A stretch of 64,000 nt of DNA from Haliotis cracherodii (Eukaryota): NCBI RefSeq assembly GCF_022045235.1, contig NW_027266319.1, positions 67,456,001 to 67,520,000 of the forward strand. Direction: 5' to 3'. The translations under genes and the position numbers were made by a program. Position 1 is the first letter of the stretch; each line of letters starts with the position of its first letter. Below, piece by piece: positions 1 through 64,000 of this stretch. Below the pieces are notes generated by a model that worked only from the letters and a program-made list of their open reading frames with translations, was not told the DNA's origin and ran no database searches.

Positions 1-105
1 CAAACCAATTTACCACGCCGTGACATAACTACAATATTGTTCCAGTATATTGTTAAACCCAACTTACTCAGTCATGGCGGTTTGCTCTCGAAGGCTGAAA
101 ATTGT

Positions 106-250
106 AGGGTGGTCAGACTCGCTGAGTCGGTTGAGGCATGTCATCGTATCCAAATAACGTTGATTGATGCTCATTATATCAGTCACTGGATTGTCTTGCC
201 CTGACTCGATTATTTACAGTATGCCGCCATAGTTCTGGATTATTGCTTAA
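106..250 (+). mobile_element. Family B short retroposon, degenerate partial copy
   Basis: Matches the family B body (gggtggtcagactcgctga...catgtcatcgtatcc...cactggattgtct...gactcgattatttacag) seen in many other copies in the window. Confidence 0.75.
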
Positions 251-264
251 TGTAAATAATACAG

Positions 265-745
265 CTTCTGTCACATATCTCCCCAATCTTGAAGTCACTA
301 CATTGGCTGCAAATACGCGAGAGGATTGATGTTAAAATCCTCTCTCTTGTCTACCAGTCTCTTCATAACACTGGCCCTGCCTATCTTCAAGAAATGTTTT
401 CTCAATACAAATCAACCAGAAATCTCCGATCAAATAACCAACTTCTGTACCATATACAGACTAAATTCCTTCGGTGCTCGATCCTTCTCTCATGCTGGCG
501 CCTCTCTTTGGAACTCTCATCCCTTCAGCCTCTAAAGTGCACATATTACCACTGTGTTTAAGTCCGGTCTCAAAACAATATGTGTTTATTTTTACTATCT
601 TAATGTCCCCTCTCTATTGTAGATATGTACATATGCTGACTTTGTGCATTGAGCATGTCCCTCAGTGATGTGAATTTTGCGCTATATAAATAGCCTTATG
701 ATGATGATGATGTGATGATGATGATGGTGATGATGATGATGATTA
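265..745 (+). mobile_element. 3' end of an L2/CR1-group LINE (frameshifted ORF2 C-terminus plus (GAT)n tail)
   Basis: Translation SHISPILKSLHWLQIRERIDVKILSLVYQSLHNTGPAYL and, in another frame, SFGARSFSHAGASLWNSHP match the HITPxLxxLHWLP..RI..K...AP.YL and G.RAFS.A.P.LWN.LP motifs of L2/CR1 ORF2 ends; followed by (gat)n at ~697-742. Confidence 0.85.
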
Positions 746-761
746 CTACTGAAGGGACTAC

Positions 762-903
762 TAATTTTAGTTCGTTATAACCGTAGTTCGATATAAGCAT
801 ACATACAGCATAACTACAGCAAATAGTCAGGACCAAAAACAAAAAAGTAAGTTCGTCATATCCGTCAGTTCGTTATAAACGTGTTCGTTATAACCGTTGT
901 TTG
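762..903 (-). mobile_element. Partial pogo/Tigger-like MITE (same family as 51645-51813)
   Basis: Repeated ttcgttataaccg motifs; reverse complement aligns to the intact MITE at 51645-51813. Confidence 0.65.
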
Positions 904-1061
904 ATAATCTAATCTACCTACTCACCTTTCTCTGCTGGAGAACGAGATACTTCAGAATCAATGACATCAACGACATTTACATTGTAGAATATTTTACGTT
1001 TGGTTTCCGCGAAATGCAAGCTGTTGAGGTTTTGATATTCGGAGCCGCTTATCTGAGAACA

Positions 1062-1224
1062 GGGGTGGTCGGGTAGCCTAGTGGTTAAAGCGTTTGCTCG
1101 TCACGCCGAAGACCCGGGTTCGATTCCCCACATGGGTACAATGTGTGAAGCCCATTTCTGGTGTCCCCCGCCGTGATGTCGCTGGAATATTGCTAAAAGC
1201 GGCGTAAAACCATACTCACTCACC
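1062..1224 (+). mobile_element. Family A tRNA-derived SINE, full length
   Basis: Pol III A box (tagcctagtgg) and B box (ggttcgattcc), shared 3' stem-loop tail, (ctca)n end; 11-bp TSD atctgagaaca at 1051-1061 and 1225-1235. Confidence 0.93.
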
Positions 1225-1463
1225 ATCTGAGAACAACAGCTGAATGTTCGAATATAAATGACATTAAGTCTTCCCATGGCAAACAGAAGATGTATACCTT
1301 GGCAATTTACACGTCAATCCCATGACGTTATTCTCGTTGAATATGTTCACTCATGGCAGCGTTACCCGTGGAAAATAAAATAAAAACCATTCATATTTAG
1401 CAAATATATTTAGATGCTATATTACACAAAAAAAGTTCATTGTGTTGTTGTCTTCTGTTTCAG

Positions 1464-1695
1464 TGGGGCCACCCTCGTCTCTACCTGTCCTGGAGGACAT
1501 TCTGGGCTCTGTTTCATACCTCCTGGCTTGTCAGTAGCATGGTGTATTCGACCAAAGTGACGTCATCACCGCTAGGTGGCGCTGTGTGGTTCATCTACCT
1601 CACCAACTGGACCTACCTCCTGCTGACCACCAGTGCTGTCCTGGACGCAGTCATCGTGGTGTTCGTCAGGATCAACAGACAGGACATTATAAAGG
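1464..1695 (+). CDS. Rolling stone-like (FAR-17a/AIG1-like) membrane protein, internal coding exon; upstream exon(s) not identified in the window
   Basis: Acceptor tttcag|TGG at 1463/1464; WGHPRLYLSWRTFWALFH...WFIYLTNWTYLLLT, where W.IYLTNW is characteristic of rolling stone proteins; donor G|gtaaac at 1695/1696, phase 1. Confidence 0.88.
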
Positions 1696-1977
1696 GTAAA
1701 CTTGATCACGTATTAATCGATATATCAATAAACTAATTAGGGCTCGCAAAAGCTGCCTCGATTGTTCTCTCTTTTGGAAAATATAAAGACAGTATTTATC
1801 GAATACACTAAACTATCAAGGTATTGAAACGTTTGCTGGCAAAATCCAAAGTTCAAAAGATTTGCGAAGCAAGTATACAATACACACAACTCTCTCATTT
1901 GCTACATCCTCAATGACGTGGAGTAAAATGGTACTCACACACATTTTTGTGTAATATGAATGCTTTTTCATCTTCAG

Positions 1978-2088
1978 GTTTCACCTCATATCTACCTTGG
2001 TACATAAAGGTATCTTGGCTCCTCAACAGTGTCGTCACTGAAGGGAGTTTACACATCAGCGCCATCTACTGGATCTTTATTTTCAAAA
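1978..2088 (+). CDS. Rolling stone-like protein, internal exon (not in the ORF track)
   Basis: Acceptor tcttcag|GT; (G)FTSYLPWYIKVSWLLNSVVTEGSLHISAIYWIFIFK; donor A|gtgaat at 2088/2089; phase 1 on both sides, in frame with both flanking exons. Confidence 0.87.
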
Positions 2089-2242
2089 GTGAATAAATTT
2101 TACCTTCTTACATAACATTAAAAAAAAATCTGTGTACTATGTAATGGGTTTCTTATTACATCGGTTTACCATAAATAAATCTATTACAAAAAAATGATCT
2201 ACTACAGGATATACGCGTGTATTGATATATCTTCTTTTTCAG

Positions 2243-2649
2243 ATCAAGATCTTACACTGCTGCGATTCATCCTCCACGGTATGAACTCCATCTACGTCTT
2301 GTTCAACCACCTCATCACCGCCATGCCAGTTCGTGTGTATCACGTGATCTACCCAATTATCTATGGCGTTATCTACACAGTTTTCAGTGTCGTTTATCAC
2401 ATACTTGGTGGGACCAATGAAAAGGGAGAACCGTATATCTACAAGATTCTTGATTGGTCCAAATTGAAGCGGACTCTACCTCTTGTGTTTCTGAGTACCT
2501 TTGTGGCTCTACCGTGTTTGTACTTAGTTATTTTCTTTATTCACATACTGAGGATTCATGTACGTTCAAAATGTCTGAAACAGAGAGAGGAGATAAGAAT
2601 TCTAGATTCGTCGACTGAAAGAAGTGACAGCGAAAGTGCACGTGTTTGA
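2243..2649 (+). CDS. Rolling stone-like protein, last coding exon
   Basis: Acceptor tttttcag|AT, phase 1; HGMNSIYVLFNHLITAMPVRVYHVIYPIIYGVIYTVFSVVYHILGGTNEKGEPYIYKILDW matches the H..NS / P.R..H / Y..GG / YIY.ILDW family motifs; stop TGA 2647-2649. Confidence 0.9.
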
Positions 2650-2826
2650 CAAGGTATCATACAACATTGTACCCAAGACGATTATAAATTTGTTTATCTC
2701 TGTCACGTTTTTAATTTTGAAGAAGAATACAGCGTCTCAACATACATTAATGATTTATACTAAGCAGAAAGCATACTCTTCCAAAGTGGATTTGAACAAC
2801 AAGTTACAAACGTTACTAGGCCGAAA

Positions 2827-3060
2827 GACCCGTGAAGGTGACTATGCGTGTCGTATGAGGCGACTAACGGGATCGGGTGGTCAGTCTCGTTGACTTGGTT
2901 GATGCAGGTCATCGTATCCCAATTGCGTGGATCGATGCTCATGATATCAGTCACTGGATTTACTGGTCAAGACTCGATTATTTAAAGATCGCCGTCATAT
3001 AGCTAGAATATTGTTATGTGCGGCGTTAAACAAACAAACAAACAAACAAACAAAACAAAC
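2827..3060 (+). mobile_element. Family B short retroposon with internal deletion in the 5' module
   Basis: gacccgtgaag...gtcgtatgaggcgactaacgggatcggg...gcggcgttaaac(aaac)n. Confidence 0.88.
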
Positions 3061-3552
3061 ACATGCTATGCTGAAAACAGTCACAGGACACTGCAAGGTA
3101 AAAACACAACTCAGTTACCGTATCGCATACATATCCATAATAAATATAAATGATTATAATAGTAAATCTTGTTTAATTGTAAGCCATTATCTAACATCGG
3201 TGTATACTTTCTTTTGGCCGGCAGTTAAAATTTGAAAAAGAATATTATGTTTTGGGTAATGTTTTTAGTATTCTTTGGTATTTACTGGTATAAAGTCTCA
3301 TCGACTCGAAGTCACAGGGGTTAGTGTAGACTGAAACTGAGCAGGATTCTTGTGGGAACATGCAGCTACATCTTAAACGACATACCAAGTGCACACTGGA
3401 CATCCATTAGTGTCGCTGGTTGCATTGGTACCTCTTTATAGAGCCTGTGCTCTGTATTACTTGAAACAGGTCTGCTTTATTTGTAGTGACTGAGGTCTAC
3501 TTTGCCTCGTGTGACGGACATATGTATTATCTGTAGCTCCAAGAGGTCTTCA

Positions 3553-3930
3553 TTACCTGTTGAGACAGTGGTCTGCAATACCTGTTGAGACAGTGGTCTG
3601 CAATACCTGTTGAGACAGTGGTCTGCAATACCTGTTGAGTCAGTGGTCTGCAATACCTGTCGAGACAGTGGTCTGCAATACCTGTTGAGACAGTGGTCTG
3701 CAATACCCGTTGAGACAGTGGTCTGCAATACCTGTTGAGACAGTGATCTGCAATACCTGTTGAGACAGTGGTCTGCAATACCTGTTGAGACAGTGGTCTG
3801 CAATACCTGTTGAGTCAGAGGTCTGCATTATCTGTTGTGATTGAGGTCTGCATTACTTCTTGTGACAGAGGTCTGCATTACCTGTTGAGACAGAGGTCTG
3901 CAATACCTGTTCAGATAGAGGTCTGCAATA
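3553..3930. repeat. Minisatellite, 25-bp unit cctgttgagacagtggtctgcaata, about 15 copies
   Basis: Near-identical head-to-tail units that degenerate at both ends. Confidence 0.95.
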
Positions 3931-4440
3931 CCCACAACCACATAAAAGGCCCTTTACCGAGGCCAACGAGTGCATAACGATATGTCATGGCGGCGTATCG
4001 CCGTGAGAACACTGACAGTCCACAGGGATATCCATGTGTATCTTAACGATTACACCGTGGAACCTTCTTGAGGTGAAGTAACTGATCCCTGTAGGATTTC
4101 ACAAAACACTAAGAATGTTATTTCATAGACATCGTTTCATCACAATGAAAGTATACAAGGATATCTAACCCATCTTGAACTCTTAACAACATGTTTGGTA
4201 AAGATGTCCACATGTATGTAAATGTTCGGAACAAGGGCTATTATGATACAGTAGGAACGACTGATATCGCCTGCCTTGTCCAGATAGGAATACGAGCCGT
4301 GCTAACATCCGATTAAAGAGCAGCGCGTTGAGCATGTATAGGATCATGGCCTGTCATTTCCTCACACACGAGACGATAAGAAACAAGGAGAGACTTATCC
4401 CGTTTGTCCGCGTCAATTCTACTGATGCTCCATGCTATAT

Positions 4441-4845
4441 GTCTGTTTGTCTGTTTGTTGTTTAACGCCGCACACAGCAATATTCCAGCTATATGACGGC
4501 GGTATGTAAATAATCGAGTCTGGACCAGACAATCCAGTGATTGATAACATGAGCATCGATGCGCGCGATTGGGATACGATGACATGCATCAACCAAGTCT
4601 GCGAGCCTGACCACCCGGTCCCGTTAGTCGTCTTTTACGACAAGCATAGTCACCTATTACAGCAAGTATGGGTTGGTGAAGACCTATTCTACCCCGGAAT
4701 CTTCACGGATCCAATGCTACATCAAACAAAGTCAGCGAGCCTGACCGACCGATCCCGTTAGTCGCCTCTTACGGCAAGCATAGCCACTTTTCACAGCAAA
4801 TATGGGTTGGTGAAGACCTATTCTACGCCGGATCTTCAAGGGTCC
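4441..4845 (-). mobile_element. Family B retroposon with a tandemly duplicated 5' portion
   Basis: Full copy ~4441-4712 plus a second copy of the 5' ~120 bp at ~4727-4845. Confidence 0.88.
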
Positions 4846-4989
4846 GAAGCTACATGTAAACAGGTTTAGTCGCAATTAAGTCGTGAATTTAATAACAGCT
4901 TTAGGTTTGTCATTTTCTTTTTAAAGTAACTGTATTCGCTCTTCATGCATCGTAAAATGACAAAAAAAAAAATAGGATACTTCTAAATT

Positions 4990-5795
4990 ATGAAACTAAT
5001 AGTTTTAACGGCAAACAGGAATGGCGCAAAACAAAGTTGCCAGACCTTTTTAATGCTCATCAAAACACAGTATCATCTCTTATGAGACGTTATCTACAGC
5101 AGAGCAACACTCATGACGGGTCATGGGCCGGTCATCCACATGTGACGTCACGTCAAAATGACAACCATATTCGGTTGGTGCATCTACGGAATCGATACCA
5201 AACTGCCACATTATCCGCTCGTACAATTCCTAGTTCGAGAACAATTGGTGGCAGAACACTATCCGGCCAGGATGTCAAACGATACGCCCAGTATTGCTTC
5301 AACGTCACCGTCATGTGTTGACGGCATCTGGGGTTCAGAAGACAGGACTGGGACAGCAGATTGTTCACAGATGAGTCCTGGTTTCATGGGGACAGCAGTG
5401 GTTGTGGTGCAAGGGTTCTACATGCGTTTTAGCGACGCTTGCAGTACTCAGTGTCGTTTGCGTTAAGTGGTATGGGATGGCATCACACGCGTTGGAGAAC
5501 CTAATTTATCATTGCGGCAGGATAATGCCCCCCCCCCCCCCCCCCCCCTGCCGACTGTTTGAGGAAGCATAACATTGTAGTACTGCCATGAACGGTTGTT
5601 TTTCGCGACCGTTCCCCTATAGAAAATGTCTGGGATGAGATTGAACGACGCCGACGACAGGAACAGAACCAGCCGGCAATAGCAATTTTCATTGACAAAA
5701 CCAATAACTTGTAACAGGTGACAAATGGACACGCTCTAAAAGAGGATCGGTGTAACAGCTCAATTAACAATGTCAATATCAGGTGTAACCACAGT
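4990..5795 (+). mobile_element. Degenerate Tc1-family transposon (transposase pseudogene)
   Basis: HTH/GRPR-like region FNAHQNTVSSLMRRY...AGHPHVTSRQNDNHIRLVHLRNRYQTA; first catalytic D motif WDSRLFTDESWF; SPIENVWDEIERR motif; multiple frameshifts; 3' piece (~5685-5795) inverted. Confidence 0.85.
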
Positions 5796-6020
5796 TAGTA
5801 ACAATACTCAAGTCCAAACACGGCCTGGAAACAAAGGTTGGGTTCACTGACGATGCCCATGTTCGGAATCGGATCCAGGTCTACACGAGACAAAGATTCC
5901 ACCGTTATATATGCAAACCCACAGCCCCTGATATGTAAACGTAAATGGTTTAGTAAGTGTGTCTGGTTGGGGAAAGAGGCTGATGGCGAATTGCCGACAT
6001 GACGGCATACATTATATTGA

Positions 6021-6182
6021 GTGAGTGAGTTTGGTTTTACGCCGCTTTTAGCAATATTCCAGCAATATTACGGCGGGGGACACCAGAAATGGGCTTCACA
6101 CATTGTACCCATGTCGGGAATCGAACCAGGGTCTTCGGCGTGACGAGAGAACGCATAAACCACTAGGCTACCCGACCGCCCC
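6021..6182 (-). mobile_element. Family A SINE, full length
   Basis: Reverse complement of 1062-1224; 13-bp TSD tacattatattga at 6008-6020 and 6183-6195. Confidence 0.93.
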
Positions 6183-7485
6183 TACATTATATTGACGTTG
6201 ACCTTGACCTTATACCCAAATAACATGGTATAACTGTCCACGCGAGGGACTGCATGAATGTAAACCACAGGGACAGAATTCTGTTTTACAGAAATACCAC
6301 ACTGAATGTTTTTTTTCTGGTGTTGCCGTTTACAATTGGAACCACACACTCAATAACAAATAGGGCAACTTATGTGACAGTAAATATATATCATATATGC
6401 TACTATTTTGTGAAAACGTCAAATCATGGAAATAATTATCTCTGTCACATTTATCAGGAACATAATTTCTTTCGCCACTCGCAAGGTTCCGATTCATACC
6501 GATGAAATTCCACCGTGATATTGCTGGAATATTGATAAAAGTGCCTTAAAACCATACACACCGATGTTTCAGGATACACTGAATCATGTAAACTATTTTT
6601 GGCTACCTACATACATGTATGTCCTAGACAGGAATGTATTTTGTTTATAACGGTAAACTTGTATTTGTATGTTTCTCAACGTAGAACAGACCAAAGGCCT
6701 GTTCAGTCGCGATATGGTTACATAGTCAAGGTTACACAGATTATCCAGAGACATTGTTTGCTCCTACATATCAAGGTAGCAGTACTTCGACGTGCCGACC
6801 TTGGCTTCTGATTCGTATATACGTCGTGGGAAGGGTATGCATACTTGTTTCTGTATAAATAAGTATTTAAACATAAACACCAAAAAATTCATATTTTTAT
6901 GTTGTGCATATCTCAAGCACCTGCAGGTAGGACAAGACTTCCTCTGAACAAGGTCTCAATTGGCCACGTGCACGGACTCCGAAGAGCCTCTCCATGACCT
7001 GAGGTGCAAATAATCTTAACTGCACTTGCACGTTATCATGACGTAAAAGAATTTAGACATCAAACGTTTCTGATGAGCCGTAACTCGCTGTTCCATAGCT
7101 GCCAGGAATCGCTGTTCCATCGGCACCATCCATATGCAAGTACTGTTCAATGAGGCGTTAACTCTCCACTTGTAGCATTGCAAATCTGTGATAATCGTAC
7201 AGGTGATATATAGAAACAGCAAATGGTTCATCTTTATTATCGGCTTCATCAGTTTCCGCGACTGGAATCACGGACAGAATAGCTCCCCAGTTTCAACCTA
7301 GGGCCCCAACGGCGTGGGACGATGGTCATGCTATCAACCACTGGTTTACCATCCCAAAATGATAATTTACAGACCTCCGCCAACTCACTTAAATCCATTA
7401 AGAGTATATCTATGTAGTTTATATTTTCCTGTCGTTATCCATGTGTTCACTGTACGCGACGTGACAATACGTCGAAGCTGACTGG

Positions 7486-7761
7486 TCCCGTGGAGATCCA
7501 GGGTAGAATAGGTCTTCAGCAACCCATGCTTGCCGTAAAAGGCGACTATGCTTGTCGCAAGAGGCGACTAACGGGATCGGGTGGTCAGGCTCGCTGACTT
7601 GGTTGATGCATGTCATCGTATCCCAATTGCGCGGATCGATGCTCATGGTGTCAAATCACTGGATTGTCTGGTCAAGACTCGATTATTTACAGACCGCCGT
7701 CATATAGCTGGAATATTGCTGTGTGCGGCGTTAAACAACAAACAAACAAACAAACAAACAA
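7486..7761 (+). mobile_element. Family B retroposon, full length
   Basis: Complete 5' module with two hairpin units, body, shared tail and (aaac)n. Confidence 0.92.
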
Positions 7762-8079
7762 ATCGAAGCTGACTGTGTAGTTTCCAACATCAGAGATGAT
7801 ATATCGGTCTGACAAAAATTATACATCACCGACCTCCTGGACGTCTCTACCGGGGTTTTCCAGTTGTAGAATATACCGTTACACTTCTGTTCTCTACTCG
7901 TCTTTATCTCATGCCAGCTGGTCTGGTCCTAGATCAACATCCACCAGACAAAATATCACAGACCGGGCAGACATTAATATCAATATAATATAAATTGTCC
8001 ATGCAAGAGAATAAACAGTCTAGCTATCCCTGGAAAAAAATTCCGATTGGCGTAAAGGGCAAACAGCTGTGAAAATAAT

Positions 8080-8165
8080 CTGAATGGACCACTGAAAATC
8101 AGTGATGACACCAATGTTAACGAAAAGGGTCAGCATGTCCTGTCCTGTTGGTAGCACCCGCCATT
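8080..8165 (-). mobile_element. Terminal (pseudo-LTR/UTR) fragment of a Naiad-type Penelope-like element
   Basis: Reverse complement gggtgctacc...caggacatgctgacccttttcg...gtcatcactgattttcagtggtccattca matches 22845-22930, 30345-30400, 33108-33180 and 53275-53343. Confidence 0.55.
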
Positions 8166-8680
8166 CTCGCAATTTGTATAAGAAAGTAACATTTACTATT
8201 TATTGCCTGACCCTGCACAGCAGTACTCCTGCCATGTGACGGCGGCCTGTAAACAAACCAGACAATCAAGTGATCCATGATGCATTTACCGTTATTGTTT
8301 AAACTAATAACTACGATATGTTAATTTTGGGTCACGTCTGCTGTGTTCAAATGCAGAGATCCTACTGCTTTATAAGGAAAACGTTTAAAATATATTCGTT
8401 TTGCAACACAGTGTGAGCAGTTTTAATGTTTTCCATTTTCCGACGGTTGTGTCATTCCAGGAGATTACCGCTGTTTATGTTAAATAAATACTCAGATATA
8501 TGGATATATCTTTTGTTGAATGACAGAGGTTTTTGTTGAAGGTTTCAAATAGTAATATCATTACTTTGAAGTCACCACACACATCCACTTGAAGCTATCA
8601 TGACGACCTTATTTGCGATTATGTTATGCTTAAAGCAATGGCAGTAATCAGGTCTTTGCAGGGCATTTAGAAGCGATTCA

Positions 8681-8847
8681 CACAAGCAAGATAATATATG
8701 GATGTCAACTTCTTTATTATGAGGAACACAACGTTTCGGAGTATATGCTTACTCCTTCATTCACCTGATGGAGGAGTAAGCATATACTTCGAAACGTTGT
8801 ATTCCTCATAATAAAGAAGTTGCCATCAATATACTCTCTTCCTTATG
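8681..8847. mobile_element. Fold-back remnant of a Penelope-like pseudo-LTR carrying minimal hammerhead motifs on both strands
   Basis: About 80-bp inverted arms (8681-8760 / 8768-8847); cac-CTGATGG-a-ggagta..tacttc-GAAA-cgttg at 8762-8799; direct repeat atggcagtaat at 8638-8648 and 8845-8855. Confidence 0.75.
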
Positions 8848-9264
8848 GCAGTAATGATTCTTTCCAATTCATGTTAGAGGCGTACTTCGTCCCATTGCTT
8901 GTTCGCAGGAATTGTTATTAGAGGCTGGTGTGAAATAGAGGAGATACTCCTGATATATACTGACAGATATGAAAGAGACATGTCCCAAAAGGGACCTAGC
9001 CTTCTAATATTATCAACATTTATAATGATTGGTATTTGTGTTATTCATATATCAAATCAAATATTTTGTAACTTTCGCGACACACACCAAATGCTTTAAT
9101 ATATTTTAGACTAATTTTTAGCTGATCATGACTACCTATTGTATACTAGTATGTGGCAACTCCTTTCGTATAGAAACAGTCACCAAACATACATACTGTG
9201 GTAAGTATGTACATTGTAAGTAATAACATTTAATTATATTATTGTAACCTACCTATTTTATGGA

Positions 9265-9720
9265 AGAAGAAGAAAAAGAAGAAGAAGAAGAAAATATTTT
9301 TTATGTGTACACACTATACATAAAAAAACGTGCATGAAATACATACACCAGGCCATAAAAGGCCGATGAGACACAATGGACAATGAAAAACATTATTTAT
9401 ATAACAGAATTATAACTTATAGGATTGCAAAACCCGATAATAATATATTATAATTTTAAGTAAGGAAATGTTGCCTATGTGCAAACATTTTTTAAATAGG
9501 TTTAAAGAGGTTTTATATACGTGTTACAGTTCATTAAGAACACTGTCTTGTCCACAGGAGAGAATGAAATAAATATAGGATCAGACTTTATAACTCTCAA
9601 CCATAAATCAGAATAAAATAGACAGTTAATGAGAAAATGTATCTCATCTTCCACAGCATTATTACATAATTTACAAATTCTATCCTGTAAAGGCCTGATA
9701 GATTTGGCAAATCTATATCA
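9265..9720 (-). mobile_element. 3' end of a non-LTR retrotransposon with C-terminal CCHC-type knuckle (RTE-X-like)
   Basis: Minus-strand translation RPLQDRICKLCNNAVEDEIHFLINCLFYSDL (R.C..C...VEDE.HFL..C..Y..L motif); 3' UTR with attgtgtctcat and a (ttc)n-type tail. Confidence 0.8.
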
Positions 9721-12246
9721 GGTCTATATTTATATCAGCTTTGAACAAAGTACTTTATGTAAAGCTATGTGCCATGGTGATTGGTAGTCGTGAAACGTAC
9801 ACTCATGCTGTAATCCACACATAGGTAAGAATTACTTTAACCACACAAAATATCACAAGACATTCCGTGCTGTAAGTTTGTATCCAGTGTATGTATACAT
9901 GCGTGTAATAGTCTAATTGCATAAGGAAGTTTTACCTGTGAAAATGGTCATCATTAAGAACCACATGTTAGGAACCGCCACTGCTACCTATATTATGTAA
10001 TTCTCACCATCATCGCTTCGGATGTATGAAATGATACATATATATTCAGCAATCTTTGATCCCCCCCTAGTTGTTAAAGGTTAACATATTTTATTCCGCT
10101 CATATGAACATACAATCTGAGTAACTGAGAACAGAAACGTAAAGGAAATACATGCAAAGTACTAATAACTTGTCAACCAGAACGTCACCTTGGGCTATCC
10201 ACTTCGTGTTGTAACATAACGGCAGTTGGTTGTACACGGCGGTAGACAGATAGACTTATCCAACTGTCTAGAACATAACTAGTCAATAAAATACAGACGG
10301 AAATGTTTCTTTTATTCAGAAAGAGTTGGCAATTAAAACGCTGTAATCATACATAACTGATACGATCTCAGGAAAATTACAGTATTTGCTCATGGTAGGG
10401 AAAGCCATTTGTTTCCTTCATTGTTTTCACTTTCAACCTTGTTCTGGAACTTTTAAGTGTGTAATGCCTTTGTTAAGTCAACGTTTAAGGAAAACAATGA
10501 TTTTACCTGAAAAATAAAGCATTGTGCGGAAAGCACACGCAACGAAACTGCTTAATGACATTTGGTTTTCCTCCACTCACAATACGATATGTGGTAGCTT
10601 AAAAAGTTCAATATCTGCACATGCACACTTGGTATTCATAGTAGCGCTGCGTCGTCGAGTGACATCGATCTCGGGGCTATGCCAACACTGTGACTACTGA
10701 GCCAACTCACAACGCATCTTGGGATTGAATTTTAATAAAAAAAAAGTAGTGAATCAAATATAACTAAATGTGTGCTTTTACTCCTCATGGTGTAAGTTTC
10801 GTGACATCAGCGATTAATATTTATCGTTTTTTAATAAATCATATTTAGAAACAGTTTCAGGTTTACAATTTAAAACGCAATCCAATAACATACCCTAGAA
10901 TTAATGAAAGTGCACAAACGAATGTCCAGAATACTGCACTGTTGAATGTCTGAAAAGAAGCCTGTCTCCCTTCTTGGATCCGGAATAGTATTGGAAACTG
11001 GCAGGCCAGGTCATAAAAAGGTCTATCAGTTGAAAACATAAGATGAATGGTTCATTTATATCATACAGCCTTTAGTCCCACTGCAGTGCTTGATGGGCAG
11101 TTGTGTTGCGCTGTATCAGTTTCGTGGGTGACCTGCAAAACCACACCTCTCTTCTCAAAGGAGGAGGTGGGATAAGTGTCCTTTAGGCCTACTGGGAACG
11201 TCAAATTGAAAGTTGCGGAAAACCTTGAAATATTAGTATGGAAGTTGTGAGTGTGGTTGACTGCTAGCTACTTCCCCCCCCTTACATGACCAGATACATT
11301 GCTAATCTGAATGAAAAAGATTAATATGTTACCATTACATCTCCCTCATATCATCTCATATCGACATCAAGAAGGCGTTAAGTATTCTATATATACACGA
11401 AAGGAGAGATACTGTGCAAATAACCGTTTATTTTGAAGCATGAACGTATCACTTTCGTTCTTCAATTCATATCGTCATTATGTTGACAAACGGCCTGATT
11501 GCCAATACGTTTATTATATACAATGTCATGTAATTGTTTTAAAGGTTTTCATTGCATACCGTACATGTTCACGTTGATTCGTACTGGATTCTTCTTAGCC
11601 CAATAACCAGACTTTCTCATTATAGAGATCGTGAATTTGTTTTAGACTTTAAGCAAGATTGTTGTCTTGTTAAATTGCTTGACAAGTAGATAAGGAAATA
11701 TAAAACAAGTGTCCATGTACAGGTATTAGTATTCATATTCCCCTTGTTAATAATTTGTATTTGTAACATTTTTATTTATTTTCTTGTGTCTGTTGTACAA
11801 TAAATTTACAGTCGTAGTTTGTTGACTCTGCAAACAATATTAAGCTGAGCTCAACTTGATTTCTATCTACGAGTAGTAATGATAAGCAAAATTCCAAGGC
11901 CATGGCATCAGAGCATGATGACTGTACAATGTATATCGTACAATTAAACTGACAGCTCAGCACAAACTAAATTCAACACTTTCAAGTGATTATAATAAAG
12001 CTTTCACCTCCGTCTGCTAATCCGCTAAGAGCATAGACCATAAAAATATTCACATACCAAGAGTCGCGCCTGGAAAAGTACCAGACGCCTCAAACACTAA
12101 CCTATCAATATCATTGCAAGTATCCCCCTTCCCCGATATATACAGAGAAACACATTGATCAATTTTGCACATACAGAACAATATATTAGAACATATGGCA
12201 ATTGTCTCCCTTTACCAATATATACAAAGAAAAACAATTTTGCATA

Positions 12247-12670
12247 TAAGGAAGAGAATAGATTGATGTCAACTTCTTTATTATGAGGAACACAACGTTT
12301 CGGAGTATATGCTTACTCCTTCATGAGGTGAATGAATGCCATGAGGCAGAAAGCATATTTATGTTCATGTAAGGACAACAAAATAATAAGATAACAAAAG
12401 GTGGAAAATAACAAAGGGGGGAAACTAACAAAGGAAGCCAACAGATGATTGGCGCTGATAGGTGATTAGCAATAGATAATGGAAGACAAAACTTAACATT
12501 AATTAGCGCTGAAGGTGTGGAAGCCAGTACTTAAGTTATCATAAATAAGTAAAAGGTAATGGACACTGGGCAAGCAGGAGGCCTGGGTAATTAGCACTGA
12601 TAGGTGAAAGAATGGACACAGCAAAGGGTAAATAGAAGTTGACATCCATATATTCTCTTCCTTGTGCTTC
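12247..12670 (-). mobile_element. Penelope-like pseudo-LTR fragment, same family as 8681-8847
   Basis: Minus strand cacctcatgaaggagtaagcatatactccgaaacgttgtgttcctcataataaagaagttgacatc; partial inverted copy of the end at ~12633-12667. Confidence 0.75.
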
Positions 12671-15600
12671 GTATTGCTTCATTCATCACAGAAAACCTTA
12701 TCTACTCTTATCCTCCTTTTCATATATATTGTCTTGGAATAACGAAGATTGTTTTCAATGTCACAGACATGTCCACTGAAGATACCTGGATACTGAAAAA
12801 GCTTGTATTGAGTACCTGAAATAAACTCTTACGTCATGCATTTCCAGAACTAATGTTCCGAAAAATCTAAATCCAACAGTGCGGCTTATCTAATTCGCCA
12901 AAATTGAATATTTCCATACCGTATCCATTGAACCTAGGATTCCAGGCAGTGTATCGTTAAGTAAATCAATTATTTCTTGACCCGAGCCTTATCATTTTCT
13001 CAGCTAATAATTAGTAATCCAATATGACCTCTGTCGTTTCATCAACAGTGGGCACTTCCTCTCCCCAGATTGGTACCTACGTTGTAAAAAGTATTGAATG
13101 CTTGTCCGATAATATAAACGCGTCTTGATGCCTAAATATGTTTATATCCTCATCCTTTATTTTGGAATTGTTTGAAAACGTTTTAGATTTATTTATCAAA
13201 GCAAAATGATACATTATTCAGATAATCAGGTTCATTTAGAATATGCGATTGATCACTTACAGAATTAAATGGTCTCACACAACCTTCAGATCAGAAGGTG
13301 CGTGGTTCAAATCCCATCACGGGACTCGGAAATTTTTAGAGCCGCTACACTTACAATGTAATATACTAGTTTTAAAGTTGATATGAATAAATATACAGTT
13401 ATTTTAATCCGAAGAGTATTATGTTCAAGTGGTAAATTCTACTCAACGCAATAACAGATCTAGAGTTTTGATTCAGGGAACATGTGCCTTTCGCTCATAT
13501 TATCGACTTACTATTTATAAACACTTGAAAGGGTATAAAATAACCTACGATGTTCATTTTCCAACAGTTTTTAAACCAAAGCATTTTGCCAAATTAAAAT
13601 GAAACACACAGGATAATATTGATCGAAGTACCCATATCCTGAAGCGCTTTCTGATTGGCTTGCGCCATTTCGACGCAGGGCGGCCTTCGAGAGGGGGACG
13701 TCCATGACGGCGGAAACATGCAGGCGGTGATGAATGGTACAGTGCAGTGGGACATCGGTCTGGATCACTGGTTGCAGACCACACGCTAGGAGCAATTTTT
13801 CGAACATGTTAATTTGTCTCATTGTAGTAGAGATGTTCCATCCCTGTCGGTTTCCAGTGCAACACCTCCAATTCATATTTCTACGAGGTCGGACAGAACA
13901 AAAGCCAAAACACATGGCGCTATTGCAGCATATTGAGAATGGAGAGTTACACTTATTACGCATGTCATGAGATAAAAGAGCGTGAAGATATAAACATGTT
14001 TTACTTGTGGGTGCACCCCCCGCCCCCCACCCCAACCCCCACTAACACGTTATGAGTTTTTGATCATACACAATCTGCTGGGATTGTATAAGTCACCGTG
14101 TACAAGACAATAATATGATAATGTGCAAGCTTTTTAAAAGTTGGGCGATGCTCATAATGTATATGTGAACAATATTTATATTAACCAAGGTGTCACCATG
14201 TATTGTAACCAAAAAAGGTTATAGTTTAAGTGGACCAAAGGTTGGCGTGTGCTTGGTTAAATGGAGGATAAGAGAAAATAACAAGAATGACAAACTACAT
14301 GGGACATGATCTTGAATAATAAAGGACAACATCAAAACACGTGCTACAGTCAGCTGGACTAAATAAATTCATCTACATTCTGTTGATTAGGATCCTTAGT
14401 TGTACAGAGCTGAGTTTGAAGGACAATTGGAAAAGACAATTGTATGCTAGTAATTGTGATCTGGAGGAATAGATTGTAAAAAACAAACACATCTTCCTGG
14501 ATGTCACTAAAGACAATAAATAGATCTTAATTGTGCACCCCCCTTTTAAAAAAAGCTGTATCCGCCTCTGTTTATGTACGACCATTAAGAACACAAACGT
14601 TCGTGTTTATCGGAAAGTGTCATAAAAAATGTCAGTGATTATTTATAGACTCATCCACAATGTGTCATTTAGGTAAAACGTCAACGCCTGCAATGTGATC
14701 TAATAGATAACCAATTCTGCTCACTGACATTCATTTTCAACTCACTATGCACCTGTTTGACTTCACTACTTAGTTTCCCAAGTAGTTTGTCCATGATTGT
14801 TTTTCTGCTGCATCTTCTAGCAGCTTATTAACAGTCTCAATCATTGATAGATTGCCTATATTAAAGGTTATTTCTACCCTTGCCACGCCAAGGCCACATT
14901 TCTTGGCTCGACCCTGCCTCCATCAGGAGTTGTGCCCCTTGTAATGAAAATGCGATATCCAATCAGATCGCTGCTCTTATCGCGCATAGCTTCACAAAGA
15001 TGGCGACTACCATAGTCGATCAGATAACTAAAACATTCCTGATTTCATCCCGGACACAAAAACATAGGCAATCGTTTGGAAGTTTAAAATGTGAAAAAAC
15101 ATACAACCACAAAGGCATCCAGCGGTAAATCACTTTCATACGAAGGTGTACCAGTCGTGGATGTTGACTGTGTGAAACGTTTTCTGATTAGTGCGATAGT
15201 CCAAAAATATTTAGCACAAGAAAGTGGGCTTGATGTGGCAAGGGTGGAAACAAGACTTCGATCAAAGGCTTGTGGACGCTGTTGCTTCAGGAAGCCGGTT
15301 GTGAACTGGAGAACTGTTGTTGTGGCACTGTATTAAAGCGTACAAGTGATCCTTATACCTGATTGTCCATATCGTTACACCCAGTGTCGCCATGCTTGTT
15401 TATTGTTGTTGGCACTCATTTGAACTGAGGCACTTAATGCGAATATGTTTGTAGAGACTTACGTTTCAGCATTCCGTGTAATTTCATTATTTGAGATCGG
15501 AGAGCCCTCTCCCCAGACGTTTCCTGATCAAGGAGCGTAACTAATATACTCGAACGTTGTTTTCATACACGGTTTAAACAATTCCTTCAATAATTACATC

Positions 15601-15683
15601 TTAAAAATCGATGAACACTCGTGTGTTCGCATTGTAAATATCATATATTAGGAACAAACAAGACGTATATTCCTCTACATGGT

Positions 15684-15858
15684 GGGGCGGTCGGGTAGCC
15701 TAGTGGTTAAAGCGTTCGATCGTCACGCCGAAGACTCGGGTTCGATTCCCGACATGGCTACAATGTGTGAAGCCCATTTCTGGTGTCCCCCGCCGTGATA
15801 TTGCTGGAATATTGCTAAAAGCGGCGTAAAACCATACTCACTCACTCACTCACTCACT
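15684..15858 (+). mobile_element. Family A SINE, full length
   Basis: A/B boxes, shared tail, (ctca)n; short flanking repeat tacatg. Confidence 0.92.
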
Positions 15859-16466
15859 ATACATGATATTTACGATACAGGAACACACTAAACTATTATT
15901 TGCCAAAATATACTTATGTTGTGTTGTCAGTAATATTATTTATTTCAAAATCAATTTATGATAAAACGACCGTGACAGCTATACTTTAACGATTAAACTG
16001 ACAGGAATAAGTATTGACATTAACTCAAATATAAACATATTGAAAACATGCCTGAGTCATTATGCCTGGAAGTGGAAGAAAAAGACATTAAAAAATTCAA
16101 GTTACTCAGAGCTTGCGTGCCCTTCAGTCTTCTTTCCCTATGTTGACCCTTTGGGTATATCGACATCACTCGAAAACATGAAGAAGGTGTTGATAATTGG
16201 TCGAAAATTGCTTTGTATGAGGTTAATAAGAAAAACAATATTTGGAGGTATAATTATTCCCGTTGCTGGAGATGAAATTACCGTTATTTGCATTAGCCGT
16301 TCACCCAGTTTGGGGACATCAAGGGCGAGATAGCGATTGGATACTTCCATACTATCAGGAAAGCTGGCTTGGCGTATGTTTCTGTTACGAGTACATCCCA
16401 TATCTCATTGCATTAGGTGGATATCCACGTTCTGTTACATCCTATGTCTCATTGTATGAGGATTTT

Positions 16467-16585
16467 ATTGGACACTAAACGAGATCCTCTTTCATATCAA
16501 GTTTATGTCCCGAGTTTTTCAAAGCAATTTTATTCCACGATGAACATAAACTTGATATGAAAGGGAATCTCGTTTAGTGTCCAAT
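16467..16585. mobile_element. Fold-back MITE-like element with ~42-bp terminal inverted repeats
   Basis: attggacactaaacgagatcctctttcatatcaagtttatgt ... acataaacttgatatgaaagggaatctcgtttagtgtccaat. Confidence 0.75.
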
Positions 16586-16999
16586 GTATTACCCATCCCT
16601 TTTAAAGTTTTATCAACGCCCCAAAACACCAGGTTTGGCGTTCTGTACATAAGAAGCAATATGCGTAGTTATGTAAGTGCTTGGTGAATGGAATGCTGTA
16701 TGAGTTACTTAAGAAAATCCTTGCACACAGAAAAACATAAGTAAATCCACCATCTCGGACCATATCAGCATCTGCCCTAATCACAAATTTGTGCTCTTTG
16801 ATTCTGGTGGCAGTCGACATTTGCGGCCACAAACCATCAATCAACACAGATCAAGGCTATTCCATTCGCCTACTATGATCTCATTAAGCAGTAATCACCA
16901 CACCTATGTATACGTATTATGTTTGATTGGCTTCCTGTATTATTGGATTATTGGGTTCCACCTCATGTGTTCCTGTCCATCATGCTGTTACAGTATTAT

Positions 17000-17127
17000 N
17001 NNNNNNNNNNNNNNNNNNNNNNNNNNNNNNNNNNNNNNNNNNNNNNNNNNNNNNNNNNNNNNNNNNNNNNNNNNNNNNNNNNNNNNNNNNNNNNNNNNNN
17101 NNNNNNNNNNNNNNNNNNNNNNNNNNN
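17000..17127. other. Assembly gap (128 N)
   Basis: Run of n. Confidence 0.99.
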
Positions 17128-17159
17128 CGTGTTACATAAGAGAGATATATACATGTTTT

Positions 17160-17700
17160 TTGGCATATTAAAAGGTAACACTCAACCTTAGGCTTATGAG
17201 ACACAATAAAACATGTCTAGCTAAATGCCTAGCTAAATGATTGCTTACGTTTAAACATCTTTCAAAGTGTACTGGCTAACACAGGCTGAATTCTTTACGA
17301 TTTACAATATAAATGAAAGCGTCATCAACGCTAATATTTTCAAATAACGGATTTAAAACAATACATTCTCTAAGTAAAATACTTCTAAGATCATCATATA
17401 AAGGACATAACATTAAAAAGTGAAATAATTATTCATCTTCGACAAACTTTTGATGAACAGATTTAAAACAGTGCGGGCAGATTCTATTTTCCGTTTCAAA
17501 CTGTGTCTCCTTCTGAGGATAAATGTGAAGGCAAATTACTACGGTTATGCATTTGATGAATCTGAATCTGTGGATTATTTGCTCCCTAAATCAGCCTCTT
17601 AACTTGTTAAATGTGCTGTCAAATCTAGGTTATATACCAATAAAGAATTATCAGAAACACTGTCACGAATGTTGGCGTGGTAGTTATTAATAGATAATGT
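17160..17700 (-). mobile_element. 3' end of a non-LTR retrotransposon (RTE-X-like, related to 9265-9720)
   Basis: Minus strand ENRICPHCFKSVHQKFVEDE*LFHFLMLCPLYDDLRS; same attgtgtctcat 3'-UTR motif. Confidence 0.75.
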
Positions 17701-19540
17701 CAGCTATCAACATTTTCTAAAACATTTTTCCCACAGCAGAATTTAACTTAGAAGATTTGGCTGGCTCCCCTTCAGAATGAGTAGCTTTCTTTGGACGACA
17801 TTTACGTTGAGTTTTCACGTGGTAAAACTATCATTGCTGTCCCCAGGGCGTTCATGGAAAAGACCAGTGTCATCAACGAAAAGAAGAATGATACATCAAA
17901 GCCAAACTTAATATTAGACACAATTGACATTAATGTCAACCCCTCGGCAGTCCTTATGCTATATAAAAATATTGAGAATAAAAGTGGACAAGTTCTTTCC
18001 CTGTCTGATCACGACACCTGTGGGACAAGAGATGTCGGACGACATATTGTTTGCTTGTACCATTGATTCTTTAATACTTTACATATCTTTCACTGATGTT
18101 AGGAATTTACCTGCAATAACACTTTCCTACATTTTCAACCAAAGTCCCACCTCCAAACAGTGTCGAAAGCCTTAGTATAGCAATAAATACACTATACAAT
18201 TTTTTTCTGGTAAGTTAAAAACATGCATTAGTGTGTTTAAGACAAAACTGTTACCTGAGGTCATTAACTTCTTTTCTGAGCTGAAGATCACTATTTCCTA
18301 GAACATTGGTGAGGCGTGTGTTATAAAGTTTATAATTATCAATGATTAACCTTTAATCAATATGAGTTTCACTCACGCCAGCGACTTAGAGACCAAAGCC
18401 GCCCAGATATTAATCCATGTCTCCAAAATAAATCCTGCGCGTGATCATCGTGTGTAAGTCCGCCCGAAACCCAAGCCGCCCAATTTGTTCTGGGCGTGTT
18501 CATTATGTGCAAGTCATCCCTAAATGAATTCCGGTTATGAAATATAAACTTTAATATGTTTAAAGGACAGGTAAAGTGAAGAAAAATGATTGCGATATTG
18601 TCGCGAATATCCATTGTCCTAGATGCATGAGGCCAATTTCCGAAAGAGAACTAACGTAAGATCCGAAGAAAGTATTTTAATGTTCAAGTGAAAGTGTTGA
18701 ATCACTCTCTAAACGGATTCCCAAACCAAACTATTTGGGAGAGTGGCCTAAAGCTATCGGCTATGTGTTTGCTATAAATGTTTTCATTGGCTGATATGTA
18801 GACTTGTGATGCTTAGCATCTATTTGGATACGCCAGGAAGCGTTCAATCTAAAAGTGCTGCTATTTCTGTTAATCCTACCTACTTATATAAAATGAAAAA
18901 TAAAATGTGAACAACCAATAACTCAGCTTTATATGAGAAACGTTTGTGTAGGCAGAGATGGCTTCCTCCATTTGTACCTCTATCAGATCGAACTTGTCGC
19001 TTCAATGAAGATTTCAAATTTTCAAATACGATGGTCAGATAAGTCTTAACATGCAGATGGTGCTTCATTCTTGAAAGAATGAGTGAGTATGGTTTTACAC
19101 CGCTTTTAGCAATATTCCAACAATATCAAGGCGGGGGACACCTGAAAATGGGCTTCACACATTGTACCCATGTGGGGCATCAAACCCCAGGTTGTGACGA
19201 GCAAACGCTTTAACCACTAGGCTTCCATTCCCATTCTTGGAAGAAACTATCAGATAAGCCAAGCCATTGTTTTGCATAACAAAAGACTAACTTTGTAAAT
19301 TCGTCTCTTATGTCTTTTAATCTACTCCACTGTCTTATGTTACACTCGACCACTGCCGGACAATTGGAACATCAACCTTGAGTACCGTTGATTTGGGCAT
19401 GGTATCCTCAATAATGCATTATATGCATATTGCAATATTGCATACAATATGCAAATATGAAGTTTAACTTTATATAAGGAAATTTATTTTACCATGTAGC
19501 ATACATTATATTTTAAACATTTTTTGATTTCACAACTTTA
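17701..19540. repeat. Local direct segmental duplication, copy 1 (pairs with 20836-22513)
   Basis: Collinear similarity from cagctatcaacattttctaaaac to atacattatat...caactttat, with indels; both copies contain the same family A SINE. Confidence 0.92.
19080..19230 (-). mobile_element. Family A SINE inside duplication copy 1
   Basis: gagtgagtatggttttacaccgcttttagcaatattcc...aaccactaggct. Confidence 0.88.
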
Positions 19541-20068
19541 TACATACAGGTGTTCTTACAAGTTGCATGACCCATAATGATACTCATTTGAACTTAATTC
19601 AAAGATTTTCTAGCGTTATTGAAATATTTCGCCTTCGCTCAAAACTCATGTTTTTGTTTCGCAAATACATAAATGTATTTCTTTTAAGTATCATGACACA
19701 AAATTTAACTCATTTTCAGCTAATTCAATGATTTTACAGCGATATTAAAATATTTCGCCCATGGGCTAGAAAAGGGTTTGACCAATGGGCGAGAAAGGTT
19801 TGGCCCATGGGTTTTGTTTCGCAAATACATAAAGGTGTTCTTAGAAGTTTCATGACATATAACTTAACTCATTTCAACTATTGTACGGCGTTATTGAAAT
19901 ATTTCGCCCTGGACGAGAAAGTCCGGCCCATGGGGCGAGAATAATTTCCTTTTGTCAACAGTTTTAGTTTCGAAAATACATAAAGTTGTGTCTACAAGCA
20001 TGACACATGAGTCAACTCATTTTAACTTAAATCAACTAATTTGTGGCGTTATGAAAATATTTCGTCAG
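19541..20068. repeat. Degenerate tandem repeat, about 4 units of ~125-155 bp
   Basis: Recurring aaatacataaa...catgac...aactcattt...gcgttattgaaatatttcgcc blocks. Confidence 0.75.
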
Positions 20069-20469
20069 TCCCTTTAAAGCATGAACAAATTGTGTGCAAA
20101 GTATATTGTTTCATGTGAAATATACTTTATATTATATCATTACATTACTATTTAAAAAGGGCCTTTGGCTGGATGTTTACTTTAAAGAAGTTTTACAAAT
20201 TTCACCTTTTTTTCATATTGTAACGATCTTTAATGAACCCGGCCCTAATTCTCAAAACGTTTTGATAGTTTATCATACGAATTCATGCGTGTGTACTCCA
20301 ATTCATTGGCGTTATTTTCGACAACATTGAGGTTTAATTAGTTTCTGTATCATTTCACATTTTATGTCTCATTGATACATCACACTGGGCAATTAAGTGA
20401 CACTAGGTATGCAATATACAGGTACACGTGTGGGTATTTTAATGGATCAATTCTAAGTTATTTATACCT

Positions 20470-20760
20470 CGTTCAGTTGTTTAACGCCGCACCCAGCAAT
20501 ATTGCAGCTATATGACGGCGGTCTGTAAATAAGCGAGTCTGGACCAGACAATCCAGTGATTGATAACATGAGCATCGATCCACGCATTTGGGATACGATA
20601 ACAAGCATTAAAAAAAGTCAGCGAGTCTAACCACCCGATCCCGTTAGGCACCTCTTACGACAAGCATAGTCACCTCTTACGACAAGCATAGTCACCTTTT
20701 ACGACAAGCATAGTCACCTCCTACGACAAGCATTGTCACCTCTTACGTCAAGCTTGGGTA
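20470..20760 (-). mobile_element. Family B retroposon with five copies of the 22-bp hairpin unit
   Basis: Tail and body match; agtcacctcttacgacaagcat-type unit x5 at ~20645-20755. Confidence 0.9.
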
Positions 20761-20835
20761 CATAGCTTTTGTGGCATGTTCACTTAATAAGACCATAGAC
20801 ACGCCATCTGTTCCTATGCAATTGGTATGTATGTA

Positions 20836-22513
20836 CAGCTATCAACATTTTCTAAAACATTTTTCCCACAGCAGAATTTAACTTTGAAGATTTGTCTGGC
20901 TCCCCTCCAAAATTAGTAGCTTTCTTTTGGCGATATTTACGAGTTTTCACGTGGTAAAATGATCATTAAAGAGTTGTTTGCTGTCCCCAGGGCGTTCATG
21001 GAAAAGACCAGTGTCATCAACGAAAAGAAGAATGATACATCGAAGCCAAAATTAATATTAGACACAATTGATATTAATGTTAACCCCTCGGCAGCCCTTA
21101 GGTTAGGAAGGGATCAATGTCATAATAAAAATATTGAGAATAAGAGAGGACAAGTTCTTTTCCTGTCTGATCACGACACCTGTGGGACAAGAGGTGTAGT
21201 CGGACGACATTTTGTTTGCTTGTACCACTGATTTTTTAACACTATGCATATCTTTCGCTGATGGTAGGAATTTACCTGCATTAACACTTTTCTACATTTG
21301 TTTCCAAAGTGCCAACCTCCAAACAGTGTCAAAAGCCTCAGTAAAATCAATAAATTCAAAATACATTTTTTCGGTATGTTTAAGATATACATTTGTGTAT
21401 TTAAAACAAAACTGTTTTCGGTCATTAACGTTTTTTTTCTAAAACCTGACTCAACTGAAGATAAAATATCACTATTACCAAGAAAATTGGTCAGGCGTGT
21501 GTTATAAAGTTTCTACTTCCACCAATTAATTTCTCGGCGTGATCATCGTGTGTAGGTCCGCCCGAAACCTTAGCCGCCCAATTGCGTAATCATTATGTCC
21601 TAGATGTATGAATCAAATTCCAGAAAGAAAACCATCGTAATATTCGGATAAAGTATTTGAATGTCCAAGTATTTGAAAGTGTTGAAATCGCACGCTCCGT
21701 AATCGGATAACAAAACTATTTGGGAGAGTGCCCTAAAGCTGTCGGCGCAAAGGAGGGGCGATGTGATTCAGACTTGTAATGCTTAGAAGCTATACGGATA
21801 CGCCAGGAAGCGGTCAATCTGAAAGTGCTGCTTTTTCTTTTAATCCTACAAATCTATACTTAAGCCATATATAAAATGAAAAATACAATGTGCACAACCA
21901 ATAGCTCAGCGTTTTATGAGAAAAACATTTGTAGGCAGATATTGCTTCCTTCCTTTCTTCCTCTATTAGATTGAACTTGTCTCTTCATTGAAGTTTTCAA
22001 CTTTTCAAATACGATGGTCTGAAATGTCTTGACATGCAAATGGTGCTACGTTCTTGAAAGGGTGCGAGAGAGAGTATGGTTTTACACCGCTTATAGCAAT
22101 ATTCCAGCAATATCAAGGCGGGGGACACCGGAAAATGGGCTCCACACATTGTACTCACGTGGGGAATACAACCCCATGTCGTGAAGTGCAAACGCTTTAA
22201 CCACTAGGCTACCACCCCGATTCTTGGATGAAGCTATCGATGTGCCAAGCCATTGTTTTGCATAACAGAAGACAACTTTGTAAATTCGTCTCTCATCTCC
22301 TTTAATCTAACCCACGGTCTCATAACACTCGACCACTGCCGGACGTTTGGGAGTATCGTTGATAACCATATTTGGGACATGGTATCCTCAATAATGCATA
22401 ACATGCTTACTGCAATATTGCATACAATGTGCAAATAGTTAAACGTTATGTAAGGACATTTATTTTGTCATGTAGCATACATTATATTTGAAACATTATG
22501 ATTTAACAACTTT
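20836..22513. repeat. Local direct segmental duplication, copy 2
   Basis: Collinear with 17701-19540; family A SINE at the orthologous position (~22067-22220). Confidence 0.92.
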
Positions 22514-22539
22514 ATGGTTAATTCAGCATATTGTTTCTC

Positions 22540-22677
22540 AAGATCCGGGGTAGAATAGGTCTTCAGCAACCCATGCTTCCCGTCGTAGGAGGCGACTAAC
22601 GGGGTCGGGTGCACTTGGTTGATGCATGTCATCGTATCCCAATTGCGTAGATCGATGCTCATGATATCAATCACTGG

Positions 22678-22680
<3 letters not shown>
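22540..22680 (+). mobile_element. Family B retroposon with a single hairpin unit, 3'-truncated at a (TA)n microsatellite
   Basis: agatccggggtagaataggtcttcagcaacccatgcttcccgtcgtaggaggcgactaacggg...cactgga followed by (ta)n. Confidence 0.88.
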
Positions 22681-22716
<36 letters not shown>

Positions 22717-23509
22717 ATGTTGGTTTTAATGTGTATATATACATACACGTTAAAACCAACATTTATCAATATTATTTGATAAATATAATTTTGATTCTCT
22801 TACTTTGTCCTGGAGCGGTGTTAACTTTCTAAGAGTTCTGTGGGTCGCAGATGCTACCGGTTGAACAGGACTTGCTTTCCCTTTTCGCGAACGCCTGGTG
22901 TGGTCACTGGTTTTCAGTGGTCAATTCATATAGTTTTCACAGCGGTTTTGTCCTTTGCGACAGATGGAATCTGTTTCGGCGGACAGAAAAAGACGCTTGC
23001 ATTGCCGTTTTTTAATTTTTTTTATACAAATTGTATACAGCCTATAACTGTATATTAAACTATTTGTGTAACATTTCAGAAACTGACATGTATAAAAATC
23101 GTACATGCATTCAAAGCAATCAATATTATATTGTTTGAAAACTGCATTTCTTGACTTTCTGTGCTCTTTAAGATTTGCCAAACATCAACATATTATACAC
23201 TTTAAGCTGCACGACTTCGTTTTGACTACCATGTTCTGTAAAATATCTGATTGTGTACAGTGGTGGCTTCAAAGGAAACATAGTACTGCTTGTTATTCAA
23301 TCCAGCCGATTCATGTCATCGATGTGTTTTAACATGAACTATACACTGAATATTCCTGAACAAGTTTTGGCTTCCTTACCTTAACCATCAATACATCATT
23401 GAATATTTTAGCATTACCATTACGATAACAGTCAACTAACAGAATTTCGTTAGGGAAAAGACATTTGAGACTTCTCAAAGTTGATGGTTCAGTCAGTTGT
23501 GCAAACAGA

Positions 23510-23620
23510 TCAGCTGTGAGTCAGTATTCTGTCTGAGTTGGGTATTCATGTTAAACTGTGGCATGGCATCTCAGTGGGCGAGCACTATGAAATCGGCATT
23601 AGTCCGGACTAATATAAGCA
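23510..23620 (+). mobile_element. Fragment of family D (Meta-SINE-like)
   Basis: gagtcagtattctgtctgagttgggtattcatgttaaactgtggc...agcactatgaaatcggcattagtccggact matches 59705-59810. Confidence 0.75.
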
Positions 23621-23919
23621 GTTTTCCTAAAGCTAAACTACCCTAAAGGAAAAGGTAACTGTGCTTCACATAAGTTCTATAAAACATTTTTTAAAGACAA
23701 AATAAATAATGCATCTTTTAATACATATTCATGAAGACATCTCCTTGATTTAAAAGTCGTTTGATTTACAATTCACGTGCATGTTGATGCACGCAGCACA
23801 ATTTGGATGTTTGCGTGTTTGTTCGGAGCATGAAACTCCCAAACGCGATTTTTTTAAATGTGAACGACAAAGATTCATTGTTTACTATCAGGTGCTCATA
23901 AAAAAACTTTTGTTTAACC

Positions 23920-24480
23920 GTAAATGCCACGGCTTGCTGAAACGCAACGTCTATGCTGCAAATCACCTTTTGCTGCAAACAGGAGCAGCGCTAAACGAAG
24001 TTGCCAGACACTTTTATGTTCATCGAGCTACAATATTATTTCATGTACAGCAGGGAAACACTCATGGCTTGACGTCACGTCAACAAGACAATCAGATACA
24101 GTTAGTGCATCTAAGGAATCGACACTAAACTGCTATATTGAGACCAATTATTTGCAGAATCGTTCAGGACTGGGCTGAAGACAAGAAATGCAAATGGCCG
24201 TCACACCCCATATTGACATTGTTAATTGAGTTGTTACACCTCCCCTCTTTTAGGGCGTGTCGCTTTGTCTCCGGTTAGCAGTAGGCTAGCAGTGGATTTA
24301 AATTTGGAAAAACTTCCCCCTGGCTGTTTTCAAGGAATCGGTGTCTTCAATGCACCGCCGCCCTGCGCGTATAAACGCAAATGGTCGCCACACCCGACAT
24401 TGACATTGTTAATTGAGTTGTCACACCTCCCCTCTTTTAGGGCGTGTCGCTCTCTCTCCAGGTGTGGGTTTTGTCAGTGA
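23920..24480 (+). mobile_element. Second degenerate Tc1 remnant related to 4990-5795
   Basis: LLQTGAALNEVARHFYVHRATI...TSRQQDNQIQLVHLRNRH; C-terminal NANG.HT motif plus 3' UTR present twice (~24188-24260 and ~24373-24450). Confidence 0.75.
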
Positions 24481-24764
24481 AGAAGAAAGAAAAAAGAAAG
24501 AAACCATGAATTTGTTATGATAAAACATCGATCCGACGAATGACTAAATATTCTGTTGTTATATTCATTTACATTTACACCACTTTATATGAAGCACAGT
24601 AATTTTTTCCATTAGTATACATGAGCACCATCTATATCGATATATTGTTTTATTCTTAATGGCCCTGACGTGGCACTAGTAACAAAGGCAGTAGTGAATC
24701 AATCATCACGAGTGGGTACATTGACATAAGAGGCAATTGATTTCTTCTATAATTGCGGACATGG

Positions 24765-24787
24765 ATTGGCCGAACCATTCCTATAAA
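24765..24787 (+). promoter_or_regulatory. Possible core promoter of the GPCR (inverted CCAAT plus TATAAA)
   Basis: attgg at 24765-24769 and tataaa at 24782-24787, about 230 bp upstream of the ATG; motif match only. Confidence 0.25.
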
Positions 24788-25016
24788 TCCTGAAGCTTCC
24801 GAAGTGGCGTTAGTTAGTTTTCGACTCTTCTTCACGTCTGAACATCTTAAGGCTTATAAAAAGTATACATTCTCTGTGGACTGATTCATCGAATGAGGGA
24901 TTTGATAACACCATTGGATTGTGGTATTGACATTCAATGACGAAAGAGGAGTGAAGTACGGCGTGTACTTTATTGAAGACAGGGCTAAAGCACACTAGTT
25001 TTATCTATTTTTCAAA

Positions 25017-26453
25017 ATGGAGCTGAAATGGCTTTGTGTTATGTTGGTCGTAACCACATTAACGTTAACGGCACAAGAGTCGACATCAACATCGACATTG
25101 CATAAGATCACAGATGTGTCTCACTCCACAGTTGAAGAAGCATCATCGTTAATGACAAAGTTGTCGACCGTGACATCAACATCATCATTGCTTGACACCA
25201 CAGATGAGTCTCACTCCATGGCTGTAGATGGATCATCGTCGATCGTGTTTTCACCATCAACATCAAAAGCGATTGACAGAGCTGAAATGACAACTGCCAC
25301 AATACATAACGTGACAGACATGGACGACAATGGTAACAATACTGCAAACGAGGAAGTAATGAAACCCACATCTCCATTCTCTCCGTTCGCTTTGATCCAT
25401 TCTGGCAGCGTGGCGGAGGCTACCTACAAGTCCCTTTTCCTTTTGACAGAGAACATCACACTTCCCCTCTATTTGATCGCCCTTGCTACCAACATCTGCA
25501 ACGTCATCGTGTTCTGTCAGAAACGGATGAGGAGCCCGACAAGTACCATCCTCCAGGCCATGTGTATTTCCCAGGTCCTCTACCTTAGCTGCACCCTCGG
25601 CACCAAAACCATGAGGTATATATACGGCAAAGAAGTCAACAGTGTACGCTTCTACGTCCTGTACGGCCTCTACGTAAACCTCTACGCGGCTGTGGCTTTG
25701 GGGAGACTAGGGTTTTGTTACAACTTTTTGTTGTCAGCTGAGAGGTTCATTGCTGTGACGTTTCCTCTACAAGCCAAAAGTATGCGTCTTGTGAAAAACC
25801 CAAGTGTCGTCTGCGTTTTAATAATGGTGGCAAGTTTCGTCGGACATATTTTCAGCCCAATGAAATTTTATGTCAAGCCTTATTCCACTTCAGACAACAC
25901 AACAGTCTACAGGTACGTCTCTTCGCCATTGTATGTCAAGTATGAAGTTCATTTCAGGAACTGCAGCTTGGCTAGCCAATTCATATTTGTATATTTCATG
26001 CTTCTCGGATGCCTTGTCCTCAACCTCCTGATTGTGATATCACTCCGACGTCACAGCAAAGCGCGGCAATCTATGAAGACCACTCAGAACACTGGAGATG
26101 CCCAGAAGAAAGAGATGCAGACGACAGTAACCATCATGGCGTCAACCGTTGTCGTCGTTATCCTCGCTCTGCCTTCCAACGCCAACTCCTTCGCAAGCAG
26201 GTTCAACGATGACTACGGCCTATTTACTAGGGAACACTTTCTTTATTCACTCGTAACCATGGTCGGAGGTATTTGTCTGCTCGTCAGTAACTTCACCAAC
26301 TTCTTCTTCTACATTGCCCTCAGTGCAACCTTCCGGCAAACCTTCATCCAAGTGTTCATCCCATGTGCAGCTTCCGGTAAGTCTACAAAGAGTACCGTAA
26401 CAGGAAATAGCAACCTCGGCACCGTTTCGACAGACATCTCACGTCGTAACTGA
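25017..26453 (+). CDS. Intronless class A (rhodopsin-like) GPCR, FMRFamide-receptor-like / Srw-type putative chemoreceptor, 478 aa
   Basis: Only long ORF in the window; good Kozak context aaaATGG; seven hydrophobic segments; TM1 TNICNVIVF, ICL1 RMRSPT, TM3 SAERFIAVTFPL (DRY equivalent), TM6 ILALP, TM7 NFTNFFFY, helix 8 SATFRQTF. Confidence 0.93.
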   Translation: MELKWLCVMLVVTTLTLTAQESTSTSTLHKITDVSHSTVEEASSLMTKLSTVTSTSSLLDTTDESHSMAVDGSSSIVFSPSTSKAIDRAEMTTATIHNVTDMDDNGNNTANEEVMKPTSPFSPFALIHSGSVAEATYKSLFLLTENITLPLYLIALATNICNVIVFCQKRMRSPTSTILQAMCISQVLYLSCTLGTKTMRYIYGKEVNSVRFYVLYGLYVNLYAAVALGRLGFCYNFLLSAERFIAVTFPLQAKSMRLVKNPSVVCVLIMVASFVGHIFSPMKFYVKPYSTSDNTTVYRYVSSPLYVKYEVHFRNCSLASQFIFVYFMLLGCLVLNLLIVISLRRHSKARQSMKTTQNTGDAQKKEMQTTVTIMASTVVVVILALPSNANSFASRFNDDYGLFTREHFLYSLVTMVGGICLLVSNFTNFFFYIALSATFRQTFIQVFIPCAASGKSTKSTVTGNSNLGTVSTDISRRN

Positions 26454-27203
26454 ACTAACTGAACAATTGACGCTCGTTTGCACAATATTTAGCACAGGGG
26501 ATGAAGTAACTGTGACAAATTTCTTTAACAAAATGTGATCACATTTATTCTCAGCATTTGATTCTTAGCTCTCTGTTGATACATGCCATGTTTGAGTCTG
26601 AGTGTTGCAACCATTTTTGGTTTGAAATAGGACAACGTTTGTTTCCAAACTTTAATTTTTTTAATGAGTGTATTGGGTCATTCTACGCTATCCGAAATAT
26701 GTTTTTGACGGAATTCTATATATATCTCCAACTCTGGGAACAATTAAAAGTTAAAAACAAAACCCCCCAAAACCTGTGACACATTTTCTCTTAATTGTCA
26801 TTTTGGATTAACACTGAATAAGATTTATTGTTTTATTGTTTTCATGGTTTGCATAGCAATTAGGCAACGTAACGTAAATCAAGGCGTTGAGGGTTGAGGT
26901 TGATAATTGAGGATGACGTCACATCGTCACGTGGACCGGCACAGCACGCACAGCACAAACACAAATAAGGAAATAGTTTTTTTAATCACCATGACATGTT
27001 TTTGTCTACACTTCGATTTCGTGTATCTTTTGTGATTGGGAAACATAAATGTTCATTTTTGCTTTGACTCGGAATTTGATACAATCTGTAATTCGTCGGT
27101 GGTAGATGGTAATTGTCTAAATATATACAGATTGGTTGTGGCGTAACATGCGCGCGCGCACACACACACTCCGAGATGGGAGGGCATGTTAATGTGTGCA
27201 GGT

Positions 27204-28500
27204 TGTCACCGTAGATTTATTTTACCCATGTCACAGCCAGGTCCCGCTTTGTTCCCCGGCTTTATTTTCGGTACCGCTCGGTAATCTCCGGTGGTCGCTA
27301 TGGTACAGTCAGATCATTTTGGTGTTAGAATTAATGGCCCAACTATTTCTCTCCCTTGTAATCTCATGACACTCTCAAACAATGTAATGGCTAGATGTAT
27401 GTTGTCTCGCATATGTTCGCTACCATATTCCTATATTGAAAATAATCATTTTTGCCTCGTCAATAATTGATCATAGCTTGTTGGGAATCTTTTTTTATAT
27501 CTTATGTTCAGCGCTGTATTTTGATACTTAAATCTCTACTGTAGATATAGTAGTTAGTTTGCTATTCGTGTTTTCCCTTTGTTTAGATAAACACGTTGGC
27601 TTGTCGCCTCAGTCAGTTCCTGATATTTCTACGACGACGTCCGCGTGCGCTGTATATATAGACTTTCTAGATCTTATATCTTCACCCTCCAGACTTCGTT
27701 AAATCGTTCACGATTCTCTCGTTACCGGAGTGGTGACGTTCGAAACTTAGTGAGTTCGGGGCTTTGGCGATCTAGATTCTGACTTAGTCCAGTTGTACTG
27801 AACTAAACGTAGTTACTAGGGTTTGTAATACACTGTTTTGCTAGCAACACGTGGATAACCAACCTTTCTGTGATTAACTAACTATTTTGGAACTTTTTAG
27901 TATTTCCTTGTTCGGTCAAAGTGACAGGAACTTGAGTCGATTAAGACTAGTGTTTATGCAGACGTAATCGTCTAGATTTGTTGTCGAAGGACTAATTTTA
28001 GAGATAAAGTCTCCATGTATATTTCCCCTTTGTTTACTGAGCCGAGGTCATTCACACATTAGAGTGTGGAGTTACTTGACTCGGGTGTTAATTGGTCGGA
28101 GTCGACTTAATTGGCAGTCGACGCACTGGGTCCACCTCTTGTCAAAGTCTTGTTTTAGCTACCTTCCTTTTTATAGATGTAATACACTTGTTTGGCTATA
28201 ACTTGGTTGTATATTTGCGTTGATAGAATTAATTTGTGATCTGTGTGAGCGCAGAGTGGATTTATTTGTAATTGTCAACCATTTGTACAATGAGTAGTTA
28301 TCTAATAAAACTGTGAACCGTTTACTACGTTTTCTTTATCACTTTATTCTTATTATATAAAATAATAATAATAATGATAATAATAATTATAACAACAACA
28401 ACAACAACAATAATAATAAGTTCTACCGGGTACCCACAAACTGCTGGGTGACATCCCTGATCATTGGAGCACAGCTCAGTGAGCCAGGTTCACCCTCACA
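27204..28500 (+). mobile_element. Possible solo LTR
   Basis: tgtcacc (27204) / ggtgaca (28447-28453) inverted ends, TATA-like tatatata at ~27653, aataaa at ~28304; no TSD found. Confidence 0.3.
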
Positions 28501-28582
28501 ATCGTGATCCTCGCTGAGAGATTAGAACACAATAGGTATCGGTGTGCATCTTCGTCACGGTAGGGGATGCGTTTGCTTCAAT

Positions 28583-28812
28583 TTGTTTGTTTGTTTGTTT
28601 GTTGTTTAATGCCGCACTCATCAATGTTCAGGCTGTTAAATAATCGAGTCCAGACAATACAGTGATTGACATCATGAGCATCGATCCACGCAATTGGGAT
28701 ACGATGACATGCATCAACCACGTCAGCGAGCCTGTCCACCCGATCCCGTTAGTCGTCTTTTACGACAAGCATGGGTTGCCGAAGACCAGTTCTAACCCGG
28801 ATCTTCTCGGGT
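28583..28812 (-). mobile_element. Family B retroposon with a single-hairpin 5' module
   Basis: Reverse complement acccgagaagatccgggttagaactggtcttcggcaacccatgcttgtcgtaaaagacgactaacgggatc; (aaac)n tail. Confidence 0.9.
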
Positions 28813-29112
28813 TGTTTTTACCTGTGTCATGTCTTGACGTCTTTATAATCTTAATAATATCGTAACAGGTTACACTGTGTATTGAGATCATACTATTCCA
28901 AGATATACAACGTATATTGTACACTTAAGGTGTGTTAACAGACGAATACGTTGATTTACGAGGCTTAAGTCGTCCTTGACACGAAGCGAGCAGTATCGGT
29001 TTTCTGAAATACCGGCGACAGCGAAGGAATCAATGGAATACGACTTCAAATCAAACATAGATGTATGATAAGCGTTGTGTATTACAGGGAAAGATATGTT
29101 ATAACAGCTACA

Positions 29113-29325
29113 TAAGAGGCGACTAACAGGATCGGGTGGTCAGGCTCGCTGACTTGGTTAATACATGTCATCGTATCCCAATTGCATCGATCGATGCTCA
29201 TGATGTCAATCACAGGATTGTCTGGTCCAGACTCGATTATTTACAGACCGCCGTCATATAGCTGGAATTTTGGAGTGAGGCTTTAAACAATAAACAAACA
29301 AACAAACAAACAAACAAACAAACAT
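29113..29325 (+). mobile_element. Family B retroposon, 5'-truncated
   Basis: taagaggcgactaacaggatcgggtggtcagg...(aaac)n. Confidence 0.9.
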
Positions 29326-30319
29326 TTGGTAAGACCATGTTCATTAGAACCGTGTCCCAGCTTGAAATACACGAAAGAGCATCCCGAGTGACTGCTCTAC
29401 CTTTTCTACTGCGGATCACGGTCGGTAATCACTGATGCAAAATACCCTGACACAATCACCTAAAGAGATTAGGCACTTTTATTAATACCCACATGTATGT
29501 GTTGACTGAAATATGCACCAGCTCACACACAAAACTAATTTGTTCAATTTTATCTTCATCTTCATCTTCCTGTTCTTATCGTTAGCGACGGGATGGTGTG
29601 AGGTAAGTGACAATATCAAGAAGCCAAGCATCTGCTGGAGCTACTCTGAAAAAAAAGAACATGTGCTGCATTTTAAATTGAATTTGTTTTTCAGCTCCAT
29701 GCCCTTGATGTGTGCTATTTTGGATAGGCAACTTAATGGGATTCGTTAAAATCATGTTGCAAAAACAGCAGTGATTAAAGGTGCCGGTTTTCAACCTGTA
29801 TTATAATGCAACTCGCGCTCAACCATCGAGACTGTTGATAGAAGTAGAAAGTGTGGCTTCCTCAGACACCACGTGGTATGATTCCACGTGTGAGTAATTG
29901 CATACACGATTTCATTGATACCAACAAAATACATTACTGACAAAAAAGATGTCGACAAGATTTACATTGTTCTTTGCTCCTGTCATACAGAACAAGATGT
30001 CCAGATATCCATTTGTCCAGATATCCAGATGTCCATTTGTTATCTATTCGTAGATACCTGCGTGTGCCACATGCATGCAACGATGGCTTAATTCACATAT
30101 CTACAGCACAGATTAAATGATGTCTGATGCGGTGATCAAAATACATAACACGTGTTACGAGCAGTGGGAGGTTTCTGCGACTTGCAGGTGTGACTCTGGA
30201 GCTTTCCCTCTCTCATCAAGCTGATATATCTTGTTTTATATAAAGGCTCAAACTCAGACACTAGAAAGAAACACATCCCGCTACATATAAACAAGCCGCT
30301 GGTCAACATTGATATGAAT

Positions 30320-30470
30320 GACTTGCCTTTGCGTGTGTTTGTGACGTGTGTTACCTTTGGGGCAGGATACTGTCACCTTTTCGCGAACACCTGGTATCAT
30401 CAATATTTGATAGTGATTTATAAGCAAATGACCATGATATAGTCGACATCGTAAATATACTATGAATTTA
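30320..30470 (+). mobile_element. Naiad-type PLE terminal fragment
   Basis: gacttgcctttgcgtgtgtttgtgacg...caggatactgtcaccttttcgcgaacacctggtatcatc, as at 33085-33190. Confidence 0.65.
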
Positions 30471-30957
30471 GCTCACAATTTTTTGTGAATATGTATTATT
30501 TTGCAGCTTTTATTGGGCTGGTTCTTTAGAGACGTGAACCGACAAATGAATATCAAAGAGAAATGAAGTGTATATCTTATCGGCGGTGTTTTATTACTGA
30601 AAGCCCTATTCTGCTTTTGTTTGTTTACAAACGCATTTGGTGAAACGTAGTCTTGTTTGTGTTTTAAACGAATGAAGCATTTCTCTGAGTTAAACATCCA
30701 TATCTATATCCACATCACGAGCTGCAGTTAACCTCCATGTAGAAATACCCTTATCTGTTGCGATCGGTCTCGTCGCAGATACACCTTGAACGTTTCACCC
30801 ATAGTAATGTAGTGAGAAATCTTTATCACAGTAAAAATACAACATTTCCCAGACCTCGACTCCGATCAGAGATAAAACGTCTGGAGAGCTGGTTAATTGT
30901 CTCTCCGTGGGGGCAAGCATGCATTAGTTGTACATCTACATCTTGTGTGTGGGTGTA

Positions 30958-31120
30958 AGTGAGTGAGTATGGTTTTACGCCGCCTTTAGCAACATTCAAC
31001 AATATCACGACGGGAGACACGAGAAATGGGCTTCACACATAAAACCCATGTCGGGAATCGAACCTGGATCTTCGGCGTGACGAGCGAACGCTTGAACCAC
31101 TAGGCTACCCGACCGACCCC
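30958..31120 (-). mobile_element. Family A SINE
   Basis: Full reverse-strand copy; imperfect TSD tgtgggt(g/t)taagt. Confidence 0.9.
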
Positions 31121-31324
31121 CTTTTTTGTGGGTTTAAGTATGGGTTATTGGGGCTGACGTTGGGTCAGTACGTCACCTTGTCTCAGTAGAGCCATTCCCC
31201 AAACATTTTTTTATAAAGTACACAACGTTGTAAGATATCTAAACCAAATATTAATATTTCGAAATTTACCAATAGAATAATCAAAGGAACGATTGTTTAT
31301 ACAGTATGTAATCTTTATATTGAG

Positions 31325-32104
31325 TTTTGTTTGTTTGTTTGTTGTTTAACGCCGCACTCAGCAGTATTCCAGTCTGTAAATAATCGAGTCTGGACCAGAC
31401 AATCCAGTGATTGCTATCATGACAATTAATCGCCGTAATTTGTTGGTAGTTTGGTTGGTTGGTTGGTTGGTTTGATGTTTAACGCCGCACTCAGCAGTAT
31501 TCCAGCCATATGACGGCGGTCTGTAAATAATTGAATCTGGACCAGACAATCCAGTGATTGATATCATGAGCATCGATCCACGCAATTGAGATCCATGACA
31601 TGCATCAACCAAGTCAGCGAGCCTGACTACCCGATCCCGTTAGTCGCCTCTTACGACAAGCATAGTCGCCTCTTACAACAAGCATTGTCGCCTCTTACGA
31701 CAAGCACAGTCGCCTCTTACGACAAGCATAGTCGCCTCTTACGACAAGCACAGTCGCCTCTTACGACAAGCATAGTCGCCTCTTACAACAAGCATTGTCG
31801 CCTCTTACGACAAGCACAATCGCCTCTTACGACAAGCATAGTCGCCTCTTACGGCAAGCATAGTCGCCTCTTACGACAAGCATACAAGCATAGTCGCCTC
31901 TTACGACAAGAATAGTCGCCTCCTACGACAAGCATAGTCGCCTCTTACGACAGGCATTGTCGCCTCTTACGGCAAGCATAGTCGCCTCTTACGACAAGAA
32001 TAGTCGCCTCCTACGACAAGCATAGTCGCCTCTTACGACAAGCACAGTCGCCTCTTACGACAAGCACAGTCGCCTCTATGCTTGTAAGAGGCGACTAACG
32101 GGAT
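31325..32104 (-). mobile_element. Compound family B locus: duplicated tail, full body, about 20 copies of the 22-bp unit, short terminal inversion
   Basis: Tails at ~31325-31420 and ~31440-31640; (gcatagtcgcctcttacgacaa)n at 31641-32076; + strand tatgcttgtaagaggcgactaacgggat at 32077-32104. Confidence 0.92.
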
Positions 32105-32799
32105 GGGCTTTACATTAATTCGGTCATATCACGGATGTCATGTCAAATTTGTCGCAGGTTGTGGAGGACATTGTCTTGAAGCTCAGGATCATGTGTGTTG
32201 GATCATAATTAGAGTGTTCTGTGACTTCTTGAATTTGTCGCTCTCCTTATGTGCGCTCATTTTCTTGTAAATAATCATGAATATGAATTAACGTGTTGGT
32301 TTCCTGTGAAATAACGTAGTGTGCACCTGATTCATTGTATTCATTCTTACATAAAACAACTGTGAAACCGTCTGTGAAAGCATCCGTTTACAGAGAGAGG
32401 GCGAGGGGGAAGGCAGACACAGACCTGTGCAGCTACCTGGAAACATTTTGAGGGCAGACACCAATGTGGCAGTCAAGTGCAGAGAACATTGCCCCATGGC
32501 TAGACACACGAATGTCTGCACGTGCACTGCAGTCGGTGCACAAGTGCATGTGGTATGCAATCTACTTGAAATCGTTGAACAAAACAATCAAATTCTGACA
32601 TAATTACATTTAACAATTACGGAATGAACTGTTGCTTATTTAGATCACGCTCTCCATCAAGGAAGAATGGAAGAGGCGACGTGATCACAAATAGGTCCAT
32701 AAGATTGTATAAACCACCAACGTATCATTTACAAATGCTGATGTAATAGAATATCTGTTTCGAAAAGTAATGCTTCATGAATGAATGCTCGCTTCTAAT

Positions 32800-33250
32800 T
32801 ATAATATTCCAATATTCCTGCTCCAGCTTTTGATGTCTACATTTAACAACTTTTGAAGTACAATCGAGCAGGCTCTATCTCTGACAATTTCAAAGAGCGC
32901 CATTAGACTGTGACTCCAAAGTTGTTTGATCTGGTTTTCAACATTCCAGGCCCCAGTAAAGCTTTCAAAACGATTTGTGGTGGAAGCCATTCCACATTTG
33001 ACGCATCACTGACCGAAATTATGTTTGATGCAATTCCCTATTTTTATTTATACCATTTGTTCCCCCTTTTCACGTTAACACATAACTTGCCTTTGCATGT
33101 GTTTGTGATGGGTGCCACAGGTGGGACAGGATACGCTCACCTTATCGCTAACACTTGATATCATCACTATTTCATAGTGATTCATGCTCATGATACAGGC
33201 GGAATCGTACAGGAATTTCTTATGAATATGGAAAGGGTTTTGTCGCTTTA
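32800..33250 (+). mobile_element. Naiad-type Penelope-like element, RT thumb remnant plus terminal region
   Basis: SNIPAPAFDVYI*QLLKYNRAGSISDNFKERH*TVTPKLFD matches SNIP..PAYGVY.SQL.RY.RACS...DF..R...L..KL; followed by the conserved terminal motif. Confidence 0.75.
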
Positions 33251-34266
33251 TTGAAATAAATCACGGTACACATATTTCATAAAATTAACAATATGGAAAA
33301 TCTTGTTTCTGAAAAATCGTTTACGGCATTGCTTTTTCACATTATTTGGTCCATTTACCATTATTTGGTCCAAATACGCTATGTCATTAACTAAAGGACA
33401 TTATATCCCCTTATCGTTCGTCTGTTAAAATGGGCATTTGCTAAATCAATTTTCTTTTAAAAATTACTGCTAAATCCTAAATAATCTATGTTGATAATAA
33501 CGTGCCTTGGCGGACTCCACAATGAGCGGCGCTGAGATGGTATTTCTTTGATGTTTATTGCCTTAATGGTTTTGTTTCTGGTTCTCAGTAGTGATGACTG
33601 ACACATTATTTTATTCAATTATAGCAGATTATAAGTAAAATATTTCTGACATGGCTTTCAGGAGTCATAGCGAGATGGCGAAGAACAGATATTTACCTCT
33701 ACGGCAACAACCGTGGAGTCAATATTGTATTTGATTATATCACGGCGCGTCAACTTCAGAACCCTAAACTGATAGAGCCGTTGATATTGTTTACTCCCAC
33801 GGGGATAGACAAACGAATCTGGGACTCGAACCCACTACTTGGTTGACAGACGCAACTCTGATCAACATATTGTCGTGCCTTTAACCACTTGACCATCCCT
33901 GCCCTGTTAATCGAAATATTTCCTTAACCAGAATCAGAAGTTCAGTTTTTGTTCTTAGCTACGGCCCTAGTGAGTCAGGGTTTGAGGTCAGGGCGTCCCA
34001 TCAGTAGTATATACATGTCGGTAGTGATAAGTGAGGCAAGGGTATCCGGTAACGACCATTTTGGTGAAGACGATATCCCGGAGATGCTAACAAACCAGGG
34101 ATTATAATGTAGTTAATCGTGGATTTGAACCCCAAACAATTAAAGTCATCTTGGCTGGACGCACCTCTGCAGAGCGAGTACCTTGCCTTAAAGCACTGCC
34201 CCGAAACACTATAACCTGCTTCACATTGAATTTAAATGGCAATTGCGCCACATATGGTCCATATAC

Positions 34267-34430
34267 GAGTGAGTGAGTATGGTTTTACGCCGCTTTTAGC
34301 AATATTCAAGCAATATCACGGCGGGGGACACCAGAAATGGGCTTCACACATTGTACCCATGTCGGGAATCGAATGAGGGTCTTCGGCGTGACGAGCCAAC
34401 GCTTTAACCACTAGGCTACCCGACCGCCCC
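34267..34430 (-). mobile_element. Family A SINE
   Basis: Full copy; imperfect TSD ggtc(c/a)atata. Confidence 0.92.
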
Positions 34431-34524
34431 GGTCAATATAAGAGACCAATGAACATGGATCTCATAGATTCTGAATATGTTTCAAGGTCTCAGTCAGTAC
34501 CATTGTAAACATTGGTACACATCT

Positions 34525-34930
34525 ATGACCTGTATCACTTCGGGCTTTCCTCCAACATCAAGTTGACACGCCGTGATATAACTGGAATACTGTTCCAAGC
34601 GACGTTCAACTTCACTCACTCACTCACAGAACACTGCACAAGGGAAGATAGTGCAATCATTTCTTATGTGCAGGTTGGTTGTTTAACGCCGCACTCAGCA
34701 ATATTTCAGCCATATGACGGTGGTCTGTAAATAATCGAGTCTGCACCAGACAAGCCAGTTATTGACATCATGAGCATTGATCAACGAAATTGGGTTCGAT
34801 GACATGCTTTAACGAAGTCAGCGAGCCTGACAACTTGATCCCGTTAGTCGCCTCTTACAACAAGCATAGTCACCTTTTACAGCAAGCATGGGTTGCTGAA
34901 GACCTATTCTATCCCGGATCTTCACGAGTC
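34525..34930. mobile_element. Family C 3' fragment (+, ~34525-34627) facing a full family B copy (-, ~34672-34930)
   Basis: gacctgtatcacttcgggctttcctcc...cactcac, then reverse-strand family B. Confidence 0.85.
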
Positions 34931-37900
34931 AGTAGTGTAATGGGAACTGACATCTGATTTTGACACAAATAACGAGCGTCAAGTATGCTCATTGCTGATG
35001 TAAACTACCGCTGAGTGACAATCAGGTAAGCGAGCATGGCAGACATATCCGCCTGCAGCAGAGGAACTGCTACATGCAGGTTATAAAAGGACCAATTAGT
35101 GAACAACTTCACAAATTACGAGTTCTTTCTATCTGTTCACCTGTTGAGATTGTGTGAGAGAAAGACTGAGATGAGCGAGCAGGTTCTGCAAATAAAAGAG
35201 AAAAAAACACTGGAGGTTAATTAACGGCGCCTCCGGTTCAGTAAATAGGAGTGGGTGCATCTAAGGCAGACATTATAGACAGTGTGGCACATTACTATCA
35301 TTCTCAGCCATTAATACAAGGAATGGAAAGGATTTGACAGATTAACTGGGGAGTCTGACATATCTTACAACGCCGGCTTACAAAAATGTCAAGAATGCAA
35401 AATTAGCTCTACCGGAAGCGTTAATAAAATGTTATTTAGAAAACCCGAACGACCACTCGTCATATTATGGCTGAAATATTGCCGAGGTGACGTTAAATAT
35501 TAGCTAACTCACTCTGAGCGACCACATTGAGTAGAAATTACATAAAGCTAGACTTTGTTTGGTTACTATTTATTTAATTTTTTTAAGGAGGGTGTGTGTG
35601 TGGGGGGGGTGGGGGTGGGGGGGGGGGTGGGGGTGGGGGTGGGTGGGGTGGGGGCGGGGGATGTTTAGGTGTTTTAACAACAGTTGCTTCTGTAGTTCGG
35701 TGTCGTACGTGATGTCCGTTGTTGTAGTGTAGGCTGAACAGACCACGCTCTGAACCCAGTGTGACGATGCTTAGCTATATAGGGTTCCGGACGACGTGAC
35801 ATGTTCTGAGATGCCAGAAGGTGTATTACTCGTGTGCTTCAGATAGTTGGCTAGGCCGGTTGACTTACACAGGAATAACTGAAGCACCGATTACACGAAT
35901 GAATGAAAGTAGTTTGGAATGGACTCGCGACATCCTACACAGGGATAGGGTTGGACGCTGGGTAGCTATAACCCTAACCGATTTATTCTAATGAACCATC
36001 AGAACTTGGGCTCAGAAATACAGCAAGTATAAGCCATAGATGAATACAGTGGATTCTGACCAGCCAAACAAGATGAATCATTTCATATTATTTATCCGTT
36101 GCCAAGGGAATGAACCACATCGGTACCAGACTGGCGTTTCTGAAACACTTCCACCCAGTGAAGCATATAATGACATTTGTTCAGAAACTGTTGCATCTGA
36201 CTGCTACTTAACCACAGGAGATAAAGAGGATACGTGTCTCTCCTTGTCCTAAGATGAGTTAAGCCGAGTTAATCCGGAACAACTTCCTCGCAGCTGCATC
36301 GAAAGTGTTTTCATTTTTTTCGTTTAGCTACAAGCATACGTCAAATACATATACGTTAAGGCTGTCTTAAGTTTTAATCTCCTCGTACACGTATGCAACC
36401 TTTGAAAGGGGATTGTCAAAAGGTTCAACCTAAGTGTACATGCATGCATCACATGCATAATGGAAATCTATACATAAGTAAAACTATGTACATTCAGAAA
36501 CCATATAAAACGTCTTAGATTTCCTCACCTTTCATTGTTCTACTTGTTAATGCTGCATAAACAAGAACCACGGGTATAATTTAAACATGATTTTTCGCGA
36601 ACGCCTGGTGTCAACACTGACTTTAAGTGATCCATTCATATATTTTACCTTGTTTTGCCTTTTACGCCAAATGGAATCTGTAGCGCATACTCAGAACTGG
36701 TTACTCTCTGACGTTTCTGCTCCCTTCTTTTATTACAGGACATATGGACAGAACGGGAAAACGTGGTGTACCATGTAACATCGTAGCTTCACAATCACAG
36801 TTTGAAATACTTAAAGTTCTTTTGAAGTAAGGTACCTAATATATATATTTCCCGGCGAATTGACCATAACCTCAAGCTATGCCCGGCCCAGTGCCACAAA
36901 TATATATCTAGATATTTCTACTGAACACTCCACACAACCTTGTCTTGTTATTGTCGAACACTGCTTAGCATTTCATGCAGTCGTGTTATAAGAAGGTTCT
37001 TCTCTTTTGTTTGAGTCATGTCAGTATTGGGTACCAATGGTGCGTGTAGAACATTTGCTGTCTTTACGTCGGCCAGTGATGTGTCATCTAGACCTTGACA
37101 TTGTAAGAGCCAACGAGTGTACCTTCAACTGATTTTACACGTTCATCAGAAAGTATACATGTTATCAATCTTAGATACATCGCAGAGAGACATTTGCATA
37201 GGTTATATGTTTGTGTGTCGTTGTCCCTGATACCAACTAAAATATGTGGACACGTTAGAGCAAAGAAGGGAATTTCCAACTGTAATTGATTTGTTTTTGT
37301 ACAAATACTACTGATTTATTATAAACTTGAGTTGAATGGCAAGAAAAAAATAAGGCGAAGTTGGCGGTAGAAAAACAAAACAAACCCACTCCACTCTATG
37401 TCGCAACCAGTTACTGATCTGAACATTAAATTATGCTGTCAGAACGACGTGACAGGTACATGTACAATCACCAACTGCAAGAACTTTAATAACTTTTGTA
37501 TTTCGATAACCGACGAAAACAAATCGGTCTTCCTCGTCAAATACATTATTATCAATTTTATTACAAAAAACGCTCCTTTTACTCCGTGGTGGCCTGAAAG
37601 ATGAAACTGTTATCTTTGTATGATAAACTACAAGTAGACACAGGTGTGTTAAAGATGCGCAGATGCGATTCTGTGGAAACTTAGACACCGCCCATGCTAA
37701 GCAGGATTTCAATACTTGTGCCAGGGAGTTGCCTCTGCACCTGTGCAATAGACGCACGCGGAGGCCACCTGCACGATACTGGTGACATTCATTTCCAGAG
37801 GCGCAGGTGTCCTCATCTCACCTGTGGGTTTTAGTTCATCATTGTAATCAGTGAGTGAATGAAATGTAACGTCATATCGGCAATATTTCAGCCATATCGT

Positions 37901-39071
37901 GACTCTTCATTGTAAACTCCCAGGCAAAAAAAAGCATGTTTGATTTTGGCTAAAAATGAAACAGACAAGAAATGGTTATTCGAAGGTGATGTATTTGATA
38001 CGGGTATAGTTGTGTTTTGGACCTTAAGTTTCGTCTTTAGGCGACTGTTTCAGCCAAGTAACGTTTTAATAACGTTTGCAATGTTTGTTTTGGATTTGAC
38101 CACCCCCCACCCCCCTCCACAACCTGGATATTTTATAAAAAAAAACATTTTTCCTGGTGAAAGTTAACTAAGTTAACTTGAATAAGAAATGAATAATCTT
38201 ATTTGTACCCCCTGTCAAATAAAAAAGTTAACTACGGCCTTGGAGGCGCTGAACCTAACTCACTTACTGTGTTATGACCGTTTGTTCTTAAATTTACCTG
38301 TAAAAATATGTGTTGCTACATTTCAACAACATGGACATCAATGGAGAATAGGCCAACTGACGAATACCTACATAAATTGGGAATTGGCAGAGATGCATTA
38401 AACAGAAGTGGTATGCTTATGACAGAGTACAAAATCGCAAAAAAATATCTTATGATTGTGGTACGGGTTTTGTCTCTTTTGTCTATTTATTCTGGATGGC
38501 TCTTTAAGTGGAAGGAAACTAATGATTATGATATAATATAGGGTGTAGACCATTTACAACGACCGTGAGACAGAGACATGTCGAATATGAAATTAGAACG
38601 CGCGATCATGGAATATTGACACAACTAACGGAAGAAAAACCGTACAGCGAAATGGAGAGTGTTGGACGACATGATCCACGTTGTATGAGTATAAAGAATC
38701 AATAATAATGTGAGGGTATATAACAGTTATATAGGTATATTCCCTTCGAGGTACAGCCAGATGCATTCCTCGTCTTGGTAGGCTGTAGCTCATCTGTACA
38801 TCCGGTCGACCCTTGTTTATCAGAAACTTCGTCACATCATGGTCGGAAAAACACGCGTTTGAACTTCTGTAACTAAAGTGTATCCAGTACACATGGCACT
38901 CTTCAAACAGCTGTGAAAGTATGACGACGTGATGTAAATGGTGAATGAGTATGGTCTCTATACGTCACTTTTACCACATCACGGCGGGGTATTGCAAGGA
39001 TGGGCGAGAGGAGATACAGATCTTCATCCTGACCTACCTCATCGATACGTTACAGTACATCGGATCAAAGC

Positions 39072-39310
39072 CTTCTTCAGCAACCCATTCTTGCCGTAAA
39101 AGGCGACTATGCTTGTCGTAAGAGGCGACTAACGGGATCGGGTGGTCAGGCTCGCTGACTTGGTTGATGCATGTCATCGATCTCAATTGCGTGGATCGAT
39201 GCTCGTGATATCCATCACTGGATTGTCTGGTCCAGACTCGATTATTTACAGACCGCCGTCATATGGCTGGGATATTGCTGAGTGCGGCGTAAAACAACAA
39301 ACCAATCCAA
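39072..39310 (+). mobile_element. Family B retroposon, slightly 5'-truncated
   Basis: cttcagcaacccattcttgccgtaaaaggcgac...gagtgcggcgtaaaacaacaaaccaatcc. Confidence 0.92.
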
Positions 39311-40820
39311 AGCTTCAACCCTTAACAACTGAACCACTCACTCTATCACTCAGATCTATCAAGTGCCTGAATTATAGTTGTAGTTAATGACGAATGGTCT
39401 TAAAATGTTGAGAGCAAGGTCTTTATTACAAAAACTAAACAAAATTCAATCTTCGTGTTTAAGTGATGCCCCAGACATCCTATGTTTTCTCACGGAGCAC
39501 CACGTGACCCTGATGGAGGTTGTTTGTTGTGTATTTCCTATCGACGACAGATGTCCGCCATCAACAGTTTACACAAATTGGTTCTGATTGAAGTCATATG
39601 TAGATGATGAGGTAAGCAGTTTGAAACTGTTTCTACGTGTTGTCAAGACTACTTGGGACTAAGAGGTTCTGTTCACGCCTATATTTTTACCGAGTTCAAT
39701 AATATCCATCATATAAGTATGTATATTAATATGGGGAATGTTTGAGAAGAAGGCATGTTTACCAGGCTGTTTACAGATCAAGATTCATGTAATTAACCCT
39801 TGTCGCGTTATCAAAGAGTTCCTGCAAAGATGATATCCAGGTCATTATCTTCGTTCTCTGTTCATCACTATTCTCGAGGCAATCACAAACACATGCTCAT
39901 GATGTAGTCGGAATCGTACAATCGACTCTGCTTTTAGCAGAGATTTCTATTGGATATTGAAAGGGTTTTGTCGCTTTTATTTCCAATGGAGATTCCGTTG
40001 GAGAATAGATTATTGAATTAAATTGCCGATACCAGTGTTGACCTTGATGTCGCGTGGGTCAATGTTTAAGCACTGGTTTGTCTGGTCCAGTCCAGACTCG
40101 ATCATTTGCAGGTCGTATTAAAACTGCTACACTGCTTGCACATAGCGACCACCAACTGCATTCAAGCTGCACTATTGCATGTCAGGTGTAACACATTGTT
40201 CTCCTTTCCTTTTCTTGGCATAGCATGGGTAATTGATTGACAACCAATGGTCGAAGTTGTCAATTGCATGTCCGCATTTTTACTGTGTTGAATGGCGATG
40301 TTCAAAGAAGAAATAATCTTTGTATTTGAAATGTTAAGTGAACTGTGATGTTGAAATTTGCTTTCATTTTCCTTTCATCTTTTAAATTAAAAACGACTAT
40401 ATCTCTTCGAGCGGATGTCCTACTTAGCATTGTGACTAGGTTAGAAGGATGCGTCTTTTGATAACGACCTCCAGGATAAGTTTACTCTGATACAACAACA
40501 TGCTTAAACATATACTGCACATCTTCATGTAAACTAAACCTGTTAAGTACAACATAAGAATTTAAGTTAATTCTTTTTTTTGTGGAAAACAGTATCTCTC
40601 TTTAAATGGTTATCTATTTTGCAAAGATCATCAGATGTTTCGATCTAAGGATGCCGTGATACATGATTCCGTTGATGTAATGCCGGCTGCTGCAGCGTGC
40701 GAGACTGTAAACGTTAGGAGCATCGTGGTTAAGTACAGGTAACCACGTGACACCACATAATTGGTAGTGAGGCTATTCATACCGTTACTGTAACGTTCTA
40801 CCTGTTCATTCAGACAGCTA

Positions 40821-41090
40821 GACCCGTGAAGATCCGGGTTAGAATAGGTCTTCAGCAACCCATGCTTGCCGTAAAAGGCGATTATGCTTGTCGTAAGAGG
40901 CGACTAACGGGTTTGGGTAGTCAGGCTCGCTGACTTGGTTGATGCATGCCATCGATCCCAATTGCGTCGATCGATGCTCAGGATATTCAATCACTGGATT
41001 GTCCTGTTCAGACTCGATTATTTACAAACCACCGTCATATCGCTGGAATATTGCAGAGTGAGTGAGTGAGTGAGTGAGTGAGTGAGTGGG
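40821..41090 (+). mobile_element. Family B retroposon with a complete 5' module, ending in (gagt)n
   Basis: gacccgtgaagatccgggttagaataggtcttcagcaacccatgctt... Confidence 0.92.
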
Positions 41091-41106
41091 TGGAGATTTT
41101 CAAGCC

Positions 41107-41195
41107 TTCACCTGATGAAGGGGCAAGAAGTAATCACGAAACGTTGATACATACAAATAAGTTTATTAGCCGTAAAAAGTTTCATTTCTTCATTA
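41107..41195 (+). mobile_element. Penelope-like pseudo-LTR fragment with a minimal hammerhead-like motif
   Basis: tcac-CTGATGA(41112-41118)-agg...-GAAA(41138-41141)-cgttg followed by aaataagttt; stem II poorly paired. Confidence 0.55.
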
Positions 41196-41303
41196 ACACG
41201 TGTTTATCAAACTATTATCATATAACATCGAATAATGTGGGACATTTTAAGGTTATAAAACATATGTTATTGAATTTGTAGACATTTCTCACTGCACTAA
41301 CCA

Positions 41304-41577
41304 GGGACACGGGTGGCCCAGTCATCTAAGGCGCCGCAATTCGCTGTGCAGAGTTGCGTCCCTTGGGCACGCCAGAAACCTATGATTGTGGGTTGGAATC
41401 CCGGTTCGCCCCAATTATGTTTCTAAGTTTGTCAGCACCATACCCGTGCTCGTGGGTTTCACCGAAGTGGTAAACGTCTTAGACCTGCATCACTTCGGGC
41501 TTTCCTCCCACATTAAGCTGACACGCCGCGATATAACTGGAATACTGTTAAAAGCGGCGTTAAACCCGATTCAGTCA
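41304..41577 (+). mobile_element. Family C tRNA-derived SINE (V-SINE/RUDI-like), full length
   Basis: tRNA-Leu/Ser-like head gtggcccagtcatctaaggcg...ggttggaatcccgg; tttgtcag and ggctttcctccc core; shared tail; 16-bp flanking repeat ctcactgcactaacca (41288-41303, 41578-41593). Confidence 0.88.
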
Positions 41578-41959
41578 CTCACTGCACTAACCAAAGTACC
41601 ACAAGTACAGCGTAAAAGTTCGAGTGTTATGAGGGTGAATGTCATCAGGGCCACATGTCATTGAATTGACCATTTTGTTTGTCCTTTGACTAATATACGC
41701 ATGTTGCATGTTTATTTGTTTTACTGTTAATACCAAACTACAAATCATAATTCAATAGTTTCATTTGCCAAACAAGGTACGTTAATGACAAATCTTAGAG
41801 TATCATTTACAATCTTGACGAGCAGAATTGTGAAAACTTTAGACAGCAATGTCAAAGAGGATACACGCAGTAGGCGAATCTCCAATAGTTAATAAATCGA
41901 ATTGTTATAATTCCTGCCTATTTTCGTGTTGAAATATTCCATCACATTGTAATTCAAGC

Positions 41960-42250
41960 AAATGGCAACTTCAATGTTTGATGATCATTCCTTTTTTAGC
42001 ATTTTCGTTCTTCGGGGATTTCAAATAGGGTTATAGGACTCTCGCTCTGAAGATGTTTGATCAGGGTTACAACATTGTTGACTTCGTAAACCTCAAATAA
42101 ACATTTATAGTAAAAGTTTGTTGAGAACATTTCCAAATTTGATGCAGTGAAAAACAGTTGATGGATGATGCAATTCCCTGTTTCGACCTGTACCACATGT
42201 CTCCGTTTAAGGTGAACAATTGACTTGCCCTTGCATTTTTTTGTGCGGGT
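41960..42250 (+). mobile_element. Degenerate Naiad-type PLE 3' fragment
   Basis: gatttcaaa...aagatgtttgatcaggg...gatgcaattccc...ggtgaacaattgacttgcc aligns to 32880-33100 and 62380-62450. Confidence 0.55.
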
Positions 42251-43694
42251 CCAATCGATTTGATTCATGAGTCATATGATTTAATATGATTATGGAAATG
42301 TTTTTTTGTCGCTGTTATTGTTGCTAACGATGTAGACATGTGCATCATGTAAATTATCTCTACTTCTTCATAAATACGTCATAAAAAGTCTTTTTAACAC
42401 AATGAGGGGAAGTGTCCATTTCGAGTGTTAAAATTATAATGTCGATGTCTTTGTTGTCAATTGCATCAGTGAAACTGTCAGCAAGTTCGGAATCCCATCG
42501 ACGTTTACTGAATTCCATGCAAATTGCTCAAGGAGACATTTAAAATGGCGTTCGGAAACATACGTATTACGATCATCACATCCACTCAAACAACTTGTGT
42601 AAGATTTGTGTGTAGCTGTTGTAATTGTGGTAACGTCATGTTTGACACACACGCTATTGATTTGTAAATTGGCATTTTGGCTTTTTTTTAATGAAATCAC
42701 GCATTTTCTGAAGTCAGTATGGCAAATTAAACCATTTGAACACTTACAGGAGTCTTTTATCTGTTGCAAACCGAAATTGTTTTAGATTTGGTAAAAAACA
42801 CAACTTTGCATTTAATCTTATTCAATGTGACAGGAACTTTTGTTGTTCAGTATATATAATCTTACGTGATAACGGTGGTCTGTTGTATTCAATGATAAAT
42901 ACGTTCGACTTTGGCTATCTTCGCACTGGGTAATCAAGTGCACACTGATGGGGTACCGCCTTATGTCTCTCGTCGGCTCCAAATGCTCCATGTTAGATGT
43001 CAGCACATATGTGTGGTCTAATGCAAATGTCGTGTAAGTAATTGAAAAGAATGGACTTACAAGACCACCAACAGTGTCAGATACTGTCATATCATATCCA
43101 AACCTAAGACTAAACATTCCTGTATAATCTGTTAAGATAACTTAATAATGTGTTAGTTCGTACTAAATCGGACACGGTTACAAATAATGACACGGTTGTC
43201 GCAAAAAAAATATCTACATAATATTGACGTCATTCCCATTCAAAGGATCCACCGTGTGTCATTATATAATGCAGGTGTTACCCTTTGAGCCAATCAACCG
43301 GGGACTTCTATATGTTAAAAAGACGCCTGTTTGTCAATGAATTCACATTCAAAATAACCTGGTAAGGCTACTTTAGATTTACCTTCGATGCAATATGAGA
43401 CGATGTTGCAATCCTCTTGCAAAGTACAATATAAACATATACGACAATTAACTCTCTGGCGTTTGTTCAGCCTTTCATAATTGATCTATTTGTTGTCGGC
43501 ATGTATTCGTTAGTTACACCCATACAAGGCACATAGTATCTCTGAAATCCTGTATTATGTTCGCATGATATAAGGTGGTGGAACGTGAATGTTCACATCC
43601 ATCGAATTGTTCTGTCCATGTAGTCTTCTTCATAAATCAGAGGGAGTGAATTGGTTCACCGCTTCTAGCAATTTAACAGCCACATCACAGAGGG

Positions 43695-43850
43695 GTGAGT
43701 GAGTGAGTATGGTTTTACGCCGCGTTTAGCAATATTCCATCAATATCACGGCGGGGGACAGAGAAATGGGCTTCACACATTGTACCCATGTCGGGAATAG
43801 AACCCGGGTCTTCGACGTGACGAGCGACCGCTTTAATTACAAGGCTACAC
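43695..43850 (-). mobile_element. Family A SINE inserted into an older degenerate family A copy
   Basis: Younger copy flanked by cacagagggg on both sides, with older A-like sequence at ~43644-43694 and ~43860-43960. Confidence 0.8.
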
Positions 43851-45162
43851 AGAGGGGGGCACCGTGGATGGGCTTCAAGCATTATAAATATATGGGGAAT
43901 CGAGCCAGAGTAATCAGCGTGACGAGCAAACTCTTTAAAGCTCTGCTACCACACCTCCCTTTTACAAATCAAGAACTACGACTAAGAAAGGTTTGACATA
44001 TCTGTAGACCAACTATGAAAATAATGTAATGTTGATTCAAAATAGATGACTTCAATTTTCCACAGAAAACTGTCCATAAGGACCCATGACCATAACAACG
44101 ACACACGCGCCTGTACCATATGTTTAATATTGATAGGAAGTGGGCCAGAGCGTATATCTACATATGCATAAATTATAGATATAAAAACTGATGGTGACAA
44201 ACAAACAATTGAGACATTGTATAATCGATCTCATAGAAGTCAGAATCTACATGTGAGTGGGCCGAAGGGTTACACACATAGAGTTGAAACCGTGGCATCC
44301 TGACAATGGTTTGAAAACCAAAAGACGATTCACATGGATGCAAAACAGCTGTCCACGTATCTTCAATACGGTTCAGGGATACGTATATCTTTCTTTCTCT
44401 GACCGGAGCGTCCCGTATGTTCTTTATCAGATACACATATTCGATTCCCCAAGTTGCATTTTAGAATCGCCAGTTATGTATAATGTTCTTATAAGCGGAT
44501 CAAATGTCTGCCCTTAATGAGAAGATTGTGTTACTTTTTTACAGTCATGGCATGTTTAAACAGACACCCTATCTCTTTTATTCGCTGTTTGAGTGAAGTG
44601 GGACAACTGCATGGATGGGTTGTTGTTTACAAACGCCATCTTCTGTTTCAGAACAAGACACAATGAAAGGAAAAAATAAGTTAATTGCAAGAAAGGTCTC
44701 AGCTGTAGGTAATGGGTGGGTCTGGAGTCTGGTTTACTGACGAGGTGTAAATATTGTCAGGAATTATATGTCAATGCATCTTGCATTGACAATCAATAAT
44801 TATTTACTTGAACTGGGTCGATGTTCCTGCTGGTGGAGTGAAGTCATCGAGTTTCATCATAAGCTCAGTAGTATTTATCTATGCTGAGTTATCTATGCTG
44901 AGTTATCTATGCTGAGTTAACTACAAAAGAAATCTTTGGGTCGAGACATTAAAACTGCCACACCGTGTTGCAAAACGAAAATATTTCTGAAACCTTTTTT
45001 TCTTATATACAGAATCTGTGCACTTATACAACGGAGTTAATTCAAAATTAACATCGTTATCGGAATCGAACCCGGGTCGTCGGCGTGACGAGCCAACGCT
45101 TTAAACACTAGGCTACCCCACCGCCACTTTCGCAAAAGTACATATTTCCGTTTCATTCAGTA

Positions 45163-45893
45163 TTAGTTGTAACCCTAGCTGTGCCGGTCATACACGTGTC
45201 TCACTAGTTGTAACCCTAGCTTTGCCGGTCATACACGTAGTTGTAACCCTAGCTTTGCCGGTCAAACACGTGTCTCACTAGTTGTAACCATAGCTGTGCC
45301 GGTCATACACGTGTCTCACTAGTTGTAACCCTAGCCGTGCCGGTCATACACGTGTCTCACTAGTTGTAACCCTAGCCGTGCCGGTCATACACGTGTCTCA
45401 CTAGTTGTAACCCTAACTGTGTCGGTCATACACGTGTCTCACTAGTTGTAACCCTTGCTGTGCCATTCATACACGTGTCTCACTAGTTGTAACCCTAGCT
45501 GTGCCGTTCATACACGTGTCTCACTAGTTGTAACCCTAGCTGTGCCGGTCATACACGTGTCTCACTTGTTGTAACCCTAGCTTTGCCGGTCATACACGTG
45601 TCTCACTTGTTGTAACCCTAGCTGTGCCATTCATACACGTGTCTCACTTGTTGTAACCCTTGCTGTGCCGGTCATACACGTGTCTCACTAGTTGTAACCC
45701 TAGCTGTGCCGGTCATACACGTGTCTCACTTGTTGTAACCCTAGCTGTGCCATTCATACACGTGTCTCACTTGTTGTAACCCTTGCTGTGCCGGTCATAC
45801 ACGTGTCTCACTAGTTGTAACCCTAGCTGTGCCGGTCATACACGTGTCTCACTTGTTGTAACCCTTGCTGTGCCATTCATACACGTGTCTCAC
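45163..45893. repeat. Minisatellite, 41-bp unit tagttgtaaccctagctgtgccggtcatacacgtgtctcac, about 18 copies
   Basis: Head-to-tail, highly similar units. Confidence 0.95.
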
Positions 45894-45980
45894 TATCTCT
45901 ATCAAAATATGAGTGGTTTTTATAACATGCGTTCCCCAACGTTTGGCTGTACGCACTCACTCACAGGCAAGAACACACCC

Positions 45981-45982
45981 TG

Positions 45983-46013
<31 letters not shown>

Positions 46014-46350
46014 CAGTGGTAGTAGTAGTAGTAGTAGTTGTAGCTGTAGTAGTGATAGTAGTGGTAGTAGTAGTGGTAGTGATAGTAGTAGTTATAATAG
46101 TGATAGTAGTGGTAGTGGTAGTAGCAGTAGTTGATGTTGTAGTAATAGTAATGGTAGTGGTGGTGGTGGTGGTAGTGATAGTAGTAGTATTAGTGGTCGT
46201 GGTGGTAGTAGTAGTAGTAGAAATGGTAGTGGTAGTTGTAGGGGTAGTGGTAGTAGTAGTAGTAGTGGTAGTAGTAGTAGTAGTGGTAGTAGTGGTAGTC
46301 GTGGTAGTCGTGGTAGTAGTAGTAGTAGTGGTGGTGATTGTTGTGGTGTG
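45981..46350. repeat. Imperfect (GTA/GTG)n trinucleotide microsatellite
   Basis: Direct reading. Confidence 0.97.
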
Positions 46351-47354
46351 TAAATTCATAAAACCAGTACAATATTATGTACGTAACTCAACTAATTAAT
46401 CAAGAAACCTGCTAGCAACTTACCGATCATGCTAGCGTAATGATCACGGTTTTCTGAACAAGGTGTATTGGTAATATTAATTTGTATCAGAAATAAACTT
46501 GTATGTTTAAGAAATAAAATGAACATCCGCACACAAAGCAAGGTACGTATGCGTCATGTATGCTAACCAGTAACATGTATATTTGCTGATCAATTCATTT
46601 CCATCCCATTCCTAAAAAAAGGAACTTCACGGTGCTTGTTCCAAGATATTTAGCTACAAGGTACACTTGTCTGTGACAGGTTGTAAGGTAATTAAACCGG
46701 CAGTGTGATTCCACACAACATGTTTAAGTATGGGCGCTAGGACAAAGACACAAGACAACGCAGTAGGGTGCCCTCAAAGTGACATTCACAGTAGACGTAA
46801 TGGGCTTTCAAGAGTGGGTGCTCTCTGCAGTGCAATTTTTTCATGTGATTGTTCATGGCTAAATTCGAAAATCATATTTTACATGTGGACTTTGATGAGG
46901 ATGAAAAAACTATGAAGAGAATAAACATGACATTGAGATAATTTGTCATCCATTATTTTGTCCTTTCGATGTTTAAGAGCGTGCAGAATGTCGTTTGTAT
47001 CAGCGACATATACAGACTTCATGCTGTGGACGTATGAAATTGGATTACGGTGACAAGGCAATAGGCCTTGAAATGTAGTTTTGATAACCTACATGTATTT
47101 GCATTTCGAAAGGAATTTTGTAATGCGAGGGAACTACATTCTCACATTGTGTAATATGAGAGTCGAGGGATGGAGGTGTGTTGGTACACAAGAATATGAA
47201 AAATACATTTTGGTTCAAGGACGGTCAAATGATACGGTTGGCTTCTGGCAGTAGACACTTTGGAAAACACATGTGATTGACACTTACTGCCCTAAATATA
47301 TTCTGTTGTGATAAACATAAATCATATGATGTTCATCGCCGCTCTTGAGATGTC

Positions 47355-47620
47355 GACCCGTGGATATCAGGGGTGGAATAGGTCTTCCGGTACCCACGCT
47401 TGCTGTAAAAGGCGACCATACATGTCGTAAGAGGCAACTAAAGGGATCAGGTGGTCAGGCTCGCTGTCTTTGTTGATGCATATCATCGATCCCAATTGCG
47501 TGGATTAATGCTCAGGATATCAATCACTGGATTGTCTGGTCCAGACTCGGTTATTTACAGACCGCCGTCATATAGCTGGAATAGTGCGGCGTTAAACAAC
47601 GAAAAAAGAAAAGAAAACAA
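47355..47620 (+). mobile_element. Family B retroposon, diverged full-length copy
   Basis: gacccgtggatatcaggggtggaataggtcttccgg...gcggcgttaaacaac. Confidence 0.9.
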
Positions 47621-47762
47621 AGATTAACACGTTTACATGCTCGTCATAAGAATTATTAAACAATTATTTTGCAATGCAATCCTCAAACGTTTTAATCCTG
47701 AAACAAATTAAAACGAAAGCCACAAATACATAAAAGAGGAAGAATAATTCACTGTACAATAG

Positions 47763-47928
47763 TGAGCTAGTGAGTATAGTTTTACGCCGCTTTTAGCAAT
47801 ATTCTCGCAATATCACGGCGGGGGACACCAGCCAGGGCTTTACACATTGTACCCATGTGGGGACTCGAACCCGGGTCTGCGTGTGACGAGCGAACGTTTT
47901 AACCAATAGGGTACCGCATCGCCCCTCG
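47763..47928 (-). mobile_element. Family A SINE
   Basis: 11-bp TSD ctgtacaatag at 47752-47762 and 47929-47939. Confidence 0.9.
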
Positions 47929-49192
47929 CTGTACAATAGAAGGGCGAGGATCGCTCAAATGTACCCTTGTGCAGCTACATGCACCCTTGAACAAACATGC
48001 ATTGTGCATCCCACATTTAGCTTCCATTCGGTGAACTAACGGATACATCCTTCACTCACTCGCTTCGTTGATTAAACCAAAAGAACGTCTCTGCCTCTTT
48101 CTGTTAATCGACTTCATATTTCGTACCAACACACGTGGACCACTTTGTAGTTGAAGAAGTGCGTGACTGATTGTCAATGACAACAAGCAATAATTTGTTT
48201 CAAATAAACCTTCAATATCAAGTACGTCGACTTCCTTGGCAATCTATTTCCTGGAGTAGATACTGAGCGTGTCTGTCAAATAAACAAAGCACGCGATACC
48301 CAACAATGTTGTTTCTGTGTAGTTCCGTTGATGGCATCTGGATGAGGTTGACTTGATGTCTCAGAGACATAGCAAGAACTTACGGAACGCAGCTTCCACT
48401 CCATCTCGTCATTTCCACTAGTTTATGGCACGTAATCAAAGAAAACATAATACCTGCTGACGACTAGCCACATGTCATAATAACACTTAACATCTTTAGC
48501 TGGAATTGCTGTTTACATGGTAAAGGTCACAAAGAACCGTTATCTGTTGGGCCACTCAAGACGAAGAGCGAGAAGAAGCGGAAACCACCTGTACGTGATC
48601 TGTGTAGTCGATAGGTTGTTGTGTGCCGTTCTCTGTAGTCGATGTTGCCGTCAGTAGAGATTGGTTTTAAAGAAGCATCTCAAAAGAACGGTACGTCTGG
48701 AACACTCACGAGGCATCGTAAAAAGATTACGTTAAAAAACTCGAGGGTCTTGGAGATCTGAAGAAGGTAATTGTGTTTAGTCTGCTAGGCCTAGAGTGGG
48801 TATCATGGTACTGTGAGTTAGTTGTGATGACCTACGGGTTGGTGTGAAGCAATGATGTTAATGGCAGACAGTTACATCCAGGGTATGTAGCCGGGTTCGT
48901 GAGAAAGCTGATGACCCTTCAACGGGAAATACATTTACCAAAAATGAAATCTTCTGCAATGGATTTATAACATACTTGATTCTAATCGGTCAATCAGATG
49001 TTTCAAATCACAATAACTACATCTGGCGGAAACAGGATTTTTGACAGCCGAATCACAACGGAAGCTAATATCTATAACAAAGTATTGTACAATGTGTGCT
49101 GTGCGTTCCACTCCAAATTGAATTCGGCAGGTAACTTTGGTAACATAGCTCTACATTAACAACACAGGATGGGCATCTACTTAGTGTTAGTA

Positions 49193-49462
49193 GGGTCACC
49201 TGTGACCCAGGGGTCTGAGGCGCCGCATTTCACTGTGCAGAGTTGCCTCCCTTATGTACGCCAGGAACCCATGATCGTGGGTGCAGGTCTCAGACGTTTA
49301 CCACTTCGGTGAAACCCACAAGCACGGGTATGGTGCTGACAAACCTAGAAACATAATCGGGGCGAACTGGGATTCGAACCCACAATCATAGGTTTCTGGC
49401 GTGCCCATGGGACTCCACACAGCGAATCGCGGCGCCTTAGACGACTGGGCCACCCGTGCCCC
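49193..49462. mobile_element. Two convergent family C SINE heads fused with both tails deleted
   Basis: Diverged + strand head ~49193-49282 joined directly to a - strand copy ~49283-49462. Confidence 0.8.
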
Positions 49463-49955
49463 AAACACTGGAAGGACTAGTGTCCTCCTATTATTGATCA
49501 GTCACACTTTCCCCACTCCGCTATTCCTGACAGGTATCTACAACTACCTGTAACACCACGCACTCATTAACCTCATTCTGTGCATCTTCATAGTTAAGCT
49601 TGTTACATGCCATGTCTGGCCATTACGCTGTTTCTACAGAGAATTCATCAGTATAATTTTTGTAGTTTCAAGTAAATTACTTCACGTTGTCTTCACACGT
49701 TTGACGTCTCGTTATACTGTAATGAAAATATGTAGTAACGTGGCAAAATACAGAGTGACCCCAGTTTAACGGAATGTGGAAGTAGATTAGATTTGCTTGT
49801 ACACCCGTCAAATACATTTCATCTAAACCACAGGGATGAAATACTGGTGCAAACGGCGATAAAAGTAACACACTTATTCACTTGGTGGATGAAAGGGAGA
49901 ATGACATGGTTGAGTTATGTTTGCAAAAGTGTACCAGTGCGTTTACTTTATGACA

Positions 49956-50400
49956 GACCCGTGAAGATCTGGGGTAGAATAGGTCTTCAGCAACCCATGC
50001 TTGCCGTAAAAGGCGACTATGCTTGTGGTAAGAGGCGACTAATGGGATCGGGTGGTCAGGATCGCGGACTTGGATGATGCATGTCATCGATCTCAATTGT
50101 CTGGTTTGATGCTCATGATATCAATCACTGGATTGTCTGGTCCAGACTCGATTATTTACAGACCACAAAGTGGGCGCTACTTTCATTCAATGTTGTTTTA
50201 CGCCGCCTCAAGCTTTACGACGGCTGTGAATAATCGAGTCTGGACCAGGCAATCCAGTGATTGACATTGTGAGCAACTACCCATGCTGAAGGGTACGATG
50301 ACACGCAATGACCCATGTCACCGAGGCTGACCAGGCCACGCCGGGTCGCCGTTTACGACCAGTATAGGCTGGTGACTTATACTAATCCGGAATCCCCGAG
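49956..50400. mobile_element. Family B copy (+, 49956-50165) tail-to-tail with an older family B copy (-, ~50190-50400)
   Basis: Sequence matches on both strands. Confidence 0.85.
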
Positions 50401-50740
50401 GAACCCTGTAATAAACGAAGTCCCAAAGCTTGTCACCAGAGAAACAATGTCGTAGACAAACAATATCCAGAAATTCCATATCTCATATGTAACTCTTTCA
50501 CGCATATTATATTTAAAAACTCATTTCTACCATTAAATATTTTAGATTTCCTCAACGTAACGACAACACGCTCCATGGCCAGCTGTCTACACGTGAGCTC
50601 TAACTGTAGTTTCCAGCGCCCGAGTGTTCATTCATTCATGAGCAGCTGACGTAACAGTACCCTCCAGACTCACACCGGGAAATGTGGCGGCCAATAAAGA
50701 CTCTCCTGGAATCGCAAGGAGGAAAGAGATGGTGACAAGA

Positions 50741-50970
50741 TTTGTTTTTTTGTCTGTTTGTTTAACGCCGCACTCAGCAATATTCCAGCTATATGACGGC
50801 GGTCTGTACATAATCGAGTCTGGATCAGACAATCCCGTGATTGACATAATGATCATCGATCCACGCAATTGGGATACGAGTACATGCATCAACCAAGTCA
50901 GCGAGCCTGACCACCCGATCCCGTTAGTCGCCTCTTACGACAAGCATAGTCGCCTTTTACGGCAAGCGTG
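50741..50970 (-). mobile_element. Family B retroposon, 5'-truncated
   Basis: tttaacgccgcactcagcaatattccagc...gtcgccttttacggcaagc. Confidence 0.92.
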
Positions 50971-51644
50971 GCTTGAATTTAAACAAGGCCGTAAATAGGA
51001 CGTCTTTATTAAACAGTTAGATTAATATGTGTTCACATTAATGTTGGTGACATTTACGTTCTTTATCATTTAATTCTTATAATACGCTGAAGAATTTTAA
51101 TAAGAAATCAACGCGAGTGTATTCGGGATTTGCTAAACTAAACAATAATTAAGAGGCGCTTCGAGTATTTCAGCGTAAACATATTTACATTAAATAATGA
51201 TTTGACGCTCTTATTCATGCTAAAACGTCCGTGTTTACTGTTTCAAAAGTAAACTTTGTCTCCATTTGAAGAGCAAACGAGGTGAGATTTCAAAAATTCG
51301 TCGCGATTATTTTATGATTGGCCGCGTGTTTTTCATAATCCCTGAGTCTTATTTTAAATATTCAGCCTTTCGAATTTCATGCGATTTATTCCAAACTACA
51401 GAGATTCAACTGACACAGTTTGCATTACGTTGCTGTCAGTTTATTTCCCGTGGGAAATTTGAGGTAGAATCCTGAAACTCATCATTCAAATATTATTCAT
51501 ATCCAAAGCCATAAAGGACTAAACTTGGGCTCTTATTAAATTCCTCAGTTGTGCTATTTTTTATGTTATAATTACAGGTTTCAACATTCAACTGGCCATT
51601 TAAATCATGCTCAAAGTTGCCACTAGAGAATCCAATGCCGGTTA

Positions 51645-51813
51645 CAGTAAACTACGGTTATAACGAGCACGCTTATAACGAACGGACGGATATAACTAAT
51701 ATATTTTTTGGTTACGGCCATTTGTTGTATATGTGCTGTATATATGCTTGTAACGAACTACGGTTATAACGAACTAAAATTACCTTTGAGTTCGTTTTAA
51801 CCGTAGTTTCCTG
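51645..51813. mobile_element. pogo/Tigger-like (Tc1/mariner superfamily) MITE, 169 bp
   Basis: TIRs cagtaaactacggttataacga / tcgttttaaccgtagtttcctg (20 of 22 positions match), TA on both flanks (51643-51644, 51814-51815). Confidence 0.85.
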
Positions 51814-52118
51814 TAAAAACTCACGTAAACGTTTATCAACATGATGAATGATTCTTATTATGTCATCTGTCCTTGGTTAAGTTAAGAATTGACATCAATA
51901 TTTGTTTCCGGTTATGGCGGTATAAAGGTATATTTTGGTGTGCACACTGCTTAAATCCGTGTAATGTGGAGGATTGACGCAGGGTGGACACGGGTATTTG
52001 CGGTAATACCGCCATAAACGCAAAAAACATTTCTTGTCAGTAAAGGTAACCAATAAATACTTTTTGACACAACTTCTTATTTTATCATTAACACAAAAAA
52101 CCCGAGTTAGCAATACGA

Positions 52119-52457
52119 GGTGAGGTGAGATTGGGATTATTGCACTTATATAGCGACGTCGACGTGCATGTACGTGTGTGTGTATGTGTGACTGCTTGTA
52201 CTAGTCCGGGCTGATGCCGATTTATAGTGCTAGCCCACTGAGATACCAAGCCGCAGTTAAACATGAATACCCCACTCAGTCACAGTATACTGACTCCGAG
52301 CCGACCAGTCCTTGTTTTAGCCCCTTAATGCCGAACGCCAGACAGGGTAACAACAAGTACCATCTTTTAATGTCTTTTAGTATGACGCGGCCGGGGATCG
52401 AACCCCGGACTTACCGCTCTCCGGGCGGATGCTCTACCACTAGACCACGGAGGCGGT
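52119..52457 (-). mobile_element. Family D tRNA-derived SINE (Meta-SINE-like), full length
   Basis: A box tggtctagtgg, B box ggttcgatccc; core gtcatactaaaagacattaaaagatggtacttg...ggcattaagggg...gactggtcggctcggagtcag resembles the Meta domain; 13-bp TSD gttagcaa(t/a)acga. Confidence 0.85.
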
Positions 52458-52760
52458 GTTAGCAAAACGAAATCAGTAACATCGTTCAGCAGTAAGGCAA
52501 CACAAGTCAAGCCGAAGCTATTATCGCCCAAGCAAGAAACAGTGGAGAGCTTGTAGGCGTGACCTAATGTATTTTCGACTTACGCAAAATAATCTCATTG
52601 GCTAGTAAATAAAATGCCATTTATGTAGAGACAGATGAGAATAAATATCAATTGAGGAAGTTTACTGCCTTTATTCCACAAAGTTGGATGTATCATCATG
52701 CCGACTTAAACACTACATTATATGGGGGCTAATTATGTTACAACAGTCAATGTGTGAAAG

Positions 52761-53035
52761 GGGGGCACGGGTGGCCCAGTCGTCTAAGGCGCCGCGATTC
52801 GTGTGCAGAGTTGCGTCCCTTGGGCACGCCAGAAACCTATCATTGTGGATTCGAATCCCAGTTCGCCCCGATTATGTTTCTAGGTTTGTCAGCACCATAC
52901 CCATGCTCGTGGGATTCACCGAAGCGTTAAACGTCTTAGACCCGCATCACTTTGGGCGTTCCTCCCACATTAAACTGCAGCTGATATGACTGGAATAGTG
53001 TTAAAAGCGGCGCTAAACCCAACTCACTCACTTAC
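52761..53035 (+). mobile_element. Family C SINE, full length
   Basis: TSD tgtgtgaaag at 52751-52760 and 53038-53047. Confidence 0.9.
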
Positions 53036-53557
53036 TTTGTGTGAAAGATGTTTATGATTGGGTGTCGTACATATTGTTACGAGGATATTTCTCTTTTCAA
53101 AAAAGATACTTGTCAACAACTTATATATATCGCAACAAGCGAAGCGTCGATTGCTAGTATATCAAACCAAATTCGAAGTATATAAATATATACCGTTAAC
53201 GCCAGAGAATATCTCCATTATCCGACGAAACAAAATCTGTAGGGAGTAACAGGCAAAATAGCGGTGAAACTCAAATGAATGGACCACTGAAAATCAGTGA
53301 TTCGCTAGGGTAAGAAAGTCCTGCTCTTTCGGTGGCACCCGTACGCTAGATTTTTGGAACCACAAATTTCGAAAGTAACAGTTTCTTTTTGTTGGCCTTT
53401 TTAGGATGTACTCATACATGTTATCAGTTTCATGTTCAAGCAGCTCATAATTCCCTTCTGAATTGTGATTCCTTTCTACTTGGTATTAAATTATATTTAA
53501 TGCATCTGAGCTGATTTGAAAACTGGAAACGAAATTATATTTGTCTGTTTCAACTAT

Positions 53558-53835
53558 CTGAGTGAGTGAGTGAGTGAGTGAGTGAGTGAGTGAGTTGGTA
53601 TTCCAGTTATATCACGGCGAGTCTATTTCATGTGGGAGGAAAGCACGAAATGATGCAGGTTTCAGACGTTTACCACTTTGGTGAAACCCACGGGTATTGT
53701 GCTGACAGATCTAGACAAATCATCGGGGCGAACAGGGATTCGAACCCACATCATAGGTTCCTGGCGTGCCCAAGGGACGCAACTGTGTACAACGAATTGC
53801 GGACTCTAAGACGACTGGTCCACCACTGTCGCCTA
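53558..53835 (-). mobile_element. Family C SINE, diverged
   Basis: (gagt)n tail, body and head match 41304-41577. Confidence 0.85.
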
Positions 53836-53892
53836 CACCTCTGGCCCGATATCCCCACTAATGTCACATCTAGGCCGCTGCTTTATCTAAGA

Positions 53893-54057
53893 GGGGCGGT
53901 CGGGTAGCCTAGTGGTTAAAGCGTTCGCTCGTCACGCCGAACACCCGGGTTCGATTCCGACATGGGTACAATGTGTGAAGCCCATTTCTGGTGTCCACCG
54001 CCGTGATATTGCTTGAATATTGCTAAAAGCGGCGTAAAACCAAACTCACTCACTCAC
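53893..54057 (+). mobile_element. Family A SINE
   Basis: Full copy; imperfect TSD ctgct(tt/cc)atctaag. Confidence 0.92.
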
Positions 54058-54329
54058 TGCTCCATCTAAGGCTGTACATGTACTCAACATTACTTAACGT
54101 GACATTTTGATAGGGAAACAATTCACAGAGACAATATATTATAGACAGTATGGCCATTATCTTCGGAAAGCGGAAACAAATTATAAAAGGTAACAATACA
54201 ATTAAGGTTTGAAATGTCATTGCCGAATTGAACGCATGATTTGGTTTAGTATAATTCGCAAACAATAACGGGATATGACACTGAAATTATATGCTCGCAA
54301 TTAACACAGTTGTATTGTACATTGACACT

Positions 54330-54770
54330 TATGACACAATTCAAAATAGGGAATTGCATTTGGCAACGTTTTGGCCACTGATCGTCAAAGTTGAATGTGT
54401 TAGATAAAATCTTTTGAAGCGCTTACTAAGGCCTTACTTGAAACCTTGATGAAACAACTTTAGAGTCGTATCCGCATTTTGAATTCTTAGTAGAAAGCAT
54501 GCTCATTTTTACCTCAAAAGTTGTAAAATGTTGATATCGGAAGCTAGAGGCGGAATATTGTTCGGAAGGAAAGTTGACAGTTGGAAATCTTATCATACAG
54601 CCTTGTGGTTACCATATTGTCAGACTTATTGTGCATAGATCTGTGTTGATCCAGATGAGCCGGTTTCATTGGCCTCTTGTATTTCTAGTTCAGATGGGAA
54701 TATAAGGATATTTGATCAATATTGAACGCTCTCAGACCATCGCTATACCAAAGATAATCACATGTACTGT
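54330..54770 (-). mobile_element. Highly degenerate Naiad-type PLE RT fragment
   Basis: Nucleotide similarity to 55850-56180 (aaagttgacagttggaaa...tcatacag...tctagttcag). Confidence 0.6.
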
Positions 54771-55045
54771 TCCTGTACAGCAATTACGGTCAGAGTTTGT
54801 GTTCCAGGCTACCTGTTAGTGTTCCTAGTTTTTGAAACGAGGACACAAGCCCTGTGGTCTAAGGCACGTATCTACTTGCGCACATTTGCATTCGATAGTG
54901 ATGACAGGATCTAGTCATCGCGCACGTCAGGGTCAGAATCCTTAATGTCCTCCGAATATGAGAAACGGTCAATCAGCCTCTTATCTGTGACAATGGGATC
55001 GCCAAAACGAGGAGTGCCTGGGCTTTCAGTCAAGCTGCTACATCT

Positions 55046-55336
55046 TGAGTGAGTGAGTGAGTGAGTGATTTGGGTTTAACGCCGCTTTTAACAGTATTCC
55101 ACTTATATCACGGCGTGTCAGCTTAATGTGGGAAGAAAGCCCGAAGTGATGCAGGTCTTAGACGTTTACCACTTCGGTGAAACCCACGAGCACGGGTATG
55201 GTGCTTACAAACCTAGAAACATAATCGGGGCGAACCGGGATTCGAATCCACAATCATAGGTTTCTATCGTGCCCAAGGGACGCAACTCTGCACAGCGAAT
55301 CGCGGCGCCTTAGACGACTGGGCTTACCTTGCCCCC
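55046..55336 (-). mobile_element. Family C SINE, full length
   Basis: Reverse complement of the 41304/52761 copies. Confidence 0.92.
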
Positions 55337-55639
55337 TTGTCGTTTACAGTCTCTCGCTTCAGCAGAATGTTTTTTTAATTATAGGGTATATTTGTTTTTT
55401 AGGTATCGGGAAAAACATTTTTTTCTAAACTTGACTCTCCCAACAGGTGAACATAAATAATTACATATTTTGAAGGTTTTCCCTAACTGATGTCCTTGCA
55501 GCATTCACGGAAACTCTCCCATGGTTTTGTGCGGACATGGCTGAGACACTACATGACATGGGTTTCATTCGTTACGTTGTTTTTGTGTTATTGAAGAAGC
55601 ACATTCAGAGTGACAAGGCTTTTGCTAATTAAAAGTGAA

Positions 55640-56400
55640 TGTTATGTTAACAAAACCGACAAAACCCTTTCCATATACATAAGAAATCATATGATATTGT
55701 TATTGTTCTAAGATCAGATTGATTTCAAAGCACGTCTGAGGACACTGGTGCACATGGAATGAATGCTCCGATTACGTGTCCACTCCGAAAAAAACCGTCA
55801 AAACAATTTCCATATTTCAATGTTGGATCCTTGATCAAACAACTTTTGAGCAAGAGTTGTATTACGCTCTTTGAAATCTTGGTAGAAAGAATATGTTTCC
55901 ATTGTACCTAAAAGTTGTAAAAGACACCAAGGGTTGGAGCTGCAGGGATATGGTTCGACATAAAATGAAAGTTGACTATTGGAAAGTTGAAGTCATCCCA
56001 CTTGTCATACAGTCTCGTGGAGAGTGTTTTGTCACTCTGAATCTTTATGCCTGGATCTAAATATGAAAAAGATGAGGAGGCCTCACTGGTCTCCTTTCTC
56101 TCTAGTTCAGGTGGGTAAATCAGAACGGAATTGGCTATTTGGTGTTTACTTGATGATATCAGATCATCGTTATACCTGAATATTAAGTTAAACTTCTTGA
56201 CCAAACTGCCTTGTTTTGACTTTGCCAATTCGAGCAGAAATTCCGATTCATATGCATAAAAAACGGACCCATAAGAAAAGGAGCACAATAGATGACCATG
56301 GTACTACCTACTTCTTGCCTAAATGTCTCAATCCCAAAGTTTACATAGATATCATCAAATAAACAGTTAAACCATTCTCAAAAAGTATCTCCAGAAGTGT
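55640..56400 (-). mobile_element. Penelope-like (Naiad-type, C-terminal RT) reverse transcriptase remnant with terminal repeat pieces
   Basis: FRQEVGSTMVIYCAP (FRQ..GIPMG..CAP), FRYNDD (RYIDD), IYPPELE, SYLD, TRLYDKWDDFNFPIVNF, then YQDFKERNTTLAQKLFDQG; runs into terminal sequence with no GIY-YIG seen downstream. Confidence 0.85.
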
Positions 56401-57544
56401 ACTCAGATCTAGACTTGGTTACGTGATCAATAGCAATAACTTACATTTTCTTTGGCATCCCAAACAGATCGACTAGTTGAATCCAAGCTACCAATACGAA
56501 CATTGGTAGATAACAGTAAACAGCACATGAGCACATAACCCTTTGCTGTACAGGAGATATTGTCAGGATCAGACCATCTGCTTGTGTGACCACAGCCTTG
56601 CGCGGTGGGCTCATTAATGCATTAGAACGTATGCATCTTTACAGACCACCCGAAGCTAAACTTGTCCCTCAGGGCCACCAGAATCTGGCAATATCTGATA
56701 CGTGGCGTATACATGTGTCTTGAGCCAAAACCCCACAGTATCCTTGATCTGTTACATGAACAGGCTGGCAAAGGACAACATGGAGAACTGATAGTATATG
56801 AAAGTGACAAACGGTTTCTTGTCAGATATAGCAAAGGCGTATATAAAGTTTTGGATATAGTAAAAGGAGAAAAATACAGTTTAAGAGTTTAAGTCCTTTG
56901 TCGCTTGTATAACGTGAACGGAAGAAAACAAAATATAAGTCGAAGCGACTTTAACTTTATTTATCAAGTGTAACTTAATTGCCTCCTTATCATCATCAAG
57001 CACCTAACATGTCATGTATTGACAATGTAAACTCACTTGAAATCTCTGCATTGCGTCACTTGGTTTATACAACTCCCCTTTTAATCAGTGACGTCTATCT
57101 GACATATATGCAGCCTATGAATTCAGAACCAGCAGACAAGGCTGTGAATATTTCATCCAACCAGATTTCTCACGAATACAGATTTTTATCAATTAATTGG
57201 TGTGTGCGTAACTAGGTTGCGCTAGGATAAGCACATTTTGAGGCACAGAAAAAAAACATGCATTCATAAATCTTGGACTGTACCGCTTTATGTAGCTGAT
57301 GTGAAATTATGTCCAGTGCCTTTTCAGCGTCCACCCAGATAGCACGGCACCTGAAAAATATTTTCAAAATTATGGCGTATATCGATTAAATAAAGGTGTA
57401 TTGTTTCTGGTGTTGGTGTTTCAAATGACGTTCATTTTGAAAATTCAAAATGGCTGTCACGGCGGCCATATTGGAAGAGAAATCTATGGAGTTGATATCT
57501 CACTCAACGTTTCAGTTCCATATCTGTCCTTGTTTCTGAGAAGA

Positions 57545-58372
57545 CTTAGCCAAGACTATGTGCCAGGTGAGCTAACACAAACACTATAGACGTAAATGAT
57601 CTATTAACAGTTACTTAGCCCAAACTATGAGCCAGGTTAGCTGACACAAAATACATAAGTAACTGATCTATCAGCAGTTACTAAGCTCAAACTATGTGCC
57701 AGGTGAGCAAACACAAACAGTAAAGAAGTAACTGATCTTTCAGCAGTTACCTGGCCCAAACACTGTGCCAGGTGAGCTAACACAAAATACATATGTAACT
57801 GATCTATCAGCCGTTACTTAGCTCAAGCTTTGTTCAAGGTGAGCTAACACAAACAGTAAAGAAGCAACAGATCTATCAGCAGTTACTTAGCCTAAACTCT
57901 CTGCCAGGTACGCTAACACAAACAGTACAGAAGTAACTAATCTATCAGCAGTTACTAAGCCCTAACTATGTGCTAGGTGAGCTAACACAAACAGTATAGA
58001 CGTAACTGATCTATCAGCAGTTATCAAGCCCAAACGTTGTGCCAGGTGAGCTAACACAAACGGTACAGAAGTAACTGATCTATCAGCAATTACTTAACCC
58101 AGACTCTTTGTTAGGTGAGCTAATACAAACAGCATAGAAGTAACTGATCTATCAGCAGTTATCAAGCCCAAACGTTGTGCCAGGTGAGCTAACACAAACT
58201 GTATAGAAGCAACTGATCTATCAGCAGTTACTAAGCCCACACACTGTGACAGGTGGCCTAAAACAAATAATATAGAAGTAACTGATCTATCAGCAGTTAC
58301 GTAGCCCACACTCTGTGCCAGGTGAGCTAACACAAACAGTATAGAAGTAACTGATCTATCAGCACTTAACAA
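57545..58372. repeat. Minisatellite, 69-bp unit, about 12 copies, with an internal hairpin
   Basis: Unit gcccaaactatgtgccaggtgagctaacacaaacagtatagaagtaactgatctatcagcagttactaa. Confidence 0.93.
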
Positions 58373-58599
58373 GCTCTTTTCTGAAGGCTGCTTACAAGAT
58401 TCGACTTTCTGTGAGGGTAAACCATTCGCGAAGGTGGATGAGATGGTGATTACTAAGTTGAGCCCTTCGCCTACACCTTATAGATCATATGACTCGAGTT
58501 CACTTTCCTCGAGCTAAACAGGAATTTGAGAACAAACACAAAATGCGCAGTCAAACACAAAATGGTGAAATACGCAAGGTAATACATTCAGGTGAACCA

Positions 58600-59160
58600 T
58601 ATGATATTACTGCTGTTCTTAGATCAGAATGATTTCAAAGCACTTCTGAAGACACACTGGTGCGCATGGAATGAATGCTCCGATTACGTGTCCAATCCAA
58701 AGAAAACCGACAAAACCTTTCCATATTTATAAAAAAATGAAAATGCAAGAGCTCCTTCCATGGATTCTAGATAACGAAAAGTTCCTTTTATATTGTAAAT
58801 TTCCATGGTACGATTCCGACTATATCACGAACCTGTGTTTATCAATCACTACCACTATCAAATATTGATGATGCCATGTGTTCGACAAACGATGAGCGTA
58901 TCCTTCCCAACCGGTGGTACTCGTCACAAACACATGCAAAGGCACGTCAATTGTTCATCTGAAAGAAACACTGGAACATATGGTACAAGTCAAAATAGGG
59001 TATAGCATCAGACGTCATTTTGGCATTGATGTGTCCAATTTAGAAATGTCCTCCACATGTCTCCCATAAAACGTCTTCAAACAAACACATCCACATGCAA
59101 TTGTTCATTTAAAAACATAGGGAACAAACGTTATCAGTAAAAATAGAAAATTGCATCGTA
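58600..59160 (-). mobile_element. Naiad-type PLE terminal region
   Basis: 58600-58725 repeats 55690-55815; 58740-58990 is the reverse complement of 62390-62610 and similar to 33085-33250. Confidence 0.7.
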
Positions 59161-59458
59161 CAATGTCATCACCAAAGTCGATCGGAATAACTCCAGCAAA
59201 CTGAACTAATGATACAAGTGTTTGTGATGTTTTTTTCATGGGTAACGTAATCAGTTCTATCTCCCGAACGGAATGTCCAGTTCACTGTTTACTTCACAAG
59301 GAATTGAAAGACAGTCAGATATTTACAATATTTAGTACAAATCATGTTTTAAAATGCAACCGCAAATTTTCGCTGAATTCAAATATGCTTCTCAAAAGAA
59401 AGAAAGTACAGCACACCCGATGTTTTCACTTGACTATAGTATGTGTCATGACATAAGT

Positions 59459-59615
59459 AGTGAGTGAGTATGGCTTTACGCCGCTTTTAGCAATATTCCA
59501 GCAATATCACGGCGGGGGACACCAGAAATGGGCTTCACACATTGTACCCATGTGGGGAATCGAACCCGGGCGTATGGCATGACGAGCAAACGCTTTAATC
59601 ACTGGGCTACCCCAT
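59459..59615 (-). mobile_element. Family A SINE
   Basis: Reverse-strand copy with tail and B box. Confidence 0.9.
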
Positions 59616-59624
59616 CCAGTATAA

Positions 59625-59895
59625 AATGGTAGAGCGTCCACCCGGAGAGCGGGCACTTGTTATCGGTGCTCGGCATTAAGGGGCTAAAACAAGGACTGGT
59701 TGGCTCGGAGTCAGTATACTGTGTCTGAGTGGGGTATTCATGTTAAACTGCGGCATGGTATCTCAGTGTGCTATCACTATAAATCGGCATCAGTCCGGAC
59801 TAGTACAAGCAGCCACACACACGTGCATGCACGTCGCTATAAAAGTGCAATAATCTTTGACGCGACGTTAGGCACCATTTCACCTCACCTTACCT
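59625..59895 (+). mobile_element. Family D (Meta-SINE-like) with internal deletion
   Basis: Matches the reverse complement of 52119-52457; tail acgtcgc...gcgacgt...cacctcacct. Confidence 0.85.
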
Positions 59896-62329
59896 AGTAA
59901 ATAACATGTCTGTGATATCTGAAACGCCTCTTTTCTGCTGAATCCCTACGCTGTCGTTTACATCTGTCAATTATATTCGGATGGTGATGGTATTTCTCCT
60001 CAATATAGTTACAGCTGTCATGACTTAATTTGTTCAGACAACGTTTGAACAATAATACTTGTTGAAATTACAATAAAGTAAAACTTCAAATTGTGACTGT
60101 GTCCTAAACAATTGACACTTTTCCCATCCAAAAACAATTTTCACATCCATATCTTTACGTGTTTGAAAAAGAAATAACCTTCAAATAATCCATGAAACGA
60201 ATCTGAGGCACCGCGTGTCTAACCTAAGACCTTTTCAAGTACTTCATCCACCTTGTCGGTACCAGGCACATCCTTTACACACGTGTGGATACCTCATCAC
60301 GTACTGATTGGCTACATCATCATCTTATAGGCTCTAAATCCTGGCGTTATTTGACCCTACCACATGTTGGGAGAGAAGCTCAAAGGCATATATCTTCAAA
60401 GAAACACTGGTCCTGCATAGATTATACAAGGAACAGATAGCACGACGCTTGGATCCCCATAAATGAGAGTAAATACTTCCTTAAATATACTGGTCCCTTG
60501 ACGTGCTCAGTGCACCTAAAGCCACTGTATGTTCTGATGAAGGGAACATTGCAGGTTTTAATAGGTGTTTATGTGTGTTTACGATTTGAGATGTAACATG
60601 TTGGTGTCGTATTCTTCAAAGCCTGCATTGCACAGTGTATCGACAGGCCACGACACTGCCAGTTAAACGACGGCTACATCATGTTTACCACCTTCAGGGG
60701 ATTGCCACACATTAAGTATGTCGTCATTCTTATTTGGCTTGATCAGACATTGACTGATGTAGATTTCTATGTCCGAAAGATAGACGATGATGGCCCATGA
60801 ACCAACACATGACGAGAGTATAAGTGTGATTATGATAATGAGAACTTCACATGGCTGTTGTATTACATACAGTGAAACTGTCTTTCTTATCAACATGGAA
60901 TAGGTTCTATGAGCATCCTAGGACTTTCATGTGATGAAGCTAATGACTTATCATCATTCCTCTTTGGGCAACATACATGAGTCTGTCAATGGCTGGTAAT
61001 GGCATCATGTGATGACGCTGTTTTACTTATCAAGATAATAATAGAAAGTTTGATCTCAATTCAACTCCAACTTTCTCAATCATTGTGGGTAGGCATTTGA
61101 TAAATGTTACATACAAAATCATAGGATACAAAATGAGGACTTGCAGTTATTAAATCTTTAAAGTCTGTTTGGCAATACATTCCAGGTGGAAAATGTGATA
61201 ATAATCATCTAAGAGAGTGCAATTCTAGTTTCAGAGACAACACAGAGTCCGAAATGTGTCCCTTTTTCAATATCCGATTTCAACCTTTTATATTTTGCAC
61301 CATTATGTGACGTCATGATAGTTACATGAGATGTAAAACCAAACTTTAACTTGCTCTAAGTTACGTTTCGTTGGGGGAGGCCACTTTAAGTTGGCTATGG
61401 GCGAAGCTGTGCTCAATGTTTGTCATAAATGCGACAATAGTATGATATGAAACATAGTAGGGACACTATACATACCATATTAATTTTATCGGTGATTAGA
61501 AAAGATCGATAATCGACCGATGTAATGAAACAATAAATATTTGTAGGGTTTGACGTTAAGTAGTTGCTAACATACAATTAATGAGAAGAAGATGTATGCC
61601 ACTTGATCATTTATCAGAAAAATCAAAACATCTGATAGCATGTTCGAGATATTCTGTCACGTGAGTGCAGACAATTTGTTGAATGAGAATGTAACGTACA
61701 GAAGTGTACATGTGTTTAATACAATAAAAACGAGATTCTATGAAACAGAAATATGCGTGAGTAAAAGCTGCCTAATATTGCTTCAACGGCAGCCGCCCCC
61801 TTGCTTGATTGAAATCAGTTACAGACCTGTTGACAGCATATGTTCTATAAGAATTGTTTTCTCTATGTCTTTAATGAATAGATGTCCCGTTACACAGTCA
61901 TTGTGAATTGCAGAGCGCATCTTACCGAGAAGAAAACTAAGCAAATTGTGCAATCTCAGACTCTGAGGAAAATGAAACATCGCGATCAAATTCTATGAAG
62001 GATTTAGTTCCATAAAAATATGATAAAAGCACTTATGTACTTCATAACGCAGTTGGAGGTGATAAAGACTGTTTATACTTTGATAGCAATTTCTTTTACA
62101 AATATTCTTACACAAACACACGACCGGGGTGGCAACGTTCCTTTCTGTGTGATGACATGGCAGCTGTTCGCGTCTAATGACCGCATCCCACATGTTTCAT
62201 GTTTCATGTTTCATGTTTCATGCTTTACAGTGTAAAGAGCAGTACCGAATGTAAAGGGCAGTATCCTACAACATTGTTATAATGTAAAGAAAAAACATTG
62301 TATCAAAGGGTGTCAATCGATTCTTTATG

Positions 62330-62610
62330 ATAGACATGTGGAGAATTTCCAAATATGACGCATCAGTCACAGAATATTGCAATTCCATATTTTGCTTGTA
62401 CCATGTCCCCGTTATTTTTCAGGTGAACAATTGACTTGTCTTAGCATGTGTTTTGGACGCTCACCTTTTCGAGAACACCTAGGACCATCCCTAATTGATA
62501 AAGTCGAAATCGTACAATCGACTCTGCTTTTTGACAAAGATTTCTTATGAATTTTACAATATAAAAGGAACTTTTCGTTATCTAGAATCCATGGAAGGAG
62601 CACTTGCATA
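62330..62610 (+). mobile_element. Naiad-type PLE terminal fragment
   Basis: ggtgaacaattgacttg...gctcaccttttcgagaacacct...ggaacttttcgttatctagaatccatggaaggagc. Confidence 0.65.
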
Positions 62611-62811
62611 CGTGTTTACAGGTAACAAGGACGAAAACTGTTTGTTTCATTTTCAATTAGATGAGCTTCCTACCAGTTGAATAGGGAAGATGTACAAGAA
62701 GGGATTATCTCTTGTAATCAGTGCGTAAAGCCAACTTCAGATAAATGTATTAGTATAAGTATATTCACTGTTTATCAGTTGAAACAATATTTGTTATATA
62801 CTTCAGAGTGA

Positions 62812-62902
62812 AAGTGATATTTCCATTACAGTGAACATAGCACTTGATATTTCGCTGCAGTGAACATAACACTTGATATTTAATTGCAGTGAACATAACA
62901 CG
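62812..62902. repeat. Short 29-bp tandem repeat, about 3 copies
   Basis: tgatattt.....cagtgaacata(g/a)cac repeated. Confidence 0.8.
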
Positions 62903-63482
62903 TTGACGGAAATATTGTCTTAAAAGAGTTACCTACCCACAAATTGTCTCCCTTTATCGTGTCTGGGTCGTACACAAACCGTTGTCTTCCCTTTTACGTT
63001 ATGTTCTTCAGTGACAAGGTAAAATAATGACAAATGGTCATTTGTGGAGTTAATGTCGCTCTTGTCTTTATTATTCTCATGTAAAATGTTTTGTGAAAAA
63101 ACTGTGAATTTCTCATTTAACTCGTCAATCGAGACTGTTCGTTTCGCAAAGCACCATGTTTGTTACTTGACCAGCGTGTACTGCTTCGCTTCCAGCAGCG
63201 ACCTCGTAGCTCTCAACAAAATGTTTAGTTGAAGTTGATTTTGTATATAATCATATCCAAATGTATAAAAAAGAATTTGAGTTCTCAAATATGTTGTTAT
63301 TACTGTGGTTACATTTTTAAAGATTTTGCAAACTCGAACTACTTTTTAACTCGCACTTACGAGAGGTGGTGAAACGTCACTGCGTGTTATGTAGGGATAA
63401 TTACGTTTCAAGGTTTTTCATTTGTACTGAAACCAATCCGGTAGACAACCACACAAAAAACATATAATAAATAGGATATACC

Positions 63483-63601
63483 ATGTGTCTCGTGAAATAT
63501 CACGTTTCTCTCATCTCATGGCGGGGGAAAGGAGATATTTTCACTCGTGGCCACTTCCCCTCTCACTTGGTGAGGGAAACATGATATGTCACGAGACGCA
63601 T
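63483..63601. mobile_element. Small fold-back MITE-like element with ~33-bp imperfect TIRs
   Basis: atgtgtctcgtgaaatatcacgtttctctcatc / ggtgagggaaacatgatatgtcacgagacgcat. Confidence 0.65.
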
Positions 63602-64000
63602 AAAAAAAATAAAATAATATAAAATAAAAAAAAATATTAAAAAAATAAATAAAAAAGATAATTATAAAAATAAATAAATATATATGCATTTGTATAGCGC
63701 AGCATTCACTGTGCATAAGTGCTCTGTGCGCACTTAATTTCTGCTAATGGCCTAAACTATTGTTTTAACGAACTTCCAGCTTCAAGCATCAAGAGTATAA
63801 TCTGATAAGAGATCAACAACTCGTTCCTTATCAGCCTAATGTTCACAACTTTTTATTTTGATTTGAGTTGTGGACATTATGACGATGACCCAAGAAGAGA
63901 AATATTGCAATCAAAATACAGAGGCGGGGAGGTGTTTACTTTTCAATCTAGATCTCTGTAATTTTAGGAGTTTGGTTCCTTTGAAGATAATCTAAAAGAG

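Follow-up and report, generated by a model that had tools for sequence, protein, structure and literature searches.

A predicted double-pseudoknot RNA module at the fixed 5′ end of an abalone SINE, in LINEs and in viral contigs: a candidate exoribonuclease block

How SINEs without a tRNA-type head are transcribed and obtain exact 5′ ends is a question for which a 2016 survey asked for experiments (Matetovici et al. 2016, PMC4758252). A repeat at position 40,821 of a 64,000-nt stretch of the Haliotis cracherodii genome (the window) raises it again, and here a defined 75-nt fold makes it testable. The repeat belongs to family B, a ~265-nt retroposon with TSDs whose 5′ end, constant to about 1 nt, sits 1–2 nt ahead of the first helix of its head (hereafter the module). 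A sequence-only reading of the window had described this head as a four-way-junction, kissing-loop RNA and a candidate ribozyme or 5′-processing RNA. We asked what the head folds into, where else it occurs, and which function would account for both.

Family B copies and their ends

In the window, 22 stretches match a covariance model of the module at E ≤ 0.1 (9 of the 22 at ≥38 bits), which bears out the earlier count of more than 15 copies or fragments; across the 1.18-Gb genome a first look returned 6855 family B candidates, of which 40 were scored. Eight full-length heads in the window have a common start (4844−, 4711−, 7485+, 28813−, 34930−, 40821+, 47355+ and 49956+; Table 1), and the internally deleted copy at 2827+ shares it, so the ends are fixed rather than scattered. 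The sequence-only reading had tied the start to the word gacccgt. The position holds and the word does not: exact GACCCGT opens only 4 of these 9 copies, and 30 copies from an older, single-P4 subfamily differ at the first base (G in 12, A in 9, C in 5), with A as the second base in 27. Among the top 30 genome copies, 25 have an exact flanking repeat of 6–15 nt, whose end in 14 cases lies at an offset of 0 or +1 from the first base, and most carry a (CAAA/CAAC)n tail; because these copies were chosen by full-length similarity, with a double-P4 query, the sample overstates the share of complete copies. Within the window an exact TSD was found for only 1 of the 8 copies tested.

No tRNA or Rfam family overlaps family B in scans of the window and of individual loci. 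ARAGORN found nothing over the window, the single tRNA from the Rfam scan lies outside family B (at 15689), and the one whole copy tested for Pol III boxes (L002) lacks an A box and shows a single loose B-box word. The head is therefore not derived from a tRNA, 5S RNA or snRNA and lacks the A+B box pair, as the sequence-only reading had it. Separately, the window holds tRNA-headed SINE-like repeats at 41305–41590 and 15689–15760, the first of which has a 3′ tail in common with family B.

With a LINE 5′-UTR-related head, no tRNA or 5S head, TSDs and a tandem-repeat tail, family B is likely a member of the LP-SINE class, described from abalone, periwinkle and oysters (Matetovici et al. 2016, PMC4758252). 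It resembles the LP-SINEs of that survey (Hdi_LP/Hmi_LP, Lsa_2, Sgl_LP) in the missing tRNA head, the TSDs, the tandem-repeat tail and a similar length (255 bp for Hmi_LP), with Hdi_LP and Hmi_LP compared by description and length only. The published LP head, of ~70 bp, is LINE-derived, common to Nimb-17_LMi, I-3_DR and RTE-9_CPB, and was proposed as a promoter (“LINE promoter”), with the analogy to Pr77 pointed out (PMC4758252). As a sequence, then, the head was already known as the LP domain, a case that the sequence-only reading had itself listed as counting against it. The survey’s section on the head treats it as a promoter only, with no structure, viral occurrence or upstream HDV.

Table 1. 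Positions of the family B head, its predicted elements and other copies in the window.
Feature	Position	Strand	Basis or remark
Family B copy, probable LP-SINE type	40821..41060	+	without the usual last ~20 nt; runs into (GAGT)n
PK1 5′ strand CCCG, predicted partner 40835–40838	40823..40826	+	p = 0.015–0.017, 15 lineages
P2 5′ strand, partner 40847–40853	40828..40834	+	two-sided changes at 7/7 pairs (A1); swap p < 0.0001
PK1 3′ strand CGGG, within P2 loop (predicted)	40835..40838	+	alignment and partner swap
A-rich linker ending AGAATA; predicted loop 3 of H-type pseudoknot	40839..40846	+	AGAA invariant, 20 rows of A1
P2 3′ strand	40847..40853	+	two-sided changes in A1
P3 hairpin	40854..40866	+	two-sided changes at 4/4 pairs
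Predicted PK2 5′ strand (P3 loop)	40857..40862	+	p = 0.0007–0.004
Extra 22-nt unit, duplicated P3′+P4	40862..40883	+	typical of best-conserved family B copies
P4 hairpin GTCG-TAARAGG-CGAC, near-invariant	40890..40904	+	alignment
TAA junction, then predicted 3′ strand of PK2 (CGGGTT)	40905..40913	+	partner swap, alignment
3′ segment akin to tails of Nimb/I-like LINEs and tRNA-headed SINE	41025..41060	+	local alignments
Full-length copy, 13-bp TSD, (CAAA)n tail	7485..7775	+	
Single-P4 copy, older subfamily form of module	28600..28813	−	
Full-length copy	34670..34930	−	
Full-length copy	47355..47610	+	
Intact-headed copy whose 3′ part is lost at an inverted fragment	49956..50166	+	
Two tandem heads, starts 4844 and 4711	4450..4844	−	
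Copy missing P2–P3 by internal deletion, 5′ start unchanged	2827..3050	+	
Minisatellite, ~20 units of 22-nt P3′+P4, within family B copy	31641..32077	−	

Pairing statistics and predicted fold

Pairing was assessed in an alignment of 20 hand-picked representatives (A1, plain MAFFT) and in a partner-swap test with fixed windows over 15 lineages, which are partly dependent; a 19-row version of the test agrees. In A1 every pair of P2 (7 of 7) and of P3 (4 of 4) has two-sided changes, PK1 is paired in 75% with one two-sided change, and P4 hardly varies. Partner swapping over the 15 lineages gave p < 0.0001 for P2, p = 0.0007 (Watson–Crick) or 0.004 (with GU) for PK2, and p = 0.017 or 0.015, respectively, for PK1. 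At the level of sequence comparison, pairing is thus shown to be sequence-specific in P2, P3 and PK2, and more weakly in PK1. With the seven viruses alone only P2 is significant (PK1 p = 0.06–0.29, PK2 p = 0.08–0.19), and two of the viral lineages have a PK2 of just 2 bp. One PK2 pair, counted in 80 metagenome copies, is T-A in 60, A-T in 15, T-G in 3 and something else in 2, with no T-T or A-A; the T-A/A-T flip is probably one event.

The predicted fold opens with a 5′ H-type pseudoknot (PK1 of 3–5 bp, a linker of ~1 nt, P2 of ~7 bp and an A-rich loop) and continues with P3, P4, a UAA junction and a second pseudoknot, PK2, in which the P3 loop would pair with the strand after CUAA. All helices named by the sequence-only reading can be drawn where it placed them, and P2, P3 and P4 hold across distant homologues, with compensation in P2 and P3. 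The P1 helix that was to close a four-way junction lacks lineage-specific pairing across the 15 lineages (p = 0.45 Watson–Crick, 0.39 with GU), and so does the proposed P2–P3 kiss (p = 0.69 and 0.36), for which the P2 loop would need the GGGT found in only 18 of 56 parsed family B genome copies (of 60). P1 does form in a pseudoknot-free energy fold of family B alone, and for that reason may compete there for the 5′ strand of PK1. Energy folding, which leaves out pseudoknots, gave z-scores of −0.35 to −2.85 and is weak evidence.

The AGAATA loop, said earlier to be well kept, is exact in 34 of the 56 parsed family B copies; the shorter AGAA(C/T) is kept in 54 of them, and AGAA is invariant in the 20 rows of A1. 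The invariance of AGAAUA and P4 is partly selected, because both served as search words. Viral scans with the P4 stem freed found no true member with another stem, and those with the loop freed found one true member, a one-base loop variant.

The module of family B is itself partly eroded. At 40821 a 22-nt duplication of P3′+P4 (40862–40905) lies between the P3 and P4 of the sequence-only reading; it is present in all 30 top genome copies, which were retrieved with a double-P4 query, and absent from the aligned outside homologues. The P4 duplication displaces PK2 in the best-conserved family B copies, yet their 5′ end is still fixed, and in most copies only 3 in-register PK2 pairs are left. 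Beyond abalone, the scallop MESC SINE alignment in supplement 4 of the 2016 survey (PMC4758252) has the same motif, beginning at the C-tract; its “Nimb-17 homology” rows share the AAGAA loop, P4 and CTAA with the module, and P2, PK1 and PK2 are possible there by eye.

The module in LINEs, metagenomes and viral contigs

That the head is common to LINE 5′ ends, which the sequence-only reading had suggested, is confirmed by the LINEs of this genome, by the published scallop alignment and by one LINE (L259) whose 5′ end and ORF1 lie within a symbiont scaffold. With the ORF1 of this contaminating LINE as query we retrieved 30 loci in the abalone genome; in 28 of the 29 that could be oriented the module lies about 400–600 nt before ORF1, and the remaining one is truncated below the module. 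The carrier LINEs, of ~6.1 kb, encode APE, RT and RNase H (L363–L367 have an ORF1 with a CCHC knuckle and an ORF2 with these three domains), and from this domain content we infer that they are Nimb/I-type. The family B head is 79% identical to the LINE module over 61 nt. By local alignment the LINE tail resembles the SINE tail but differs from it, so the direct LINE partner of family B was not found.

Carrier LINEs begin 60 nt upstream of the module, at a minimal HDV-like sequence (P1 GGCACTC/GAGTGCT, P2 AGAGC/GCTCT, P3 ACC/GGT, L3 TCCTCGT, GG and CTAA), and in 4 of 5 full LINEs a 12–13-bp TSD abuts its G1. Three Rfam HDV-type models match only the part upstream of the module (best E = 0.0018, below the gathering score), and the LINEs of this genome thus have what appears from its motifs to be a canonical-looking HDV-like ribozyme directly upstream of the module. 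Because the full HDV-like motif stands immediately upstream, we treat motif and module as separate units. Queries with the module start found the upstream HDV kept in 30 of 30 LINE copies (one judged by eye), and in the intact-CUAAA subfamily it is kept in all 29 parsed copies (of 30); none of the 59 parsed copies starts at the module. Between LINE subfamilies P2 is compensated, and the CTAA junction varies (CCAA, CCGA or CAAA).

Two observations concern the origin of the family B start. Its GACTC variant equals the first bases of the LINE HDV head at 12 of 13 positions (40821–40834 vs L340:862–878), and in LINE copy L334 a deletion fuses the HDV start to the module loop; judged by sequence, the family B start may derive from a fusion of this kind. 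As a counterpoint, the module of the DNA virus described below has a similar P2.

In metagenomes the scan yielded at least 122 stretches, among which several families of SINE-like repeats and two 5′ ends resembling RTE were recognised by eye. Conservation falls 1 nt ahead of the C-tract in three repeat families (n = 23, 8 and 9). The C-tract is usually preceded by a purine, and the base at the presumed cut site is not conserved across lineages. One repeat family (L089, L092, L129, L146, L161 and similar) has kept AGAATA, P3, P4 and a compensated PK2 and has lost the 5′ strands of PK1 and P2.

Viral contigs were searched with an exact 18-mer and in six looser scans (13, 30, 12, 66, 117 and 26 stretches), which were sifted by eye, by a stem test or by covariance model. 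The exact scan gave 5 matches, all with AGAATA and with different P2 upstream, and no SINE or LINE body was evident behind the module in these. The full module is present in 8 viral contigs from 7 lineages, six RNA-virus-like and one DNA virus. Upstream of it, five lineages encode Pfam RNA-virus proteins (Peptidase_A21, Capsid-VNN, RdRP_3, RdRP_4 and Viral_coat); contig L031 has an ORF without a Pfam match that is RdRp-like by eye only, and a tandem second copy of the module, cut by the contig end. In the six RNA-virus-like lineages the module starts about 5–200 nt past the last long ORF and ends 17–122 nt from the contig end, and in the 212-kb AT-rich DNA virus contig it lies between two same-strand genes.

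Other candidate members were rejected. Of 63 matches in prokaryote genomes, 58 are chance, and the other five (L219, L229, L230, L257 and L259) are true-looking modules in microsatellite- or LINE-like DNA, which we infer to be eukaryotic contamination, likely from the host. Virophage-like loci L425, L448 and L498 (17–23 bits) lie antisense inside a capsid-like ORF, one of them without P2, and two 26-nt matches in a phage collection are chance.

Comparison with known RNAs and candidate functions

The module matches no Rfam family, and by position and architecture it is xrRNA-like while belonging to no defined xrRNA or ribozyme family. Flavivirus xrRNAs lie in the 3′ UTR and form a double pseudoknot in which the 5′ end is anchored, and plant-virus xrRNAs stop Xrn1 “precisely at the base of P1” (PMC12397905). 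Compared with the RNAs covered in that source, the module is likewise compact and has a tandem copy, and a double pseudoknot with a paired-in 5′ end is predicted for it, PK1 and PK2 being significant over the 15 lineages and not in the viruses alone; it lies in 3′ UTRs or intergenic regions, and the element ends at the base of its first helix. Unlike viral xrRNAs, it has a strongly conserved P4 and occurs in cellular retroelements. Its order, an H-type PK1 followed by P3, P4 and PK2 with no three-way junction, also differs from xrRNA classes 1–3: it fits neither a three-way junction with double pseudoknot nor a stem-loop with apical pseudoknot.

The reading we favour is that the ~75-nt module blocks 5′-to-3′ exoribonucleases (Xrn1/Xrn2) and thereby sets and protects the 5′ end of the element, a proposal to which we give somewhat less than an even chance. 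More tentative still is its extension, that the module represents a new structural xrRNA class traded among LINEs, SINEs, RNA viruses and a large DNA virus, which would trim read-through RNA to unit length. An exonuclease block is favoured because it is the sole reading that covers the SINE, LINE and virus settings. Host promoters would transcribe family B copies by read-through. Once such an RNA is decapped or cleaved, an exonuclease would digest its host leader up to PK1 and halt there, so that the RNA begins at the module, and a Nimb/I-type reverse transcriptase would then recognise the tail and insert a copy with a TSD. For LINEs, cleavage by the HDV-like ribozyme would produce a 5′-OH end, as is established for HDV-type cleavage, and such ends are not taken directly by Xrn1; the ribozyme may be kept for this reason, with the module as a backstop. 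In viruses, the module would yield a short 3′ subgenomic RNA.

Elements without an HDV-like head, namely family B, the three metagenome families and the scallop MESC SINEs, start at the base of the first helix. By analogy, this edge start may parallel the Xrn1 halt at the base of P1 in plant-virus xrRNAs, and the place of the module in viral 3′ regions, once in tandem, may parallel flavivirus xrRNAs (both as described in PMC12397905). The sequence-specific pairing of P2, PK2 and PK1 over the 15 lineages and the upstream HDV kept by the LINE copies also speak for a block. Several points stand against an exonuclease block: the absence of LINE copies starting at the module (0 of 59 parsed) leaves no direct trace of trimming in LINEs; PK1 and PK2 fall short of significance in viruses alone; PK2 is displaced in the abundant double-P4 form of family B, where P1 may also compete for the 5′ strand; the near-invariant P4 and AGAAUA exceed mechanical need, which suggests a ligand or catalysis; and the usual purine before the C-tract resembles a transcription start.

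The conserved loop would also suit a translation element, one that binds an initiation factor or the 40S subunit and allows cap-independent translation of uncapped LINE or viral RNAs, like a 3′ CITE or IRES. In SINEs it would place the RNA at ribosomes, where nascent ORF2p can be captured, in the manner of Alu, which uses SRP9/14 for this. The loop sequence is invariant across hosts. The module lies in the 3′ UTR of contigs with tombus-like and toti-like Pfam matches, viruses that are uncapped, and in LINEs it sits behind the HDV-like motif, where the RNA would lack a cap. Like 3′ CITEs such as BTE and PTE, the module is found past the last ORF, here in tombus-like contigs, and has a conserved loop; unlike them, it is also at retroelement 5′ ends and accompanies animal-type repeats. 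HDV-headed retroelements are thought, in the account of PMC6765202, to translate via IRES-like 5′ structures. We nevertheless consider a translation role unlikely: it leaves the edge starts of four SINE-like families and of the scallop SINE unexplained, 3′ CITEs are described in PMC12397905 as plant-virus-specific, Rfam returned no CITE or IRES match, and the conserved parts have no fixed complementarity of ≥7 nt to 18S rRNA. As a post hoc lead, P4 in its AAAAGG variant can be aligned with one insertion to the 3′ end of the 18S rRNA of this genome (L398), a match that 0.3% of random 11-mers also reach; it may be rRNA mimicry.

The sequence-only reading had held that the head matches neither HDV, hammerhead nor twister, and the scans agree. 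In Rfam scans of 15 loci or stretches the module matched no hammerhead, twister, pistol, hatchet, twister-sister or hairpin ribozyme; the hammerhead core CUGANGA..GAAA is absent from 16 modules on either strand, and the HDV L3 word UYCNCGY occurs in one of the 16, out of place. We accordingly rejected the module as an HDV, hammerhead, twister, pistol or hairpin ribozyme, the cores being absent; apparent likenesses to pistol (the A-rich linker) and twister (UAA/GAGG) do not fit in helix order. With the HDV-like ribozymes of R2, RTE and L1Tc/ingi Pr77 the module shares a 5′-terminal place, a hairpin, CUAA and a pseudoknot-closing strand, whereas it has no P3/L3 (UCCUCG), no P1.1 and another helix order. 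We also set aside the RTE/Ceph domain of Kojima 2018 as the module; it is probably another domain, because the supplement of that paper has none of three module words.

It is improbable that the module is instead a new small self-cleaving class, cutting at its own 5′ edge and freeing the element from host transcripts. It takes the 5′-terminal place that HDV holds in other LINEs, and compact, pseudoknotted RNAs with many invariant unpaired bases have the traits of ribozyme candidates (PMC10085705). UTRs of linear RNA viruses do contain ribozymes, although those described in PMC13725137 mostly precede ORFs, and a cut at the viral module would remove the 3′ terminus. An efficient cut would also strip the upstream HDV, which LINEs keep, the intact-CUAAA subfamily included. 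The presumed cut site has no conserved base across lineages, and the modules show no hammerhead core and one chance HDV-L3 word.

The same kept HDV argues against an internal DNA promoter with its start at +1, possibly with a second role like that of trypanosome Pr77, since an edge start would drop the HDV from LINE copies, which was not seen. The fixed start, usually at a purine, the conserved primary sequence and the published proposal (PMC4758252) speak for a promoter. Against it, compensatory pairing shows selection on the RNA, and the occurrence of the module in RNA-virus contigs excludes a purely DNA-level role there. We rate the promoter as the least probable of the functions considered here. 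The broad idea of a 5′-processing RNA, put forward from the letters of the window, survives, with an exonuclease block as its likeliest form, while its self-cleavage and promoter versions are weakened by the kept upstream HDV and the RNA-virus occurrence.

Finally, the module might be a binding site for the element’s polymerase, RT or a packaging protein, or a mobile RNA akin to s2m, with family B possibly a decaying relic; this has a small probability, no greater than that of self-cleavage. s2m is carried by astro-, calici-, picorna- and coronaviruses. Its patchy spread over unrelated viruses, and into insect genomes (bioRxiv 2020.06.29.177030), recalls the scatter of the module over unrelated viruses and retroelements, each being a short conserved RNA found in viral 3′ UTRs and animal genomes. 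Altered loops, a doubled P4 and a minisatellite made from P4 are, moreover, all tolerated in family B. Unlike s2m, the module is predicted to be pseudoknotted and is tied to retroelement 5′ ends, with no sequence or Rfam similarity between the two; one RT and several unrelated RdRps would need the same RNA, and a binding site offers no mechanism for fixed 5′ ends.

Literature searches with the motif letters in full text returned no relevant title among those listed, and those with LP-SINE terms returned only Matetovici et al. 2016, with no follow-up found. Among the open-access titles listed for ribozymes or xrRNAs with retroelements or viruses, none describes this fold. For its 26 HRIMA motifs, PMC10085705 reports no occurrence in the genomes of known organisms. 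The SINE class is known; within the reach of these searches, the fold of its head, its viral presence and its pairing with an HDV-like motif are undescribed. The xrRNAs described so far come from viruses, and PMC12397905 sets their discovery in new settings as a goal. If an exonuclease block is correct, retroposons would have, next to internal promoters and ribozymes, a third route to a precise 5′ end, and the module would be the first xrRNA that animal genomes encode in thousands of copies. The compensated module in LINEs, SINEs and unrelated viruses points to exchange of an RNA device between retroelements and viruses, and the natural tandem of HDV and module may help to stabilise uncapped RNAs.

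The HDV-headed LINEs show further features of their own. A young Nimb/I-like group (e.g. L340:862–918; L333–L397, L569–L618) has a 58-nt minimal HDV-like head with almost no P4; its top copies are 97–100% alike, and a first look for the head gave 1199 candidates. The list of six LINE clades with ribozymes in Kojima 2018 does not include Nimb. Many LINE copies (L364:2–1537 and others) are nested in other LINE copies and clustered on few contig arms. Small-RNA reads on the LINE head are nearly all antisense ~30-mers; in run X20, 114 antisense reads of ~30 nt share one start inside the module (L343:928–958) and are piRNA-like. In run X1 the depth over the HDV part is far above that of the rest of the LINE head (L343:860–947), with other sequences joined behind the HDV, a pattern suggesting that a related organism has other HDV-headed repeats in abundance.
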